A stretch of DNA of 64,000 nucleotides. It comes from a virus (taxonomy: Duplodnaviria; Caudoviricetes). A program made the translations under genes and the position numbers. Positions 1 to 64,000 of the stretch are shown here, piece by piece. Under the pieces are notes generated by a model. The model saw nothing but the letters and a program-made list of their open reading frames with translations, searched no databases and had not been told where the DNA came from. Numbering within the stretch: position 1 is the stretch's first letter; the number at the start of each line of letters is the position of its first letter. The stretch lies in IMG/VR virus record IMGVR_UViG_3300032030_000007, positions 32,001 through 96,000 of that record; one strand, given 5' to 3'.

Positions 1-312
1 AATATTCCAAGATTCATTATAAGATGACTTACTCCATTGTTGGACATGATATTTTTCATCTTCTGGTCCTTCTTGATATTCATTAGTCATACTTACACTG
101 ATAATACCATTTTTAATTTCAATCTTGGTATCATCTTTTCCAAATCCAGGATTGGCAATTTCTATTTCATAAGCTTTATCAGTTTCCTTTACATTAACCT
201 TTGGGGAATTGGTAAAGTTAAATGGAACAAAATCACCGAAGAAAGTTTTAATAGGATTAAAACTAAAATCAAATAAATCTTTTGCACCAAAAAAATCTAA
301 AGCGTTTGTCAT
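1..312 (-). CDS. Small heat-shock protein (Hsp20/alpha-crystallin), runs off the left window edge; not in ORF track
   Basis: Manual translation from ATG at 312: MTNALDFFGAKDLF...SPKVNVKETDKAYEIEIANPGFGKDDTKIEIKNGIISV...; matches the Hsp20 pattern PxVNVxET..YxIE...PG; directly downstream of dnaK. Confidence 0.85.
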   Translation of the reverse strand, partial: MTNALDFFGAKDLFDFSFNPIKTFFGDFVPFNFTNSPKVNVKETDKAYEIEIANPGFGKDDTKIEIKNGIISVSMTNEYQEGPEDEKYHVQQWSKSSYNESWNI

Positions 313-384
313 AATAATTACCTCCAATTATTTATTGAATATATTTATTTTGGAGATTCTCAAATGAGAGTCTCGTTAAGAGTT

Positions 385-2343
385 TTATTTTGTTTCTGTG
401 AACGGAGTTCCAGCTTGGAATGGATTTCCACCAAATGGATTATCTCCAGATGCTCCGTTGTTTCCACCAAACATATTATTGAACATATTTGGATCTACTT
501 GAGGATTTCCATTTGCATCCTTAGGCATATTCTCTTGATAGATACGACTGATGATAGGATTATAAACTTTCTCAAGTTCGTCTTTCTTTGCAAACATCTC
601 AGAATCATTTTTTTCATCAATAGCTTTTTTAGCAGCGTCAACTAAATCCTGAAGTTGTTTCTTTTCATCATCAGTAAACTTATCCTTAAGATTATCATCG
701 CTTAATGAACGTTCAACAGAATAAATATATCCCTCAGCAGCATTCTTCTTATCAAACTCTGCCTTCTTAGCAGCATCCTCGGCTTTATGTTCTTCAGCTT
801 CCTTCTTAATACGTTCAATTTCTTCTTTAGATAATGTATTGGAATCATTAATCGTAATATGTTGTTCCTTTTGAGTTCCAAGATCCTTAGCAGATACAGT
901 CAATGTACCGTTAGCATCAATATCAAATGTTACTTCAATCTGTGGAACACCACGTGGAGCAGGAGCAATACCATCAAGATTAAACATACCAATTTGTTTA
1001 TTATCCTTACTCATTGGACGTTCACCCTGAAGAACTACAATTGATACCGCAGGTTGATTATCTACAGCAGTTGTAAATATTTGTGATTTCTTTGCAGGAA
1101 TTGTTGTGTTAGCTTCAATAAGCTTACCCATCATATTACCATTAACCTCAATACCCAATGTAATAGGAGTTACATCAAGAAGAACTGTATCTGATTCCTC
1201 AGGATTAACAATTGCCTTAGCCTGAATTGCAGCACCAAGTGCAACAGCTTCATCAAAGTTAGATGACTTATTCAACTTATCACCGAATGTATTCTTAAGA
1301 GCTTCTTGAACTTGTGGCATACGAGATGAACCACCTACAAGAAGAATATCAGTAATATCTGCTGATGTTTTCTTTGCCTTTTCAAGTGCACGTTTTGCAA
1401 TTTCAATTACTCTATCAGTGAACTTCTTTGTCATCTGTTCAAACTTTGCACGAGTAAGAGTTGTTACAAGCATTTGAGGAACACCATCCATAACAGTAAT
1501 ATATGGAAGATTAATCTCTGTTGATGTTGATGTTGATAACTCACACTTTGCTTTCTCTGCAGCTTCAACCAAACGAGCATATGCCATAGGATCTTTACGT
1601 AAATCTACATTAGCATGATCCTTCATAAACTCATCTGCAAGCCAATCTACAATTTCATTATCGTAATTTTGACCACCAAGGAATACATCACCATCAGATG
1701 CAAGTACTTCAACAATACCTTGAGATACTTCACAAATTGATACATCTTCAGTACCACAACCAAGGTCATTTACAAGTACAAGACGTTCCTTATCTTCTTT
1801 ATCCATACCTGCTGCAAGAATAGCTGCAGTTGGCTCATTGATAATACGATGCACTGTTAAACCAGCAAGTTCACCAGCAAGCTTTGTTGCTTTACGTTGA
1901 ACATCATTGAACCATGCAGGAACTGTGATAACACAATCCTTAACTTCTTCTCCATAATAATCTGAAGCAACCTTTGCAAGGTCTGTTAAAATATATGAAG
2001 AAATCTCTTCAGCAGAATAATCTTTTCCTTCAATTCTAACATAAGGTTTATTGTTCTTGTTGACTACTTCATAAGTAATCATTGTAAGCATCTTTTGAAC
2101 ATCAGAATCTTGCCATTCAGCACCCATAAATCTCTTAATGAAAGATACTGTATTCTTAGGATTCATAATCATACCACGTTTAGCGGAACCTCCAATTTTA
2201 CGTTCATCGCCTTTAATAAAAACTACAGATGGTGTGGTACGAGAACCTTCTGCGTTTGCAATAACTTTAGCTTGTCCGCCTTCAATAATAGCGACACAGC
2301 TGTTACCTGTTCCCAGGTCAATACCAAATACTTTGTTGCTCAT
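385..2343 (-). CDS. dnaK: Hsp70 chaperone DnaK
   Basis: [58 protein letters not shown] motifs. Confidence 0.98.
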
Positions 2344-2435
2344 AATTTATATGTTTTAATATTTTTGTAGCTCAAGATAGATTAAACTACCTTGTAATTT
2401 ATAATAAATATAAAATAGTTAATATTATAAAAAAA

Positions 2436-2810
2436 TTATAAAAATTTATTAAGAAAATGCTTTTGATCCCATTCAAACATCAAATTTAAATTATAATACC
2501 ACCACGTATTACATTGTTTTAATATCTTTTTACAAGTATCATAATCATAATTTGTATTATTTGATATATCATGCATATGATTTAAACAATCTGCAGTAAA
2601 CAATCTATTATTATAATCTGTAATATGACCATTTCTAAAATAATAATCAAATACTACATTTTCATTAACATCATCTACTAACAAATATGCAAATTCTTTA
2701 ATTTCTTTAATATCATTAATATTAAATCCATTTAATGATAAAAGAAAACATAATAAATATTTCTTATCATTTACTTTAACTAAGTGCGTAAAATATTTCA
2801 TAGTTCCCAT
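2436..2810 (-). CDS. Hypothetical protein
   Basis: ORF in co-oriented tightly packed array. Confidence 0.6.
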   Translation of the reverse strand: MGTMKYFTHLVKVNDKKYLLCFLLSLNGFNINDIKEIKEFAYLLVDDVNENVVFDYYFRNGHITDYNNRLFTADCLNHMHDISNNTNYDYDTCKKILKQCNTWWYYNLNLMFEWDQKHFLNKFL

Positions 2811-3172
2811 ATCTTTTCTGGAGTTGGTCTACCATCTAACCAATCTTCAGTATATTTTTCATATTCTTCTTCAGACATATCTCCTTTTATAAATATCTTA
2901 TAAAGATTATGAAATGTATTTTCAAATGTCTCTAATGAACTTTTATCATAGTCTTCATATGGATCACCTTTGAATATTGGTTCATTTTCAGCTAATTCTT
3001 TACTACATATAATAGCCTGTACAGATTCATCATTTGATATTCTCCAATATCCTCTTGCTTGTTGTTCATTAAGAGTTATATACATTGGATAATATAACTC
3101 ATATTCATCATTTGGCATACATACATAAAATACTTTCATAAAATCAATTTCATTAATATATTTATAATTCAT
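2798..3172 (-). CDS. Hypothetical protein (start probably MNYKY at 3172)
   Basis: The longer ORF-track start overlaps the upstream gene by 74 nt. Confidence 0.55.
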   Translation of the reverse strand: MNYKYINEIDFMKVFYVCMPNDEYELYYPMYITLNEQQARGYWRISNDESVQAIICSKELAENEPIFKGDPYEDYDKSSLETFENTFHNLYKIFIKGDMSEEEYEKYTEDWLDGRPTPEKIWEL

Positions 3173-3968
3173 ATTTTTTATGGAAATCATTATACAGATG
3201 CATGAATTCTGATGTAAAGAAACGTGTAACATCATGAACTAATTGATCATCTATTTCCATTCCTTCAGTAGCACATGCTAATGCTCCAGCTAATCCACCT
3301 TCTGTATCAGTATCACCACCTAATGATATTGCTTTACGAATACAGTCTTCATAAGAATTTGAATCTCTCCAACATATCAATACAGCAGGAACTGAATTCT
3401 GACATGTACATTCAAATTTATGTACTCTTTTTAATTCATCATAAGATTTTGAAAGATCATATCTAAATTGTCTGCTAATATATTTCAATATATCTTTTTT
3501 AGTATTGCCTTCCTTAGCAAAGAATATTGCAGCTGCTATAGCTTGTGCACCTTTAATTCCTTCAGGATGATTATGAGTTACTTCAGCAGATATCTTAGCT
3601 AACTCCATGCATTCATCAATATTATTTGCAACATAAGCAACTGGTGGAACTCTCATAGCAGATCCATTACCAAATGAATTATATGGATCTCTACGTTTTT
3701 CATTAATCCATTTCTTAAATGTTGTCTCAAGATCATAATGCCATAATCCATAATTGTATTTATTACCCCAATAATGGAACTTATCAATTAACGCATCCTT
3801 TGACCTATCAGTATTCATAAGCCAATCAGCAACAGCAATCATACAAATAGAATCATCAGAAGGATGAGTTCTATCATACATAAATTCAAAATTATAATCC
3901 TTAGTTGGTTTTTGTGCATAATACTGTCCAATACTATCACCAACAATTTGTCCAATTATACCTTTCAT
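3162..3968 (-). CDS. ADP-ribosylglycohydrolase (DraG/ARH family), paralog 2
   Basis: GDSIG, SDDS, GNGSAMRV, THNHP, GGDTDT motifs. Confidence 0.92.
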   Translation of the reverse strand: MKGIIGQIVGDSIGQYYAQKPTKDYNFEFMYDRTHPSDDSICMIAVADWLMNTDRSKDALIDKFHYWGNKYNYGLWHYDLETTFKKWINEKRRDPYNSFGNGSAMRVPPVAYVANNIDECMELAKISAEVTHNHPEGIKGAQAIAAAIFFAKEGNTKKDILKYISRQFRYDLSKSYDELKRVHKFECTCQNSVPAVLICWRDSNSYEDCIRKAISLGGDTDTEGGLAGALACATEGMEIDDQLVHDVTRFFTSEFMHLYNDFHKKYEL

Positions 3969-4012
3969 AACTTAATTAATTTAATTATTTTATATGTTAA
4001 ATATTTTATTAT

Positions 4013-4807
4013 TTAAAGTTCATATTTATTGTGAAATTCATTTAATATATATATAAATTCATCAGGTATATATCCATCTTCACATAATTTATATAAAAAT
4101 TCATCATTAATACTAGTTTCTTCTTTAGCATTACATATTGATCCAGCTATACATGCTTCAGTATCGGCGTCTCCACCTAGACTTACAGCCTTACGAATAC
4201 AATCTTCATATGATGTACTTTCATACCAACAAGTTAAACATACAGGTATGGATACTTGACAAGTACAATTAAATTTATGCGTATTTTTTAAATCCTTATA
4301 TGATTGTAATTTATAATCTGTATTATTTAATATATAATTAATGATTTCATCTTTTGTTTTACCATTACGATATAACCATATTGCAATAGCAACTGTAATT
4401 GCACCTTTAATACCTTCAGGATGATTATGAGTAACTTCTGCTGATGTTTTTGCTAAGTTAATACATTCTTCCAATGAATTTGCAACCCAGCCTACTGGAG
4501 ATACTCTCATAGCAGAACCATTACCATAAGAATTATATGGTTCACGTGTATCTGAATTAACCCAATTTTTAAATTTTGGTGCATACCCATAATTATATTT
4601 ATTACACCAATATTTAAGTTTATTGATTAATTCATCTTTTGAACGATCTGTATTCATTAGCCAATCAGCTACTGCTATTGTACATGTACTATCATCAGTT
4701 ACATGTGATTCATTCGTTATTAATTCAAAATTATAATTATGTGTTGAATGAAATTCATAATTTTGCCCAATAAGATCTCCAACAACTGCACCTATAATAC
4801 CTATCAT
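4013..4807 (-). CDS. ADP-ribosylglycohydrolase (DraG/ARH family), paralog 1
   Basis: GDLIG, TDDS, GNGSAMRV, THNHP, GGDADT motifs. Confidence 0.93.
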   Translation of the reverse strand: MIGIIGAVVGDLIGQNYEFHSTHNYNFELITNESHVTDDSTCTIAVADWLMNTDRSKDELINKLKYWCNKYNYGYAPKFKNWVNSDTREPYNSYGNGSAMRVSPVGWVANSLEECINLAKTSAEVTHNHPEGIKGAITVAIAIWLYRNGKTKDEIINYILNNTDYKLQSYKDLKNTHKFNCTCQVSIPVCLTCWYESTSYEDCIRKAVSLGGDADTEACIAGSICNAKEETSINDEFLYKLCEDGYIPDEFIYILNEFHNKYEL

Positions 4808-4836
4808 ATAATGTTTAATTTTAATTTTTTATTATT

Positions 4837-6524
4837 TTAATAATCTAAATTTAACATCTCCCATTTATCTTTTTCAGTTACACTATATTGTTTTGATTCT
4901 ATTAATGCATCTATATACATTTCAAATGCTTCTTTAAAATTGCTTATTGAACCATTAGGAAATACTTCATAAATACCATCATAAAATTCTTCTCTCCAAG
5001 CAGTCATTGGACGATACCAAATATCAACCCAAACATCAGTTTCAAATTCAGTGTCACAAGTAACATGAAACTTATCAGGTTCAGAATATCCTGTGCCACA
5101 ACTACAATTTGGTCTTAGATGCTTAATAAATTTAATAGATGTTATTTTCATATATTTTTATATTTAATTTGAATATATATATCGTAATCAATTTCTTTGT
5201 AATCTTCGGGACGATCTTTCATATTTTGCAATATATCTTGTAAATTTCTTGAACTATAATAAAAATCAGGTCTACTTAAATTACCACCAATGAATTTTTT
5301 TGTATAATCATTATATGGCATAATTAAAAACATTGGGAATTTTAAAACATCAGGCTGAGATATTGTCATCAATCGTTTTTCATAGAATTCTGGTTCATTA
5401 GTCCAACCTGCAGCAAAATCACAATGCCAATAACCCTGTCCTTCTAATCCACGACCATTTGCAACAAGAACTTTATCATATTCTTTAATTTGATTAAATC
5501 CAACTTCTTTATAGATTAATTCATATTGATCTTCATCATAAGTTTTAAACATTGTACCATCATCAAAATAATATTCAGTCCAATAATAATATTCATCATA
5601 TCGCCCGCTATCATCAATATCTGACATACGAACTGCTTTATTAATACGACCAAATACTTGATGATCCTTTTTAAGTCTTACAATATCACCAATCTGAAAT
5701 CTATCATTTCTATAATCCATAACTATTCAAATTTAATTATTTCTTTATCTAATATTAAATTCATAAAATCTTTTCTATAACACCAATATCTAATATCTTT
5801 CCAAAAACACCATTCTTCAAAACCTTCTTCAACTCTCCAATTTTCTGGTTTATTTATATCATCAGGATATATATGTTGTTCTAAATAACCAATTCCAAAC
5901 CACCATTTATTATGTTTATAATTTAGAAAACATATTGGCTCATATTCCTTAGGTGGATTATCATTGTCTCTTTTAATCCAAGTTAGCTTATATGTATTTT
6001 TTATCTGTTTCATTGAATATTGGCTTGACATTCTTTATATTGACCCATTGACAGAATTTTCCAAATGTATCATGTATTGCAACTTTTGGAAGATATTCAT
6101 TAATGATTAGACAAAAACATATCTTACCTTTATGTTTTACCATCTTAAACTCATTTCCATTAGCATCAGCAAAAGAAAACGAATTATCATCAGGCATTTT
6201 CTTTAATATGTTTTTTGATTGATTAATGTAATGAGATGGCAACATTGATAACATAGCTGTATGTTCATCAATAGATTTATTGTCTAATTTACGAGCTAAA
6301 TATCTTTTGCCTTTATGCTCCCATTCTTCATCTGTTTCTGCAAACTGTTTATTTACAATCATACAAGCATTCTGATAAGTGACAATAGTCATGTCAGAAT
6401 CATCATATTCATAAACACGTCTATCATCACCATCTTTCCAAGGAGACATTTGTAATAGATATTTATCCATTACTTTATATATGTTTCCAGTGTTATTAGA
6501 TTGCAAATATGTACTATTATCCAT
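4837..6524 (-). CDS. Four tandem hypothetical proteins (4837-5151, 5148-5720, 5723-6031, 5988-6524)
   Basis: Abutting or overlapping co-oriented ORFs with no recognisable motifs. Confidence 0.6.
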
Positions 6525-7138
6525 TATTTCATATATAAATTATTTTCTTTTATAATGTTATATACTCCCCTATTAAAATATAGTTCAACGTTTTTGTTTT
6601 GTTTAATAAAATTTCTAATATCTGTAGAATGCATTTCAAATCCTGGCATAAGATTAACATAAGCCTTGCATTTGCAAATTTGACTAAAATATTTTTCAAA
6701 TTCTGGTTTGATTGTTCCAACAATTATCATTCTATCAATATACTTTGATAAAATTTCTGTTGAATTATACCAAGATCCATATAATATCTCATGATAAGTT
6801 TCTTCAGTCAAAATCCAAAGAAAATCTTTTCCTATAGATTTATCATTATCATTAGAAAGATATTCTAACATATCATATGTATATGTCCAATCATGCTTAA
6901 ATTCAATATCATTTACGATTACATTAGTATCTTCTGTTGATAATGGTTCAAACATTAATTTTGACATATAATACCTATAAAGAATCGGAGTTGAATCTTT
7001 CTTATTTGGATTTTGCTTAGTTGGAATTATATGAATGCTATTAATTGATTTTGATATATCTGAATTAATAACACTCATAATAACATTAGCATGACCAATA
7101 TGTGGTGGATCAAATGAACCTAAAAATATTGCATTCAT
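6524..7138 (-). CDS. nadD: Nicotinate/nicotinamide mononucleotide adenylyltransferase (NadD family)
   Basis: GSFDPPHIGH (HxGH), PTKQNPNK, YTYD and HSTDIR (SSTxIR-like) motifs. Confidence 0.88.
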   Translation of the reverse strand: MNAIFLGSFDPPHIGHANVIMSVINSDISKSINSIHIIPTKQNPNKKDSTPILYRYYMSKLMFEPLSTEDTNVIVNDIEFKHDWTYTYDMLEYLSNDNDKSIGKDFLWILTEETYHEILYGSWYNSTEILSKYIDRMIIVGTIKPEFEKYFSQICKCKAYVNLMPGFEMHSTDIRNFIKQNKNVELYFNRGVYNIIKENNLYMK

Positions 7139-7141
7139 AAC

Positions 7142-7771
7142 TTAAAGATTTTCATATAGTAATGTTATGTGATTCTTTTTAATTTCTGGAGTTTCAATAC
7201 CCATGTCTTTACAATGATTATTGAATTCATAAGTATTAAATGGGTGAGTTATAATATGATAACCTGATTTTGTTGGCAATGTTGTAACAATTGCATAATC
7301 ATATTTTGTTGAGCATCTTCCAATAGCTTCAAGAACATAATGAAGATATTGATTGTCATTTTCACAATCATCAATATCAATTACCCATCGTTTTTCTTTA
7401 CCTGATAATGAACCATTTACAGAATCGCAAAATCGCCAAGGTTTCTTTGATTCTCCCAAAGCAACCATTTCTGCATATTTAACCAATGTCTTTTTAGAAA
7501 GTTCAATCTTTGATTTAGCATTAACACTGATATATGCACGAAGCTTAAACATATCACAGCATTGTTTGATTTCTTCAATATATCTATCAAACAATTCTAA
7601 TGAATCAATATAATAGCATTTAAATGTATAATTAGCAGCAGGCATATCTGGATTATCTTTACCACGACGAATCAACTGAACATCAAAATAAAGATCCTTT
7701 CTATATTGCTGTTTTTCAGGAATTCCGAGATCTTTCATATAATCTCGCATAACCTTAATATTGTCTGTCAT
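7142..7771 (-). CDS. Phage protein with possible AEP/primase-like fold
   Basis: WVIDIDD and TKSGYH resemble AEP motifs I (hhhDhD) and II (sxH). Confidence 0.45.
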   Translation of the reverse strand: MTDNIKVMRDYMKDLGIPEKQQYRKDLYFDVQLIRRGKDNPDMPAANYTFKCYYIDSLELFDRYIEEIKQCCDMFKLRAYISVNAKSKIELSKKTLVKYAEMVALGESKKPWRFCDSVNGSLSGKEKRWVIDIDDCENDNQYLHYVLEAIGRCSTKYDYAIVTTLPTKSGYHIITHPFNTYEFNNHCKDMGIETPEIKKNHITLLYENL

Positions 7772-7773
7772 AT

Positions 7774-8022
7774 TTAATCAATATTAATCAAACGATAAAT
7801 ACCGTCATTTTTAATTTCCCAATGAAAATTAATATCAAACTTAACTTTGTTACCCATGTTAATTGTCATAATAGAAACATTATCAGTATGCTTTACAATA
7901 AAAGGGAAAGGCAATCGTTCTGAAATATAATCAAATAACGCATGCTGATTTTTAACACAATGATAACGATAAGTGTTCATTAAAAAGTTATCAATTAAAT
8001 TTTTCTTAATTTCATTATACAT
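7774..8022 (-). CDS. Hypothetical protein
   Basis: First ORF after promoter motif at 8057-8085. Confidence 0.6.
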   Translation of the reverse strand: MYNEIKKNLIDNFLMNTYRYHCVKNQHALFDYISERLPFPFIVKHTDNVSIMTINMGNKVKFDINFHWEIKNDGIYRLINID

Positions 8023-8056
8023 AACTAAAATATATTTAAAATATTAAAACTATTTA

Positions 8057-8085
8057 AATATAGTTCAAATAATATTAAAATTCAA
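8057..8085 (-). promoter_or_regulatory. Recurrent promoter TTGAAT-N16-18-TATATT (representative copy)
   Basis: Same motif at 17116-17143, 18576-18605, 23435-23462, 26189-26216, 27939-27967, 33785-33812, 49352-49379, 50718-50745, 59613-59640, always intergenic upstream of minus-strand genes. Confidence 0.75.
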
Positions 8086-8112
8086 AAATGGCAGATCTTA
8101 AGATCTGCCATT
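8084..8112 (-). terminator. Intrinsic terminator after the Cys-rich gene
   Basis: AATGGCAGATCT/AGATCTGCCATT hairpin followed by a T run on the minus strand. Confidence 0.8.
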
Positions 8113-8132
8113 CTTAAATATATAATTGATTT

Positions 8133-10991
8133 TTAACCTACTTGTGGAATTACATAGCCTTGACATGGACAATATTGATCACAATCACAGTGTGGATAGT
8201 ATGTCTTTTCATTACAAGAACATGTATCAACTTTTGACTGACATAAGTGAGCTGTGCAATTACCTACATTTGTATTACATGTACATGCATCATATGAAGG
8301 ACATACTGTATTATATGTGTTACAGTCACATTGACATGAATCTTTTACTGTTGTATTATGTGTGTTACAATCGCATTGACACGAATCTTTTACTGTTGTT
8401 CCTTGTGTGTTACAGTCACAGTTACAGCCAGTTCTTGCATTTGAACAGTGTCCTCCACAGTTCGAACATTGTGTATAACAGTTACATGAGTCAGAACAGT
8501 GTCCAGCACAATTTGAACATTGGGTATAACAGTTACATGAATCATTACAGTGTCCAGCACAGTTTGAACATTGGGTATAACAGTTACATGAATCAGAACA
8601 GTGTCCAGCACAGTTTGAGCATTGGGTATAACAGTTACATGAATCATTACAGTGTCCTCCACAATTTGAGCATTGAGTATAACAGTTACAAGAATCTCCA
8701 CAGTGTCCAGCACAATTTGAACATTGGGTATAACAGTTACATGAATCATTACAATCTGGAGAACATCCTACAACATTACAATCACAGCTACATACATCAT
8801 TACAAGAACAACCTACATATCCTCTATCTGTACAGTCGGGATCGCAAGTAGCATCGCATATGCATTTACGCTCTGCATTACAAAAACAAACACAACCACC
8901 TTCATAATTGTAATCATGCGTTAAACAATCATCATTTGTTACTGCATTGCAATCACATCCGCATGGATCATGACCAGTACAATCACATGAACAATCGCTA
9001 TGACTAGCACACTGTTCTCTATAATCTATACATTTCCAATTCGCATGTTCTCCATTACAACTAGAATTATTGTACTGATCATAAGGTAAACAATTATGAC
9101 CACATGTTTTATATCTACAAGAATCACCTGATCCTGATGTTTGTGAATCACAATAACAGTGCCAATCTTTACAATCAGCACATTCTGCAGTGCAGGAACC
9201 ATTATAATGATTATCAGCACATGTATTAGAATAACAATAACCACTACTATAATTATTTTCTTTACATTCACAAGATTGTGTATGACAAGTACATGCCGCA
9301 TATCCATGGCATCCGCATCCTGTCCAACTTTCGCATAAACAATATCTTGGGTCATCCTTATAATATGATTTACATGTACTATATTGTGAATTATTACATC
9401 CATCACCATCACAAGTACAATAAGTTCCATCATTATTACAATCACAATAACAGTCATCTTTATATGTACGTGTATGATTATTGCAATCGCATTGACATGA
9501 ATCTTTAGTTGTACGAGTATGATTATTACAATCACATTGACAAGAGTCCTTCGTTGTTGTATTATATGTATTGCAATCACATTGACATGAATCTTTTACT
9601 GTTGTTCCTTGTGTGTTACAGTCACAGTTACATGCACTTGTTGTATTAGAACAATGACCAGCACAGTTCGAACATTGTGTATAACAGTTACATGAATCAT
9701 TACAGTGTCCAGCGCAGTTTGAACATTGAGTATAACAGTTACAAGAATCATTACAGTGTCCAGAACATGTGCTATCATTATTACAGATACAGTCCGCACA
9801 TTTTGTATCACACGTATTATTTTGGTTACAGTCGCATACACATACGACATGTGATGCACATGCTGTACCATAAGCAGCACAGTGTTTATCACATGGTGAT
9901 GTGCTACCGCTTATTTCTTGTCTTACAAATGTTGTATTGACATGACATTGACATTTATCATATTGGTTACAGTCACAATAACAATATATGTCATCTTCGA
10001 CAATAGTAACATCTTTTATTGTACCTGCATTACCAGTCATTCTAAATGATACAGAACTAGAAGTATTGTTTGCTGTAGTTTTTGTTACTGTAATTCTGTC
10101 TGCATTACCTGACATAGGAGATACAGTATAGTTGTTTGAGCTTAAATTAGAAATTGTATATGATGTGTTACCTATCAATGACACATCTATGCCAACAGAC
10201 GAATTTGCTGCATTTACAATACCTGATTTTTCTAATGACAATATTATATCGTTAGGATGTGGATTAGCTCCTTGAGATACAGACACAGTAATAGATGTAT
10301 CATTCTTCTTTTCTTTAAATATAATATTTCCGCTTCTTGCAGCTCCAGCATTACCTTGTACCGAAACAACAACTGATTTAGATCCAGCTCTGTCTTCAGA
10401 TTTACTTAGTGCTACCCATGCAGGTTTGCTTACTAATGTCCATCCTGTGTATGATTTGATTTTAAGCGTCTGAGTTGCAGGAGCATCATACCCATATTCA
10501 TATTGATTATAATATGGAACTAATCTAATATAACCAGCATTATCTCCAGAAGTTACACCATCATTATGTTGATAGTAATAAACCTTGATAAAGTGAGAAC
10601 CTGCAGTAGGAACAGTAATATTTATTATATCATCTGTTGTACCTGACATTTTCTTCAATAATGGGTTTTCATCTGTTGTATCTAATTTACATATACCAAG
10701 AAAATCATTTGGACTTTCTGAACTAACAATTAAATCTAACTGTATTACTTGATTATTAGTATATGTCTTAAAGTTAACAAATGCAATATTGGGTGTTCCT
10801 TCTCCTCGTCCAGCTAACTTATAATAAAATTTATTATTTTTTGTTACGACTGTAGTAGTACCGACAACAGTACCTGATTCATAAAGCCAAGATTCTTCAG
10901 TTAATGTTTTTTGTATACCATAATCGAAAGATAATGATGTTGGTGCAATATTAAACTTAAAAAACCCTCCTAATATACGTCTTCTTAACAT
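8133..10991 (-). CDS. 952-aa protein: N-terminal beta-rich and BACON-like domains plus ~610-aa Cys-rich repeat region
   Basis: BACON-like stretch (WTLVSKPAWV...NAGAARSGNIIF...VSVSQG); more than 100 Cys in CxCDCN and CxDSCNCYTQCSNCxGH repeats. Confidence 0.85.
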   Translation of the reverse strand: MLRRRILGGFFKFNIAPTSLSFDYGIQKTLTEESWLYESGTVVGTTTVVTKNNKFYYKLAGRGEGTPNIAFVNFKTYTNNQVIQLDLIVSSESPNDFLGICKLDTTDENPLLKKMSGTTDDIINITVPTAGSHFIKVYYYQHNDGVTSGDNAGYIRLVPYYNQYEYGYDAPATQTLKIKSYTGWTLVSKPAWVALSKSEDRAGSKSVVVSVQGNAGAARSGNIIFKEKKNDTSITVSVSQGANPHPNDIILSLEKSGIVNAANSSVGIDVSLIGNTSYTISNLSSNNYTVSPMSGNADRITVTKTTANNTSSSVSFRMTGNAGTIKDVTIVEDDIYCYCDCNQYDKCQCHVNTTFVRQEISGSTSPCDKHCAAYGTACASHVVCVCDCNQNNTCDTKCADCICNNDSTCSGHCNDSCNCYTQCSNCAGHCNDSCNCYTQCSNCAGHCSNTTSACNCDCNTQGTTVKDSCQCDCNTYNTTTKDSCQCDCNNHTRTTKDSCQCDCNNHTRTYKDDCYCDCNNDGTYCTCDGDGCNNSQYSTCKSYYKDDPRYCLCESWTGCGCHGYAACTCHTQSCECKENNYSSGYCYSNTCADNHYNGSCTAECADCKDWHCYCDSQTSGSGDSCRYKTCGHNCLPYDQYNNSSCNGEHANWKCIDYREQCASHSDCSCDCTGHDPCGCDCNAVTNDDCLTHDYNYEGGCVCFCNAERKCICDATCDPDCTDRGYVGCSCNDVCSCDCNVVGCSPDCNDSCNCYTQCSNCAGHCGDSCNCYTQCSNCGGHCNDSCNCYTQCSNCAGHCSDSCNCYTQCSNCAGHCNDSCNCYTQCSNCAGHCSDSCNCYTQCSNCGGHCSNARTGCNCDCNTQGTTVKDSCQCDCNTHNTTVKDSCQCDCNTYNTVCPSYDACTCNTNVGNCTAHLCQSKVDTCSCNEKTYYPHCDCDQYCPCQGYVIPQVG
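8448..8753 (-). repeat. Six tandem 51-nt coding repeats (C[NGS]DSCNCYTQCSNC[AG]GH)
   Basis: Read directly; two more units at 9654-9755, and 45-nt CxCDCN...KDS repeats follow both blocks. Confidence 0.95.
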
Positions 10992-11019
10992 TTAAGTATA
11001 TTACATATATTTTTATAAT

Positions 11020-12546
11020 TTATTTTAATCCTAACCAAATTAAAATATTATTAAAGAATCCACTAGTTTCTTCTTTTTCTATTTTTTCAACTTTATCATT
11101 GCATTGACATGTACTTTGTTTACAATTACATTTCTGTTGTTGATTATTTTGATTTTGTTGATTAATTCTATTTTGTCTATTTCTATTTACATTATTTCTC
11201 CACCTTCTATACATATCTAATACACCACGATGAGCTTTTCTCATTTCCCATTCTTTAATCCATATATTACAATTACGAAGGTCATGACACATCTTGGCTC
11301 TAATACATGATGGCTTAATTGGACAATCATTACATATATCGTAATCTTCTACATAATCTTGGAATTTTCTAATTTCTGTCATGTCTTTCATTTCAGGATT
11401 ATCTACATGACCCCAGAAATGATCTTCAGAATAGTGTTCACAAACTCCAATATCACCTTGTGTACCAATTACAACAGCTTGTCCATGATCAATCATACAA
11501 TGCGTTGCACGTACATATGTTCCACGATCACGACCATGTAAATATCCATAATGATCTAATACTTCATCAATTTCTCTTAATTTAGTATATAATAATTCAT
11601 TTTCTTCTGCAGTTCTAGGATTATCGTCATCTTCAAATATTGGCCAACAATATGGGGCAATATTTTTATGATTACCAAATCGTGTATAAAGCTCTTTAAT
11701 CAATTTTTTAAGATTTTCAGCATTTTCAACACAAGTATTCATACGAATAGATATGTTCATACCCCAATCAGCCATCATTTGAATATTGTCCATAACAATC
11801 TTATATGGGCTTTTACCTTTTACATTTTTATAATTCTTAATCTTATTGTATTCTTCTTCAGTGCCATCAAGAGTGATTTGACCAGATCTCAAATGCCATA
11901 AATCACGATATTTGTCTAATTTTTCTTTTTTAAATAAAAAACCATTTGTAGTCATACTAGATGCATAATTAAATCCGGCGTCTTTAACTATTTGGCAAAT
12001 AATATCTATACAATGTTCTCCAACTAATGGTTCACCACCAAACCAACGTAATTGAATTTCACGTCCGTTTTTCATAGCGTTTTTAACAATCCAATCACCA
12101 ACTTTTCTTGCTGTTTCTGCAGTCATTGGTTTTTGTGGACGTCCTGCTTCATAACAATATGAACATCTTGCGTTACAAGCCATTGTTGAAAATATTGTAA
12201 ATTCATAAATACGACCTGATTTAAGATATGATTCATTCTCACAACTTGGACGACCATTTAACTTTAATTTTTCTTGAGCTGCGTGTTCATCATAATTTTC
12301 ATTTACTAAGAAATAATTATTCCAAAGCCATTGAACATAGTCAACATTAAGATCATCATATATCTTATTCCATTGTTCATTAGGAATCCATATAAATGAA
12401 CGTGTTAATTCATTATGAATAGCTTTACCGTTATCAACATCTTCAATAACAAGGTATTTCATTAAACGTACTGATTGATTTTCATCTCTTGTGTTTTGCC
12501 CAAGAAATTGTAAATACTTTTGATTTGATTTTCTAATTATATTCAT
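11020..12546 (-). CDS. Radical SAM/SPASM-domain maturase
   Basis: CNARCSYC (CxxxCxxC), WFGGEP, TTNG, C-terminal HC..GDIGVC..CNDCPIKPSC...C SPASM pattern, ~100-aa N-terminal extension. Confidence 0.92.
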   Translation of the reverse strand: MNIIRKSNQKYLQFLGQNTRDENQSVRLMKYLVIEDVDNGKAIHNELTRSFIWIPNEQWNKIYDDLNVDYVQWLWNNYFLVNENYDEHAAQEKLKLNGRPSCENESYLKSGRIYEFTIFSTMACNARCSYCYEAGRPQKPMTAETARKVGDWIVKNAMKNGREIQLRWFGGEPLVGEHCIDIICQIVKDAGFNYASSMTTNGFLFKKEKLDKYRDLWHLRSGQITLDGTEEEYNKIKNYKNVKGKSPYKIVMDNIQMMADWGMNISIRMNTCVENAENLKKLIKELYTRFGNHKNIAPYCWPIFEDDDNPRTAEENELLYTKLREIDEVLDHYGYLHGRDRGTYVRATHCMIDHGQAVVIGTQGDIGVCEHYSEDHFWGHVDNPEMKDMTEIRKFQDYVEDYDICNDCPIKPSCIRAKMCHDLRNCNIWIKEWEMRKAHRGVLDMYRRWRNNVNRNRQNRINQQNQNNQQQKCNCKQSTCQCNDKVEKIEKEETSGFFNNILIWLGLK

Positions 12547-12748
12547 ATGTATTTATATATTTAAGATATTTATATCTATTAATTAATTATAAAAAAAATA
12601 CTATACTTGGATTTAGTATTTTATGATAAATTATTTACTTATAAATAAAAATAGATAAATAATGAACCTAAATTCAATATATATTTAATAATATATCTTT
12701 CTTAATAATTAGTTTATTTAATAATACTAAAAAATGTTGAACTTTTGT

Positions 12749-13657
12749 TCAACCCTTATTAATATCAATAACTACAGGTAATCCTTTTCGTTTATATTTT
12801 GTTCGTCTTATACGGCCAATAACATCATCAACAGTATGATAAGTTACTTTATCATTATTTACATCATATTTCTTATGTAGTTCATCCATTGCAATCCGAT
12901 ATGCTTCTGGATGTTTTCCTCGATATTCAAGATATGTCTGAATGATATCATCAACTTTCTTATAAGCATCTACATTTTTATCTTTAGCAAATGCTGGAGC
13001 AATCTGCCCCATGTCACCAAGATCATTAACACCATTACCATCTGTTGGACGAATACCTAATGCATAATCAAGAGCTTGTACTTTATTAGTGTTTAATACT
13101 CCAGATTCATTTTGATAATAATCTCTAATATATTGAGCTAACTCATAAACTTCATGTTTCCAAAGACCTCCAATTGGATTTAAATCTGCAACATCTCCAT
13201 GAATTGTAAAGAATCCAAGATAATGCTCAGTAAGATTATCAGTATCCATTACTAATCCCTTGAAATAATTTGCAAGATCATAAAGATATATCATACGAAG
13301 TCTAGCCTTAATATTTCCCTGTCCAATAGTTGTTGGAAGATGACGTTGAGAACATACACCTTTCATAAGAATAAACTCATGCTGTAAATTCTCAGTCCAA
13401 TATTGTCCTTCTTTACAGAATGCTTTCATACAAGCATTAGCTGAATTATTTTCATCAATACTATTTGATGTACATGGAAGACTTACACCAAAAAATTTCA
13501 AATCAGGGTTTCTTCTTTCAACTTCTGAACAAATAGCAGCAGTTACAGTAGAATCAATTCCACCAGAAATACCAAGAATCATTGCCCAAAGATTATTATC
13601 TTCAAGATACTTCTGAGTTTCTTGCACCATTGTTTCAAAAACTTTTGCGTAATTCAT
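12749..13657 (-). CDS. nadE: NH3-dependent NAD+ synthetase
   Basis: GISGGIDS, GNIKARLRM, TDNLTEHYLGFFTIHGD, LNPIGGLWK; no glutaminase domain. Confidence 0.95.
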   Translation of the reverse strand: MNYAKVFETMVQETQKYLEDNNLWAMILGISGGIDSTVTAAICSEVERRNPDLKFFGVSLPCTSNSIDENNSANACMKAFCKEGQYWTENLQHEFILMKGVCSQRHLPTTIGQGNIKARLRMIYLYDLANYFKGLVMDTDNLTEHYLGFFTIHGDVADLNPIGGLWKHEVYELAQYIRDYYQNESGVLNTNKVQALDYALGIRPTDGNGVNDLGDMGQIAPAFAKDKNVDAYKKVDDIIQTYLEYRGKHPEAYRIAMDELHKKYDVNNDKVTYHTVDDVIGRIRRTKYKRKGLPVVIDINKG

Positions 13658-13678
13658 ACTTTATTCTTTTTATTAATT

Positions 13679-13810
13679 TTATTTTAATTTTTCTGTATAT
13701 CTAAACGGATAATGACAATGATTGCACTTAAATACTTCACCCTCTTCATCAATAGCTTCATCAAGAGTAAATGAAGTTTCTTTACCACATTTTGGACATT
13801 TTATTTTCAT
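13679..13810 (-). CDS. 43-aa zinc-ribbon protein (below ORF-track cutoff)
   Basis: MKIKCPKCGKETSFTLDEAIDEEGEVFKCNHCHYPFRYTEKLK; two CxxC; ATGA overlap with upstream gene. Confidence 0.7.
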   Translation of the reverse strand: MKIKCPKCGKETSFTLDEAIDEEGEVFKCNHCHYPFRYTEKLK

Positions 13811-14334
13811 ACGTTATAATATTTAATAATGTTTTCAATTACATACCACCAACATACACCTTCAGTACAAGACCAAAGAAGTGTTCCAAGAAAATGGGCA
13901 ATTTTATTATCAGTAAACCCGTTATAATAATTTACATACATATTTCTGACTCTTATTGCATTAATCAAAATTAAAATGCAAATAATAAAAAATATAATAT
14001 TCATAATTTAATAAGTTGCTTTAAAATCAATACCATTATTTGGAAGATACTTACAATACCAATAATTATATCCGTTGTCTTCAATATGTTTGTATACTTT
14101 AACTTTAGGATTATAGTCTAATTGTATGATAGATCCAATTTTTGGTTTATTTGGTGTCTTTTTAATAATCTGTTCATTAATGCATTCTTTTTCATAAACA
14201 AATATATCTTTATCATCAATTAAATATTCTGTAATATTATGACCAGATCTAATCAATTTAAGCATTCGTTGTGCTAAATCATTTTTATCTGTACCTAGCC
14301 AACTTAAAATCGTAGATTTTGTTATCATATTCAA
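13807..14334 (-). CDS. Two hypothetical proteins (13807-14004 membrane-like; 14008-14334)
   Basis: Packed between pncB and nadE. Confidence 0.6.
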
Positions 14335-15584
14335 TTAATATATTTTAATCCATCTTCACCAGGTTCTCCTTTTGGATCTCCATGGTTTAATGAGATAGGA
14401 ATATTCAGTTCATAACATGCATGATTGAACTCCTGATTATCTCCCATATGTTTTCCAAAATCATCAGAAATCTTAATTGTAAGATACCAAGACTGATTAG
14501 AATTCATACGGCAACGAGACATCTTCATAACGATATTCTCTGCATCATATTTTGTTCCATCAGGAGCATATACATCACATGTAAGATTTGTTCCAATTCC
14601 AAATGAACACTTGATTCCTCTTTCCTTACAATATTGTAAGATCTTAACAGCTTTTGGAAAATCAAGTGCATTAGAGAATACGATTGTTTTTGTATGATAA
14701 TCAATTCCTTTATTTATATAGAAATTAATTGTCTTATCAGTAAATTCATATTCATCTCCTGAATCCTGACGAACACCATCAAAAAGTTTAGCCTGTTTTA
14801 ATGAGAAGTTCTTGAAGAACACATCTGTTGTGTATGTATCTGAAAGAGCAATACCAAGATCTCCATCATATACATCTACCCAGTTTTCAAGAGCTATATA
14901 ATTTGCAGACTTATATCCATACTGAGCACCATGGAACATAAACCACTCGTGAGGGTGAGTACCAATTGGCTTCATATCATACTTCATTGCAAAATGTACG
15001 TTTGAAGTACCTACACAAGTCTTAGAATTTTGTTTCAAGTATTCACAAACCTTATCTTGAACTTCATAATTGAAACGGCGGCGTGTTCCAAATTCTGAAA
15101 ATAGCATTCCCATAGAATTCGCAAGATTAACCTTTGCTTCAAGCTTAGACATTGTAAGCTCCCAGTTAATAGGTTTATCTTCATTATTTACCTCAGGAAT
15201 AGCATACATACAAGGAATTTCATACAAAGAAGCCTTATAGCATTTATCTGTTACATCCATACAAAGTACACCTTCATCATCAAGATATACTCTAATCTTA
15301 TTAAATTCAAATCGGAATGAATACAACCACTCCCAATAATACTGTGCAATAAAATCTACCCTGTGTGAAGTAAGTAACCAATTAAGCTCAGGAATTGTAA
15401 GTTTAGTATTATTACAAATATCCCTAAGCATCATTTTAAACTTCTTCAGAAATTTTGGAGTACGTTTAATTTTATTCCTATCCTTAAATGTAAATGTACA
15501 TTCAGCATCAGGAAATTTCTTCATATAAGCATACGATGTAGTAAACTTATATAGATCTGTATCAAGTATTGAAAATTTCATCAT
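14331..15584 (-). CDS. pncB: Nicotinate phosphoribosyltransferase
   Basis: LDTDLYKFT, EFGTRRR, GTSNV, PIGTHPHEW, ALSDTYT, GVRQDSGD, FGIGTNLT, KISDDFGK. Confidence 0.96.
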   Translation of the reverse strand: MMKFSILDTDLYKFTTSYAYMKKFPDAECTFTFKDRNKIKRTPKFLKKFKMMLRDICNNTKLTIPELNWLLTSHRVDFIAQYYWEWLYSFRFEFNKIRVYLDDEGVLCMDVTDKCYKASLYEIPCMYAIPEVNNEDKPINWELTMSKLEAKVNLANSMGMLFSEFGTRRRFNYEVQDKVCEYLKQNSKTCVGTSNVHFAMKYDMKPIGTHPHEWFMFHGAQYGYKSANYIALENWVDVYDGDLGIALSDTYTTDVFFKNFSLKQAKLFDGVRQDSGDEYEFTDKTINFYINKGIDYHTKTIVFSNALDFPKAVKILQYCKERGIKCSFGIGTNLTCDVYAPDGTKYDAENIVMKMSRCRMNSNQSWYLTIKISDDFGKHMGDNQEFNHACYELNIPISLNHGDPKGEPGEDGLKYIN

Positions 15585-15652
15585 ATTATTTAATATATAC
15601 TTTATGAATATTTAAAGCTTATTTTTATAGTTAATATATACTTTATGAATAT

Positions 15653-16366
15653 TTAAATTGCTTTAATATTGTCATGAGAATTAATGAAATCATTAAGAGC
15701 AGTACCTCCATCAATTGAAACAGTTCCATTCATAAGAACACTTATATTGAACTTCTTCCAGTGATTCATAAGGTTCTTCATAGTTTCCATTACACAATAA
15801 TCACCAGCAATACCGCATACTACAATATTGTTATTGATAATTCTGCAACCTGAAGAAGATTCACAATTTGCAAAATAACAGTTCTTTACATGAGGTGGAT
15901 CATTAGGATGCAAGTGATGGAATGTTGCAAGATGCTCAAACGCGCCATACTCTTCACGGTCAACTACTGTACCCTTATCAACAACAGTAAATGGTATTCG
16001 CATTTCAATAAGACCATCATAAAGTTCTTTAGCAATCTTTTCGCCATCAGATCCCTGAACACAATGCGCAGGCCATTGACCACCATTTTCCTTAAATGAC
16101 ATATGTTTCTTTGGATGATGATCACGAGTCAAAATAACCTGGTTAATCTTATTGCGATTTGCTTTGATGTAATCCAAAATTGGCTTATTGATATTTTCTC
16201 CACCAGGTACATAAAGAGCTCCATTTGGATCACCAAAATCAAATTGGTCATCTACAATAATAACACTAATTTGATTATCCAATTTAGAACCAGTGTTCTT
16301 TACTTTAAACTTCTTTGCATTGTTCTTACGAACATCATTCTTAATGTTTTTCTTGTCTGTATACAT
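15653..16366 (-). CDS. pncA: Nicotinamidase (isochorismatase family)
   Basis: IIVDDQFDF, GALYVPG, TRDHHP, WPAHCV, KG, GIAGDYCV catalytic motifs; adjacent to pncB. Confidence 0.93.
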   Translation of the reverse strand: MYTDKKNIKNDVRKNNAKKFKVKNTGSKLDNQISVIIVDDQFDFGDPNGALYVPGGENINKPILDYIKANRNKINQVILTRDHHPKKHMSFKENGGQWPAHCVQGSDGEKIAKELYDGLIEMRIPFTVVDKGTVVDREEYGAFEHLATFHHLHPNDPPHVKNCYFANCESSSGCRIINNNIVVCGIAGDYCVMETMKNLMNHWKKFNISVLMNGTVSIDGGTALNDFINSHDNIKAI

Positions 16367-16420
16367 ATATCAATTATTTAATAAAGTTTATCAAAATAAA
16401 TATAGTCATTTTATTTAAGA

Positions 16421-17059
16421 TTATTTATTAACCTCTTCATTATTTAATGGAATCCACATTATTTCTGCATAATTAAATTCTTCAGATTTTGGTGGATAAA
16501 TCTTAATATAATAATCTCTATCAATTACTTCTATTTTCTTAATATTCTTTCTACATTTTGGACATACTGCTTCATAACATATTTTATGTTCATCAATAGA
16601 TAATGCAACATCAGAACGTGTTAATTTTCCTTTATAACCACAATCTTTATAAAATTTAAACTTTTCAGCTATTTCATGTTGATGACGTTTAAATAATCCT
16701 GGTGATAAAGAACTTAATCCAGCTTCATTCTTTATATATTTTTTAACTTTAACTTCATCAATATGATATAATACTGAAGAACCACAATGATTGCATTCAA
16801 GTGTTATATTTTTATCTTTTTCTATAATTGTTCCCATAATTCAATCTTCATTAAAAGACATATAATCAACTTCAGATAAATTCAATGACTTACCTGTTTC
16901 TTTTTTAATATCAAGAAAATGATTAAGCAAAGAAATATAATTCTCCATAGAATCTATAGAATATTCATCATAAAAATATTTCTTCTCAGGCCATCCTAAT
17001 TGATACCTAAGATTTTCAATTTCCTTAAGAAGAATCAATTTCTTTTTAATATTTGCCAT
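16421..17059 (-). CDS. Two hypothetical proteins (16421-16837 with CxxC motifs; 16841-17059)
   Basis: Co-oriented ORFs after promoter motif. Confidence 0.6.
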
Positions 17060-17168
17060 ATTATATTTGTTTGATTAATATAATGGAGTTTTTATGTTAA
17101 CTACCATACATAAATAATATAGAACAAATAATAAAAAATTCAATATTATTAGAATTTTATATAAAACA

Positions 17169-17193
17169 AAAAAGGTACGAATTAACGTACCTT
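17169..17193 (-). terminator. Terminator downstream of tmRNA
   Basis: AAGGTACG/CGTACCTT hairpin plus T run on minus strand. Confidence 0.8.
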
Positions 17194-17199
17194 AAATTG

Positions 17200-17582
17200 T
17201 GGACCCAGACAGATTCGAACTGTCGTCTTAATAACCGTCATACTAAAACTTGTTACATGCTTCTTAGAAGTTTCTATCTTCAAAATATCTAGTTTCGTAC
17301 TATTCCAGAAAACCAGAAAACTTGGAGGTACACTTGAATTGAATAGCCAAAAGCTCCTTCCGCTATGTTTGTGAGACTTCTGTTGCCCGACCCGTAGGTT
17401 CTCACTGCGCCGGCTATGCTTATTTATAACCTAACTAATTAAAATAGTATCCCTGAGGGATTAAGCAGCCATCCTGTAGAAAGTATCTTCTTCAGCATTT
17501 ATTGTTTTTGATTCTTTAACGACATAATCAAGTCGACATGATTTTAATACTCAAATTACTAATCAAATACCAAAATGAGCCC
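17200..17582 (-). ncRNA. ssrA: tmRNA; tag peptide (A)AEEDTFYRMAA
   Basis: 5' GGGCTCA pairs with 3' TGGGTCC-A including G3.U70; T-arm GACAG-TTCGAAT-CTGTC; ATAAAT-GCT resume context and a tag ending AA-TAA at 17461-17496; CCA not encoded. Confidence 0.95.
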
Positions 17583-18449
17583 TTATTTAAATAAAATTTT
17601 TCTTCCTTTTTTCCACCCTAAATTAATATAGTAATCTAAATTTTCTTTTTTAATTTTTTTATTAATTTTTTCTTCTAAATTATAAATCCAACATGTATTA
17701 AGTTGATTATTTGTTTTTCTATTTTTTGCAGCTATACTTAATTTTTGTTTATGTTCTTCAGAATGTTTGCGTCCTTTATGATAAGGTATAAATTCTCCAT
17801 TAATAATTAAAGGATCATCTTTATATAACATTTTAACGTTATTATAATTATCTTTATGCTTACATAATATTTTTCCTTTATTAAAAAATAATAATTCACC
17901 AGATATATATCTAGGATCATCTTTATTTACATAGAATTTATTTCCATTTTTATCAATAACACAAACTTTATTTTCAAATTGTTTTTTTAATTCACCAGTC
18001 TCAAATCTTTTATCATTATTTTTTACTAAATAATGATTATTATTTTTATCAACCGCTGGTGTTAATCCATAAGATAATGTTCGATATTCACCAGATATAT
18101 ATCTAGGATCATCTTTAGCCATTAAAATTTGTTCACCAGTAATTGTATTTCTAACAGGAAATAAACCAACTGTTTTTATACCACCTCCACCTAGTACTTC
18201 ATTATAACAATTATTATCCTTTATTAAAACTTCATTTACAATATCTTCTTCATAGTTTAAAGCTTCTTCTCTTGAATTAAAATATTTTAAAATTTCTTTA
18301 GAAAAATTTGAAATTCCATATTTTTTATAAGCTCTATGTAAACGATGACCAGAACCCATATATCCATCATTTAAATTATTAGTAGAATGAATTCCATAAT
18401 AAAAATGATTATTAATTAAATTTATAATTTTATAAAAATAATGATACAT
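17583..18449 (-). mobile_element. Free-standing GIY-YIG (Seg-like) homing endonuclease
   Basis: YFYKIINLINNHFYYG..H..GYMGSG...KYG..NF; KDDPRYISGE repeats; NUMOD3-like KGRKHSEEHKQKLS. Confidence 0.85.
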
Positions 18450-18515
18450 ATATAAATTATTAATTTAATTAATAATAATATTTATTCAAATAAAAATAAA
18501 TTTATTTAAGTAAAA

Positions 18516-18547
18516 TCAAATTACCAATCAAATACCAAAATAACCCC
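18516..18547 (-). pseudogene. Remnant second copy of the tmRNA 5' end
   Basis: 29/32 identical to 17551-17582. Confidence 0.8.
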
Positions 18548-18612
18548 AATATATAAAGATCAATTTTAATAATTAAATATAGTTAATAATATTAATTTAA
18601 TTCAATATTGTT

Positions 18613-19287
18613 TTATATATTTTCAAATAAGTTATAATATTTCTTATTTTCTGTATTTTCAATTTCTAATATTAAGCTATCTAATGCTAATGGATTGATT
18701 AATGTATATATGTTAGTATCATAAAGTTGATTTAATCTACCAAACACTATATCGCAGCAAACAAAAGTTTCCTGTTGAAACTTTATATAATGTTCCATTG
18801 TTTCTCTATTACATATTCCATATAATTGAGCACCTGCGTATTGGCCATTTTTATTTGTATAATATCCTTTATTATTTTTGTTATATGTAAAATGATCTGA
18901 TGAATAAAATCCATATTTAACAATATCTGCATTGTTTGGATAATTGTTCAAATATGTTTTAATATAGTTTATGTCATTAATAAAAGCACAATCATCCTCC
19001 ATTATTAATACAGAATTTGCTCCAGATTCATATGCATGTATAACTGCTGTATAATGATCATATGATGCTCCAAGAAAATGTGTATAATGATTAAAATTTG
19101 ATTTATCTAAACTTGCACCAGGTAAATTAAATTCATCTAACTTAAGTATATTTAAATTACTATAATCTGCCCCATATATGAATTCAAAATTAATGCCTAA
19201 TAAATTCATTATTTTTCTGATACGATTTTGTTTTTCTATATTACGACAATAACTGATACAATATACTTTATCAAATTTAATATTCAT
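18613..19287 (-). CDS. Glycosyltransferase family 25-like protein
   Basis: VYCISY..R, FIYGAD, GASYDH, LIMEDD motifs. Confidence 0.75.
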   Translation of the reverse strand: MNIKFDKVYCISYCRNIEKQNRIRKIMNLLGINFEFIYGADYSNLNILKLDEFNLPGASLDKSNFNHYTHFLGASYDHYTAVIHAYESGANSVLIMEDDCAFINDINYIKTYLNNYPNNADIVKYGFYSSDHFTYNKNNKGYYTNKNGQYAGAQLYGICNRETMEHYIKFQQETFVCCDIVFGRLNQLYDTNIYTLINPLALDSLILEIENTENKKYYNLFENI

Positions 19288-19493
19288 TAACTTATGTATT
19301 CATATATATTTTAATAATAATTATTTACTTTTTAATGTCCTATCAATATTATTAATCATTCCTGCAAAGAATCCAAAAATTAAAGACAGACCAATATATT
19401 CTCTTGTAGACATATTGGGATTGTATATCCATAAGAAGAATATGAATATGATTGTATATATTAAAATATCTAATAAGTTATTTAAAAATTTAT

Positions 19494-22008
19494 TCATAGT
19501 TTGATTAAATTAGTTCCTTTGATAACGGTATCTTTTAATCCTTCTTTATTATTCCAATAATCATTTACAGAAAATTCATCCCAATGAATAAGATATTTCT
19601 GTACTTCAATTTTACATTTATCTCTATCATTAATGACACCAGTATATTTCTTCCAATCAATTTCATTTACTGGTTTACCTGTCTCTTTAATGATTGTTCC
19701 TTTTCTTAAGCCTGGAGACTGAACTATTGTGACTGCTGCTACAACTTTATCACCAACTTTAAGTTCATTTCCAAATGCGTCTTTCTTCCATTCCATAATT
19801 ACATACTAAATAGAAAATTTTCCTGTTCTAATTTAATTCTTTTCCATTCATTATTATCTACGATTTTCTTACAAGATATGCAATCTTTATATTCATCTGT
19901 AAACTTAATCATAGAAAATGCTGAATCTGTACAAGCTTTCCATTCTCCATACGGAATTGATCCTTGTAATCCATCTGCGTTCAAATAAAATTCATCTACA
20001 ACAATATTGTTCTCTTTACAGAATGCAATAACTTTATTAACAAGCTCAGCATGAAGAGATCTGAATTTATTAGTGATCTCCTCATCCTGACAAATCTGTA
20101 AAGGAAATTTCTTAGTCTTCGAATCCTCCATTTCGTTCATTAGATGTATTTCGTTCATTTATAATCTTATAATAATAATCTCTAATATCATCAAACATCT
20201 GACTCCATGTTGGAATATTAACTGAATAATGATTTTTTATAGCATATTGATAGTTTTTATTATTTCTATACATTTCAATAGCTTTCATAGTATCTTCATA
20301 TTCCTGTAGATCATTATATCCAATGAAATTACAAAAAATTCTAAAATGATTGATTCTCATTTCTCTGGCTTTAATTTTATTTTCGTATCCTTCAACAATA
20401 TCATTTAGATCATCAAACCCTTCCATTACTAATGTCAAACCAAAACCAACAACCCCATATATGCATAAAATAACAAATATGAAAATAAACCATACATTTG
20501 TAACATAATAAGCATTATATTCAATAAGTTTATTATAAGCCTTTCCATTATCTTTGAATTCCTCATTCTTAACAGTAACAGTTTTTCCGTTATCTGTTAA
20601 ATATGTAATGTCATAAAAATAATGATAATGGTTATTTTCTTTATTACAAACTTCTTTATGAACCAATGTCTTATGAATTACTTCGCCTTCCTTTGAAATA
20701 AAATCAGGTGGAATATTTACAAAGATATTAGCAATAAGCCAAACTATTATTACTAAAAATGTTATTACTGAACTTCTACTAAAATAATATCCCCACATAT
20801 ATATTTATTCTTTGGTTGTATATTATTTAATGATTCCCTTTGTGTACTCAAGAATATAATTGATAGCTCCATACTCAGGATTGATAATACCCATAAGCAT
20901 TGCATCATAATCTACACTAAATACTGTGCATATGCCAATAATCATTAAGATCAATGGTACAACAACTGCATATGTAATGGCTTGCATATTCTTTGTATAC
21001 TTCCTCCAATTCCATAGCCCAATAAAGAACAAGATGACACCGCCAATCATAATGCAGCATTCCTTTACACCGATAACGAAATACTTCTTAACCAATACTC
21101 CATATACATGCTCAGCAGCTACTCCAATTGCTTTACCAATGGAAACAATAGCAGACTTAACATCAGGATAGATACTTGAAGCACCAGCCTTAGCATCATT
21201 ATAGACTGTACTTACAACAGCTTTACCATCATGATAAACAGAATCAACACTATTAGTCAATACATCACCAACTCCTGCATATGATACACAGGTAAATGCA
21301 AATAGCATTACAAATAAAATCAAAAATTTCTTCATAAATTATTACTTTTTATTAATATCTTTTAAACACGATACTACACAAATTGATGTAAAAAATGAAA
21401 AACAATAAACTGACAAATTAGCAGCTATACTTTTCTGAATATCCATTTCTGGGAAAGCATAATCCCATAAGATAATTCCAAATAATGAAACTATTCCTAA
21501 GAATACATAAGTAAACAAATTTTTATTCATACAATTAAATTCTTTTGATAAACCCAATATTCAATTTTATATTTATATTGCAAATTCCGCCAATCAGATT
21601 TTTCTACATATTCAGGTTCTCCATTGATAACAGAACCTATCATTCGTCCTATAGTATTTTTAAATACGATTAACTTCTTATTTTTTGTTAAAGCTAAAAC
21701 AGGTTCATTCCAATCTTCAGGAATATCGTATGCATCATTCCAAATAAATTCTACTTTATTCATAGTGTTGCAATTTCATTATCAATTTCTTTAATCTTTT
21801 CAATAGCCCAAATCTTTACATAATCATTAAATTCATTCTGTAAATCTTCAAACTCATGGAATGTTAAATGAAGCATTTCGCCAAAGATATCTGAATAATA
21901 AATAACTCCTGCATTACCTCCTGTATTAGTAAAACGATTTAAAAATTTTTCAATATTTTCGCGTTTATCACGAAGCAATACAATTCTTTCGAACTTTTTC
22001 CTATCCAT
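19494..22008 (-). CDS. Array of seven small hypothetical proteins, several with hydrophobic segments (19494-19796, 19799-20158, 20112-20798, 20823-21335, 21342-21557, 21527-21763, 21760-22008)
   Basis: Abutting co-oriented ORFs; 20823-21335 has a signal-peptide-like start and TM segments. Confidence 0.6.
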
Positions 22009-22010
22009 AA

Positions 22011-22448
22011 TTAATAAATTTTATCATCCTTTATCCAATCATAAATCATTTTCCAATCAATATCAGGATCAAATCCAAACTTATCATCAAATCCAACATT
22101 AAAATAAAATTTCTCTGAAAGATCTAATGATACAGGATCTGTCTCCAGTCTTGATACTTCAGGATTTTCATTTGCATAATCAAAATGAATACCATTTTTT
22201 TCAAAAACATTCAAATACTTATCAATATATTCTTTTGTTGAACTAGTCCAAAGAATCAATTTGACACCAGGAGCTTTTGAAAACTGAACAAGAACTTCTT
22301 TAGCATAAGGATAGAACTCAAACTTTTCCTCTTTAAGATATGATGGCTTAAATACAGTTCCATGTACATCTACAAGAAGATAAATGTAATCCCACTTCTT
22401 TTCAAGAGCTCGAACTATTGCATTTTTGATAGCTTTTATAATACTCAT
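22011..22448 (-). CDS. HAD-superfamily-like hydrolase
   Basis: LVDVHGT, LILWTS, FDYANENP, GFDDKFG motifs. Confidence 0.7.
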   Translation of the reverse strand: MSIIKAIKNAIVRALEKKWDYIYLLVDVHGTVFKPSYLKEEKFEFYPYAKEVLVQFSKAPGVKLILWTSSTKEYIDKYLNVFEKNGIHFDYANENPEVSRLETDPVSLDLSEKFYFNVGFDDKFGFDPDIDWKMIYDWIKDDKIY

Positions 22449-23405
22449 GATCTATTATATCTATTCTTATTAATAAATTTAATAAATGCATTTAAAGCAT
22501 CATTATAATTATCAAATCCATATATCTTTTCAATATATGATGTATCGTATCCTTCAAAAGTTACCTTTTTATAATCAACAGGACAAATTCTATAACAACG
22601 ATCTAAATAATCTGCATAACGGCGAATGTAATATTTATCTTTATATAAAGAAATTACAAAATACTCGTGCGCAATTGTAAAATGCTTATCTGCATTAGGA
22701 TTTGAAATCTTAATATTTCCTTTAGATGTCAAAGATACTTCCCATCCTTTTCCAAGGTCATTCTTAATTCTATTATTAATATATACCAATGTAATATTAC
22801 CAAAATTTGTTTTCATATATTTAATCTTTTATAATATTCCACTCTTTATTACGTAAATATATATCACCTATAAGATATTGTATATTAAAATATTTTTTAT
22901 CAATAATTATATATTCATCACCTTCTGAAATTTCAGGAACAATAATCTTAATTAAAGGATTCTTTTTATTTATAAGTGTTATCATATTTATAAATTAAAA
23001 ACTTGGATCTCTGTATGATTCTGCATGACCAATATGAATTCCACCACAGTCCCAAAGACCGCGACCTTCCTCAACCCAACGATGATTCTTTCGTAATGTA
23101 TACTTACGAGGAACATTATGTGACTTATAACCAAACTTATCAGGAACGAACTTTTCATATTCCTTCAGAAGATTTTCAGGAAGAATATCTAAACCATTCT
23201 CATTAGTAACAAATTTATCCTCATGAGAATTAAGAACATGAGCAATCATAATAGCCTTAGGAGAAAGAACCTCAGTTACGACCATTGCATAACTATCAGA
23301 ACCAATGAAATATGTAGCGCCCATGCCAGGAACAATACCTGAAGTTTCTGACTTCTTAACGTTCATTACTTCATTTACTGTGTAATAAGGAATTGAATTT
23401 GCCAT
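22445..23405 (-). CDS. Hypothetical proteins 22445-22816 and 22995-23405
   Basis: ORFs in array downstream of promoter motif. Confidence 0.6.
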
Positions 23406-23506
23406 ATCTTTATATTTTATTTGTTTGATAATTTAATATAGATCATTATCAAAAAAATTCAAATATAATAAAAAAATGGAACTATAAATTAATCTAATTC
23501 TATTTG

Positions 23507-23577
23507 TAATCCCAATAGGAATCAAACCTATACCTATTCTTTAGGGGAGAATTATGCATTCATTACACCATAGGATC
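23507..23577 (-). tRNA. tRNA-Arg(CCT), degenerate or possibly pseudo
   Basis: Cloverleaf GATCCTA/TGGGATT, ATTCT-CCCCTAA-AGAAT; has C33 and T-loop TTTGATT. Confidence 0.65.
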
Positions 23578-23947
23578 ATACATCACCTCTTAATTTCAAT
23601 GTATTATATAACTCTTCGATATGATCAAATAAAGTTTTGTAATATCTTCCATAAGTAGTTTTCCAAAACCCATCTTTATCATATTCGTATCTTGTTATAT
23701 ATTCATAAAGATTTTCTCCTTTATTCAACAAATCATAATAATACTTAATATCTTTTATAGTCCAATATAGCATATCATAATTTCCGTGTTCTATTGGACG
23801 ATCCCACCCTTCAGTATGAAATAACAAAATATGTAAAGCATTTCTATATTTGTAAATACCACCACGTTGAATACCAAATTTTTTGCAATTACGATTTTTT
23901 GGTATTTTATTCCAACCAAATTTTCGTTTGTCTTTTAATGCTTTCAT
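23576..23947 (-). CDS. Hypothetical protein within tRNA cluster
   Basis: 123-aa ORF; stop overlaps the tRNA 5' end. Confidence 0.6.
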   Translation of the reverse strand: MKALKDKRKFGWNKIPKNRNCKKFGIQRGGIYKYRNALHILLFHTEGWDRPIEHGNYDMLYWTIKDIKYYYDLLNKGENLYEYITRYEYDKDGFWKTTYGRYYKTLFDHIEELYNTLKLRGDV

Positions 23948-23971
23948 AAATTGAATATTTAAATATTTACG

Positions 23972-24054
23972 AGCTTATACTGAGAATCGAACTCAGATCT
24001 CCACCCAAGATGGTGTTCTCCATCGTCTGTGATTTACCATTAAACTATATAAGC
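23972..24054 (-). ncRNA. tRNA-like RNA with non-canonical elongated anticodon arm
   Basis: GCTTATA/TATAAGC acceptor, D arm, CTGAG-TTCGATT-CTCAG T arm; centre is CAC..GATGG-AGAACA-CCATC..GTG with no 7-nt loop. Confidence 0.7.
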
Positions 24055-24059
24055 ATATG

Positions 24060-24241
24060 TAGGGATGATGGGATTCGAACCCACGCTATGTTTAAGGTGG
24101 TACATAAAACGCGCTTCCTTACTCGAGTTTCACCTCTTTTCAGTGCTTCCGCAAACTTAACTCCTGGATTTCTCCTTCAAGACATTTTCCACCACGACAC
24201 TCGTTTTATCGCGCTCTGTCCAAGTTCTGAGCTACATCCCT
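24060..24241 (-). ncRNA. 182-nt tRNA-like RNA (ACG-type loop) with ~105-nt structured insertion in the variable region
   Basis: AGGGATG/CATCCCT, GCTC/GAGC D arm, CGATA-AAACGAG-TGTCG, GTGGG-TTCGAAT-CCCAT. Confidence 0.75.
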
Positions 24242-24250
24242 ATATATAAG

Positions 24251-24326
24251 TGACCGCAGAGGGATTCGAACCCCCGACTTCTTCGTTCGTAGCGAAGTGC
24301 TCTAAAATCCACTGAACTATGCGGCC
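24251..24326 (-). tRNA. tRNA-Arg(ACG)
   Basis: CTTCG-CTACGAA-CGAAG anticodon arm, canonical cloverleaf. Confidence 0.95.
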
Positions 24327-24333
24327 AATAATG

Positions 24334-24408
24334 TACTCCGGATGGGACTCCAACCCATGACCTGAATATTAGAAGTATCCTGCTCTATTGCAACTGAGCT
24401 ACCGGAGC
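24334..24408 (-). tRNA. tRNA-Arg(TCT)
   Basis: GGATA-CTTCTAA-TATTC; atypical T-loop TTGGAGT. Confidence 0.9.
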
Positions 24409-24415
24409 ATAATTG

Positions 24416-24491
24416 TGACCCTGGAGGGATTCGAACCCCCAACCTGAAGGGTAGAAGCCAACTGTTCTAAATTCCGTTGAACTACAGGGCC
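24416..24491 (-). tRNA. tRNA-Arg(TCT), second copy
   Basis: GTTGG-CTTCTAC-CCTTC with two U.U mismatches; other arms canonical. Confidence 0.85.
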
Positions 24492-24503
24492 AAATGCGGC
24501 TAC

Positions 24504-24570
24504 GCAATTTATTTTTACAAGGAGCCGTAACCTATCTCCTCAACCTTTATCCTTTGGCATCTGCAATTGC
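24504..24570 (-). ncRNA. Small structured RNA related to 24602-24717
   Basis: GCAATT/AATTGC terminal stem, TGC[C]AA/TTGTA bulged-C helix, shared GATGCC and TAGGTTAC motifs. Confidence 0.5.
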
Positions 24571-24601
24571 ATTGTACACTACAATATACAAATAAAGCTT
24601 T

Positions 24602-24717
24602 AATTGAGAACCTTGCAAGTAACCTAATCAAGCATTCAGTGGATTCGAACCAGCATCCCCTCTAACGGGAGGTATTTTACCCTTAAACTATCGTAGTCTT
24701 TTTCGGCATCCTCAATT
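24602..24717 (-). ncRNA. Structured RNA: long terminal stem enclosing a tRNA-like D/central/T core
   Basis: AATTGAGGA/TTCTCAATT, TGC[C]GA/TTGCA, TAGTTTAAGGGTAAAA D-like arm, TGG-TTCGAAT-CCA T loop; no normal acceptor end. Confidence 0.6.
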
Positions 24718-24718
24718 G

Positions 24719-24790
24719 TACCCCCGGTAGGATTCGAACCCACATCTTATGATCCGTAGTCACACGTTCTTTCCTTTGAACTACGGGGGT
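24719..24790 (-). tRNA. tRNA-Arg(ACG), second copy
   Basis: ACCCCCG/CGGGGGT; TGTGA-CTACGGA-TCATA. Confidence 0.93.
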
Positions 24791-24794
24791 ATAT

Positions 24795-24974
24795 ATACAT
24801 ACTCATCTATATAATGATCACTCTATAGAATTTTACAGTTGGCCATCTCACAGTCCGCATATATAATTTATATAACTCGTATATTTTATGATTGCACCTG
24901 CATCCTCATTGAAATTACTGCCACTCCTGACAGAAGGGATTCGAACCCATATCCTCCTAACTTGTAGTATGTAT
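24795..24974 (-). ncRNA. Circularly permuted tRNA-mimic RNA (YrlA-like topology)
   Basis: 9-bp terminal stem ATACATACT/AGTATGTAT; T arm, then closed CTGTCA-GGAG-TGGCAG stem, then TA and ATTTCA/TGAGAT. Confidence 0.5.
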
Positions 24975-24980
24975 TATATA

Positions 24981-26159
24981 TTAAAATCCAATTCTAACTG
25001 ATTTAAATTCTTCTTCAGTTGTTAATTCTTTATAAGTTCCATTTCCATATTCAATATAACCAAAGTTCTTATACAAATTATCTTTTACATCATCGTTATA
25101 CCATTCATACATATCTTTCAGAGGTGGCATTTCCAATAGATGCTTAAGATTATGTTTTTGAATACACCAGCCATCATATATTAACTTTGTATAAATATTT
25201 AATTTCCATTTTTCATTTGACATAAACCATGCAGATTTTGGCCAATTCCCGTTAACATACATATCGTACATTGAATCTAAGCGTTTTAAATAAATCCAAA
25301 AACGACAGAATAGCCAATGACATAATTCTTCTCTAACTTTTGCTGACCAATAATCTTTATCTCCAGGTCCTACACCAATAATAAATGTTGGATTAGATTG
25401 TGTATATGTTGATCTACTAGATATAAATACTCCACATGCATATTCTTGTTTTTCAATCCATGCCCATATATGTCTATTACCACCATTCTTATTGCCATCA
25501 ATACGAAGTTTCTTAATCTTTATATTTGCTTCCTTCATAAATGGAAGGTTATTTATCTGTTCAATTACTTGTTCCTTTGTCATAATCTCTTTATTTTATT
25601 CATTTGAAATTACAACTTGAAATTTTTCCAAGAGGCCACCACCTAATTTATAATTTCAGGAAACTTTTACTTACGATACTTATCTGGTCCCATATCTTTA
25701 TGCAATTATTTCAATAAACTCATAAGAATCATCAGACTCATCAAATGTTCCACAATTATTATACTGTTCAATATATGCATTCTTTACATATACTGTATCA
25801 TCCTGACCGTAACAATCTTGTTCCATATATCCTTTCACATGAACTTCAACTGACATATTATCATTTAGTCCATTATTTGAAAGTTCCTCGAGTCTATTAA
25901 TAAACTCACGTAATGTCATCCAATCTTTCATAATCTAAAATAAAATATCAAATAAATCGTAACCTAACTCATACTCATCATCATAAGCAGATATTTGAAG
26001 TTTTGCTTTCAGTTTCTCCTCATTGTCATAAATCTCAATATATCTTCCATTATCACCAAGATGACAGAAAATAATACCAAAACCAAAAATAAACTGATTA
26101 CCTGGTTGGAGATTCAAAACTTCTCTTAACTTACTTAATGTATCTGAACTAAAACTCAT
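24981..26159 (-). CDS. Hypothetical proteins 24981-25583, 25698-25931, 25935-26159
   Basis: Co-oriented ORFs between the candidate attenuator and the tRNA cluster. Confidence 0.65.
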
Positions 26160-26222
26160 ATTTTATATAATTTAAATATTATATAAATAATATAGATTAC
26201 TTTATAAAAAATTCAATAAATC

Positions 26223-26266
26223 AAAGAACAAAAATAGCAGAAATTCGTATGTGAACTCCTGCTATT
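26223..26266 (-). terminator. Intrinsic terminator of candidate attenuator
   Basis: AATAGCAGGAGTTC-ACATAC-GAATTTCTGCTATT followed by TTTGTTCTTT. Confidence 0.85.
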
Positions 26267-26302
26267 CAAATATGCATTACTGTTTAGTTTATATCTTTAA
26301 GT

Positions 26303-26374
26303 TCACATAACAATTTTGTAGAATCGTCTAACTCTACGTCTATTGTCTATATTTATGTAAACTATGTTTTTCAT
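26303..26374 (-). promoter_or_regulatory. Arg-rich leader peptide MKNIVYINIDNRRRVRRFYKIVM of a candidate translation-coupled attenuator
   Basis: Codons AGA CGT AGA GTT AGA CGA; the stop lies in TATGTGAACTT, complementary to GAGTTCACATA inside the terminator. Confidence 0.72.
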
Positions 26375-26444
26375 ATTTAATTTGTATTTGTTTATATTTA
26401 GTCTAAATTTATAATTTATAATAAAACTTTAAATATTTGTATAT

Positions 26445-27263
26445 TTAAAATTTAGATATATTTTTAATTTTTTTCAATAAATCCCAAATTATTTTCAATG
26501 GCCAAAAAACAATACAGCATAATAATAAAAATGATAATATTGGATTATCATTTCTTTCTATTTCATGTCTGTATTTTTTTACAAACCAATATACGGTTAA
26601 CGTAATCCCTATAATGTAATAAATAAGGGCACATATACTCATTACTTTAATATTAATGTTTTATAAAAATAATATCAAAGTTAAGCATATTTCCCCTTAA
26701 TTTTATCTATTTCTATTTGTAAACCTTCTATTGATAATGCCATTATTTCACTTAATGGAAAATGCTCAGTAAATTGAGCATCCTTTTGTTCTTTTAATAG
26801 TTTTCTTAATTTAATTTCTCTTTCAAAATTCTTTAGATTAATTAAGTCTTCAAAATCTGTAATGTCTTTATATTTCATTATCTATCATTCTTTGTGTTTG
26901 CTGTTTTAAACGTGATCTTCGTAATTCTCGCCCGCGTCTCTTGATTGATTTATTTAGTCTTCGTTCATAAATGTCTCCCCAACGAGAATCAAAACCAACT
27001 AAATTGTTTCCTTTATAAAGAACACCAGTAGTCTTAAATTCTTTAAGAAGCCTACGATTTCGTTTCTTATTAGGATGACGACAATTATTTAATGTATCAT
27101 TTAATGGATTAAATTTTTGTTCTGTTGTATATGAATAATCAAAATCAGAAGTATCACCAGGCTTATATTCCTTCCAACCAGTCTTAAGACCTTGTGGATA
27201 TTCTGTTACTTCTTTATTATGCTTATACTTATATCTCGAATTAAATGACTTACTCATAATCAA
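26445..27263 (-). CDS. Three hypothetical proteins (26445-26642 membrane-like, 26681-26878, 26868-27263 basic)
   Basis: Co-oriented ORFs. Confidence 0.6.
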
Positions 27264-27910
27264 TACTTAACTACATAACATCTAAAATATTTATACCAAA
27301 ATTCAATCAACTTGCGCTTCCATTTCTTAGGAGCATAAAGTTCAATAGTCTTACGATGGTTGAATGCCCATTTATAATTATCAATATCATCAATAGGAAT
27401 CCATTTAACGGAATCTACTTCATTTTCCTCTCCACCTTCACGTTTTACATATGATGGCTTAATCTTACCAAGAAATGCACGATGACGAATAGTTACATTT
27501 CCGTTATTACATTCCTCAGGTTCTGTCTCAACATGAACAACTTCAAGATCATCCAAATCAATTCTAAATCCACATTCCTCAAGAATCTCTCGAGCAATAC
27601 CTTCCTTAGAATTTTCAAATCTTTCAAGGAATCCACATACAGCATTCCAACATCCTTGATAATCTGGAGTACCTGGACCACGAAGATTTGCAAGAATAGA
27701 ATACTTACCATCTACAATTGCATATATAAAACCAGATACAGCAACAAATCGTCCAGAGAAAACTGTCTTTGGTTTACCTGTGCATTTATACGTTTCTTTC
27801 TTTGACTTATTAGTTACTAATTGTTCAACATCCTCAGGGAGCCATGCCTTATAAGGAAAATTCTTACCGTACTTTTCTAAATTCTCTTGATTAATTCCTT
27901 TGAAAACCAT
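27260..27910 (-). CDS. Nudix hydrolase
   Basis: Nudix box GFLERFENSKEGIAREILEECG; C-terminal WAFNH. Confidence 0.9.
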   Translation of the reverse strand: MVFKGINQENLEKYGKNFPYKAWLPEDVEQLVTNKSKKETYKCTGKPKTVFSGRFVAVSGFIYAIVDGKYSILANLRGPGTPDYQGCWNAVCGFLERFENSKEGIAREILEECGFRIDLDDLEVVHVETEPEECNNGNVTIRHRAFLGKIKPSYVKREGGEENEVDSVKWIPIDDIDNYKWAFNHRKTIELYAPKKWKRKLIEFWYKYFRCYVVKY

Positions 27911-27945
27911 AAATTAAATGTTTAAAATTATTGATAATAATATAG

Positions 27946-27976
27946 ACAAAAAAAGGAACATATTCAATGTTCCTTT
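27946..27976 (-). terminator. Terminator whose loop contains the -35 element of the next promoter
   Basis: AAGGAACA/TGTTCCTT hairpin plus T run on minus strand. Confidence 0.7.
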
Positions 27977-27995
27977 ATTGTTTTTTAATTATAAT

Positions 27996-30900
27996 TTATA
28001 ATTTTTTTTCCAATATATATTCTGAAAGTGATTTTGATTTAAACATTTCTTCCAAGAATAAATCTAAATTATCATATTTGTTTAAGCTTTCATTTGTTTC
28101 AGGATCTATATGATTTAATAATTTATTATATTGTTTTCCTTCTTTTTTGTTTCCACCAAATATTCCTCTTACAAAATTCTTAAGTTTAGACCAAAAACCG
28201 CTACCTTTTTTAGTGTTTTCTGATTTATGTTGTGCAAGTTTATATGAAGAAGCTTTTTTAGATATGTCTTCTATTTTTTCTGGTTTTATTTTTCCATCTT
28301 TCCCAATAGCATCAGGATCAATTTCTTTAACTGCTTTTATTGTTTCTTCATCGGCATTTTTTAATTTTTCATCATATTCTTTTTTCTTATCTTCTTCATA
28401 TTTCTTATCATCTTCATTTTGAGCAATACTGGATGAAGATCCATTAAATATAAAATCCTTCGCAGATTTTGGATTATTTAAAATATTTGTAATTTCTCCA
28501 TTTGTTAAACTACCAAATTCTTTACGTTTAGCATTTTCATCACCAATTGTTTTAAATTTATCACTATCTTTATTATCGCAAGGATTTAATATTGTAAATC
28601 CTCTAAGATATTCAGTTTGCTTATTTAAAATATCTCCTAACATTATCGATAGATTTTCTTTAGATGTTCCACCCTTAATTTCAATAAATTCATAATTATC
28701 ACTAATGCCTTTTAATGTAAATACATCTTTACGAGGTCCATTATCATCTGAATTACTTAAATCAATAACATAATTATAAGCAATCATTAAAATTGGTTTT
28801 TCATCTTCATTAGTATCTTCAGTTTTATCAGATTCTTCATCTTTAGATTTTTTAGAATCATCTTCCAAATCTTTAGGTAATGGAGCATCCATTTTTTTCA
28901 ATTCATCTTCAGCTTCCTTTTTAGATGTTGTAACATCATTATTATCTTCAGTTTTTTCAACTTTTTCTTCAGTATCTTTATTAACTATATCTTCATCGAT
29001 TTTTAAAGGAGCCCATTCTTCTTTAGGTTTCCATTCCTTTTCATCAACATCTAATGCGATTTCATCAATAGTTAATAAATGATCAATCATTTTTTTATAT
29101 GTAGCAATTATAACGTCTTCATTTTCATTTTTCATAAATTGACTTTTCAAAATTGCTGCATCTATAAATGCATCTCGATATGCATTATATGATTCTTCTG
29201 TATCTGGACCTTTCCATACACAATAATGAACTGCTAATAATTCAATATCCTTAGGACCAAATACATTATTTTTAGGGTTATCATCAGTTGCTCTCTTCTT
29301 TACTAGTTCATAAGGTTCATATTTGTAATCCTTATCATAAATAAATTTACTTGTTTTATTTGATTCATTTAAAGTAAATATTGAATCTAATAATATTTTA
29401 GTATTACCCTTGAAATCACCCTTCTTTTGATCATCTGTTGCTTTATTGTTTTCTTCTCCGATTTTTGTTAAATATAAATTCTTAAGATCAATAAAGTTTT
29501 GTTTAATATCTTTAACTAATTTAGTTTTTTCATCTTCTTCTGATTCATATATTAAATAATCATGTAAAGATTTCAAAGATTCATTCTTTTCTATTTTATT
29601 TCCATAAAAAACTATTACTTCTCCATCTTTATTTATTTTTTCAAAATTAGATTTGAACGTTTTTAATTTTTCTTCTAAATCTTTCTTCTTATCTTCATCT
29701 TCTTCCCTTAATTTATCTTTAAGTTCCTTATAATATTGATTATTTGTTTCTTTTATAATATTTGTTATTTTTTCTAATTCTTTTACATGATCTGTAGCTT
29801 TTTCTTTTTTAACACCATCTTTACCTACTTCATATATATATTTCTTTTTATCAGTTCCTAACCTAACTTGGAATCCTCCATTATTCTGAAACGCATATTC
29901 AACAGATGGAATTGTTGTTAACATGCTAGATGCAGCCTTTACTATTTCTGAAGATACTGTAGCAATTTTTTCAAACGTTCCTCCAATTATAGAAAATTGA
30001 TTTTGATATCCTAAATCAATTCCGCTTTTTAATAATTTTTGTATTTGCTCACCAGTTAATTCTGCTTGTACAATAGATCCTGCTTTTGCATATATTTTTT
30101 TCAAAGGACCATTAACGATATCATTATGATCAATTTTTCCAACAGTCTTTTCAATTGCTTTAAACCAAGAAGCATCAGAATGTCCATTTAAGAATACTGT
30201 GTATTTTCCATTAGTATTTAATTTGGAAGGATTAATACCTTGTTCTTTCAGCCAATTTAATGCTTTCATTGAAGTATTAAATGGTTTCGATGGTAAATTA
30301 TCTGCTATTTCTTTAGCACTTTTACCAGCATATTCTATTGTTTTTACAATTTTATCATAGTTAATATGTTGTGCAAAAGAATCAGTAATTTCTTTAAATG
30401 ATGAACTAAAATCATCAAAACTAAATTTACCTTCTGAAATCATTTTAGTAAATGCAGCAAAACCTCTAGTTAATACATCTGGTTGAATTCCTAAATTTGC
30501 TTTACCTAATAAATCACATCCAGTTTTTGAAAATTCACTTAATATTTTTCCACCATCTCCAATTAAAGAATTAAAGTTAAATGCTAAAGCAATAATAGAT
30601 GCGATCATTCCAATTACAGTTATCCATTTTTGTAATTTTTTATATGTACCCCATTCTTTTCTAACTTTCTGCCATTGTTTCCATAATTTAACAATCTTAT
30701 ATCCATTCCACGCTAGTTTACATGCAAGCGGTACTAATAGAGCAATAAATGTTCCTGGGAATACTGCACAAACAACGCCAGGTATAACTACACAAACAGA
30801 TGCCCATATTAAGAATTGCTTAAATCCAGACCAAAGCATTTGCTTAACACCCTTCTTATCAGCTTGTTTTACAGTTTTTGATGTGTCTTTTGTATCTTCT

Positions 30901-31631
30901 TGATTTTTGGATTCTTCATCTTCAATAATTAATTGTTGTCCATAAGCTTCAAAAGATTCATTTGCAGTTTCTGATTTAAAATCGTATATATCGTTTCCTT
31001 TTATTGCATCTGGATTTTTTGCTAAATCTTGTCCAATTGCATCTATATCTTCATCTTTAACATTAAATCCCATTTTCTCAAATAATTGCTTAATGGTACA
31101 ATTGAATTTTTCCAAAAGTTCCATTAATCTATTTGCCATTTCTTTAACAGACTTAATTGTCTTATTAGCAAAATCTTTTATTATTTGATTAACTTCCTTA
31201 ATTTTTGTTTTAACATTATCGTATGCTTGTAATGTTTTATCTTTACCTTGTTTTAAAACATTAACAACATTTTGATATACTTTAGAATTTTTAAATCCTT
31301 CATTTATTTCTAAAGCATCATTAATATATTGTTCATATACATTAAGTTCTTCTAATAATGTTTCTTTATAGTCTTCACATATAAAAATGAAAAAATCACG
31401 AGCAGTTATAGATTCATCTAATGTTAATTTATAATTGTATGAAGCTTCATTAACTGGATTATAAAGGTTATTATATGTATATTGACCAAATTTTTGTAAA
31501 AGATTATCTATATCTTTTCCATGTTCAATAATTAATTGAGATTCATTAATCATTCTAATATTATTATTTAATGATTCATCAATATTAGAATATCCATTAT
31601 TGATATTTATATACTTTGTTAATGATTGCAT
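27996..31631 (-). CDS. 1211-aa protein with TM-like segments and acidic stretches; possible internal head/ejection protein
   Basis: Recurrent [KQ]SLxxY[IL] and x[ND]ES motifs; hydrophobic block near aa 270-350. Confidence 0.7.
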   Translation of the reverse strand: MQSLTKYININNGYSNIDESLNNNIRMINESQLIIEHGKDIDNLLQKFGQYTYNNLYNPVNEASYNYKLTLDESITARDFFIFICEDYKETLLEELNVYEQYINDALEINEGFKNSKVYQNVVNVLKQGKDKTLQAYDNVKTKIKEVNQIIKDFANKTIKSVKEMANRLMELLEKFNCTIKQLFEKMGFNVKDEDIDAIGQDLAKNPDAIKGNDIYDFKSETANESFEAYGQQLIIEDEESKNQEDTKDTSKTVKQADKKGVKQMLWSGFKQFLIWASVCVVIPGVVCAVFPGTFIALLVPLACKLAWNGYKIVKLWKQWQKVRKEWGTYKKLQKWITVIGMIASIIALAFNFNSLIGDGGKILSEFSKTGCDLLGKANLGIQPDVLTRGFAAFTKMISEGKFSFDDFSSSFKEITDSFAQHINYDKIVKTIEYAGKSAKEIADNLPSKPFNTSMKALNWLKEQGINPSKLNTNGKYTVFLNGHSDASWFKAIEKTVGKIDHNDIVNGPLKKIYAKAGSIVQAELTGEQIQKLLKSGIDLGYQNQFSIIGGTFEKIATVSSEIVKAASSMLTTIPSVEYAFQNNGGFQVRLGTDKKKYIYEVGKDGVKKEKATDHVKELEKITNIIKETNNQYYKELKDKLREEDEDKKKDLEEKLKTFKSNFEKINKDGEVIVFYGNKIEKNESLKSLHDYLIYESEEDEKTKLVKDIKQNFIDLKNLYLTKIGEENNKATDDQKKGDFKGNTKILLDSIFTLNESNKTSKFIYDKDYKYEPYELVKKRATDDNPKNNVFGPKDIELLAVHYCVWKGPDTEESYNAYRDAFIDAAILKSQFMKNENEDVIIATYKKMIDHLLTIDEIALDVDEKEWKPKEEWAPLKIDEDIVNKDTEEKVEKTEDNNDVTTSKKEAEDELKKMDAPLPKDLEDDSKKSKDEESDKTEDTNEDEKPILMIAYNYVIDLSNSDDNGPRKDVFTLKGISDNYEFIEIKGGTSKENLSIMLGDILNKQTEYLRGFTILNPCDNKDSDKFKTIGDENAKRKEFGSLTNGEITNILNNPKSAKDFIFNGSSSSIAQNEDDKKYEEDKKKEYDEKLKNADEETIKAVKEIDPDAIGKDGKIKPEKIEDISKKASSYKLAQHKSENTKKGSGFWSKLKNFVRGIFGGNKKEGKQYNKLLNHIDPETNESLNKYDNLDLFLEEMFKSKSLSEYILEKKL

Positions 31632-31668
31632 ATATTAGTAAATTTATATTTAAATATATTAAAAATAA

Positions 31669-31698
31669 AAAAGTAAACACATTAAGTGTTTACTTTTA
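31669..31698. terminator. Terminator-like hairpin
   Basis: AAAAGTAAACAC/GTGTTTACTTTT inverted repeat. Confidence 0.7.
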
Positions 31699-31817
31699 CT
31701 AATATAATTCTAAAATTAATTCTTTTGATTTCGTAACTCCATTAGGATTCATATAAGTAAATGCACAAGACCTATATGATAATGATACATCTACTATATC
31801 AATTAATTGTCTTCATA

Positions 31818-33753
31818 TTACCAAAGTCTACGATCTACTCTATTATCTATAAGCCACTCAATATGCTCTTTTAAGTCACGTTCTCTCATTTCTTTTTTGA
31901 TCTCAATATCAGGATCAAATCTATTATATTCATATGCATGACATGTAGTTCTTCCGAACTTATAATTTCTCATTGCGCCGTCTCTGCCACAATTTTCATA
32001 AAACCGGCAATCAAAACAAGGATTATCCATAAATTATTAAAGTTTAATATCAATTTTTAAATTTAACTTAGGATCTATTTCAACTTCAATACAATCAAAT
32101 CCACAAAATCCATTCAAATACTTATGAATATTTTCTTTCCACCAAATTCCAAACATCATACAGTCACGTAATAATGCAGATTCCCAAGTTGGAGTATGAT
32201 AACCAGGATATGAATAATTTTCATTTCTATAGATTTCGAGTCCAGAATACAAATCAGCGTTCTTACTAAAGAATACAAAATTCTCACCAAACCATCTAAA
32301 TGGCTGTTTACGCTCTTCATCAGTCAAATAACCTTTACGAAATGGATTAGAACGAAATCCCTTACCATTTTCAAAATAACTATCAATATTCTGTGTCATA
32401 ATTAATATAATTTAATATAAACATTTTCCATAATATTTCATAAATATATTGTGTGCTAATATTTCTGCAGATAATCCTCTTAAATTTGTATTTTGTATTA
32501 CCCAATTCTTGAGGATTACATGCCTTGATTTTATATATGATTCACTTAACATTAAACAAATAATTTTAATTATTATTCATAATTTTCATAATCTTGCCAA
32601 TCATAATGTTTTCCAAAAATATGAATCATAATTGGATAATATACTTTATATTCCCAAAATCCCTTACACAAAATATAATACTTGAAATATTGCCAATAAG
32701 AACATTCATACCATGCACGAATTTTTCTCCCAAGTTTAGTATACATAATAAACCTTTCAGTTGGTCTTTCTCCAAGTTTAAAATCAGGTTCAGACCATTG
32801 AATCATATTGTATTTCCAAAGCCAATTCATAACTTCAGGAGTATGATCTCTTTTCCACCTACTTTCTGTGCTACGATTATACATTGTACAAGAACTAAAC
32901 TTATGAGCAGTTTCTCCCTTACGAACAAAATATTTCTTAAGCCACATAATATTTCTTATTTATTATAATTCTACTTTATATTAATAATCCCAAGTTTCAG
33001 GTCTCGCATTGTCGTAATCTTCAAGATATCTGTTTTCCATTATCTTATCTTCAATAGCAAAATTAACAGCATCTTTATATTCCTTTGAATTGGGAGCATA
33101 TCCTGAACACCAGTCAGCATCAACATCATAAATCTTTTTTGTTTTTGTTGATATAATACGAACTCCATTAAAATGAACTGTTACGTTCTTCTCAAAATGA
33201 TAAGTCTTATAATTGAATTTCTCCTTAAAGAATCGTTTCATTGGACGTGGTGCGATAACACAAATAAAATCTGCGCCATCCTCAATAGCATTACGATATC
33301 CAATTGTAAGATAAACTTCCTTTCGTTTTCCTACCTCACGATTAACACTGCTGTTTGAACGAACAATTACAAAATCACCAACATTAATAGTATTCATATT
33401 AATAAATATTTAATTCGTGTGCTAATGAATGTTTCTTTAAACATAGTTTTTTCCAAATCTCCATACTTATTGGTATAGTAAATGGAATAATGAACTCCAA
33501 TAAATTATATAAAAGTTTTTTCCTACTCATTGGTCATATCCATAATAAGTTCTGAATTCTTAAACTTCTTCTGAAGCCAAGTAATACCGAGAAGCTCGAA
33601 GATTTTCTCCTTAGTAAAATTCTTAAGATACATAAACAGAATTCCAAGAATAATGAAACCGATAAAATTATAAGAATTAACGTTTTCATTAAGAATCATT
33701 ACCATTGCCATTACTGACAGAATGTAAAACGAAATGGAATTTAAAATCTTCAT
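31818..33753 (-). CDS. Five hypothetical proteins (31818-32030, 32037-32399, 32573-32947, 32981-33397, 33523-33753)
   Basis: Co-oriented array after promoter 33785-33812. Confidence 0.6.
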
Positions 33754-33865
33754 ATTTTTTATTTTTATTTATATTAACAGTATTAATATAGTTAAGATAT
33801 AAAAAAATTCAAATATAATTTAATTTTTATGAATTAAATGAAATAAAAATATAATATAAAAAATT

Positions 33866-34609
33866 ATGATATATTTAAAGAAATTCAATAATGATATTGA
33901 AAGAAGCAACTATATAAAATCAAACTTTGTTTCTCCGCATTTATTTTTAGATGTTGAAACTAAGAACGTTAATTATTTACAGCATTATAAAAGATTAGAA
34001 TATATTAGCAGTACACAAACAGGTGGACAGTATATAGATTTAGGATGTCACTTATTGGAAAATACAGATGACATTAAAATAGATATAAAGTTTAATATTA
34101 GAGATGTAGGTAAATCATCTTCAGGTAGTGATCCTAATTTAGCAACATTAATTGGTTCACAATCAGAATCAGGATCACCATGGCCTGGATTTATATTAAG
34201 AAGAAAATCAACATCAGGTTTCCCTCTTCATTTACAAACAAAATGGGCATTTACAAATTCAGTTAAAATTGGTAGTAATAAATGGGAATCAAAATATTTA
34301 TCATATTATGGAAATGATCAACGTACATGGCAAACTATATATGAATTTTCAGAAACATTAGATAACATACCGCAATCGCAAGTCAATGATTGCACATGTA
34401 CTTTATTCTGTGCATTTGACGGTAATGGTAATCCATTCAGATATGCTTTAGCTGATTTATATTATTTGAAATTTACAAAAGGAGGACACATTGTTAGAAA
34501 CTTGATACCAGTACAAAGAAATTCAGATAATGAAGTTGGACTTTGGGATATGGAAAATCAAGTATTCTATACATCACAAGGAAATGAACCTTTTGTAGGA
34601 ACAGAATAA
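33866..34609 (+). CDS. Putative virion/tail accessory protein (lectin-like beta-sandwich)
   Basis: LEYISST..GQYIDLG ... VRNLIPV...GLWD....FY...G pattern typical of phage tail-fibre modules. Confidence 0.6.
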   Translation: MIYLKKFNNDIERSNYIKSNFVSPHLFLDVETKNVNYLQHYKRLEYISSTQTGGQYIDLGCHLLENTDDIKIDIKFNIRDVGKSSSGSDPNLATLIGSQSESGSPWPGFILRRKSTSGFPLHLQTKWAFTNSVKIGSNKWESKYLSYYGNDQRTWQTIYEFSETLDNIPQSQVNDCTCTLFCAFDGNGNPFRYALADLYYLKFTKGGHIVRNLIPVQRNSDNEVGLWDMENQVFYTSQGNEPFVGTE

Positions 34610-34661
34610 ATGTAAAATAATTTTAATTATAAAGATATATTTTAAATCTTAATAGATAACA

Positions 34662-34745
34662 TAGATCTTACTTCTAATGCGGTCAAACTATAAAGTATTA
34701 ATAACTATACATATTATAATTTGACCGCATTAGAAGTAAGATCTA
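34662..34745. repeat. Perfect 26-bp inverted repeat between convergent genes
   Basis: TAGATCTTACTTCTAATGCGGTCAAA (34662-34687) / TTTGACCGCATTAGAAGTAAGATCTA (34720-34745). Confidence 0.95.
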
Positions 34746-34752
34746 AGATAAT

Positions 34753-35604
34753 TTATAAATCTTTAAGTTTTATTATTTCATTATCATTTGCCAATATCCA
34801 TGCTTGTCTTGAATCTACCATAGCTATTTTCTTTTCATTATCAACGTGTCCTTCATCAAATCCGTAAGCTGCCAAAGTATGACCAAATATTTGGAAAGGT
34901 CCTCCTTCATTAGCATTATCAAAAGACCATTCTTCATAGTCTGCCCATATACAGCTACCATTTTCTTCATCTCCACCACGTAACCAAGAAGCAGACCATA
35001 ATAAAGCTTGACCTTGCCAATCCAATTTAAATTGATTTAATTCTTCAGCAGTTGGCGTTATATTAGCTAACATATTACAAAATGGCATACGTTCATCTGC
35101 AACTATTTTTGTTTTATTGCCTAATTTATCTGTTCGTGTTTCTTTATTTCTTGTAATACAGTTCTTGCCAATGAAACGCAAATGATCTAACCAATATTTT
35201 GTAGCACCAGCATGTGTATATAAATATCTTTCATCATTGATTGTTTCTTCATAGGCTATATTAAATAATGTAAAATTCTTTAGAAACAAATCTTTAATGA
35301 TTTGAAAGTTCATAGGATTTTCATCTACTCTTGACTTAAATTCACAATCATACCAATAATGCATATCATGATTGCCAATCAATAAATGAATTCTATTATC
35401 ATTTTTTGCAGTTTCTATAATTTCTTTAAAGTTTTCAATTGCTTGTTTTCTTGTTATTCCTTCAAAATCATAAGGATCAACATAATCTCCCAAAAATACT
35501 ATGTTTAATTCTGGGTATTTTTCTTTTGGAAATTTTTGTATAGCATCTTTCCAAAATGTTCTTCCATGTATATCTGGTAATATTAAAGTATGTATGCTAT
35601 TCAT
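34753..35604 (-). CDS. Calcineurin-like metallophosphoesterase
   Basis: DIHG, GDYVD, GNHD, THAG, FGHT motifs. Confidence 0.92.
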   Translation of the reverse strand: MNSIHTLILPDIHGRTFWKDAIQKFPKEKYPELNIVFLGDYVDPYDFEGITRKQAIENFKEIIETAKNDNRIHLLIGNHDMHYWYDCEFKSRVDENPMNFQIIKDLFLKNFTLFNIAYEETINDERYLYTHAGATKYWLDHLRFIGKNCITRNKETRTDKLGNKTKIVADERMPFCNMLANITPTAEELNQFKLDWQGQALLWSASWLRGGDEENGSCIWADYEEWSFDNANEGGPFQIFGHTLAAYGFDEGHVDNEKKIAMVDSRQAWILANDNEIIKLKDL

Positions 35605-35824
35605 AAGTCTTTATTTAGTTATATTAAATATGTAAAAGATACATATAGCAACAATAATTAATACGATAATTATTGCAAACATATCTGTTAAACTACTTTG
35701 ATATATAATTGTGTTATTCATATATATATTATAAAATAAAAATAAAATAGTAAATAGCTGACATTATATTTTACTGGAAAGAATATTATTTTTAATATAT
35801 TAATTAATATTATATATCATACGT

Positions 35825-38569
35825 ATGAACGAAGAAACACTTTCACTTATTAATAGTATTAAAGCTAAAAAGATTTCTCAAATGCCTATATTGGATGATA
35901 ATGAAGACTTTGAAAATCTTTGGGTTTTATTAGGATATAAGAATGAAGAAGAAAATCGCGCAGAAAACTATAAAGTAAACATATATCAGTTAGCTCAATT
36001 GTTAATAGATACTGGTATGTTGACTGGTGGTGGAAGCAATCATACAATTTCTTATTCATTAAATAATATATCTACAACATCACCTGATGTATTCACTGGT
36101 GTTAATGCATCTATAACATTAGTTCCTGATAGAGGTTATGATTTACCTGATGAAAATGCTATTAGTGTAGCCGGAGCAAGAATTACATCATATAATCCTC
36201 AAACTGGATTATTGAAGATTGCTGCTTCACCAGATGCTGAAGTTATAACTATATCTGCGAATGGTATTCAAAAAGAATATTCATTAAATTTATATTTAGA
36301 TTATATAACATCTGATTTGGATAATTCTCAAGAAACATATCATATTGATGATGTAGTTGAAATTAATTTTGAAACAACAGAACCAGAACGTTTTGATTTA
36401 CCTGCAAGAGCAAATATTACATATGCTAATTTGCAAATATTATCTTATCAAAATAATGGCTCAACTGGTACATTATCATTTAAAATAAATGGCACAGGAA
36501 ACCCAACAATTAGAATGACTGGTGAAAGAATTTATGTATATTACTTTGGCCATTCAATATCTGGAGATAATATTCTTGAATATAATGATTATGGAATACC
36601 AACAGGCCCAGGTTCTCGTTTCAATAGTTTGATTAACGCTCGTGGAAGATGCCCAATTAATTTTAACGATAATTATGTTTGGCCTGATGGAATTAATGAT
36701 GGAGATGTATTTGTTATAGTTCCTAAAAGATTCTTTATACCAGAAGCTAATTTATATAGAGATGACGAATATAATGGATATGATCGTGTTGCATCTACTT
36801 TAGGAATAAAACGTGTTATACAACAGAATTATTCTGATAATTCATTAATGTATTATGATTTTAGATACCAAGATGTAGAATACTGGGCATATTGTATAAC
36901 TCATGAAGGTATATCCGAATTTGATAAATTTAATAGTATCGGAGATATATCAACAAAACCAATATTTATTAATTGGGTAACAACAATACCTGTATTGGCT
37001 GCAAATAAGAATATAACTATTGATCCTGGATATTGTAACGTAACATTAGGTAATGATACATCAAGTATAATTGAATGGCCTAACTTTAATGTAAGTGTAA
37101 ATGTAGGTACAGCAGATACTACAGGTTCATCAATTGTTTATAATTCTGGTTTAATAACTGAAGATACTGATGTAACATTTACTGCAATATATCGTGGAAT
37201 AGTAAAAGATACTAAAGATACTACAGTTCCTGCTCCAGGCGAAGATGATAATCTTGTACATATATCATATGATTTAGGATTTGATGAAATTGAATCAGGT
37301 CAATCACTTACATTAGATAAGACTCGTGTAATTGGTTATTATGCTGATGATCCTGATAATCCTGATAATTTAACACAACGTCAATTGCCAAAGATTAACA
37401 GTATTGCATTTAGTAAAGTTAAAGGTTCTATTAATAGAGTATCTGATACTATATCTACATATACTGCTCCTTCTAATGTATTGACTGATACACAAGAAAC
37501 TATTACAGTAACATATAAGTCTAATTGGAGTTACCCATGTCCAATAACTATTAAAGCTGTTGATTGTGTAGATATTTATTGGCCAACTAAATTACCATAT
37601 TCTATTTATGATAATGAATTGATTTCACCAGTAGATATTACATGTTATAAAGAAAAGCCTAATGGAAGCTATGAAAAGATTACTGAACCAGTTACATTAA
37701 CTGTATCTGCAGGATCATATGCAAATAACATATATACTCCTCAAACAGTTCAATCTAATACACCAGTAACATTTACATTATCGTGGAATAACTTTACAAC
37801 GATGAAACAAGTTATTATTAAGCCAGCAACTGTAATTCAAAACACAGGATTATATTATTACATAGGTCAATACTTACCATCTGTTAATACAAATCCTGAA
37901 AATGATTTAAGTCAAACTAATTCATCTTCAGCTGGTTGGAGAAAGATTAATGGTTCATTATCATCTTATAGATCACCTAATTCAATAATTAATGAAACTA
38001 TTAAGTTATATGAAAACGTTAATGATTCTGTTACATATTATGTAGTTGTTCCTGATAATGTTGAAATATTTGAAAATAATGATACAAATGCAAATATTCA
38101 ACGTTATGGAGATTCAATCAATATTGGTGGATTATTCTATAATACATATCGTATAACTGGTAATTCATTCAACAAGAAGCTGTTCTATACAAAATCACAA
38201 ATGTTCTATTGGTATGTAGGTCTTGATAATCCTGAATCACCTGAGGTTGATCCTAATACAATTACATATGAAAATAATGCTCCTGGTTGGCATATTATAC
38301 CAAATAATATAACAACATATACAGATAAGGCAAATAATCCAATATGGTCTATTAATGGAGATCCTGATAATGCTATACCACTTGCACCAGGATTAACACC
38401 AGTTAATTATTATATTGCATTGCCTCGTGGCGTTAAAGCTGCTGATGCATTTGGTGATATATCATTACAAACAACAAACAGAACAATAACAATAGATAAT
38501 TATGAATATATTGTTTATACAAGATCTGAATTAGGCTGGGCATATACATTATATTATCCTAATGCTTAA
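35825..38569 (+). CDS. 914-aa putative structural protein with Ig-like beta-rich repeats
   Basis: Thr/Asn/Tyr-rich; duplicated C-terminal module (YYYIG..AGW..YYVVVP / YWYVG..PGW..YYIALP). Confidence 0.7.
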   Translation: MNEETLSLINSIKAKKISQMPILDDNEDFENLWVLLGYKNEEENRAENYKVNIYQLAQLLIDTGMLTGGGSNHTISYSLNNISTTSPDVFTGVNASITLVPDRGYDLPDENAISVAGARITSYNPQTGLLKIAASPDAEVITISANGIQKEYSLNLYLDYITSDLDNSQETYHIDDVVEINFETTEPERFDLPARANITYANLQILSYQNNGSTGTLSFKINGTGNPTIRMTGERIYVYYFGHSISGDNILEYNDYGIPTGPGSRFNSLINARGRCPINFNDNYVWPDGINDGDVFVIVPKRFFIPEANLYRDDEYNGYDRVASTLGIKRVIQQNYSDNSLMYYDFRYQDVEYWAYCITHEGISEFDKFNSIGDISTKPIFINWVTTIPVLAANKNITIDPGYCNVTLGNDTSSIIEWPNFNVSVNVGTADTTGSSIVYNSGLITEDTDVTFTAIYRGIVKDTKDTTVPAPGEDDNLVHISYDLGFDEIESGQSLTLDKTRVIGYYADDPDNPDNLTQRQLPKINSIAFSKVKGSINRVSDTISTYTAPSNVLTDTQETITVTYKSNWSYPCPITIKAVDCVDIYWPTKLPYSIYDNELISPVDITCYKEKPNGSYEKITEPVTLTVSAGSYANNIYTPQTVQSNTPVTFTLSWNNFTTMKQVIIKPATVIQNTGLYYYIGQYLPSVNTNPENDLSQTNSSSAGWRKINGSLSSYRSPNSIINETIKLYENVNDSVTYYVVVPDNVEIFENNDTNANIQRYGDSINIGGLFYNTYRITGNSFNKKLFYTKSQMFYWYVGLDNPESPEVDPNTITYENNAPGWHIIPNNITTYTDKANNPIWSINGDPDNAIPLAPGLTPVNYYIALPRGVKAADAFGDISLQTTNRTITIDNYEYIVYTRSELGWAYTLYYPNA

Positions 38570-38601
38570 TATAATAAATAACATAAATAAAAAAGGAGAA
38601 C

Positions 38602-39096
38602 TTAATCGTTCTCCTTTTTGTTTTCATCTAAATTCAATTTCTTCTGTACAGGTAATTTTCCTTTGTCTCTCAAATATGTTAATCTTGAACAAAATTCTTG
38701 CGTAGTCAATACAGTTTCAGACTTCTTATTCTTACCCATAGAATGAGTTAATGTTGCTCCTTTTGAAGCTTTTAATGCAGATTGAAATTTACCATTTTCA
38801 TATAATGCATTATAAGCTCTATTCAATAGATCTTGATATTCATCTGAATCTCTTTTAATTGGCTTTCCTCTCCAATATAATGTCTGTTTCTCTTGCCAAT
38901 TTTTATTTCTACCTTTTTTCTTTGCAGCATATCCAACCAAACTGCATACATATTCTTGCATATCCTTTGATTCAAATTTTAATCCTTGTAAGAATCCTTC
39001 CATAGAATTACATTGAACTCCATCTATAATAAATGGGTGAGGAGAGAAGTTACTTAATGCACCCGCAGGATATCCATTTTTACTTCCTATATCCAT
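38602..39096 (-). CDS. NADAR-family protein (T4 gp30.3-like)
   Basis: LSNFSPHPF.IDG...SMEGFLQGLKF, TLYWRG, LTHSMG, TVLT..EF. Confidence 0.8.
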   Translation of the reverse strand: MDIGSKNGYPAGALSNFSPHPFIIDGVQCNSMEGFLQGLKFESKDMQEYVCSLVGYAAKKKGRNKNWQEKQTLYWRGKPIKRDSDEYQDLLNRAYNALYENGKFQSALKASKGATLTHSMGKNKKSETVLTTQEFCSRLTYLRDKGKLPVQKKLNLDENKKEND

Positions 39097-39107
39097 AATT
39101 TTTAATT

Positions 39108-39629
39108 TTAAACTGGTGTTCTATTTCCTAATGTTATTATTCTTTGATTTGTACTTCCTCTGAATGGTGTATGTGATATATCTCTTAATTCTTGTTTATA
39201 AGGTCCATCTACCAATACATCAATATTGTCTAATATATCTTTCTTTAATCTATTAACTCTGCTATCATCATTATCTTTAATTATGTCTTCATAAACATAC
39301 CCAGTATATAACCATATTGTTTTTGTTGGGAAGTTTAATCTTACCCATTTAATAATATCTAATAATGATATTAGGCCACGTTCATCCTGGCATAATGGAT
39401 CACCGCCCGAAAATGTAAGTCCATCTACATAATCTCGTGAAAGCCAATTTTCAAGTTTAGATAATATAAAATCTTGTTCTTCAATAAAATCTTTTCCTTG
39501 ATTAAAATCCCACGACCATTGGTTATGACATCCTGGACAGTGATGATGACACCCAGCTACCCATAAAGTTACACGAATTCCATTTCCATTATTAATATCT
39601 GGTGCAGTTATATCTAATATTCTAAGCAT
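39108..39629 (-). CDS. nrdG: Anaerobic ribonucleotide reductase activase
   Basis: NGNGIRVTLWVAGCHHHCPGCHN, SGGDP, DVLVDG, RGSTNQR. Confidence 0.96.
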   Translation of the reverse strand: MLRILDITAPDINNGNGIRVTLWVAGCHHHCPGCHNQWSWDFNQGKDFIEEQDFILSKLENWLSRDYVDGLTFSGGDPLCQDERGLISLLDIIKWVRLNFPTKTIWLYTGYVYEDIIKDNDDSRVNRLKKDILDNIDVLVDGPYKQELRDISHTPFRGSTNQRIITLGNRTPV

Positions 39630-39642
39630 TATACATATTAAT

Positions 39643-40722
39643 TTATTTATTTAACCATTCTTTTAATTCTTCTATATCCCAAAATTCAATATAGTTTAAA
39701 TTGTTTTGTTTTACAATATTTCTTTTATTAACATCTCTTATTGTCCAAGTTTCTAATTCTAAATCATATCTACTAACAGATTTATTTGTTTCTTTATGCC
39801 TACGTTCTGCCTTTTGTTTTAATATTTCTATATCTTTTGAATCTTCTTCTGTTCCTAAATATGGACGCCCATGATGAAATTGTCCATATTGACATTCTAT
39901 AAAAAGATCTAAACTTGGAATATAAAAATCACAATTAAAAGGATAACGATCATTATCTTTATAATGATGAATAACATCAGGATATTTTTGTTTTAATAAA
40001 TCATATGATTCTAATTCTGTTTTTGATGTATGAAATGAATTATTTTTTCTTTTAGTTTCATATTCTTTTTCTTTAATAAAATCTAAATATCTTATATGTA
40101 TAACTCCATATTTTTCTAACCAAGTTTGCTCTCTTGTTTTATATATTTTTTCTTTTATTTCTTCAACTTTTGCTACATTATCAACTCCGTATTTTTCTAA
40201 ACATGTATTAACTTTTTTAATTTTAATATCATCAATTATTTCTTTAACTTTAAATGAATTATCAACTCCATATTTCTCTAAACAAGTTTGTTTGTATTTA
40301 TTTTGTGCTTCTTTAGTTTTAAAAATATTATCAACTCCATATTTCTCTAAACAAGTTTCTTTACATTTTTTTCTATTATTATAATTTCCTTCTCCATATT
40401 TTTTAATAGAATTTTGAATTCTTAATTTAGATATTTCTGGATCCAAATTACCACACTTAGGTGAGCAATAGTCATTAAATAATTTTTCTTTATGATTATT
40501 AAAATTAACATGACCGCCACAATATTTACAAACAGGTCTTATTTCAATATTATATTTAATTCTATAAATAGTTTCACATAATGATTCAGAATCATTATAA
40601 CGATTAATCAAATAATTATATATATCAATATTTTTATTTAACCAACTTTGTCTAATTCTTGAATGTAAATATTTATTATCTTTAAAAAATATTTTTATAA
40701 TTAAATCATCATTAATATTCAT
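39643..40722 (-). mobile_element. Putative free-standing homing endonuclease (CLEKYGVDN repeats plus PD-(D/E)XK/Vsr-like C-terminus)
   Basis: CKYC/YCSPKC zinc motif, four LEKYGV repeats, CDFYIPSLDLFIECQ...HH; very AT-rich; sits between nrdD and nrdG. Confidence 0.7.
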
Positions 40723-40723
40723 A

Positions 40724-43084
40724 TTAGTGTTTTATATGTTTGACTCTATGTCTAAATTCATCTTGTTTTGCAAAATTAAAATGTTTAACTGTTGTTGATA
40801 AATAACCAGTGACACGACCTAATTCATCTATTTCTTTACTTCCACATTTTGGACATTCTGTTAATGTAGTGTCCCATATTCTTTCATGGCAATTATGGCA
40901 CTGATTGATTTTTACATTAATCGCGAAGTATGGTACATCATGTTCCATTGCATAATCAACAATCTTTTCAACTGCATCAATATTATAATAGCAATTACTT
41001 GGTAATTCGGTATAGACAATACATCCAGCATTTGAATACCCCGTTAGTTGACTTTCGATATCAATCTTTTCAAATGGATTACATTCATGCCATACAGGTA
41101 CATGAATACTATTTGTAAACCATTTCTTTTCTTCCTTTTCTCCATTTTCATTGATAATATATGTTACATTTTCTTGTTCAAATCCTGGATTCATTTGTTT
41201 AAATTTCTTTAACGCAGTACCACAAAGTGATTCGGCTGGAGTATAGTATACACCAATATTAAGTTTATATTGCTGTTTATATTCAGCACAACGTTTCTTA
41301 AATAATCCTTCAATTAATTTTGCATATTCCATTCCTTTTGGTGTGGTATGATCAAATTGGAATATAATTTGTAATGTTTCTGCAAGACCTAATTGACCTA
41401 ATGCTAATGTACCATGCTTTAATGCAGATATAATTCCTTCTTCTGGTTTATATCCCATCATTGTACCATTTTCATACATGAATTTACCAGATTTTGGAGA
41501 TTGTGAAGCAATATGATTAAATCTTTCAATTAATGTATCTTTAGCTTCTCCGATTTTCTTATCAAGTATATTCATAAACTCAATGAATACTTCTTCATTT
41601 GAATATACTCTGTTTTCTTTATTAGCTTTCTTTTCAACTTTTTGTTTTGCTAATAAAGCCAATGTTGGCATAATGACTGTAACTGGGCAAATATTACCAC
41701 GTCCATCTTTCTTTTGTGGATTAACACCAGGTTCTGCATTAATATCAGCGCCATTATATGTGCGGCATCCCATTGTGCTTACATAAGTTGTTGGATCATT
41801 CTTATCATAACCTGCATTAACTGACCAATCAACATTACAGTAATTAGGATATATACGCATAGATGTTGATTTTAATGCCAAACGTTTCAAATCGTAGTTT
41901 GGAGTTCCTGGCTTATCATTAACACCTTTCATATATTGAAATATACCACATGGGAATATTGATGTAACACCCTTTGAACCAAGACCTTCCATTGATACAT
42001 CAAGTAATGCACGTGTTACCATACGGCCTTCAGGTTCTGTACAAGTTCCATAGTTGATAGACGTAAAGGGGAGCTGATTGCCTGAACGACTTTGCAAAGT
42101 ATTTAAGTTGTGATAGAGTCCTTCTACTGCTTGATATGTTTCACGTTTTGTGTCATCTAAAGCACGTTGTCTAATCTTAAGATCTAATGAATCTTTATTT
42201 GCAAACTTAAAATCTTTATCTTTTAATTTAGTTTCAATATAAAATTCAGTAACTTTATTTTCAGTCCAATGCTTATATGCTTCATAATCCATAGACAAGA
42301 TATCTAATTCATAAAACGCATCTAAATGTTGTATCCAATCTACTATATAATGCTTTCTAAATGATTTACGAACATAAGGTACCATTGTCCAATCTAAATG
42401 TGAAGCTGATACACCACCAAACTGTTGCAATGATTGTAATTGGAATAATACAGCAACCAATTGCATAGCTGTATTGACTGAACCTGCAGGACGTACATCT
42501 GTCTGACGTGTCTTAAACCCATTAGCAAGTTGATCATCAAGTGGCATTGTTAAACAATTATGACGTCCATCAGCCCATGCATCCAAATCATGTATATAAA
42601 CCATATTCTTTTCATGATTACGACGGCTAGTCTTGGACATCATCTTAAGAGCTTGGTCTTTACAAACAACACTTGCTGCTTCTCCAACTCTACCACCATA
42701 AGATTCCTCATCTAAGTTTGCATTCTGATTTTGAATATTTTTACCAAACAATGCTGTCTGAACATCTTTAATCAAATCTGATTTCTGTTCTCTTATTTCT
42801 TCTCTTTTTCTACGATAATTAATGAATGCTTCTACAACTTCAAACTTATTTCTTTTAATTAATTCCTTTTGAATAACATCATTAATTTCTTCTACTCCAG
42901 TACCTGCTCCATTGTTTTTAATGATTACTTTTTCTACAGATTCTTTTACTTGTTCCAAAAATTTATCAGGTACTTCTTGTTCTACTGCTTTAAACGCTTT
43001 TGATACAGCATCTACTATTTTTATAAAATTATACTCTTGTATTGTTCCATCTCTTTTGATAATATTCATCTTTTCATAATGCAA
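40724..43084 (-). CDS. nrdD: Anaerobic ribonucleoside-triphosphate reductase
   Basis: ATP cone (IIKRDG), HNCL, MGCRT, TPAESL, TNSIHVPV, C-terminal CxxC..CxxC and RVTGYL glycyl-radical motif. Confidence 0.97.
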   Translation of the reverse strand: MHYEKMNIIKRDGTIQEYNFIKIVDAVSKAFKAVEQEVPDKFLEQVKESVEKVIIKNNGAGTGVEEINDVIQKELIKRNKFEVVEAFINYRRKREEIREQKSDLIKDVQTALFGKNIQNQNANLDEESYGGRVGEAASVVCKDQALKMMSKTSRRNHEKNMVYIHDLDAWADGRHNCLTMPLDDQLANGFKTRQTDVRPAGSVNTAMQLVAVLFQLQSLQQFGGVSASHLDWTMVPYVRKSFRKHYIVDWIQHLDAFYELDILSMDYEAYKHWTENKVTEFYIETKLKDKDFKFANKDSLDLKIRQRALDDTKRETYQAVEGLYHNLNTLQSRSGNQLPFTSINYGTCTEPEGRMVTRALLDVSMEGLGSKGVTSIFPCGIFQYMKGVNDKPGTPNYDLKRLALKSTSMRIYPNYCNVDWSVNAGYDKNDPTTYVSTMGCRTYNGADINAEPGVNPQKKDGRGNICPVTVIMPTLALLAKQKVEKKANKENRVYSNEEVFIEFMNILDKKIGEAKDTLIERFNHIASQSPKSGKFMYENGTMMGYKPEEGIISALKHGTLALGQLGLAETLQIIFQFDHTTPKGMEYAKLIEGLFKKRCAEYKQQYKLNIGVYYTPAESLCGTALKKFKQMNPGFEQENVTYIINENGEKEEKKWFTNSIHVPVWHECNPFEKIDIESQLTGYSNAGCIVYTELPSNCYYNIDAVEKIVDYAMEHDVPYFAINVKINQCHNCHERIWDTTLTECPKCGSKEIDELGRVTGYLSTTVKHFNFAKQDEFRHRVKHIKH

Positions 43085-43353
43085 AATATATTTTTATATT
43101 CCTTTTCTATTTAGTATAAAATAGATTTTTATGTAAATTATTTTTATTTTTATAAGACAAAAATACTTGAGTATGTTAGTATATTATCCCATACCCAAGC
43201 CTATATTGCCTCTATATATTACTTAGGTAAAATTAGTAATTTCGTATATATAAAAATAACCATTTTACATAAATATAATAGGATGCTTTTCAAATATTAT
43301 ATGTGTATTTTACAAATAATATATTCAAAATAATGAAAAATTTTTCACAATTT

Positions 43354-43572
43354 TTACTTATACCGATAACAGATTCTTCCTTTAGTCAAATCATACGGAC
43401 TCATTTCTACTTTTACCCTATCGCCAGTCATAAGTCGAATATAATTCATACGAATTTTTCCAGATATATGACATATGATTTCTATGCCATTATCTAATTC
43501 AACTCTAAACATAGCATTTGAAAGTTCTTGAATAATCTGTCCGTCTTGTGTAATTGCGCTTTGTTTACTCAT
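43354..43572 (-). CDS. infA: Translation initiation factor IF-1
   Basis: [13 protein letters not shown]...HISGKIR...[18 protein letters not shown]; Bacteroidales-like. Confidence 0.97.
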
Positions 43573-43620
43573 TCTTAAATATATTTTTTAATTATATAAT
43601 AAATTTATCCTAATGTTTTA

Positions 43621-44670
43621 TTAACCTAATGATTTATTTTTTAGTATTTTAATGAACTGTTTTTGAGTTAATGTACAACCTGCAGCACCAGGATGACCAC
43701 CACCTTTATAATGTTCCTTCATAAAGTCTCCACAATGGAAATAATCATTATTCCAATGCTTTCCTTCAGAATCAATATTATATAATGATACTACCCAGTT
43801 TCCATTTTTCTCATGCTTGAATACAATACCATTTGCACACGTATCAATAACTGATTTGAACATTGTAGAATTGGATGCTCCCTGATGGAATATAGCACAA
43901 GCAGGTCTCCATGTTGGATTATCACCAACCATACCAGTCATAATCTTCCACGAAGTATCACCAGATGTTTTAATAATGTTTTCCATTACTTTATCATCAT
44001 ATGTATTTATAATATGTCCAGTATTATACATATCATCAATGATCATACGATCTTTTGTAAGATCTAGATCATCATCATAACATTTTCTGATAATACCTAT
44101 AAGTGATTTAATTGAACCTAAATCAAGATCATATGTATTTGTTACACCTTTATTAACGTCTCTTACATATTCAAAATCATATCCTTCTCTTTCATATGAC
44201 CATGAATCCCATGCTGAAAGAATTCTAAGTAACTCAGGAACTTTCTTTTCATTATATGCTTCATCAAATGGATCATATAAGAATTTCCAAACATTCAAAA
44301 TTGCAGAACGATTTGTATCTCTAACTCCAAGGGCATCATAAAATTTATATTCAAAAGAAGCCTTAATAATAGGGGCATGATGATCACACCAAGTAAATTG
44401 ATTACCAAATTCCTTAAAAATTTTCTTCATATACTTTGGATCATTAAAAGAAATATCTGTCATTATGATATTCTCAAAATCCTCATGTAATTTTTCTACT
44501 GTGTTTTCTTTAGCAAATGTTTCCAACATATTATAGTTGGCACCAAGGAAACAAATATCTTCAAGCTTAATTTTAAGATCATTTGTTAAATAATCATAAA
44601 ATAATGCAGCTGAAAATAATCCATCATTATCTTCATTGTGATAAATAATCAAGTATTTCTTTCTATCCAT
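43621..44670 (-). CDS. DHH/DHHA1 phosphoesterase
   Basis: YHNEDNDG, TDIS, CDHH, GGGHPGAAG. Confidence 0.9.
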   Translation of the reverse strand: MDRKKYLIIYHNEDNDGLFSAALFYDYLTNDLKIKLEDICFLGANYNMLETFAKENTVEKLHEDFENIIMTDISFNDPKYMKKIFKEFGNQFTWCDHHAPIIKASFEYKFYDALGVRDTNRSAILNVWKFLYDPFDEAYNEKKVPELLRILSAWDSWSYEREGYDFEYVRDVNKGVTNTYDLDLGSIKSLIGIIRKCYDDDLDLTKDRMIIDDMYNTGHIINTYDDKVMENIIKTSGDTSWKIMTGMVGDNPTWRPACAIFHQGASNSTMFKSVIDTCANGIVFKHEKNGNWVVSLYNIDSEGKHWNNDYFHCGDFMKEHYKGGGHPGAAGCTLTQKQFIKILKNKSLG

Positions 44671-44743
44671 ATTTAATTAAATATTATTGTAAAAATAATA
44701 TAGTAACTTTTTTAATTTATTTAAATAAAAAGAACCTAATTAA

Positions 44744-44998
44744 TTAGGTTCTTTTATTATATGGTACTTGAGGATCTAAAGCAAAATTGACTCCCCCATA
44801 AAATCCCATATCATGTATTTTTCTAAAGAAATCAACTAATGGAAAACCCTCTTCCTCAGTTTTCTTAATGTCTTCTGCTATATCAAAATAATCAACCAAA
44901 TAATTAAATACATCTTCCCATCTGTCCTTTTTCTGTTTTTCCATTTCTACAATAAATTCAGATGGTAACTGTTTTAGTTGGTCATTTATATTGATCAT
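44744..44998 (-). CDS. Hypothetical protein
   Basis: 84-aa ORF. Confidence 0.6.
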   Translation of the reverse strand: MININDQLKQLPSEFIVEMEKQKKDRWEDVFNYLVDYFDIAEDIKKTEEEGFPLVDFFRKIHDMGFYGGVNFALDPQVPYNKRT

Positions 44999-45009
44999 TT
45001 ATATTAAAA

Positions 45010-45273
45010 TCATTGTTTTTCTATAATAGCTTCATATTTACCAGATTTTAAACAACAATTCTTGTATTTTTTTCCGCTTTTGCAAGGACATGGGTCATTA
45101 CGACCAATCTTTTTATATTCTCTTACTTTCTGCGTATGAGCTTTCTTCCATGCTTGTGCTAATTCTTCTAATTGCTTCATTTGATTATTTTGAATAGCAG
45201 TCTCCATTGATTCTTTACTTTGATAATTCTTTTCAGAAAGCTGAGTAGCATCCATTATCATTCCTGTTTGCAT
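45010..45273 (-). CDS. SEC-C motif protein (start likely MQTG)
   Basis: [20 protein letters not shown]; the longer start falls inside a terminator-like hairpin. Confidence 0.85.
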
Positions 45274-45383
45274 ATTGATATTATCTATATATTTATATAA
45301 AAATAGTAATATTATTTTACAAATTAAAAAATGCAGAGATATAAAATACCTCTGCATCTAACTCGCATTATGTTTTCTAAATA

Positions 45384-46517
45384 TTAGAATGGAAGATCAT
45401 CAGTTGATTCCTCTACAGCATGAGCTGTAGGTTCTTCAGTCTTTGGAGCTTCCTCCTCAGTTTCTTTCTTAGTTTCTTCCTTATCTAATCCAAATCCTTC
45501 ATAAGATTTTTCATCTTCAGGATCATTACCTGCAAGTACGATCTTAATCCAACGATCTACACGAGCCTTAACTGTATCACTCCATGGCTTATATGAAAGT
45601 TCCTCTTCAATATTTGGACATACAGACTTAATCTGCTCAAGTACCTTAGTATAGATCTTTCCAAGTTCAGCAGTATTTGGATCTGCTTTGATTTTAGCTT
45701 CCATTTCAGCTCTTGCAGCAGGATCTTTACTATCCCAAACTGGTTCCATAGCAGTAATGTAGTTATTCAATATAACCTTTTCATTATCATTAAGCATTGG
45801 AGAACCATCAGGATTAATACAGCTTACAGGACGACGTGAGAATTCACCAAGATACTTAGTATCACGACCATAAGTTTCATCACCAGGATTACCTGCACCA
45901 GGAATTACTTCCAATTCAATTGAATTACCGAAAAGATAATCCATTACAGGAATCTTAGCTTTCTTTGATTCTACTGAAGGATGAATCTTAGCATCAATCT
46001 GTAACCAAATAGCCTTTGGACATTTCCAGAACAAATACTTACCTACCTTATCTGGTTGGTTTTCATCTTCAAGAACCTGTACAACTACATAACGAGCATA
46101 ACGCTTGTCGAATAATCCCTTACCACCTTTATCCTTTGGTAAAGCCTGGTCATAAAGAATCTTATCCATACCACCATTCTCTGGCTTTGCAAAATGACAT
46201 TTCTTCCATGCTTTAAAGATAGGACATTCATCTTTCTTATTAACAGTTAATGCACTGATAACAGTTAACCAACCATCCTTATCATGTAAAGCGTATGCTT
46301 GTTGTTCAAGTACAGATTGTTTTGGGTTAAATGGATTATAAACTACTTTAATTGTACAACGATAATGACCGTCCTCAGATTTTGCATTAGCAGGACTAGT
46401 TTTGTAAATTAAAGGATTACCTTGTGATTTGTTTTCTGTTTGATTAAATACTTCAAGTTGTGATGGATCAAAACCTAAAAAATCATTGTCAAAATTACTC
46501 ATAAAATTTAAATTCAA
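45384..46517 (-). CDS. T4 gp32-like single-stranded DNA-binding protein
   Basis: CPI, RYARYVVVQVLED.NQPDKVGK, acidic tail ending DDLPF. Confidence 0.7.
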   Translation of the reverse strand: MNLNFMSNFDNDFLGFDPSQLEVFNQTENKSQGNPLIYKTSPANAKSEDGHYRCTIKVVYNPFNPKQSVLEQQAYALHDKDGWLTVISALTVNKKDECPIFKAWKKCHFAKPENGGMDKILYDQALPKDKGGKGLFDKRYARYVVVQVLEDENQPDKVGKYLFWKCPKAIWLQIDAKIHPSVESKKAKIPVMDYLFGNSIELEVIPGAGNPGDETYGRDTKYLGEFSRRPVSCINPDGSPMLNDNEKVILNNYITAMEPVWDSKDPAARAEMEAKIKADPNTAELGKIYTKVLEQIKSVCPNIEEELSYKPWSDTVKARVDRWIKIVLAGNDPEDEKSYEGFGLDKEETKKETEEEAPKTEEPTAHAVEESTDDLPF

Positions 46518-46690
46518 ATATTTTTACAAATTTGACAAGTACGACTTGTCTTTATTTCAATTATCTTTAATAATTATTTTAATATAGTCTTTATAAATAT
46601 ATTATTTTCAATCTTTTTACAAAATTTTTTACAAACTTTTATTGTACCTTATATTATATAAAAATAATATATTTTGTATATTTTATGATA

Positions 46691-46987
46691 CTATAAGGAA
46701 TCTTTTTCATTTAGTTTTTTAAGTATTTCTTCATAATTATTATTAAGTCTTTCTAACATTTCTTTATCTGCAAATATAGGATTTAATACTTCAACACCTT
46801 GGTATTCTTCACATAATACAGGCATAACAAGAACTTTAACAGTATCATCAAATTTACTTTCAAAGTATTTGTTTAATTGATGCAATTGAGCTATTCCACG
46901 TTGACGGCTTAAATCTTTTATGCATACATTTACGACCAATATAAGTTTATCTTTATCATGTAATAAACTTGGTAATTTAGTATCCAT
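46691..46987 (-). CDS. Hypothetical protein
   Basis: 98-aa ORF. Confidence 0.6.
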   Translation of the reverse strand: MDTKLPSLLHDKDKLILVVNVCIKDLSRQRGIAQLHQLNKYFESKFDDTVKVLVMPVLCEEYQGVEVLNPIFADKEMLERLNNNYEEILKKLNEKDSL

Positions 46988-47013
46988 TTAAAGTTAACAT
47001 ATATTTATAATAA

Positions 47014-47047
47014 AATAGAAAGATCCTGGAATCAAATTCCAGGATCT
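47014..47047 (-). terminator. Terminator after mdh
   Basis: GATCCTGGAAT/ATTCCAGGATC hairpin. Confidence 0.75.
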
Positions 47048-47079
47048 GTAAATAAAAATTCAAATATATATATAATAGG

Positions 47080-48015
47080 TTAACTTAGTGCAGCATTTAC
47101 ATTTTTTACAGCATTAACACTTGCATCAAACTTATCACGGATAGCAGGATCATTGCCTTCATAGTGTACTGATGTAATACCAGTAGCTCCAATAGTTACA
47201 GTATCGCCAATACATAGTCCAAGTGTATCATGATAAACAGAAGCAGATACAGTATTAATCTTATTAAAAGTAATCATCTTAATAGTCTCGCAGATTCCCT
47301 GAGCCGGAGCCTCCCAAGCAGATGTTCCAAGAAGCTTTGTTAAAGTAGCTCCGCCCTTCATTGTCTTCTCAACCACATCATTAATCTCTTCCTCAGTAAG
47401 ATACTCAGTAATAGGATTTCCGAATATAGTAGCAGTATGTACCATAGGAATCATTGTAGTATCTCCATGACCACCAATTACACGAGCATAAATATCACCA
47501 AGCTTCATATGGTTTACTGGAGTCTTCTCCTTCATCTTCATATAGATATTATACTTAAATCGTGCACTATCCAAAATTCCACCCATGCCAATTACTCTGT
47601 TAGCATTCTCAACACCAAGATAATTAACTACCATCTGAGTCATAGTATCCATAGGATTAGATACGACAATATAAATTGCATTTGGAGAATACTTGGTACA
47701 TCCATCCATAACCATTGTCATTACCTTAGAATTGACTCCGACTAATTCCTCACGAGTCATACCAGGCTTACGAGGAACACCAGAAGTAATAACGATGATA
47801 TCCGAATTAGCAGTCTTTGAATAATCGCCAGTTGTACCTGTCACGTTCTTAGTGTTATTAACCATCATAAGTGACTGCATAATATCCATTGCCTTACCTT
47901 CAGCAACACCCTCCTTTACGTCAAGAAGTACGATATTATCAATAATAGTCTCAGATGCAATTTTCATAGCGGCGGTTGCACCTACATTACCCGCACCAAT
48001 AATAGATACTTTCAT
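47080..48015 (-). CDS. mdh: Malate dehydrogenase (LDH-like MDH)
   Basis: GAGNVG, EGKAMD, TSGVPRKPGMTREEL (MDH Arg loop), SNPMD, LDSARF, GGHGD. Confidence 0.95.
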   Translation of the reverse strand: MKVSIIGAGNVGATAAMKIASETIIDNIVLLDVKEGVAEGKAMDIMQSLMMVNNTKNVTGTTGDYSKTANSDIIVITSGVPRKPGMTREELVGVNSKVMTMVMDGCTKYSPNAIYIVVSNPMDTMTQMVVNYLGVENANRVIGMGGILDSARFKYNIYMKMKEKTPVNHMKLGDIYARVIGGHGDTTMIPMVHTATIFGNPITEYLTEEEINDVVEKTMKGGATLTKLLGTSAWEAPAQGICETIKMITFNKINTVSASVYHDTLGLCIGDTVTIGATGITSVHYEGNDPAIRDKFDASVNAVKNVNAALS

Positions 48016-48039
48016 ATTATTTATTATATTTTATTTAAT

Positions 48040-49874
48040 TTATTTCTTTTTTGGAACAATCTTAAATGTTCTATATCCCTGTTTGATCTCAATATTTAAA
48101 AGTTTGAATATCTCAATTGGAAATTCATAACGATAAACTACATAATGTTTGTTATGACGATGCTTACCACGTTTAAAAACCTCAATATTATATCCAAATA
48201 CATATTTCTCATTTCTATGATTATCTACATATGCGGTTCCAAATTGACTAGAACAACACAAACACATTCCTCGATAAGAAGATCTAAATCTCTCTTTAGC
48301 ATCTTTTGTAGTGCCATAACCCGTAAGAATTGTAGGTTTAATTCCAATTGTAAACTTCATATTTCTAATATTATTTTATTTAACGAATTTATTAATTTAT
48401 AAATATAATATAGAAATTATTTTTAAAAATTAAAATAATATATAAATTTTTTCATACTTTATAAAATTAAATTATACTAATGTTACATTATCTATCTTTG
48501 ACAAATATACTCCTTCATGATAAGGGCGACCCTGTTTAACAAGCCAGTAACACATTGCATTTCCAATATTAGGACCTGTTACAATTTCAAAATTATTCTT
48601 TAATAGAATGTCTTGAATTTTCTTTGCACTGTCACGCAAATTTTCATAATCATTGTTCTGTTTCATCTTTTGCTCTAAAACTTAAGTTATATGTATTAAT
48701 CAAGTTCATACGATCTGTTTCTCCCCACTGAGTTGCAAAAACATTAATAGTGTTCCACAGTTTTTTATGTAGGTGCCATGCATTTGCTGCAAGTTCCTCA
48801 AACTCTTTAATCATTCTTTGTTTCTCGTAGCATTCAGCAGCCAACTGAACAACGAACATTGTATTGTATTTTTCTTTGAATATTGTATTCAGAAAATCAT
48901 TAAACATTTGAATATTATGTTCATGAATTTCATATCCATAATTGAATCCTGTACGACGGTCTGAATATCGTTCATCCTTATTAGCATCTGCCATTTCAAA
49001 TACCCAGATATCATCAGCAGTTTTTATAATATCTGTCTTATATAGTTTCTGTTCGTCCTCATCAAGTTTTCTTTCCTGTTTTGCAATCAAACGAAAACTA
49101 ATATGTGTGTTTATGATATCGATTTGAATATGACCGATATTATATGGTGCAGGAAGACCGAAAATACGGCAAGTATCCCAATGTGTTTTAAAACCGTACC
49201 AATCTTCTGTGTCATAAGATTTCTCCCAACAATCATATTCAGTTATTCCGCAAGATGCAAGATACCTCTTAATGTAATTTACCAATTCTTGATGAGAAAA
49301 TGTAAAATTATGTTCTTTATACATATTTGAAATTTATTTGTTTGATAATACAATATAGTACATTATCTAAAAAATTCAAATATAATATGTATTATTGTCT
49401 TTTCTGTATTTCTGACCTTATTTCAACTTCTATTCCCAGCCTATGGCATTCTCTTGAACGTTTGTTAAATGTCATTGTGCATTCATGTTCGTATTCAAGA
49501 TTATGCGCACCCATATAACTAACAATAAAAATTAGTATTGTAAGAAATAACGAAAATAAAAATTCCATAGACTATTATCCTTTCTGTGCTTTAAATCGTT
49601 TTAAAACCTCTTTACAGAAATCTTCTTGAGTATCATATAAAATATTTTCTCCACACTCTTTTAGCATTTCACTTACAATATCATTAATATTAGCAATATC
49701 TTCCCAAGTAAGTGATTTATTTACTTTTAGGTTTTCTGATAGTGAGTCACTAATAAAATCTACAGCAGAATCAATGTTAGCTATGTCAATTACATCTGTA
49801 TCCCCGTTCCATGCAATAAAAAGCTCAATAATATTTCTGATTTTCTCTTTATCTGTCATACTTATCTCCTTCAT
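48040..49874 (-). CDS. Hypothetical proteins 48040-48360, 48472-48666, 48650-49324, 49575-49874
   Basis: Co-oriented ORFs. Confidence 0.6.
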
Positions 49875-50691
49875 ATTTCTTTTTTGTAAATATTGCCTTT
49901 ACATGAGTATAATCATTAATTGTAATATCGAAATCTTTCTTCCAGCACTGCTCCCACCAAGGAAGTCTAAATCTCTCAAAGTAATCAATATTGAAACCAT
50001 CGTTGAACATCTGAACAAGAAGATTTGTAGAAATAGGGAAATAGTTCTCATGAACCTCACGATTCCAATTTACCTTCCAACGATACTTAAGAAGAAAATG
50101 AATCAAATTACGATTATTTAAAATTGAACCCCATGTATCTTCAAATTCCTTTAACATATTGGAATCTGCATTCTGACGAATTCTAGTTTCAATCCAACTA
50201 ACTGACTTTCTATCAATATCATCAGAAGGACACATATCACGGATAATAATATAATCAAATCCTGTGTTCAGAACTCGTTTCCAAAATGTTGCAATATCGT
50301 TTTCATCTTTTGCATAAGAATAAACTTCATGAATAACTGAAGAAAGAATCAATACAGTCTTTCTATATAAATTAAATTTTTTCTCAACTTCAGACCAGTC
50401 AGTTGTAAAGATTACATCAGCATTTGCAGGACCATGATAATTTGTCTTTGCAATATCGATCATAGTCTCGGAAATATCATAACCAATATATGTCTTATTT
50501 GATGGTTTATCACTCTCGAAAATTGAAGCAAGAGCATTTATCATAGATCCGTCAGCACATCCAAAGTCAACAAAAACATAATTGTCATTTTTTGGTAGAC
50601 GGTCTAAAAAAAATAATTTATCTTCCATACCTTTTTGCATTTCTTTATTATAAAAATTAATACTTGTAAAATTTTTTCCTATTTCACACAT
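49849..50691 (-). CDS. Class I SAM-dependent methyltransferase
   Basis: VDFGCADG motif I, GYDISETM, LSSVIHEV, IIIRD. Confidence 0.85.
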   Translation of the reverse strand: MCEIGKNFTSINFYNKEMQKGMEDKLFFLDRLPKNDNYVFVDFGCADGSMINALASIFESDKPSNKTYIGYDISETMIDIAKTNYHGPANADVIFTTDWSEVEKKFNLYRKTVLILSSVIHEVYSYAKDENDIATFWKRVLNTGFDYIIIRDMCPSDDIDRKSVSWIETRIRQNADSNMLKEFEDTWGSILNNRNLIHFLLKYRWKVNWNREVHENYFPISTNLLVQMFNDGFNIDYFERFRLPWWEQCWKKDFDITINDYTHVKAIFTKKKYEGDKYDR

Positions 50692-50790
50692 ATTTATTTA
50701 TTGTTTGATCCATATATAATATAGTCAAAAAACGCAGAAATTCAAATATTAATTGAATTCCTGCTTATATAAAATATAATAAATAAAATA

Positions 50791-51860
50791 TTATGAAATA
50801 CCTAAAGTATTTGGAACTTTACCATTTGTTATTGGTGTTTCAATATGAAATATCTGTGCCTGCTGTGTAAATGGACTACCCGTGGTCACAATTGTACCAG
50901 TTATAGCTGCATTTCTTATATGATAATCTATTGCTTGTGCCAATACCTCTGCTAATGCATCAGATACCATATCATCAAATGCATCTCCAATTTCACGAGC
51001 TTTTTGTTTGCCTACTTCACTTGTATCTGCAAACTGCATTGATATAATACGTTCAACAGCAGGTACAACAATATTTTTAATTCCTGTTTCTATATGTTCT
51101 TTAAGATCATCTACCTTAAGACTCATTTATATAAACTTAAAATTTATTTATCTATTCATAATCCAACATGCAAATTCAAATAAACCTGCATATGCATCAT
51201 TAATCTGGGTTTCAGTTAACTTACCATTATTAAATGGCTTAACCATTGTGTCAACGTATTCTTGTACAATCTTATGAATCTGAAGTTTCTTATTTACATC
51301 AAGTAAATCAGATGGTCTTGTAAATTTAAATTTTTCATCTTCTTCCTTCTTATTATTTTCATAAATTGCATTACCTATCTTACGAAGTCTATCAATAATA
51401 TCATCCCCATCAATGCCAAATAACTTAAGAATGCTCAAATCACTATTCTCAAGTTGATCTAATTGCTTATTGTAGCCTTCTAAACCTTCTTTTGTAGATA
51501 AGTCAAAAACTTCAATAGATTTCTTTTTATTATCTTCCATATTTATATTATTAATTTGTTTATTAAAAATAAATAATCATTATTTAAATATAGATTATTA
51601 GTGGTATATTATTCTATTATTTTACATAATGATAAATCAATATTATTTGAATTTATTTTAATTTTAATATATTCAATGTTAATATTTGTATTTGCTTTAT
51701 CATAAATATCATAATATTCATTTTGTTTTTCAATAGTTTTAAAAATTAAAATTTTATTATGATCATTTACAAGTTGAATAGTATTTTGATTTGAATTTAA
51801 TGGTTTTTTATATTTTCTTCCTATTGCATAATAAAAGAGATCTTTCATATTAAGATACAT
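50791..51860 (-). CDS. Hypothetical proteins 50791-51126, 51148-51540, 51609-51860
   Basis: Co-oriented ORFs. Confidence 0.6.
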
Positions 51861-51904
51861 ATTATTTTTATTTAAATAAGTATATATAAAAATATAATTA
51901 GTAT

Positions 51905-52393
51905 ATGAATTACACTAAGCTTTATGGTGTTGAAAATTTTGATAAATATGATAATAAATATGCTATTTATCTAAAAAACAATATCACAACTAAAATTGTA
52001 TATAAATTGAATTCTTCTATAATTGAAAGATTAAAATCAAAATATCCTTTATATAAAATATATAAAAATATAGAAGATGAATCATATATATTAATTGGCA
52101 TTAATAAATTATTTATTCCTATATATGGTCATTTTTATAATAATGCAGATTATTTAATAGCAAAATATGCAACAAGTAATTACGATAATGATAAGTATAT
52201 GATAGTTAAAAAATATGAAGTATATTGTAATGAATATAATCATCCTGCATTATATGTAACATTAAACGAATGCAAGAGAAAAATTGTTGCATTAAAAACA
52301 GATATTGAAAATATAACATATTCTGGAGAAATTGATTTATCTGAATATAATACAAATAAATATGAAGCTATAAATCCCGAAGAATTTGAATAA
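51905..52393 (+). CDS. Hypothetical protein
   Basis: 162-aa ORF filling the gap between minus-strand genes. Confidence 0.6.
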   Translation: MNYTKLYGVENFDKYDNKYAIYLKNNITTKIVYKLNSSIIERLKSKYPLYKIYKNIEDESYILIGINKLFIPIYGHFYNNADYLIAKYATSNYDNDKYMIVKKYEVYCNEYNHPALYVTLNECKRKIVALKTDIENITYSGEIDLSEYNTNKYEAINPEEFE

Positions 52394-52409
52394 TTCCTCG
52401 GGATATTTT

Positions 52410-53303
52410 TTATTTAAGATTGATAAAATGCGATTCCTTTTGAGGTTCCAAATTAACTTTTTCAGGGTCTTCATTTGGTTCTTCAGCATCTCCATCTCCT
52501 TTAATTCCTGTATCAATATTTGACTCTTCTTTTAGTTGTTTCAATTCTTCAGGTTCTGAAAATGAAATTGGTTCATGAATTTCTGTAGCAGGTATTTGAT
52601 GAATTTTTGGATTCTTTAAATCTTCAATTTCCTTTTTAAGTTTATCAATTTCTTCATTCTTTTCTTTAAAAACAATATTTTCTGCATCTTTATTAAATTC
52701 ATCAAATTCTTTTTCATCTAATTGAACTTCTTCTTTAGGAAGATCAATATCCTCATTATGTTTCTCTGAATCTTCCTGCGGATTATCTTCATTCTTATCT
52801 TCAATCTCATTAGTTATTTCTTCAATATGTTTTTCTTCTAATTGTTCTTTCTTAAGTTCTTCTTGGTCAGACAAATAATTAGTTATCATACTTGTAAGTA
52901 ATAATGCGCATACTGGAAGAATAGCTCCAACAATATAAGTTACTATTACTGTTGCTTGGTCATCTGGGAGACTAGTCCAAATAAATATTGGTTCTTTGAA
53001 ATATATAAGATTTTCTACAGAATTTAATTTCAAATATTTATATGAACTAAATACATTACCAATAACCTGTACTAATGTAAACATCGTCATCAGAACCCAT
53101 GGCATAATACGTGATCTATCTTTAGACGAAGTCAATAAACTAAATAATACAGCAGCTTGTCCAACCTCAAATGCAAATGCCAATATAACAGACATCCAAG
53201 AATTATTAGCTAAACCAAAGAATGATACTGCATGCCAAAAACTTGAGAACGCAACAATAAGATAAAGAACAGCAAATAATGATATATAAATCTTTTGCTT
53301 CAT
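52410..53303 (-). CDS. Membrane protein with ~4 TM helices and acidic tail
   Basis: Hydrophobic N-terminal half; Glu/Asp-rich C-terminus. Confidence 0.75.
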   Translation of the reverse strand: MKQKIYISLFAVLYLIVAFSSFWHAVSFFGLANNSWMSVILAFAFEVGQAAVLFSLLTSSKDRSRIMPWVLMTMFTLVQVIGNVFSSYKYLKLNSVENLIYFKEPIFIWTSLPDDQATVIVTYIVGAILPVCALLLTSMITNYLSDQEELKKEQLEEKHIEEITNEIEDKNEDNPQEDSEKHNEDIDLPKEEVQLDEKEFDEFNKDAENIVFKEKNEEIDKLKKEIEDLKNPKIHQIPATEIHEPISFSEPEELKQLKEESNIDTGIKGDGDAEEPNEDPEKVNLEPQKESHFINLK

Positions 53304-53338
53304 TATACTTATTTATATATTTTATCTAAAAATAATAT

Positions 53339-56087
53339 TTATGTATGTCTTAACACTATTTTATCACAATCAATTATCCTATCAACAATGTAATTATCAA
53401 ATTGTGAACCAACGTAAACCATGGGACCTCCTGATGGATCTACAAAATCAATAGTCTTATTATCTTCAGTATATCCTAATCTCATAAAATTAAGAACATA
53501 TTGATGTTTAGCATCTACTTCGAAATGCCAATATCTTTCATCATCATTATGAACTAAAAATAAGTCAGCACCATCTCTATTAAATAATCTTATTCTTTCC
53601 ATATTTATAATTTTTCATTATAATCCTTATATATAACGGTATAATACGTATTAGATAAAGTTATTCCTAATATAACATTTTCTTGGCGAAACCCACAATA
53701 ATCTAATTCATTATTAAGGAATTCTTCTAATTCTTTTTCACCATTACAAATTTTAGTCTTAATTTTCATGATATTTCATTTAATATAGATTCATACGTAT
53801 GTTTACCACGATATTTGTTAAATACTTCCATTAATACATTTATATAAGTATTTTCCTGATTTATTAATTTATTACAGTTATCAGTTCCCCACCCAAATCT
53901 GTCCTCAGAAAAATCTTGAATTCTTGATTTTGCATGATATATCTGTTCTACTAAATAATATAGTAATTCATTGTATTCATTCTTTGTTATTTCAAATGAA
54001 TGAATATTATTTGAAGCTTTTATTTTCTTAAATAGATTATTACAATCTTTGATATTTTCTAAAAGCTCCTGACAATACTTGATTTGACGTTTTTCTTTTT
54101 CTTTATCATAGTTATCATTATTTATATATTCAATTTCATCATTAATCCAATTTATTTTATGCCGTAAATTGTCTTCATGAAATTTAATAGTATCTAACAA
54201 TAATTTGTAACCAGTGTCTGATAAATCTAATTGTATTTTCATAATGTATTTATTTAAAGTATTAAACCATTTTTGTTTTCTTCTTTTTTCTCTGCAAATT
54301 CTTCAAGCTTATATTCTTTTCTATAATCCTTCATAATAGCTCCGCATTTCTTACAAACCACTACATCTAAAGGATACTGTACATCATCACTTCCATTTCC
54401 CATAACTAATCCAGGAATATTCTTTATAATAAATGCAGCTTCAAACGTTTCATTACCGCATTTATCACATTTAATGTTTTCATAATCAATAGGATTAATT
54501 TTTGGTCCTGTTGGCTTCATTGGCTTACCGCCACCTAATATCATTTCTTCTGTCATAATTTAATATTCAATTTATATTTAACTTATATTTTCTTTAATTG
54601 ATTCATCTGGAATATATGTTGTTATACTTCCGTTCCATTTATCAACAGGAACTCTTATCTTCTTATATCCAAATGTTCTATAATAATATCCATCATCATG
54701 AAGTTCAGTCTTATTTGTCCATGTCCAAAACCATTCACATTCAGTTCCATCTATAAGAATTGATTTATGATGATGTTCAAAATCAAAACAATGTACTAAA
54801 TCATTCCAAACAAAAAGATCTTCAATATCATGCATATAATAATTATCTGCTTTTGGCATATCTATTGTAATTCTTTCGAATTCCTTAATCATTTCTTTCT
54901 GTTCCATTTTTTCACCAGAAGCCCAGTATTCAAAATATTTCCAAGCGAAGTCTGCAGACATTGCATCGTTACCATAATACTTTGAAACAATATCTAATAC
55001 TTGTGGACGAAGCCATTCTTCCCACGTTACAGTTTCAAATACATATCCGCATTCATTATCATATAATTTAATATACACATCTCTATATTTAATCAAATCA
55101 CCAATATCTTCAATCTTAAAATCTTCTAAGAACTGACAGAAAATATCAATAGCAGATGTATAAATACGATTAAGAGATGTTAATGGGAAATGAAAGTAAG
55201 GTTTAATAAATGCCATTGAAGATTCAATTTCTCTATTAATATCAAATGCTGTAAATAAAGTACGTTCGTCAGTCATTCTACCTTTACAGTTTTGCCATAT
55301 TCCATTTGCATGCATATGTGAAGCTATAGTATGACGTCCTATGCAATAACGATAAGACATCCACATGCAATCTTCTTCATAATCAGATAATGGATAATTA
55401 TCTTGATATGCTAATCTTAATGAATATTCTGCAATCTGCTTGTGATGTGATAGTGCATCTTTCAATAACTTACCGTTAATTTTTGTTTCACCAGTTTTTG
55501 TATCAATTGTAACTTTCATTTTTTACAAATTTATGTCATTTATAATCATAATACATTTCAATATTACTAAAATCAGATATTTCTACCATAATTTATTTAA
55601 GTAATCTAATCTTCATATAATTCCCATTTATTCGTTTCTATATTATAAAATTCATTGTTTAACATATGTCCTAGCATTTCCATACGAAATGCCCACCATG
55701 CAGCACCTTCATAAAACATTATTGGATGATTATCTTCAGCATTAAAATCATTACACATATCAATAGTGCTAAGCATAACATTAATTATTAACTGTTTAGT
55801 TTCATCATCTAATGAATTAAAATATTCCGCACCTTTTTTCTTTAATTCAATATTGCTCATGATTCTCCAATATTTTCTTTAAAATTACCTAAAATAATAC
55901 AAACTTCTGTAGCTGTTTTTTCACTACTATCTTCACATTCACTATCTCCATGTGACCAGCCCAAATCTAATTCACCTTCATAAGGAAGACTATCTGGCAT
56001 TATGATTTCTATTTCTGCCTCAGGATTAAACTTTAAAAGATCTTTAATTTTCATAATATTCAACAATACTTTATATAATATAGTCAA
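53339..56087 (-). CDS. Hypothetical proteins 53339-53602, 53766-54242, 54254-54556 (CxxC zinc ribbon), 54578-55519, 55606-55860, 55857-56087
   Basis: Co-oriented ORFs. Confidence 0.6.
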
Positions 56088-56309
56088 ATATTAAATAAAA
56101 TACAAAAGAAGGGTGTTTACCCTTATCTTATAATTTCAGTTTTATATATTGTTGATAATGAATAATGCTCGCCTCTCATGAATTCTTCAGTCTCATATTG
56201 TATATTATCAATCTCTTCTTCAGTCATTCCAATGTACGTTTGTGTAACATCAGAATAATATGGATCTATTGTTGTATATTTTACTATACGTTTCATAAAA
56301 AATGATATA

Positions 56310-57254
56310 TTAATTTAAAAATTTATTACGACAAGTATCATCAGTTATTAATATATTATTTAAATTTTCTATACAAAGTTTTGGTAATTGGTGATCTAAT
56401 TTCTTTAACGTTTTCTTAGATAATGCTCTTAATGTTTTAAATATTTGATTTGCATTTTTCTTTTCACCAGTTATTTCTATATATGCCTTTTCAATTTCTC
56501 CAATATTTTTATTCATTAATGTTCCTTTGAAAAATGCATTAATTTCATTATCTAATTTTTTATAAGCCTTATATACTTGTGAATTTTTTAATACTTTTAA
56601 TGCATCCTTAGGATTTTCAATTTTATCATTATTTTCTTCTAATTCTGCTTTAATTTCTGCAAAGAATGCATTCTTTTCATATCCTAATAATAAGTATAAT
56701 GCTTTCTTTAATAAATGTTCATTAGTATTTGATGAATCCTTTTGTATATTTTGATATAATAATGATTTTGCTGCATTAATATATCCATTATCACCTTTTA
56801 ATAACATTAAATAATTATTATATGCATGTGTTAGCTCATGCATTAATATCTCTTTTACTTTATTAAGGTGATTTTCATATTGATATATGTTTATGACAAC
56901 TTCATCAAATAAAAAATGATCATTTAAAGAATCATTATCAATATATTCACCACCACTATCATCAGATGAATCAATATCAACTATAAGTTTATCAAAAAAT
57001 ATATTCTTAAATGATGTTAAATCATTACTATCGAATGAATATTGATTATCCATCCCTTCCTTTTTTATTTTTTCATATATATATTTTGATAATTCTTCAC
57101 ACCCATCATATATACCATATTTTTCAAGAATAACGCGTCTTCTTGAATATAAATTATTTTCTTTATATTCAATTGCCAAATGTTGAAGCATACTATAGTC
57201 TATATAATCTTCAACAATACTTGTATCATTTATAAAATCAGAAATTAATTTCAC
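56310..57254 (-). CDS. HExxH zincin-like protein
   Basis: ILMHELTHAY plus downstream E (YEKNAF). Confidence 0.6.
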   Translation of the reverse strand: MKLISDFINDTSIVEDYIDYSMLQHLAIEYKENNLYSRRRVILEKYGIYDGCEELSKYIYEKIKKEGMDNQYSFDSNDLTSFKNIFFDKLIVDIDSSDDSGGEYIDNDSLNDHFLFDEVVINIYQYENHLNKVKEILMHELTHAYNNYLMLLKGDNGYINAAKSLLYQNIQKDSSNTNEHLLKKALYLLLGYEKNAFFAEIKAELEENNDKIENPKDALKVLKNSQVYKAYKKLDNEINAFFKGTLMNKNIGEIEKAYIEITGEKKNANQIFKTLRALSKKTLKKLDHQLPKLCIENLNNILITDDTCRNKFLN

Positions 57255-57565
57255 TTCTGTCTTACTTGAACATTAATATTCTTTTTTGCTTCAGATATAC
57301 GTTTATTTGCTTCATCCTGAATTGATAATGCATTATTAAGACCGTTTACTTTTTCTTCATAAACTGTAATCTTTGTGTTAAGCACAGTTATAGAATCATT
57401 TAATACTTTAATAGTAGAATCCATCTTCTGTACATATTCAGTATGATTCTTTTCAGATTCTTCAAATTTAGTTGAATTTGTACAAGATGATGTACATTTA
57501 GACATTCCAAACAATAGCAAAAGTACGATAACAATTATCTTCCAATTTTTCTTTAAAAATTCCAT
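57251..57565 (-). CDS. Membrane-anchored coiled-coil protein (spanin- or lipoprotein-like)
   Basis: N-terminal TM, Cys residues, coiled-coil C-terminus. Confidence 0.5.
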   Translation of the reverse strand: MEFLKKNWKIIVIVLLLLFGMSKCTSSCTNSTKFEESEKNHTEYVQKMDSTIKVLNDSITVLNTKITVYEEKVNGLNNALSIQDEANKRISEAKKNINVQVRQK

Positions 57566-57610
57566 ACTTATTATATCTTTTTATATTATAATAATATAGT
57601 TAAGTCTTAT

Positions 57611-59568
57611 TTAATTTTCTACATATTCTTTAATTAGATTCTGTAACTTTGTAAAATAATATCTATCTACTGGAAATGCAAATCTTCCACCAGGATTACA
57701 CCAGAATCTTTTAATCTTACATTTTACTTTTCCATATTTATTATAACCGTAAGTACCAACTATACATACATATGCCCAATGGTCTGCTTTCTTGCAATCA
57801 TATCTAAGTTCAATATTCCATTCAAATCCAGGTTCCTTTTTAACATTTTCTAATACGTCAGATTTAAACATTGGAAGAAACTCTGTTATATAATCTTCAC
57901 AAAGTCCAAGATCTAAATCTGAATACTTATCGAAAATTTTATTCTCTTCAGGATAATCTGGAATCTGAACATCAATTATTTCAAGAATAAACTGCTCATA
58001 TCCAATATCACGAATAGTCCATTGTTCAGAATCTTTAGGAACAATAATATGCTTCTTAATTTTTTCAAGCATCTTATTTATAGAACGTCCTTTATAATCA
58101 AACCATCGGGAACAAAATGAATTTGAATGATATCCACCAACAAATACATTTATTTTATTGTATTTATCAAACTTAACTTCAAAATCTTCAATACGTTCAC
58201 AATAACTATCATCAACGTATTTTACACGAATATAATTTCTATATTTATTTTCTTCCATAATTACACCATTGTTCTACATCATTTATTAATAAAGGATGTT
58301 TACTAAGAAGCCATAAAATATTTTCCTCTATATTTTTCAAAATTCATTATCATACATATAAGAAGATCATTACAATAAATAGTTCCATCATTTATTTTAT
58401 TTTGTAGTAACTATTTAATATTCATAATTACAACAAATTTAATTTATATTAAATATCTTTTTCTTTTTACCACATTTATTGCAAATATATTCTGTATAAT
58501 GCTCTTGCCATGAATTATAGCAACCATCTCCACTAAAATCAGATTCTGTATGAGTAATAACACCAGTACAAGAATACTTATAATTATGCTTACAAAAAAG
58601 ACGTTTTAAAATATTCATAATCACAACATTTTAAAGTTCTTTCATATATAAATCATTAATGAATTTTTTCTATATTATTTTTAAGCCATTCTATAGTCTT
58701 AATTGCTATTTCTTTACGGCCATCTTTATCACGTCTACTATATGTAGGCGTATCACAATATTCATTATGACTAGACATATATGAAAGAGTCATATAATAT
58801 AATGTATTCTTTGCAATAGAATCTATATCGTTATCATTAATATCATTTATAGATGCTGCAAGCCAATTACATGCATCTGTTGCAAGATCCTTCATCTCAG
58901 GAATATCAACAAAACTAAAGTCATCTAAATCATGAATGAAATTCCACTTTTCTGGTTTCTCAAAACGAAGATAATCATAAATAGTATAAAACAAATCTTC
59001 GTTACAATTAAAAAGCTCAGCAATATAATGCATATTTAAACTAATTTAAGTACTTTACAAATATTGAATAATTCTTCCTTACTTACATATTCAGGAGATA
59101 CCCAAATTTTTCCAACTTCAACTCGTTTACGTGGCTTACACTGACCATCATAAACATAATCAACAGCATCTACGCAAAACTTAATTGTATTAGGAGCTTC
59201 CATGTAACACCCAATAATCATTCCTTTTCGTGTATTTGATTTATTTGAATGAAAGTATTCAACATCTGTACAAGAACTACCGCTACGATATCCATTGCAT
59301 AAATGTGATTTGCAATAATTAATTATCAAATTCAAATATTCTTGTTTACTCATACTTCAACCTCCTTCATTTCAATTCCATAAATCTTATAGTTACCAGC
59401 TTTGCCACCCCATCTTGTATCTTTATCAAATATTCGTTTCATGGCATTTGTAGCACCTACTATTCCTTTAAAAACTTTAGCATAATAAATATCTGGTGTC
59501 CAAACAAAATATGTATCACCCTGACGGAGATATTCTCCAGAATCCAAATCTTTAATAATATACTTCAT
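57611..59568 (-). CDS. Hypothetical proteins 57611-58258, 58439-58624, 58656-59033, 59036-59353, 59350-59568
   Basis: Co-oriented ORFs after promoter 59613-59640. Confidence 0.6.
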
Positions 59569-59689
59569 AATTTTGAATTTTTTAAATTATTCCTATATTC
59601 ATTTATATATTAAATATAGTATATAACTTAAAAAATTCAAATATTATTTATATTTTGATAAATATATTCAATAATATTTATATTTTCAA

Positions 59690-61441
59690 TTAATCTACAT
59701 TATTTTCTTCATCATATTCAAGTTTTCTATTAATAAACATATTATAAGAACAGCCTGGATATAGTTCCTGTCCAAGCGAATGATAATCAGATGGACCACT
59801 TGGCATCAATTTTTCAAATTCGTCAACCCATTCATTAAATGACCCCTGTCCATATTTCTCTTCATAATCATAAATTGAATCTTCATCCACGTATCTATCA
59901 ATATCGTCTGATTCATATACTTCATATGGGGCATCATATGATTTATGCACAGAATAATAAATAATCTTTTCCAATCCTGGTGCTGCGTCAAATAGTTTCT
60001 TACAATGATCTAAGAATTCTTTATCATCATTCTTATTTTTATTAGATTTCTTTGTTTTCTTTGCAATATTCAACTTATGCTTAGGATCAATTTTCTTCAT
60101 AAGCGTTGATGCAGTTTTTTCAAATGCCTTATAAATATTATCTACAATGTCAGGATCGTCTTTCAATATACCAACATCAATATCATTTACACCAGGATAT
60201 TTCTCATGAATATCATTATAAATTTCTTTTGACTTTTTAAGATATTCATTCTTTGCTGCTTCAAGTTTATCATAAATATCATTATAAATATCTACAAGTT
60301 TATTTTCAAATTCTTGAGCCATTAACTTATAGTTTACATGATAAGCAGTCTTAGCATATTTAACTGTATCTTTATATCCATCAATAGCTTTATACATTTC
60401 ACGAGTCTTATTAAGATCTTTAACATAACCTATGAAATTTTCAGTCATTGTGTATCCTTTCTTACCATATAAAAGACATATATGATAACAGTTATAATAA
60501 GGATATGATGTTATAGAATATTTATCATCCCAATCCTTTGTTATATGTAAACATTTACATTTATCAACATATTCTTCAATAAATGTTTCTTTACTTTCTG
60601 AAAGTCGCATCATACCAATTACATCATCCAATGTAACGTTTTGATTTTCAACATATAATGCAACCCATACATCATAAATTTCCTCAGGCTTCAAATGAAC
60701 AGACTTGCATTTTTTAATGAATTCCTTATTATCAAGTATATCATTATTTTCATAATATGCCTTTGGCGCATATTCGTTTACTTTCTTTGCAAACTTTTCA
60801 AGTTTATCAGCAAATTCATTAAGCGTATGCTTGTTCTTATGAGGTGAACTTATAATAGGTTTTCCATTAAACCCAATAGAATAAAACTTATCAATAAATT
60901 CGTATTGATCTAACCATTTATTATGGTAATCACCAGATTCACTTAACTGATAATGAACAGCCAAATCTGAATTATTAACTACATCAGGTCCATCAATATA
61001 TACTCTGCATTTATTATTCTCAGTATCTTCACATGTTATTTTTTCAAGTTCAAAAGAATACTGACGATCAATATAATAATCAAATCCCATAATCTTCTTC
61101 CCGTTTTCGTATTTCTTCTTTACATCTGTATATGTAAAACGACCGGAAAGTGTATAAACTAAGCATTCTCCATATTTTGATACTTTTGCAACCGCAAATT
61201 TAAGTGTATCATAATACTTTGTCTTAATTTTTTCAAGAGGAGATGAGTCTTTATCTCTATATGTTGACATACATGGAATGATTCGCCAACCACATCCTTC
61301 AGGAAACTCTACACCAAAACAATCTTTAATGTCTGTAAACCAATATTCTTTCTTATAATATCCTTTTGGATCTCTATAATTCTCTGTAAGCCAATCTCCC
61401 ATTTCGCAAATTGGCATATTAAATAATTCGTCTATTGTCAT
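59690..61441 (-). CDS. 583-aa hypothetical protein
   Basis: Long ORF with no recognised motif. Confidence 0.75.
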   Translation of the reverse strand: MTIDELFNMPICEMGDWLTENYRDPKGYYKKEYWFTDIKDCFGVEFPEGCGWRIIPCMSTYRDKDSSPLEKIKTKYYDTLKFAVAKVSKYGECLVYTLSGRFTYTDVKKKYENGKKIMGFDYYIDRQYSFELEKITCEDTENNKCRVYIDGPDVVNNSDLAVHYQLSESGDYHNKWLDQYEFIDKFYSIGFNGKPIISSPHKNKHTLNEFADKLEKFAKKVNEYAPKAYYENNDILDNKEFIKKCKSVHLKPEEIYDVWVALYVENQNVTLDDVIGMMRLSESKETFIEEYVDKCKCLHITKDWDDKYSITSYPYYNCYHICLLYGKKGYTMTENFIGYVKDLNKTREMYKAIDGYKDTVKYAKTAYHVNYKLMAQEFENKLVDIYNDIYDKLEAAKNEYLKKSKEIYNDIHEKYPGVNDIDVGILKDDPDIVDNIYKAFEKTASTLMKKIDPKHKLNIAKKTKKSNKNKNDDKEFLDHCKKLFDAAPGLEKIIYYSVHKSYDAPYEVYESDDIDRYVDEDSIYDYEEKYGQGSFNEWVDEFEKLMPSGPSDYHSLGQELYPGCSYNMFINRKLEYDEENNVD

Positions 61442-61452
61442 ATTATATAAGT

Positions 61453-62366
61453 TTAAATGTCTGAAGTATGAATATTATCGTATTTATAAGTAATATCGAA
61501 AGCAGTTGTACAATTCATATATGGAAACACATAAAGAATATCTTTCCATGTATCTTCCCCATAATGCTTAACGCAGAATTTCAAATCATTATCAAGACAT
61601 GCATAAGGATGATGATCTTTACCCATTTTAACACATTCAAACAACTTAATAGGCATAATGCCACCATCTTTAATTGTACGAATTAATTGTTTAATTTGTT
61701 GTGCAATACTATTAAGAATATGTGTTGTATCAATATCTGATAATCCAAATTCCTTACTTCCAAAAGGACTCATCATAGCATCAAGCAATACATTTGCTTG
61801 ACCAATTCCACCACCAAGATACAAATTATTTTTTATATCTTTAATGCGGTCTTCGTAACTTTTATTATTTAAATCTTCCATTTAATCTTCGTTTTTAATT
61901 TCTTCAATATCTGACTTAGGAATTTCAAATTGCAATTGTAATGTTCTTTTAATTGGCCACCAATTTTTACCTTCACCAGGATAATTCCAATAATGATAAT
62001 TTGATGGTTTATTTACATAAGTTTTACCAATGTATGCACGATTAATCACATTTGCATATCCAATAACAGGAGAAGTACAATAACAAGTCACCAAACAATT
62101 ATCATATTCATCCCCATATTCTGCTAATATATCTTTAAGTTCTTTTACTGTCATATTAATTTAAATTCTTTACATTCACCTATTTTAACATCAGGAAAAT
62201 CTGTAGGTACAAGTGTTACCATAAAACCATCATTATGTTTTAACCATACTTTTAATTCATCATCCCAAATAGGAGGCATTCTATAGCAAAGACACAATCT
62301 GCTATTAAAATAATCACTATTTGTTGCTTCCCTACAAACCCAGATTTTAGTAAAATCTCTTTCCAT
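61453..62366 (-). CDS. Hypothetical proteins 61453-61881, 61882-62154, 62151-62366
   Basis: Abutting ORFs; the last probably starts at MERDF. Confidence 0.6.
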
Positions 62367-62373
62367 TAAATAT

Positions 62374-62553
62374 TTAAAATAACAAATCTTCAATATAATC
62401 AGGTTCTAAACCAAGATATTCCATAAGAATATTGTCTGCTTCAAATGGATCTTCAAGTGAAATAATCTCATCTCTAGTCTCATTAAATAGGACACGTGCT
62501 TCCTGTTCAGTCATTCCATCACGTTCCATTAAAATCTTAATAATTCTATTCAT
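62374..62553 (-). CDS. 59-aa acidic small protein (below ORF-track cutoff)
   Basis: MNRIIKILMERDGMTEQEAR...YLGLEPDYIEDLLF. Confidence 0.7.
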   Translation of the reverse strand: MNRIIKILMERDGMTEQEARVLFNETRDEIISLEDPFEADNILMEYLGLEPDYIEDLLF

Positions 62554-62584
62554 ATCTAATAATTTAATGTATCATAGTTAAAAT

Positions 62585-62767
62585 TTATCCAATATCTCTT
62601 GATTCATAACCACAATTATTGCATATGTATAAATCACAAAACATACCACATTTGATATAAACATTATCTGATTTACATCTTGGGCATATCACCTTATCGT
62701 TTTCTTTATCATATATCATTTTCATATTTATAATATAGTTTGTTTTTCTTATTATTTCATTAATCAT
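62585..62767 (-). CDS. Small zinc-ribbon protein
   Basis: CPRC...CNNC. Confidence 0.55.
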   Translation of the reverse strand: MINEIIRKTNYIINMKMIYDKENDKVICPRCKSDNVYIKCGMFCDLYICNNCGYESRDIG

Positions 62768-62816
62768 AATTTTATTTTTTATTATTAATTATTAAAGATA
62801 TATAATAATTGTTAAT

Positions 62817-63560
62817 ATGAAATCATTAAATAATTACATTTTAGAATCTAAAGAAACTGTTCAACTTAAAGAATCTGGACAGATTGTTTCTTTAGAAGGA
62901 ATTGATGAAGAATTTGCATCAAAAATAAACAACCTTAATGAAGCGCCAATTTATGAATGCTGTGGTTGTGGATGCTGTTGTGGTCCTGAGCCATGTGATA
63001 AATGCTGTGACACTGGTAAGTCATTCGTATTTACATCAGAATATCAAGTTGTTGATAGATTATCATATGTACCTGTTGTAGATGATTTATATCAAATTCA
63101 TTGGCAGTTTGGAAATAAGTTTATGTTCCACCCAGAAAATGAATCTGAAATAAAAGAACCTTTATATTTCAATGGTTCTGTAGAATATTCTATACCAAGA
63201 ATACCTAAGAATTCTCCAGGAATTGTTCAACCTACTGAAAATGCTATAGTTCCATTTAATAAGTCTAAAAAATTATATGACTTTGTTAAAGATCTTTGCA
63301 CAGCATATGATATGAATTATCCTGTTGTTTTAGAACATTGCGGTAAAGTACAATTATTCTTTATTAAGTCAACTGGAGATAATAAGATTGAAGGATCAAT
63401 TAAAGATTCATTAACAGAAGTTGCTAAAGTATTAGGCAAGCTTGATGATAAATCAGAAATAACATGGTCACAAGTATTAAATGTATCTATTGATAATTTA
63501 GATGATTTATATTATTTCTTAATTACTTGTACTGTTGATATGTCAAAATTTAATAAGTAA
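62817..63560 (+). CDS. Putative head-associated protein with Cys cluster
   Basis: N-terminus MKSLNNYILES; CCGCGCCCGPEPCDKCC. Confidence 0.7.
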   Translation: MKSLNNYILESKETVQLKESGQIVSLEGIDEEFASKINNLNEAPIYECCGCGCCCGPEPCDKCCDTGKSFVFTSEYQVVDRLSYVPVVDDLYQIHWQFGNKFMFHPENESEIKEPLYFNGSVEYSIPRIPKNSPGIVQPTENAIVPFNKSKKLYDFVKDLCTAYDMNYPVVLEHCGKVQLFFIKSTGDNKIEGSIKDSLTEVAKVLGKLDDKSEITWSQVLNVSIDNLDDLYYFLITCTVDMSKFNK

Positions 63561-64000
63561 TGAAACAATTAATTACATATATAAAAGAAAATCTAAAACC
63601 TGATATACAAAAGTTTGTTCAAAATGTTTATAATGCTGAATTAAAATTAATTCAGAATAATAAAATAGAACCTATAGAATTTGATGTTACAAAACTTAGT
63701 AAGCCAAAATCAGAATTCTTATATGATAATTATTATAATGACAAACAATTCAAAATGATAATTGATAATAAGATTTTTGGTTTTGTTGTAATAAGTCAGA
63801 TGCTAAAACAGGTTAAGCAATATCTTATTGATGGAGATAAAGAACTTAAACCATCTGCATATCCATATTGGTATCAAGGCGATAAAGGAGTGTATTGCAT
63901 AGGAATGTGTCTTTTTGATAAGAATATTGTTTATAAAGAAAACTACTTAACATTATGCGCAATTGAATCTGCATTATTCGTAAAGAATTCCCAGGATTTA
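63560..64000 (+). CDS. Hypothetical protein, runs off the right window edge; not in ORF track
   Basis: TAATG overlap; MKQLITYIKENLKPDIQKF... open to the end. Confidence 0.75.
   Translation, partial: MKQLITYIKENLKPDIQKFVQNVYNAELKLIQNNKIEPIEFDVTKLSKPKSEFLYDNYYNDKQFKMIIDNKIFGFVVISQMLKQVKQYLIDGDKELKPSAYPYWYQGDKGVYCIGMCLFDKNIVYKENYLTLCAIESALFVKNSQDL

Follow-up and report, generated by a model that had tools for sequence, protein, structure and literature searches.

The window, which is the whole 64,000-nucleotide stretch analysed, comes from a large gut phage. It contains a radical SAM (rSAM)/SPASM gene and, downstream of it, a gene for a large Cys-rich protein, both on the minus strand. The genes and their flanking features are as follows.

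12736 to 12753, minus strand: upstream terminator-like hairpin, GTTGAAC-aaaa-GTTCAAC followed by T6, at the end of the NAD-synthase gene
11020 to 12546, minus strand: open reading frame of 508 aa, rSAM/SPASM enzyme, predicted maturase (P0001)
10992 to 11019, minus strand: 28-nt spacer between the two genes
8133 to 10991, minus strand: open reading frame of 952 aa, BACON and Cys-repeat protein, proposed substrate (P0002)
8080 to 8119, minus strand: downstream terminator-like hairpin, GGCAGATCT-taa-GATCTGCC, with an 18-pair stem and then T5, directly after the P0002 stop codon

The upstream hairpin is separated from the rSAM start by an AT-rich spacer of about 190 nt and is the 5' boundary of the unit. 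The open reading frame coordinates and both hairpins agree with the original prediction of a two-gene unit with a 28-nt gap and its own terminator. The neighbourhood of the pair is a NAD-salvage gene cluster and not a structural module.

The enzyme is divided into four regions.

12217 to 12546, minus strand: aa 1-110, CteB-type, RRE-like N-terminal domain, putatively for peptide recognition, from structural alignment to CteB and TigE
11542 to 12204, minus strand: aa 115-335, radical SAM core with CX3CX2C (C124/C128/C131), from Pfam and alignment
11269 to 11499, minus strand: aa 350-426, SPASM region with seven Cys and two predicted auxiliary [4Fe-4S] clusters, from alignment
11023 to 11265, minus strand: aa 428-508, C-terminal extension made up of a long helix, a linker rich in N and Q, the small motif CNCKQSTCQCND and an amphipathic helix at the end (FFNNILIWLGLK)

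The three CX3CX2C Cys and all seven SPASM Cys (C350, C369, C405, C408, C414, C420 and C426) are invariant in 57 homologs. Pfam Radical_SAM (PF04055) is matched at 54 bits (cut-off 29.5), and there is also a match to Fer4_12. The best PDB profile match is CteB (5.9e-18). CteB is also the closest fold to the AF2 model (pLDDT 91.4), with Z 23.6 over 362 residues, although identity to solved enzymes is 14-16%. This alignment includes the N-terminal domain of CteB because it covers model residues 29..447 on CteB chain residues 1..448. Only CteB and TigE align into the N-terminal domain of P0001; other rSAM structures begin at residues ~103-112. P0001 is an rSAM/SPASM enzyme with a CteB-like N-terminal domain; the original prediction had been an rSAM/SPASM enzyme with an N-terminal extension. 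The structural alignment makes this a putative RRE-type domain, while at the sequence level Pfam gives no PqqD match and no PqqD/RRE signature is detected.

The large protein consists of an N-terminal module and a Cys-rich tail that carries arrays of two repeat types.

9984 to 10991, minus strand: aa 1-336, N-terminal module with 1 Cys, modelled confidently by AF2 over residues 1-335
8136 to 9983, minus strand: aa 337-952, Cys-rich tail, 22% Cys and rich in N/D/T/S, with conserved ends
9654 to 9755, minus strand: aa 413-446, first array, 2 copies of the 17-aa unit CNDSCNCYTQCSNCAGH, from TRF and motif count
9453 to 9632, minus strand: aa 454-513, first array, 4 copies of the 15-aa unit CQCDCN......KDS, from TRF and motif count
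8448 to 8753, minus strand: aa 747-848, second array, 6 copies of the 17-aa unit, a 51-nt DNA repeat with 89% matches
8292 to 8426, minus strand: aa 856-900, second array, 2 full copies and 1 partial copy of the 15-aa unit, from TRF and motif count

In the predicted model of the N-terminal module, the BACON domain is formed by a strand (12-22) and residues 170-243, is interrupted by an inserted beta-sandwich (~37-163), and is followed by an Ig/PapD-like domain (247-337). The fold aligns with residues 42-129 of BoGH5A (3ZMR_B), which form its BACON domain, with Z 12.7 and rmsd 1.5 Å over 85 residues at 21% identity. Further VIA fold matches are 6BQM (Z 9.9) and the phage SU10 tail protein 7Z47_G (Z 9.2). 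The predicted BACON fold is thereby confirmed in the model, though Pfam BACON (PF13004, residues 184-240) scores 23.4 bits (E 5.9e-5), under its cut-off of 25. A precomputed PF13004 match is present in 12 of 23 family members, P0002 among them. The likeness to phage BACON, tail and Ig proteins is at the domain level only. A PHROG search returns nothing for P0002, and no NCBIfam family, the TIGR04114-type target included, matches at E up to 0.1. The N-terminus reads M-x-R-x-R, with M1, R3 and R5 conserved in 23 homologs. The 23 family members come from a word-index search and 8 more relatives from a search of 1.84 billion representatives; among these, every full-length N-module relative inspected has a Cys-rich tail.

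P0002 contains 139 Cys, 135 of them within the last 610 residues and 1 in residues 1-336. The tail opens with a conserved junction, CYCDCN..D.C.CH, and closes with a conserved C.CN.KTYYPHCDCDQYCPCQGYVIP. The DNA-level arrays of 51 nt and 45 nt found by TRF match the protein repeats. There are exactly 8 copies of the motif C.DSCNCYTQCSNC.GH, and the 15-aa unit C.CDCN...KD[SD] is present in 6 full and 2 partial copies. The original prediction had placed more than 100 Cys in eight 17-aa and about eight 15-aa units. The copy numbers and the overall Cys content stand, but only ~64 Cys lie in the two repeat types and the remainder in non-repetitive Cys-rich stretches.

The two genes had been expected to co-occur across phages, and they do. 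Each of the seven looked-up relatives of the large protein has one to three rSAM genes as immediate neighbours, on either side. In the reverse direction, four of four looked-up rSAM relatives (37-42% identity), chosen without regard to their neighbours, are adjacent to a protein with 14-24% Cys. At the IMG/VR locus L008 the partner gene is adjacent as well. The pair is adjacent in 12/12 related loci examined, with variable gene order and rSAM copy number, although these loci share ancestry and the counts therefore overstate the number of independent events. The phages with the pair differ in genetic code and gene order. In a 55-row tree, 20 enzymes with giant or Cys-rich partners group in a single clade (SH-aLRT 98) with one MAG copy, whose neighbour is likewise Cys-rich. 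The pairing of the rSAM enzyme with the large protein is not due to chance.

Because the pair recurs at every related phage locus examined, the enzyme most likely staples the whole protein with thioethers. We assign a probability of about 60% to the reading that the two genes are an enzyme-substrate cassette in which a thioether maturase acts on the P0002 tail, as suggested by homology and by the C-x-x-[DNQEH] motif. Across 1953 unique windows, the residue at Cys+3 is D/N/Q/E/H in 59%, versus 0.305 +/- 0.008 in shuffled sequences. This enrichment is seen in 21 of 23 family members and is absent in P0124 and P0128. P0002 itself has 63 C..[DNQE] sites, and the 135 Cys of its tail may outnumber the plausible acceptors.

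The composition of the tail also bears on a rather unlikely alternative, in which the tail is mainly metal- or iron-sulfur-binding, like a metallothionein, and the rSAM enzyme modifies few sites or aids folding. The tail might then capture metals, buffer redox state or bind host receptors for metal uptake. The most frequent Cys spacing is C-x-C (675 of ~2100 gaps). It is also typical of proteins that bind metals, and many of the Cys may therefore be metal ligands, which counts against the thioether reading as well. His is enriched 2.9-fold at Cys+3 in the family windows, and the apo tail has no fold in the AF2 model (pLDDT ~30). The archaeal protein CrpA, the closest precedent, is itself suspected to have a metal-related function (PMC13692751). 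However, metal binding does not need a dedicated rSAM enzyme, and one is present at all 12 loci, some with 2-3 paralogs. Asp, Asn and Gln at +3 also fit known thioether acceptor patterns. Metal binding and thioether stapling of the tail are mutually compatible.

In a second, improbable alternative, P0002 is a multi-core precursor that is cut into small thioether peptides, antibacterial or signalling, which are freed at lysis, and the BACON domain is only a leader. The bacterial enzymes closest to P0001 (31-39% identity) do occur in short-peptide loci of the classical type, where a PqqD-like protein is encoded separately and the short precursors contain Cys and Asp. The identical tandem 17-mers resemble repeated cores, and a Peptidase_C1 gene lies just upstream of the cassette in two loci (L003 and L132). 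In contrast, no protease or exporter gene is found beside the cassette at 10/12 loci, this window included, and there is no conserved cleavage motif between repeat units. Within the P0002 family the tail is conserved in its first and last segments and variable in between, which fits one continuous domain. In addition, a sister clade has a Cys tail fused to the end of tail proteins.

The enzyme might instead act on the tail by other rSAM chemistry, such as formation of alpha-carbon (sactionine) links, C-C or C-O crosslinking, Cys-to-formylglycine conversion or epimerisation, and we give this little credence. On the catalytic core, anSME (Z 21.8) and ChlB (Z 20.8) nearly tie with CteB, and P0001 reaches the curated cut-off of no NCBIfam family. 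Its strongest matches nevertheless include the ranthionine-type families TIGR04463/CrpC, PapB, CefB and Clo7bot. The top match is TIGR04463, the CrpC family (119.4 bits, E 1.6e-34, profile positions 5-391 of 438), and since the curated cut-off is 525 bits the phage enzyme is a distant CrpC relative and not a member. The other leading matches are FlmE/OhkG, Clo7bot, the geopeptide maturase, PapB (NF047865, 89.9 bits; cut-off 340) and CefB. DynA (55 bits), YhhB (41 bits) and SkfB (31 bits) match weakly. What stands out in the substrate is its Cys residues followed by a polar residue at +3. P0001 is probably a three-cluster maturase of the thioether-forming kind (CteB/CrpC/PapB-like), although its low identity to solved enzymes and its TIGR04463 score far below the cut-off weigh against thioether formation.

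The sister rSAM clade links these enzymes indirectly to virion proteins. Its genes come immediately after genes for Prophage_tail (PF06605) proteins, which are tail proteins of the siphovirus type with short C-terminal ends rich in Cys and Asp. Of 55 complete homologs of this tail protein, 4 combine a Cys tail with an rSAM gene, and the other 51 lack both. A coincidental adjacency, with a Cys-rich protein that is unmodified, disulfide-bonded or low-complexity, is highly improbable given this 4/4 versus 0/51 comparison, an enzyme clade that tracks partner type, and adjacency at 12/12 loci across different genetic codes and gene orders.

Under the preferred reading of a thioether-stapling cassette, the CteB-type N-terminal domain would dock P0002, probably via the M-x-R-x-R N-terminus and/or the BACON/Ig module. 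The unfolded Cys-rich tail would then be threaded through the active site. There, the 5'-deoxyadenosyl radical would take a side-chain hydrogen from the Asp, Asn, Gln, Glu or His three residues past a Cys. The sulfur of that Cys, bound to auxiliary cluster I, would close a small C-x-x-Z thioether (ranthionine) ring. Carried out at dozens of sites, this would make the tail, for which no fold is predicted, a densely stapled domain, resistant to reduction and proteases, that hangs from a carbohydrate-binding-type module. That stapling is used because disulfides do not hold in the reducing gut is speculation.

Of the possible roles for the product we favour, at somewhat less than even odds, that of a fibre or decoration exposed on the virion. 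Elsewhere in phages, the cassette adjoins lysis genes and fibre genes of the Peptidase_S74 or Phage_fiber_rpt type. This and the sister clade support a virion fibre indirectly, and the location of the present pair among NAD-salvage genes does not favour it. The earlier proposal of the tail as a protein-scale rSAM substrate gains from the co-occurrence and from the CrpC/CrpA precedent (PMC13692751). Thioether stapling of a whole protein has so far been described for one archaeal protein and appears in none of the papers on viruses that were found.

Several known systems share parts of this arrangement. The CXXX-repeat rSAM system (TIGR04115/TIGR04114) belongs to another enzyme lineage, and its maturase family TIGR04115 is absent from the best 25 NCBIfam matches of P0001, a list that extends to E 1.3e-7. 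PapB/freyrasin and the gut and rumen bacterial short-peptide loci have the Cys-to-acidic-residue thioether logic in common with the phage pair, but PapB/freyrasin-type substrates have 40-50 residues and the phage enzymes with giant partners form a separate clade. CteB, the SCIFF ranthipeptide maturase (5WGG/5WHY), forms a Cys thioether and is the top profile and fold match. It is 15% identical to P0001, and its substrate CteA has ~45 residues with 6 Cys, versus 952 aa in P0002. QhpD, also an rSAM/SPASM enzyme, joins Cys to Asp and Glu by thioethers in QhpC, which is a protein subunit and not a natural-product peptide (PMC13692751). This quinohemoprotein amine dehydrogenase maturation system resembles the phage pair in that the substrate is a protein, but its crosslinks number three and lie in a small enzyme subunit, and P0001 scores 46 bits against TIGR03906 (cut-off 453).

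The closest parallel is CrpC (TIGR04463) of Methanococcus voltae, which modifies CrpA, a Cys-rich protein of 28.8 kDa, with ranthionines (Dieter et al. 2026, PMC13692751, published September 2026). CrpA contains 10 repeats of a Cys motif of 17 residues as well as C-X-X-Q/D sites, and the SPASM domain of CrpC has 7 Cys (PMC13692751). The phage substrate is 3-4 times larger, with a BACON/Ig module and two repeat types, and the phage system belongs to phages of gut anaerobes, where the thioether chemistry is predicted. In both systems, a 7-Cys SPASM enzyme adjoins a protein-sized substrate, which in the phage is a proposed one, and the enzyme has an N-terminal domain that serves recognition in CrpC and putatively does so in P0001. 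Both substrates are poor in Cys towards the N-terminus and end in a tail with 17-residue Cys repeats, and the polar enrichment at Cys+3 in the phage family echoes the C-X-X-Q/D motif of CrpA.

The gene for P0001, the rSAM/SPASM enzyme, and the gene for P0002, the BACON and Cys-repeat protein, are separated by the 28-nt gap of the original prediction, and the terminator proposed for the pair corresponds to a strong hairpin, with a T run behind it, on the 3' side of the P0002 gene. Because hairpins stand at both boundaries of the pair, its sequence looks like a separate transcription unit. The features of the window are:

6524-7138, 12749-13657 and 14331-15584 (-): NAD-salvage set (cytidylyltransferase-like, NAD synthase and nicotinate phosphoribosyltransferase genes)
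8119-8080 (-): strong hairpin, then T run, directly after the P0002 gene
8133-10991 (-): P0002 gene, 952 aa
11020-12546 (-): P0001 gene, 508 aa
11023-11265 (-): C-terminal extension of P0001
12753-12736 (-): hairpin at the end of the upstream NAD-synthase gene
17199-17582 and 23506-24790 (-): tmRNA gene (tag AEEDTFYRMAA) and five tRNA genes

The window is AT-rich (~27% GC), has nearly all of its coding sequence on one strand and encodes NrdD as well as NAD salvage. All five tRNA genes are tRNA-Arg (CCT, ACG twice and TCT twice). In the DNA search, the window has weak matches to uncultured human-faecal phages; these are only short and lie in the neighbouring NAD-synthase gene. In the protein database, P0002 is assigned to a 254,601-base contig. 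The source is read here as a phage of very large size that infects a gut anaerobe. Both in the window and in its closest relatives, the cassette (the enzyme gene and its Cys-rich partner gene) has the NAD-synthase gene on one side and a nucleotidyltransferase-like gene on the other. The conserved NAD-salvage set is split by the cassette in the window, and this synteny is shared with locus L001 and with a 22,420-base ENA contig from a close relative of the window phage. At the cassette position, that contig contains three rSAM paralogs interleaved with a Cys-repeat homolog (P0123, 1087 aa) and a large protein (785 aa). Its cassette locus also lies between the NAD-synthase and nucleotidyltransferase-like genes.

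P0002 is made up of an N-module with one Cys in residues 1-336 and a tail with 135 Cys in the last 610 residues. In the AF2 model, residues 1-335 form confident beta domains and the tail has no structure (pLDDT about 30). The predicted fold of the N-module bears out the proposed BACON domain, its best structural match being the BACON of Bacteroides ovatus xyloglucanase (3ZMR, Z 12.7, rmsd 1.5 Å); Pfam has no match in residues 1-170. In the model, an inserted beta-sandwich appears to divide the BACON into strand 12-22 and residues 170-243, and a predicted Ig/PapD-like domain follows at residues 247-337. A Tat signal at the protein start (MLRRRIL) was rejected: R3 and R5 alone are conserved, there is no twin arginine (homologs have RVR, RIR or RPR), and no hydrophobic h-region follows the arginines.

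The tail of P0002 opens with CYCDCN..D.C.CH and closes with C.CN.KTYYPHCDCDQYCPCQGYVIP. It contains two blocks, each a 17-mer array (CNDSCNCYTQCSNCAGH) followed by a 15-mer array (CQCDCN......KDS), with a Cys-rich middle without repeats between them. The DNA of the gene carries the corresponding 51-nt and 45-nt arrays. The original prediction gave more than 100 Cys, eight 17-aa units and about eight 15-aa units; the counts are 135 Cys in the tail, eight copies of the 17-mer and six full plus two partial copies of the 15-mer.

The 22 homologs of P0002 share a common plan of about 300-390 Cys-poor residues followed by a tail with 9-16% Cys. The first and last motifs of these tails are conserved, and the repeat units between them vary widely (8, 12, 13, 15 and 17 residues). 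The two genes had been expected to co-occur across phages, and they do at every locus looked up. All seven P0002 homologs looked up have between one and three rSAM genes as immediate neighbours, either upstream or downstream, in differing genomic backgrounds, some with TAG = Gln. In the reverse look-up, four of four rSAM homologs (37-42% identity), selected solely for long contigs, adjoin a protein whose Cys content is 14-24%. A leader-like N-terminus of ~55 residues replaces the BACON module in three of these four partners, and at two of the loci, L131 and L133, Peptidase_S74 fibre genes are found just upstream. IMG/VR locus L008 has the same arrangement of enzyme and partner. In an exhaustive N-module search of 1.84 billion representatives, more full-length relatives are found, with a Cys-rich tail in 8/8 inspected; the other matches are generic BACON repeats only.

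Related cassettes are present at L003, L007 and L131-L134, in phages whose genes require TAG = Gln. These are flanked by tail-fibre genes (Peptidase_S74, Phage_fiber_rpt) and lysis genes (Amidase_3, Peptidase_M15_3), and three of their substrates have the ~55-residue leader (MADLIA.E...) in place of the BACON module. The 55-sequence tree groups all 20 giant-partner enzymes in a single clade (SH-aLRT 98), together with one MAG copy that itself has a Cys-rich neighbour. Paralog subclades a and b are visible.

More distant phage rSAMs (25-31% identity) form a separate clade (10 rows, support 100) and are encoded directly behind 680-870-aa proteins that match Prophage_tail (PF06605) and tail PHROGs:

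L009, L011-L016, L019, L020, L023 and L024 (IMG/VR), tail gene ending at locus position ~6000: siphovirus-type tail protein, then rSAM

The last 40-70 residues of these tail proteins are rich in Cys, Asp, Gly and Ser, and their final 80 residues contain 5-15 Cys. IMG/VR contains 512 relatives of the tail protein, and the co-occurrence count covers 55 complete homologs. Four of these are Cys-tailed (at least 5 Cys within the last 80 residues), each with an rSAM immediately downstream; these positives are mutually related and had already come up among the rSAM relatives. What the count adds is the other 51, which have neither Cys tail nor rSAM.

The enzyme also has 515 bacterial relatives (31-39% identity) in gut and rumen MAGs, mostly in short-peptide loci of the classical type that include a PqqD-like gene. 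These relatives were rejected as an extension of the giant-substrate family, because no Cys-dense neighbour is present for 58 of 80 and the loci are of the short-peptide kind. L106, L114, L028 and other MAG or viral loci (Prevotella, Clostridia and Faecalibacterium MAGs) contain a PqqD-like gene of ~86 aa and precursors of 40-50 aa with 2-3 Cys and many Asp/Glu. The short modified peptides of these loci apparently make up a large gut family that has no name.

P0001 contains the Pfam domains Radical_SAM and Fer4_12. In the 57-homolog alignment, the CX3CX2C cysteines (C124, C128 and C131) and seven SPASM cysteines (C350, C369, C405, C408, C414, C420 and C426) are invariant. The top NCBIfam match is TIGR04463, 'rSAM_vs_C_rich', the family of CrpC (119 bits, E 1.6e-34), followed by FlmE/OhkG, Clo7bot, geopeptide maturase, PapB and CefB; every one scores far under its curated cut-off. 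TIGR04115, the maturase family of CXXX-repeat systems and another enzyme lineage, is absent from the 25 best matches. Single-sequence queries are insufficient, since P0001 alone finds no relative in IMG/VR and nothing in the PDB (phmmer), and relatives in both appear only with the 57-sequence profile. CteB ranks first in the profile search of PDB sequences (5.9e-18) and is the best fold match of the confident AF2 model (pLDDT 91.4; Foldseek E 1e-16; VIA Z 23.6 over 362 residues). Over the first ~110 residues, the only alignable structures are CteB and TigE, so the N-terminal extension is a predicted CteB-type recognition domain, though one without a PqqD signature by Pfam or sequence. The suggested RRE/PqqD domain is a candidate from the fold alignment, with no Pfam match. 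The complex prediction of P0001 with P0002 residues 1-420 scores 0.00 and is uninformative in either direction.

After SPASM, P0001 continues with a long helix and a linker rich in N/Q, then a small CNCKQSTCQCND motif, and ends in an amphipathic helix. Many clade enzymes end alike, including the rSAMs of L001, L003, L004b, L005b, L006b, L007, L132b and L133, and the end helix is conserved (for example SLWKKIKDIFE and FFNNILIWLGLK). The extension is absent from the shorter 'a' paralogs and from the tail-linked clade. Its small CxC motif resembles the substrate repeats, and the extension could serve for membrane targeting, for assembly targeting or as a pseudo-substrate. In P0149 (430 aa, from the N-module search), an N-module and a short Cys stretch are fused directly to a KKEEE...SLWEKIKDIFD ending otherwise found on 'b'-type rSAM enzymes. 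P0149 either results from a natural deletion that fused the start of a substrate with the end of an enzyme, or is an artefact of assembly.

In Methanococcus voltae, the TIGR04463 member CrpC, which has a SPASM domain with 7 Cys and carries three [4Fe-4S] clusters, puts ranthionine thioethers on the 28.8 kDa protein CrpA (PMC13692751). CrpA combines a leader-like domain at its N-terminus with ten Cys repeats of 17 residues that contain C-X-X-Q/D, and in its modified motifs Cys precedes the acceptor (PMC13692751). Across 1953 unique windows from the phage family, D, N, Q, E or H occupies Cys+3 in 59%, compared with 30.5% +/- 0.8% after the non-Cys residues are shuffled. This enrichment is present in 21 of 23 proteins, with none at Cys-3. 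C-x-C spacing is dominant and CC pairs are nearly absent. Given the CrpC/CrpA precedent and the Cys+3 enrichment, the favoured reading by analogy is that the enzyme would form small C-x-x-Z thioether rings serially along the tail of P0002. Less probably, part of the tail Cys may bind metal, other radical chemistry may act on the tail, or P0002 may be processed into small peptides.

The product may belong to the virion. This is suggested by the tail-protein sister clade, by the cassettes beside fibre and lysis genes in other phages, and by the likeness of the P0002 N-module to phage BACON, tail and Ig proteins. Against it, the window pair sits between NAD-synthase and nucleotidyltransferase-like genes, and P0002 has no PHROG match. 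A virion role falls a little short of even odds. The fuller reading, at a probability of roughly 0.35, is that dedicated phage rSAM enzymes thioether-crosslink exposed virion parts in gut and environmental phages. In large gut phages, the targets would be whole Cys-repeat fibres, hypervariable and carried on BACON modules; on siphovirus tail proteins, they would be the short Cys/Asp tips. The result would be a redox-proof 'vulcanisation' of the particle where disulfides cannot form, with the fast-evolving arrays as a surface contacting host or glycan.

In the literature, no description was found of a phage in which an rSAM/SPASM enzyme accompanies Cys-repeat or tail proteins, nor of a crAss-like phage rSAM and BACON system. 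Among GenBank phages (INPHARED), there is no close enzyme relative (best 27.7% identity) and no N-module relative. The cassette would carry whole-protein thioether stapling to viruses and to substrates of >130 Cys, and the sister clade would carry it to recognisable tail proteins. A product on the virion would reinforce the particle covalently in a new way; the known case of such reinforcement is the autocatalytic isopeptide chainmail of HK97. In gut phages with Bacteroidota-type hosts, it would also add a surface module of a new type that diversifies rapidly. The clade enzymes could serve for stapling long polypeptides. Classed here as new is the candidate protein-scale maturation of ranthionine type in phages, with a new, much larger substrate family; the chemistry type is already known. 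Enzymatic whole-protein thioether stapling was first demonstrated experimentally in September 2026, on one archaeal protein of unknown function, in a paper with no mention of phages (PMC13692751). That pair, CrpC/CrpA, is the closest experimental system to the phage pair.

What the first reader, a model, noticed from the sequence alone, without database searches (positions are those of the whole stretch)
24060..24241. 182-nt tRNA with a large structured variable domain that could mask its own anticodon
Seen: intact acceptor, D and T arms and a 5-bp/7-nt arm CGATA-AAACGAG-TGTCG (ACG in the anticodon position, but A32/A33). About 105 extra nt are closed by GGTGG/CCACC and AAAATG/CGTTTT and contain GNRA hairpins (GGA-GAAA-TCC, TGC-GGAA-GCA). 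Alternatively ATAAAACG can pair with CGTTTTAT (8 bp), so an internal CGT Arg codon would sequester the ACG. Inference: a tRNA-scaffolded ncRNA, decoy, switch or unusual intron-bearing tRNA.
Basis: partly seen in the sequence, partly recalled or inferred. Interest (0 to 1): 0.72.

Follow-up and report, generated by a model that had tools for sequence, protein, structure and literature searches.

The report
Phage tRNA-Arg look-alike with giant arm
A group of giant rumen phages carries a conserved 182-base RNA gene shaped like an arginine tRNA with a 98-base folded domain grafted into its side arm; it is almost certainly a non-decoding tRNA-shaped RNA of an undescribed family, and its job is still unknown.

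Summary
On the minus strand, 24241-24060 folds as a complete cloverleaf with ACG at the anticodon position but A32/A33. A 98-nt domain (24193-24096) sits between the anticodon arm and the T arm.

I found 13 distinct copies in rumen-type phage contigs of up to 474 kb. There is one copy per genome, always inside the arginine block of the tRNA array.

Covariation (8 doubly changed pairs; 0 of 500 shuffles reach this) supports the acceptor stem, the anticodon stem and one arm of the insert. The insert core is nearly invariant: 6% of its columns vary, against 20% in the tRNA body.

No Rfam family, ARAGORN call, 5S rRNA or rRNA-operon similarity explains it. The self-masking helix exists in the sequence but has no covariation and costs 4-7 kcal/mol. 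An intron reading conflicts with the substitutions.

Best reading: a tRNA-processed, non-decoding tRNA-Arg mimic that presents a conserved, probably protein-binding domain. It may be tied to the phage's defence of its arginine-tRNA supply. That function is inferred, not shown.

An earlier window of this scan (e1-5611068) contains a copy of the same element on other DNA.

The parts
24060..24241 (-). Whole 182-nt tRNA-Arg-like RNA gene
   Evidence: 13 distinct homologues, 91% mean column identity. The full model has 98.2% of cells paired and 8 doubly changed pairs. It lies 8-9 nt after tRNA-Arg(ACG) and 5 nt before the next tRNA-like gene.
24235..24241 (-). Acceptor stem, 5' strand (pairs with 24061-24067; discriminator at 24060)
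   Evidence: Four of seven pairs changed on both sides: AGGGAUG/CAUCCCU, ACUGGUG/CACCAGU and GAGGAUG/CAUCCUC. The discriminator is A in 10 of the 11 copies that reach the 3' end and G in one.
24213..24232 (-). D arm with G18 G19 A20
   Evidence: Nearly invariant. U8, A14, G15, G18, G19 and A21 are present. A20 is the known ArgRS identity base (established knowledge).
24195..24211 (-). Anticodon-like arm CGAUA-AAACGAG-UGUCG; ACG at 24202-24204
   Evidence: Pair 29-41 switches A-U to U-A in L071 and L079. Pair 31-39 is unpaired in 4 of 12 copies. Loop positions 32-36 (AAACG) are invariant, while positions 37-40 vary.
24096..24193 (-). 98-nt insert: four-way-junction domain in the variable arm
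   Evidence: CM R1 scores the metagenome and IMG/VR copies at 84-126 bits. Outside the tip of arm C only 5 of 85 columns vary. One copy per phage record.
24179..24193 (-). P1 5' strand (GGUGG + AAAAUGUCUU); pairs with 24096-24100 and 24106-24116, with an AUGUA bulge at 24101-24105
   Evidence: Predicted by MFE and RNAalifold. Invariant except U.G to U-A at one pair in L071.
24166..24175 (-). Hairpin A: GGA-GAAA-UCC
   Evidence: Invariant in 13 of 13 copies. The pairing is predicted only.
24154..24165 (-). 12-nt conserved linker ARGAGUUAAGUU
   Evidence: Only one column varies (G/A). GUUUR could pair with UAAAC of the 3' tail; G.U becomes A-U in two copies. This is a suggestion only.
24144..24153 (-). 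Hairpin B: UGC-GGAA-GCA
   Evidence: The middle pair G-C becomes A.C in two lineages. This is the weakest helix of the model.
24118..24143 (-). Arm C: base pairs C-G and Y-R, GAA/AGUA internal loop, variable tip hairpin
   Evidence: The Y-R pair is C-G in 7 copies and U-A in 6, with no exceptions. The tip hairpin occurs in three sequence versions that all keep pairing. GAA opposite AGUA fits the sarcin-ricin/loop-E motif (inference).
24085..24095 (-). Invariant 11-nt tail UUAAACAUAGC ending in C48
   Evidence: 0 of 11 columns vary. The last C can form the Levitt pair with G15 (inference from tRNA architecture).
24068..24084 (-). T arm GUGGG-UUCGAAU-CCCAU
   Evidence: Invariant, with a canonical T loop.

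Best explanation
This is a real phage gene for a stable, tRNA-shaped non-coding RNA derived from tRNA-Arg(ACG).

Maturation (inferred from architecture): it is transcribed with the arginine tRNA cluster and cut out like its neighbours. RNase P makes the 5' end, a 3' end is made after the discriminator, and the host adds CCA. The tight tRNA-like spacing, the covarying acceptor stem and the intact D/T elbow all fit this.

Not a decoder (inferred): it has A32/A33 instead of Y32/U33, and its variable arm carries a 98-nt four-way-junction domain larger than the tRNA itself. It should therefore not decode on the ribosome.

Likely role (speculative): it acts off the ribosome as a tRNA-Arg look-alike. 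It keeps the arginine recognition set (A20, C35, G36, A/G73), so it could be bound, and possibly charged, by ArgRS or by an arginine-tRNA-directed host factor such as an anticodon nuclease. The almost invariant insert (two GNRA-capped hairpins, a GAA/AGUA S-turn arm, a conserved 12-nt linker) would be the effector or docking surface for a protein. My committed guess is a decoy or adaptor that protects or monitors the phage's Arg-tRNA supply.
For: Structure and conservation:
- There are 13 distinct copies with 8 doubly compensated pairs. These fall in the acceptor stem (4 pairs), the anticodon stem (29-41 A-U/U-A), the base of arm C (7 C-G, 6 U-A) and the arm C hairpin.
- The insert core varies in 5 of 85 columns, against 17 of 84 in the tRNA body.
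- In pairwise comparisons the element is 89-97% identical, while matches to the other tRNAs of the cluster range from about 66% to 93% and gene order is shuffled.

Context:
- There is one copy per phage record.
- It always lies in the Arg block of isotype-sorted tRNA arrays, and canonical tRNA-Arg(ACG) genes are also present.

Not a normal tRNA:
- ARAGORN misses it, and the Rfam tRNA model gives only 20.5 bits against a 29-bit threshold.
- A32, A33 and ACG are invariant, while positions 37-40 are the most variable part outside arm C.

Signs that arginine-tRNA supply matters to these phages:
- The cluster carries duplicated, divergent Arg isoacceptors.
- Relatives encode RtcB and Ro60.
- A leader ORF with five Arg codons precedes a strong terminator-like hairpin upstream of the cluster.
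- Phage tRNAs with altered anticodon loops have been proposed as counters to anticodon nucleases, colicin D among them (PMC10264068).
Against:
- Folding energy is no better than that of shuffles (z = -0.45 for the whole element, -0.43 for the insert).
- P1 and hairpins A and B never vary on both sides, so the four-way junction is a prediction. Hairpin B is mismatched in two lineages.
- All copies come from one fairly narrow phage clade, so part of the conservation could reflect short divergence.
- The tRNA body is no closer to the phage Arg tRNAs than to other isotypes: about 0.65-0.72 identity for both. The arginine features could be inherited baggage.
- No partner protein was identified. The adjacent 200-aa gene has no family and gave a poor model.
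- No anticodon nuclease is known for the unknown host.
Confidence: 0.45

Rival explanations
1. Pure scaffold. The tRNA body only provides processing and stability, as in engineered tRNA scaffolds. The arginine features are leftovers of the ancestor. The 98-nt domain does an unrelated job, for example sponging a host or phage protein or RNA.
For: The insert core is 3-4 times less variable than the tRNA body. The acceptor-stem sequence is free to change as long as pairing is kept, and the closing pair of the anticodon stem is lost in 4 of 12 copies. The tRNA body is not specifically Arg-like. Other non-tRNA RNAs sit in the same cluster.
Against: Positions 30-36, including ACG, never vary, while the 3' half of the same arm varies freely. 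The anticodon stem was repaired by a double change. A20 and a purine discriminator are kept. The element has stayed in the Arg block through extensive shuffling of the cluster.
Confidence: 0.3
2. Intron-bearing tRNA. The insert is removed (ligation by the phage RtcB) to give a working tRNA.
For: A complete relative encodes RtcB. ARAGORN in intron mode calls the full element a tRNA with an 89-nt intron.
Against: - ARAGORN's model needs a GCGCG/CGCGU helix that the G-to-A change in L071 breaks, whereas that change improves P1.
- The insert lies in the variable region, not the anticodon loop.
- There is no group I or other ribozyme match in Rfam and, by inspection, no bulge-helix-bulge motif.
- None of the insert deletions tried was called as a tRNA by ARAGORN, and every one keeps A32/A33.
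- The insert is more conserved than the exons.
- A scan of the viral collection with the conserved 5' arm found only insert-bearing copies.
Confidence: 0.07
3. Conformational switch. The RNA toggles between the cloverleaf and a form in which AUAAAACG pairs with CGUUUUAU, hiding the ACG.
For: The 8-bp complement is present and invariant in 10 of the 11 copies that reach it. It competes with P1 for the same CGUUUU strand, so the two forms are mutually exclusive.
Against: There is no covariation. The only change affecting it removes a pair, and the compensating change restores the anticodon stem instead. The mask form is 4-7 kcal/mol less stable in all 11 full copies. No trigger is evident.
Confidence: 0.08
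4. Functional decoding tRNA-Arg with an extreme variable arm.
For: All four arms, the elbow nucleotides, ACG, A20 and a purine at position 73 are intact.
Against: A33 replaces the near-universal U33, and A32 replaces a pyrimidine, invariantly. The variable region is 110 nt with a branched domain, against at most about 24 nt in known long-arm tRNAs (established knowledge). The closing pair of the anticodon stem is often lost. Two canonical tRNA-Arg(ACG) genes lie beside it.
Confidence: 0.05
5. Decaying tRNA pseudogene hit by a junk insertion.
For: It is missed by tRNA finders, and its folding energy is unremarkable.
Against: It is conserved in 13 phage contigs at a higher level than many of its flanks. 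Compensatory changes occur in four helices, and the insert core is invariant.
Confidence: 0.02

Closest known systems
Long-variable-arm (type II) tRNAs: Leu, Ser, bacterial Tyr, Sec
   Same: The extra structure emerges between the anticodon arm and the T arm. The rest of the cloverleaf and the G15-C48 and elbow nucleotides are kept.
   Different: Known arms are single hairpins of about 10-24 nt. Here the variable region is 110 nt with a branched four-way junction and an 11-nt tail. The anticodon loop lacks U33. The isotype signals are Arg, which is never type II.
Small stable RNAs encoded in phage tRNA clusters (T4 species 1 and 2 / RNAC and RNAD; T5 stable RNAs), from general knowledge
   Same: These are non-tRNA RNAs embedded in a phage tRNA operon. 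Their tRNA-like ends let the tRNA processing machinery release them. Their function has long been unknown.
   Different: There is no sequence relationship. Those RNAs lack a full cloverleaf with an anticodon-like arm. The present RNA has a complete tRNA body plus a grafted domain.
YrlA-type bacterial and phage Y RNAs, partners of Ro60/Rsr (Rfam RF02553; PMC4201824)
   Same: They are tRNA mimics used off the ribosome. Relatives of this phage encode a Ro60/TROVE protein, and a Y-RNA-like gene with the GNCGAA-type motif lies 360 nt upstream of the element.
   Different: YrlA is circularly permuted: a Ro-binding stem is formed by its ends where the anticodon arm would be. This RNA is not permuted, lacks the GNCGAA motif, and is not hit by RF02553.
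tmRNA
   Same: A tRNA-like body carries a large internal domain, and a tmRNA is encoded a few kb away in the same phages.
   Different: tmRNA has no anticodon arm and carries a tag ORF and pseudoknots. Here the anticodon arm is kept, there is no conserved ORF and no tmRNA model match over the insert.
Bacterial tRNA genes with group I introns, and archaeal BHB introns
   Same: A tRNA gene interrupted by a structured insert of 100 nt or more.
   Different: Those inserts lie in the anticodon loop (or at BHB sites) and carry a ribozyme core or a BHB motif. Neither is present here, and the insert is the best-conserved part.
Engineered 'tRNA scaffold' for recombinant RNA expression (general knowledge)
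   Same: The same design logic: a cargo RNA embedded in a tRNA so that the cell processes and stabilises it.
   Different: That is an artificial design that replaces the anticodon arm. Here the design is natural, the cargo is in the variable arm and the anticodon arm is retained.

Membership tests
Canonical elongator tRNA (Rfam RF00005 / ARAGORN) | Cloverleaf with acceptor, D, anticodon and T arms and the conserved elbow nucleotides | tested here: met
   All four arms are present, and the acceptor and anticodon stems covary. U8, A14, G18, G19, the UUCGAAU T loop and C48 are present.
Canonical elongator tRNA (Rfam RF00005 / ARAGORN) | 7-nt anticodon loop with pyrimidine 32 and U33 | tested here: not met
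   The loop is AAACGAR, with A32 and A33 invariant in the 12 copies that include the loop.
Canonical elongator tRNA (Rfam RF00005 / ARAGORN) | Detected by the standard models at their thresholds | tested here: not met
   ARAGORN makes no call. RF00005 gives 20.5 bits for a partial match against a gathering score of 29. There is still no call after deleting the insert in silico.
tRNA-Arg identity (ArgRS substrate) | A20, C35, G36/U36 and a purine at 73 (E. coli rules, established knowledge) | tested here: met
   A20, C35 and G36 are invariant. Position 73 is A in 10 copies and G in 1. Actual charging is not testable here.
Type II long-arm tRNA | Variable arm is a single hairpin of about 10-24 nt | tested here: not met
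   The variable region is 110 nt with a predicted four-way junction.
Group I intron in a tRNA gene | Ribozyme core (P3-P9) matching Rfam Intron_gpI, inserted in the anticodon loop | tested here: not met
   No intron or ribozyme family appears at E <= 10 on a 201-nt search. The insert is 98 nt and lies 3' of the anticodon stem, which covaries.
YrlA / Y RNA | Permuted tRNA-like domain plus a terminal stem carrying GNCGAA(N)G; match to RF02553 | tested here: not met
   There is no RF02553 hit on the element, it is not permuted, and the motif is absent by inspection (PMC4201824). The Ro60 gene is present in relatives, but that is context only.
tmRNA | tRNA-like domain without an anticodon arm, a tag reading frame and pseudoknots; match to RF00023 | tested here: not met
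   Only a 12.8-bit partial match over the T arm. The anticodon arm is present, and no conserved ORF is found.
5S rRNA or other rRNA-domain mimic | Significant sequence or profile similarity to 5S, 23S or 16S segments | tested here: not met
   RF00001 gives no hit at E <= 10 in three phage records. An nhmmer profile of 65 bacterial 5S sequences finds nothing. Smith-Waterman against 5S gives z of about 1, and scores against rRNA operons of four phyla are no better than shuffles.
Stable non-tRNA RNAs of phage tRNA clusters (T4 RNAC/RNAD type) | Encoded within a phage tRNA operon, with tRNA-like termini allowing tRNA-type processing, and not a decoder | tested here: inconclusive
   The location and the tRNA-like termini are met. 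Processing and lack of decoding are inferred, not measured.

The most novel reading that the evidence does not exclude
The RNA is a chargeable but ribosome-excluded arginine-tRNA mimic. Its invariant 98-nt domain captures or blocks a host arginine-tRNA-directed defence enzyme, or recruits the phage Ro60/RtcB repair machinery to damaged Arg tRNAs. That would make it a new class of RNA-based anti-defence factor built on a tRNA.
Probability: 0.15. Interest if true: 0.85.

Novelty: new variant of a known kind. Interest (0 to 1): 0.55.

Why it matters
Phage tRNA clusters are usually read as codon-supply or anti-nuclease devices. This element shows that the clusters of giant rumen phages also hold highly constrained RNAs that use a full tRNA body as a chassis for a large extra domain.

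If the arginine features are functional, it would be a natural example of a tRNA mimic aimed at a tRNA-specific enzyme. That would give a concrete handle on what arginine-specific pressure these phages face.

If they are not, it is a natural counterpart of the engineered tRNA scaffold, and its 98-nt cargo is a new conserved RNA domain with an unknown partner.

Either way the family is absent from Rfam 15 and is missed by tRNA finders, so such genes are currently left unannotated.

Tried and rejected
1. Rfam 15 at gathering and at E <= 10, on windows of 64 kb, 1.5 kb and 201 nt. Nothing covers the insert.

2. L1-stalk mimic. GGUGG/CCACC equals E. coli 23S H77 (2120-2124/2174-2178). Beyond that helix and a few flanking bases there is no likeness, and alignment to 23S is no better than shuffles.

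3. 5S rRNA mimic. Short colinear likenesses prompted this: AGUAGGGAA is identical to E. coli 5S 102-110, and GGAGUUAAG resembles GGAAGUUAAG. It was rejected by RF00001, nhmmer and Smith-Waterman controls.

4. Intron model from ARAGORN -i. It is contradicted by the substitutions.

5. Mask-helix switch. No support.

6. Ro60 docking arm. Relatives have a TROVE gene, but the insert lacks the GNCGAA motif and is not hit by RF02553. The Ro60 and RtcB genes are not in this window.

7. Phage ArgRS and CCA-adding enzyme. Neither is found in the relatives.

8. Wider relatives. Six IMG/VR pattern scans and one metagenome scan found only this narrow clade. The 55 other pattern hits were chance by CM scoring. 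No paralogue exists in the 376-kb genome.

10. The neighbouring 200-aa protein. No Pfam, PHROG or Atlas relatives. The AlphaFold model was too poor for a fold search (pLDDT 49.9).

11. Small ORFs and SD-like motifs in the insert. They are not conserved.

Full report
**What the window is.** The window is low-GC DNA (about 27%) with phage hallmarks. These include a tape-measure-like 1211-aa protein, a GIY-YIG endonuclease, NAPRTase and NUDIX genes, and a tmRNA. No whole genome is held for it. Its closest relatives are uncultured phage contigs of 38-474 kb from rumen-type metagenomes. One of them is a 376-kb record rated 98% complete.

**The cluster.** On the minus strand between 24790 and 23506 lies a tRNA cluster in which every canonical tRNA is an arginine tRNA: ACG twice, UCU twice and CCU once.

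**Observation.**
- a 7-bp acceptor stem plus discriminator A
- a D arm with G18 G19 A20
- a 5-bp stem closing the loop AAACGAG, with ACG at positions 34-36 and A at 32 and 33
- a canonical T arm

Between the anticodon arm and the T arm lie one U, a 98-nt insert (24193-24096) and an 11-nt tail ending in C48.

The minimum-energy fold reproduces the cloverleaf and closes the insert with GGUGG/CCACC and a 10-bp continuation. Inside are GGA-GAAA-UCC, UGC-GGAA-GCA and a third arm.

ARAGORN does not call it, and the Rfam tRNA model reaches only 20.5 bits on a fragment. No Rfam family covers the insert, even in a 201-nt search at E <= 10. Its folding energy is ordinary (z = -0.45).

**Homologues.** A neighbouring protein led to a related contig carrying a copy about 90% identical. 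Pattern scans of IMG/VR and of the metagenome collection, checked with a covariance model of the insert, gave 13 distinct copies.
- Each phage record has exactly one copy.
- In every locus it sits in the arginine block of an isotype-sorted tRNA array, often just 5' of tRNA-Arg(CCU). Canonical tRNA-Arg(ACG) genes are also present.
- The cluster around it is mosaic. The element is 89-97% identical between genomes, while matches to the other tRNAs of the cluster range from about 66% to 93% and gene order changes.

**Structure from substitutions.** On the 13-sequence alignment the cloverleaf-plus-insert model has 98.2% of cells paired and 8 pairs changed on both sides. No shuffle out of 500 reaches this, and slid controls collapse to 40-50% pairing. 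The compensations lie in four places:
- the acceptor stem, four pairs, with three different stem sequences
- the anticodon stem, where 29-41 switches from A-U to U-A in two copies
- the base of the third insert arm, where the Y-R pair is C-G in 7 copies and U-A in 6, with no exception, and is partly uncoupled from the hairpin version above it
- the tip hairpin of that arm, which has three different sequences that all pair

Between these two helices GAA faces AGUA. This is the consensus of a sarcin-ricin/loop-E S-turn; that is my inference, not a test.

The remaining insert helices (P1, hairpins A and B) never change on both sides, so they rest on prediction. Hairpin B has an A.C mismatch in two lineages. 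The same G-to-A change would improve a possible pairing of the linker (GUUUR) with the invariant tail (UAAAC).

**Where the variation lies.** Variation is very uneven:

| Region | Variable columns |
|---|---|
| tRNA body | 17 of 84 |
| Anticodon arm | 6 of 17 |
| Tip of arm C | 11 of 15 |
| Rest of the insert | 5 of 85 |
| 11-nt tail | 0 of 11 |

Within the anticodon arm all change is on the 3' side (positions 37-41) plus the compensated position 29. Positions 30-36, including A32, A33 and ACG, never change.

- Mask helix. AUAAAACG/CGUUUUAU is present, but seven of its pairs never vary and the eighth is lost in L071, where the compensating change restored the anticodon stem. With the acceptor, D and T arms fixed, the best fold containing it is 4-7 kcal/mol worse than the cloverleaf fold in all 11 full-length copies.
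- Intron. ARAGORN in intron mode proposes a tRNA with an 89-nt intron, but its anticodon stem (GCGCG/CGCGU) is broken by the G-to-A change in L071, which instead improves P1. None of the insert deletions tried gave an ARAGORN tRNA call, and every one keeps A32/A33. The insert is also the most conserved part.

**Tests for mimicry.** I therefore tested this insert against rRNA.
- GGUGG/CCACC is identical to E. coli helix 77 of the L1 stalk.
- Short blocks resemble 5S rRNA, including a 9-mer identical to E. coli 5S 102-110.
- None of this survives controls. RF00001 finds nothing in three phage records. An nhmmer profile from 65 bacterial 5S genes finds nothing. Local alignment to 5S (z about 1) and to rRNA operons of Proteobacteria, Bacillota and Bacteroidota is no better than shuffles.

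I therefore treat the insert as a new domain.

**Context.**
- Complete or large relatives encode a Ro60/TROVE protein and an RtcB ligase. They have no ArgRS and no CCA-adding enzyme. Neither the Ro60 nor the RtcB gene lies in this window.
- The RNA gene at 24717-24602 has paired ends, GCCGAA (the YrlA motif GNCGAA; PMC4201824) and an internal T arm. It is the more likely Ro60 partner; the present element lacks that motif.
- Upstream of the cluster, a 23-codon ORF with five arginine codons in six positions precedes a 15-bp terminator-like hairpin. This arrangement is conserved in two relatives.
- Duplicated, divergent Arg isoacceptors are present as well. Phage tRNAs with altered anticodon loops have been proposed to evade anticodon nucleases, colicin D among them (PMC10264068). 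Together these suggest, but do not show, that arginine-tRNA supply is a pressure point for these phages.

**Interpretation.**
- Shown: a conserved, single-copy, tRNA-shaped gene whose acceptor stem, anticodon stem and one insert arm are under selection for pairing, and whose insert core is under strong sequence constraint.
- Inferred: tRNA-type maturation, from the tRNA-like spacing and termini with no encoded CCA, as in the neighbouring tRNAs. Exclusion from decoding, from A32/A33, the branched 110-nt variable region and the frequent loss of pair 31-39.
- Speculative: that the retained arginine identity set matters, and that the RNA acts as a decoy or adaptor for an Arg-tRNA-directed factor, with the insert as a protein-binding surface.

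The main rival is that the tRNA is only a chassis and the cargo has an unrelated target. The tRNA body is not specifically Arg-like, which keeps that rival strong.

**Novelty.** tRNA mimics and stable non-tRNA RNAs in phage tRNA clusters are known kinds: T4 RNAC/RNAD, YrlA, tmRNA. This family, a full cloverleaf with an Arg anticodon-like loop lacking U33 and a 98-nt invariant branched variable arm, matches none of them and is absent from Rfam 15. I class it as a new variant of a known kind. Earlier notes of this scan describe other giant-armed or cargo-bearing tRNA-like RNAs in phages, and one earlier window contains a copy of this same element, so the architecture may be a broader, undescribed theme.

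Noticed in passing
window 24602-24717 (-): RNA gene with paired termini (AAUUGAG/CUCAAUU), GCCGAA near its 5' end (the YrlA motif GNCGAA) and an internal D-like and T arm. It is probably a YrlA-type Y RNA. Relatives of the phage encode a Ro60/TROVE protein (G004 about 129.4-130.9 kb).
   Followed up: partly
window 23972-24054 (-): 83-nt tRNA-like gene 5 nt downstream of the element. Rfam tRNA gives 46.7 bits but ARAGORN makes no call. It has good acceptor and T arms, but a GAUGG-AGAACAC-CCAUC arm without U33 and a 12-nt variable region. It is present only in the closest relatives.
   Followed up: partly
window 26232-26374 (-): 23-codon ORF MKNIVYINIDNRRRVRRFYKIVM whose arginine run (AGA CGU AGA GUU AGA CGA) uses codons read by the cluster's own isoacceptors. 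A 15-bp terminator-like hairpin and a T-run follow. This is a candidate Arg-sensing attenuator, conserved at 89-95% in L077 and L081.
   Followed up: partly
L001 4623-4740; L066 1635-1755: In some relatives a conserved RNA of about 115 nt follows the element directly; it contains CUCAGAAGCGUGG...UCAUAGCU. It is absent from this window.
   Followed up: partly
window 23506-23577 (-): The tRNA-Arg(CCU) of this window has the loop CCCCUAA, with C at position 33 instead of U. The orthologue in L003 has a normal UUCCUAA loop.
   Followed up: no
window 17197-18449 (-): A tmRNA (tag AEEDTFYRMAA) is directly preceded by a GIY-YIG/NUMOD3 homing-endonuclease-like gene. tmRNA tags differ widely among relatives, e.g. 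ANDELVDDAWLNSWEYRMAA and DDVTEYRMAA.
   Followed up: no
L071 1-14313; L079 6500-13249; L001 2000-9700: tRNA arrays of 22-27 genes sorted by amino acid, with several divergent copies per anticodon. They contain over-long calls (80-93 nt) and kilobase gaps that probably hold further non-tRNA RNAs.
   Followed up: no
window 24795-24974 (-): A conserved non-coding stretch at the head of the cluster, 88-91% identical in L001 and L081, containing a T-arm-like GGGUUCGAAUCCC. In L001 ARAGORN calls part of it a 93-nt 'tRNA-Ile(tat)', probably spuriously.
   Followed up: no
L061 1153-1246 (+): Weak match to the insert model (19.2 bits, E 0.04) in an unrelated 54%-GC viral contig. Probably chance.
   Followed up: no

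Follow-up and report, generated by a model that had tools for sequence, protein, structure and literature searches.

A predicted arginine-codon attenuator precedes the tRNA-Arg gene block of an uncultured jumbo phage

Analysis of a 64,000-nucleotide stretch of viral DNA (the window; positions 32,001 to 96,000 of IMG/VR record IMGVR_UViG_3300032030_000007) indicates, with good confidence, that a block of tRNA-Arg genes is preceded by an attenuator that is real, conserved and very probably functional, a judgement made in the absence of expression data. With the same confidence, the element is interpreted as a ribosome-driven attenuator of the trp/his type, in which the speed of Arg-codon decoding would regulate transcription of the tRNA-Arg block of the phage and make tRNA supply subject to feedback. 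The interpretation is drawn from sequence, with no transcript-end, footprint or reporter data behind it.

The window has a G+C content of 28%, is read in genetic code 11 and carries nearly all of its genes on the minus strand, among them genes for DnaK, IF-1, tmRNA and an anaerobic ribonucleotide reductase. Its relatives come from gut metagenome contigs and from IMG/VR records, and one of them (G002) extends to 376 kb, is rated 98% complete and has 66 tRNA/tmRNA genes; the source of the window is thus an uncultured gut jumbo phage. A-rich gene starts that lack Shine-Dalgarno sequences, together with a boxA-like motif shared with Bacteroidota rRNA operons, are the grounds for inferring a Bacteroidota host. 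Around 20 related loci were found using neighbouring ORFs and the conserved RNAs of the tRNA block as queries; an exact-pattern search of viral contigs with the helix pair of the window gave no match, and the annotated phages that were searched returned only tRNA matches. One sheep-gut RNA run contained 0.55 of the region's words, a result at the level of contigs only, in which strand, ends and level are not shown.

The leader ORF (26303-26374, minus strand) comprises 23 codons, with Arg at codons 12, 13, 14, 16 and 17, i.e. five Arg residues in six codons (26341-26324). At least five Arg in six codons were encountered in the leader alone among 906 short ORFs of the window, and in none of 5349 short ORFs in the 376-kb relative. 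Its start context falls within the top 1% of ATGs, as judged by a model trained on the genes of G002. An acidic 18-codon stretch in an alternative frame of the leader was dropped, being without a start codon.

Four segments on the minus strand make up the predicted switch. The antiterminator strand (segment 2; 26309-26299) spans the last codons and the stop codon of the leader, starting 14 nt past the last Arg codon, and can form 11 bp (-14.4 kcal/mol) with segment 3 (26258-26248), which is the upper 5' arm and loop of an intrinsic terminator with a T-rich tail (26225-26267). The terminator hairpin itself (26267-26232) has 15 pairs, four of them G-C, with a calculated stability of -18.0 kcal/mol. 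Segment 1 (26354-26363; codons 4-7) is a near copy of the upper arm of the terminator, and in minimum free energy folds serves as a protector, forming 10 bp with segment 2 when the leader is untranslated; the pairing is kept through two substitutions in relatives. The attenuator region as a whole (181 nt) folds at -40 kcal/mol (z -5.6), and folding gives the 1:2, 2:3 and 3:4 layout seen in trp and his leaders. The Arg-run ORF, the 11-bp alternative helix, the T-tailed terminator and their trp/his-type geometry had been proposed in a first-pass annotation made from the sequence alone; all were found to be present, and the protector was added here as a fourth segment.

That annotation had also proposed that a ribosome stalled on the Arg codons leaves the antiterminator strand free. 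Folding with a ribosome mask of 13 nt from the A site, and with the nascent RNA ending at the terminator loop, agreed with this, with the antiterminator forming at a probability of 1.00 when any of the Arg codons occupies the A site and of approximately 0.4 from codon 21 to the stop. The window leader thus switches 3-4 codons past the last Arg codon, and in the other sequence types described below the drop occurs 2-6 codons past it. Once the full hairpin has been made, the terminator of the window type wins at equilibrium for every ribosome position, and hence the switch must be kinetic, whereas the second type and several of the sibling leaders show a shift even in the equilibrium. In trp attenuation, it is established that the choice is made during transcription. 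The full leader in the absence of ribosomes folds as 1:2 plus 3:4, which is the off state.

According to the proposed mechanism, the leader would be transcribed from an upstream promoter and then translated. With enough charged tRNA-Arg, a ribosome at codon 21 or later would cover segment 2 and the terminator would form; with slow Arg codons, a ribosome stalled at codons 12-17 would leave segment 2 to capture the emerging upper arm and loop of the terminator, and polymerase would continue. The read-through RNA would carry a boxA-like motif, at which Nus factors may be loaded for passage through the untranslated tRNA genes, and the newly made tRNA-Arg would lift the stall, closing a negative feedback loop. 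The output of the attenuator would add to basal or early expression from a promoter located after the terminator (P2, below). The Arg codons of the nine leaders that were tallied (AGA 24, CGA 9, CGT 6, CGC 4 and AGG 1; these are related copies and not independent) can all be read by the TCT, ACG and CCT tRNAs of the block, in the case of ACG if the anticodon is edited to inosine, a modification that is well established. The first-pass suggestion that the phage senses loss of functional Arg-tRNA stands in so far as tRNA loss, whether through host nucleases, decay or phage demand, is inferred to be the likelier trigger. Arginine starvation, which was part of the same suggestion, is less coherent, since extra tRNA relieves a shortage of tRNA and not one of arginine. 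This agrees with studies of phage tRNAs that act against anticodon nucleases (PMC10264068, PMC11555353).

The putative targets lie 1.4-2.7 kb downstream of the attenuator on the same strand. ARAGORN identified five tRNA genes in the window, every one of them Arg, in the order tRNA-Arg(ACG) (24718-24790), tRNA-Arg(TCT) (24415-24491), tRNA-Arg(TCT) (24333-24408), tRNA-Arg(ACG) (24250-24326) and, as the last gene of the block, tRNA-Arg(CCT) (23506-23577). The first four had been noted in the first-pass annotation, which did not name the fifth. Its statement that no terminator intervenes also held, in that no terminator-like site was found on the minus strand of the window between the attenuator and the tRNAs. 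In relatives, tRNA-Arg(CCT) is followed by a terminator (8081-8112 in L004), and the next promoter motif of the window is at 23462. A conserved hairpin with a T-rich tail (25650-25590, minus strand) accompanies a 94-aa ORF in relatives; the ORF has been deleted in the window and the hairpin kept. Because the L004 counterpart of this hairpin (5502-5518) is terminator-like by score, a weak stop inside the block is possible.

Three ORFs of unknown function (24981-26159, minus strand; 74, 77 and 200 aa) separate the attenuator from the tRNA genes. None belongs to a PHROG or Pfam family, and the 74-aa ORF has no relatives among viral contigs. Between leader and tRNAs, related loci have from 1 to 6 ORFs over 401-1960 nt, with the window ORFs replaced or absent and with unrelated sets in G002 and G003, while the Arg-tRNA block stays constant; the ORFs are variable passengers on this comparison of sequences, and the leader is tied to the tRNAs. 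The first genes past the terminator are ORFs in all Arg units, which would be expected if the attenuator controlled the intervening protein genes with the tRNAs as mere bystanders. However, this idea merits scarcely any credence, given that the ORFs are unrelated between relatives, are not Arg-related and lack known families, and that sibling leaders elsewhere in these genomes lead directly into tRNA genes.

Several further RNAs were observed within the block, all on the minus strand. A tRNA-like RNA (24058-24242) possesses acceptor, D and T arms; its 7-nt anticodon loop, which contains ACG, is atypical, and a structured extra arm extends over approximately 110 nt. It was missed by both ARAGORN and Rfam, and is conserved in 10 relatives (77-98%), with a different anticodon loop in L017 and L021; it could be a decoy or a processed RNA. 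A non-coding element of around 115 nt (24716-24598), with paired ends, a T-loop-like sequence and no Rfam match, is 95-98% identical in 11 relatives, always directly after tRNA-Arg(ACG). A second non-coding element, of 180 nt (24975-24795), is base-paired at its ends and carries a T-arm-like hairpin close to the 5' end; it is shared (93% identical) with L001 only. Finally, a tRNA-like sequence with an irregular anticodon arm (24054-23972; Rfam 46.7 bits), the L017 copy of which is called as Ser(GGA) with a 4-nt insertion by ARAGORN, is probably a pseudo-tRNA.

A leader is present in every related locus in which the Arg-tRNA block occurs and the sequence extends sufficiently far upstream. Five sequence types were distinguished, namely the window type (L003, L004, L017 and L021), a second type with a 24-codon leader (L005-L012 and L022-L025), and one type each in L001, G002 and G003. 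The helices are nearly invariant within types and cannot be aligned between them, such that covariation could not be counted pair by pair across types; since they differ completely between types, whole helices have been replaced together. In every type, a cluster of 3-5 Arg codons that includes an AGA CGA pair is followed, 9-15 nt after the last Arg codon, by a strand complementary to the arm and loop of that type's own terminator, and a protector helix (1:2) is predicted in all five. The layout for L001 was read from sequence and folds, apart from the pairing computation used for the other types. Relatives therefore keep the Arg run, the competing helices and the linkage to tRNA-Arg, as had been anticipated from the window. 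Within the window type, the leader ORF has accumulated zero indels and six synonymous third-position changes, one of them at an Arg codon, whereas the spacer past the leader stop takes indels; the same pattern holds in the second type. Within the window type, a G-to-A change in one arm of the terminator leaves both the terminator and the antiterminator intact. No leader was apparent in the parts examined of the more distant tRNA arrays L029, L030 and L032, which are fragments.

When leaders and terminators were exchanged between types in a swap matrix, a leader's own terminator type proved to be its best partner in four of the five types. The Arg leader of L001 was not significant in the narrow swap test but gave z -3.0 with a wider window, while the second leader of L001, also not significant in the narrow test, remained weak with the wider one (z -1.3). 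Among 178 terminators from four related sequences, six of the seven leader terminators ranked in the top 10 for upstream complementarity, with z values of -3 to -4.5 for these six against a terminator median of 0.1; three non-leader terminators in G002 have high upstream complementarity without a plausible leader. These values bear on whether the locus might be no more than an independent small-peptide gene followed by an ordinary terminator, with the pairing arising by chance in AT-rich DNA. At a single locus the pairing is indeed only moderately rare (5 of 300 shuffles were as good), and P2 would account for downstream expression. Nevertheless, ordinary terminators do not show such complementarity, the leader peptides are not conserved in sequence outside the Arg run, and leader isotypes match the tRNA blocks behind them, all of which leaves chance pairing strongly disfavoured and with next to nothing to recommend it.

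Evidence of this isotype matching came from a scan, made blind, for units composed of a short ORF and a terminator, which located two further leader units in G002, heading both halves of the main tRNA array (hairpins at 327922 and 338638). Such sibling leaders are known from relatives only and not from the window. Block A alone contains Cys, Glu, Phe, Gly, His, Ile, Pro and Ser tRNAs, block B alone contains Ala, Asp, Lys, Asn, Thr, Trp and Tyr tRNAs, and Leu, Met, Gln and Val tRNAs are found in both; Arg tRNAs are in neither, being located 235 kb away behind the Arg leader. Counted over the sensing part of each leader, the ratio of residues specific to block A to those specific to block B is 17:1 for leader A and 0:17 for leader B (Fisher p 4e-9). 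For 24/25 and 23/23 of the sensing codons, a tRNA of the matching isotype is encoded in the leader's own block, so that the three leaders of G002 cover all 20 amino acids. In L033, a more distant relative, block A holds Arg and Trp tRNAs and leader A contains Arg and Trp (14:1 versus 4:14, p 5e-5), while 14 of 17 were matched in the B-type leader of L001 (p 0.001). The sibling leaders run straight into tRNA genes and have no Arg runs. Units of this kind, with other amino acids matched to other isotype clusters, had been envisaged in the first-pass annotation and were found in the relatives G002 and L033. Isotype matching is the strongest evidence for the leaders as translated sensors of the tRNAs behind them, translation itself being inferred, and the Arg leader is inferred to be one of a set that jointly covers the tRNA blocks of the phage.

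The sibling leaders are also informative as to what is sensed. Arg-X-Arg is a known macrolide arrest motif, the AGA CGA pair is common to all five types at the nucleotide level, and a ribosome stalled anywhere before codon 19 would leave segment 2 free; it could feasibly be argued that the leader responds to general or drug-induced stalling, or that a protein binds the AGA-CGA sequence, without any sensing of Arg-tRNA. This appears highly unlikely, since sibling leaders that lack Arg runs mirror their own tRNA blocks, synonymous changes of Arg codons do occur, and a well-placed ATG precedes the AGA CGA pair in frame in every case. Taken with the matched leaders, the reading as sensors of tRNA can be extended to a more general model, which is favoured on balance but held less firmly than the Arg attenuator itself. 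In this model, the phages would survey the tRNA pool codon by codon and replace on demand whichever set has been depleted by a host defence or by the phage's own demand, using the block behind the matching leader; in the Arg unit, only the read-through transcript would also acquire a boxA antitermination signal.

Other features of the tRNA arrays of relatives were recorded. A leader-like unit in G004 (near 43183, minus strand, in L063), with a 39-codon ORF and an antiterminator/terminator pair of -20.8 kcal/mol, lacks the P2 motif; downstream of it come a protein gene and, beyond that, a mixed tRNA array. The unit was left out as support on account of the protein gene and the missing P2. A tRNA with a CTA anticodon, resembling an amber suppressor, ends tRNA block B (G002 347128-347199, in L052; L015 near 12428; L029 815-892), and the genes of those phages are open in code 11. 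At the start of block B, L001 (5200-5620) and G002 (338790-339040) share a conserved non-coding stretch of 250-400 nt, an unidentified RNA, that separates a boxA-like motif from tRNA-Gln(TTG).

The first-pass annotation had cautioned that a promoter just downstream of the terminator could bypass it. The caveat is well founded at the level of motif, and the promoter is stronger than had been thought. The motif, designated P2 (26187-26216, minus strand), is a strong-consensus phage promoter motif scoring 22 bits, versus 9.5 at the 99th percentile of shuffled sequence, and represents the strong form of a genome-wide promoter found in 33 of 159 upstream regions in G002. It is conserved after the terminator in all 14 of the tRNA-block units scored, 15-40 nt past the hairpin, and extra promoter-like sites were seen by eye before the tRNAs in G002 and G003. 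The tRNAs can consequently be made without the leader, and the attenuator probably boosts rather than gates their expression. P2 is read here as supplying tRNA at a basal level or early on, with the attenuator adding a boost, of unknown size, in response to demand. The spacing of P2, judged by eye, does not fit the Bacteroidota housekeeping promoter consensus (PMC9723704). A phage-encoded 405-aa sigma-70-like protein (G002 243230-244447; L047 3230-4447) is a candidate reader of the genome-wide motif.

Support for a promoter upstream of the leader is weaker. The candidate, P1 (26414-26426, minus strand), is a T-rich motif ending TAAAT, and is weak by motif score in the window. Motifs of this type precede 9 of 33 large opposite-strand genes, which are probably late, compared with 0 of 33 P2-type genes and approximately 10% of shuffles; they are found upstream of 8 of 15 leaders, whose upstream regions score lower for the P2 class. 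These are weak hints, derived from motifs, that the leader may be driven by a late promoter. With regard to co-transcription, the stretch from leader to tRNAs has no terminator within it, a weak P1 motif and a strong P2. The attenuator might be real but minor or vestigial, and of little consequence for tRNA output, with P2 supplying nearly all of the tRNA-Arg precursor; P2 has the top consensus score after every unit scored, and the P1 motifs are weaker. This remains a possibility, albeit an unlikely one, since leader content tracks block content across the phages and the helices have been rebuilt in five types, which together indicate selection on output, and since indels accumulate in the spacers and are absent from the ORF and helices.

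The boxA-like motif (26221-26229, minus strand) lies between the terminator and P2, is imperfect at its 3' end and has a function that is only inferred. In eight of nine Arg units the core of the motif is located between the terminator and the P2 start, so that in these units only read-through RNA has it, whereas in the A and B units it follows P2; the Arg unit of L001 has no boxA core. Along with the P1-type motifs, this placement lessens the bypass objection but does not dispose of it. The core overlaps the -35 element of P2 in some types, and L021 has a 22-nt insertion between the motif and P2, with none between the motif and the terminator. Five of the six plus-strand boxA-like copies in G002 are at tRNA blocks, and the sixth is just before the tmRNA gene. 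The boxA-like 17-mer of L001, of which the window copy matches the 9-nt core only, occurs overwhelmingly in Bacteroidota, where 49 of 65 loci with enough sequence have one common downstream block; in the one locus checked, it lies between spacer tRNAs (tRNA-Ala) and 23S rRNA. In rrn operons, boxA recruits NusB/E and is situated between the spacer tRNAs and 23S rRNA (PMC12360218). The phage motif before tRNA blocks resembles this antitermination system in matching the Bacteroidota rrn 17-mer, but differs in following an attenuator and, in the window, in retaining only the 9-nt core, and there are no Nus binding data.

Comparison with known systems places the Arg unit with the trpL, hisL, pheL, leuL, thrL, ilvL and pheM (before pheST) leaders, with which it shares a short ORF with a run of cognate codons. 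It meets every feature of the trpL/hisL type that can be assessed from sequence, including the 1:2, 2:3 and 3:4 segments, the intrinsic terminator and a kinetic switch, although co-transcription of leader and target, translation and the response to charged tRNA are inferred. The sibling leaders additionally resemble ilvL and thrL in their apparent multivalent sensing. The hisL mechanism is summarised in PMC12360218, and leader-peptide attenuators have been inferred in a Bacteroidota species (PMC9723704). The phage unit departs from these in that the target is a block of tRNA genes rather than enzymes or synthetases, in being phage-encoded and sensing Arg, in having a strong promoter after the terminator, and in that the product itself would relieve the stall. 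We know of no classical terminator-type attenuator for Arg.

The rbfL leader of Staphylococcus aureus and the enterobacterial speFL are similar in that Arg-codon pausing in a short upstream ORF controls a downstream gene. However, rbfL, which responds to tRNA-Arg(UCU) supply, is a repressive leader that works through occlusion of a ribosome-binding site (PMC13009471), while speFL acts through Rho and ornithine (PMC12360218); neither has an antiterminator/terminator pair or controls tRNA genes. T-box riboswitches also read tRNA status and control a terminator, and a few have been reported before tRNA genes in Firmicutes, but they bind uncharged tRNA directly, cannot report tRNA destruction and need no ORF. 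No Rfam match at gathering score was obtained for the T-box stem I, specifier or T-box bulge, and the Arg unit was on these grounds ruled out as a T-box. The tRNA arrays of the T5-like phage SP15 (PMC11555353) and of jumbo phages (PMC7824862) replace host tRNAs cut by anticodon nucleases, and are comparable as counter-defence in which the level of expression matters; they differ in having a strong constitutive promoter. Conditional control is not described in either paper, and the terms 'attenuat' and 'leader' are absent from PMC7824862. A genome-wide survey of attenuators makes no mention of phages or arginine (PMC2965389). No attenuator acting on tRNA genes, in phages or in bacteria, came up in the literature searched, which left out most subscription papers; within these limits, the mechanism is known and its use on tRNA genes is not described, in line with the earlier remark that no described leader-peptide attenuator of phage tRNA genes was known.

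For 50 years it has been an open question why phages carry tRNA genes (PMC10264068). If the genes serve codon compensation, their expression should be constant; if they replace destroyed tRNAs, expression on demand should be of benefit. A sensor that switches on missing tRNAs would favour the latter view and render it testable with a 150-nt reporter. Leader-peptide attenuation would be extended to tRNA genes, to phages and to arginine, as a product-feedback loop without any protein regulator, and the odd isotype blocks of tRNA genes in these genomes would be explained. That Arg has a unit of its own suggests that tRNA-Arg is a special target in the host, and the leaders could serve as isotype-specific reporters for anticodon nucleases.

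Elsewhere in the window, the tmRNA gene (17582-17199, minus strand) is preceded by a GIY-YIG/NUMOD3-like ORF (18449-17583), and since a short copy of the tmRNA 5' sequence lies upstream of that ORF (approximately 18405-18375), insertion of a homing endonuclease with target duplication is suggested. A 952-aa ORF with Cys-rich tandem repeats (8133-10991, minus strand) adjoins a 508-aa ORF with the appearance of a radical-SAM-like protein (11020-12546). NAD-related genes at 12749-16366 and 38602-39096 (minus strand), identified by look or by Pfam in relatives as NAD synthetase-like, nicotinate phosphoribosyltransferase, nicotinamidase and NADAR-like Phage_30_3, are a possible NAD-rebuilding counter-defence set. 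Lastly, a terminator-like hairpin that is conserved ahead of the gene for the anaerobic ribonucleotide reductase (43200-43165, minus strand; G002 75878) has some upstream complementarity (z -2.2 in G002), and is possibly another cis-regulator.
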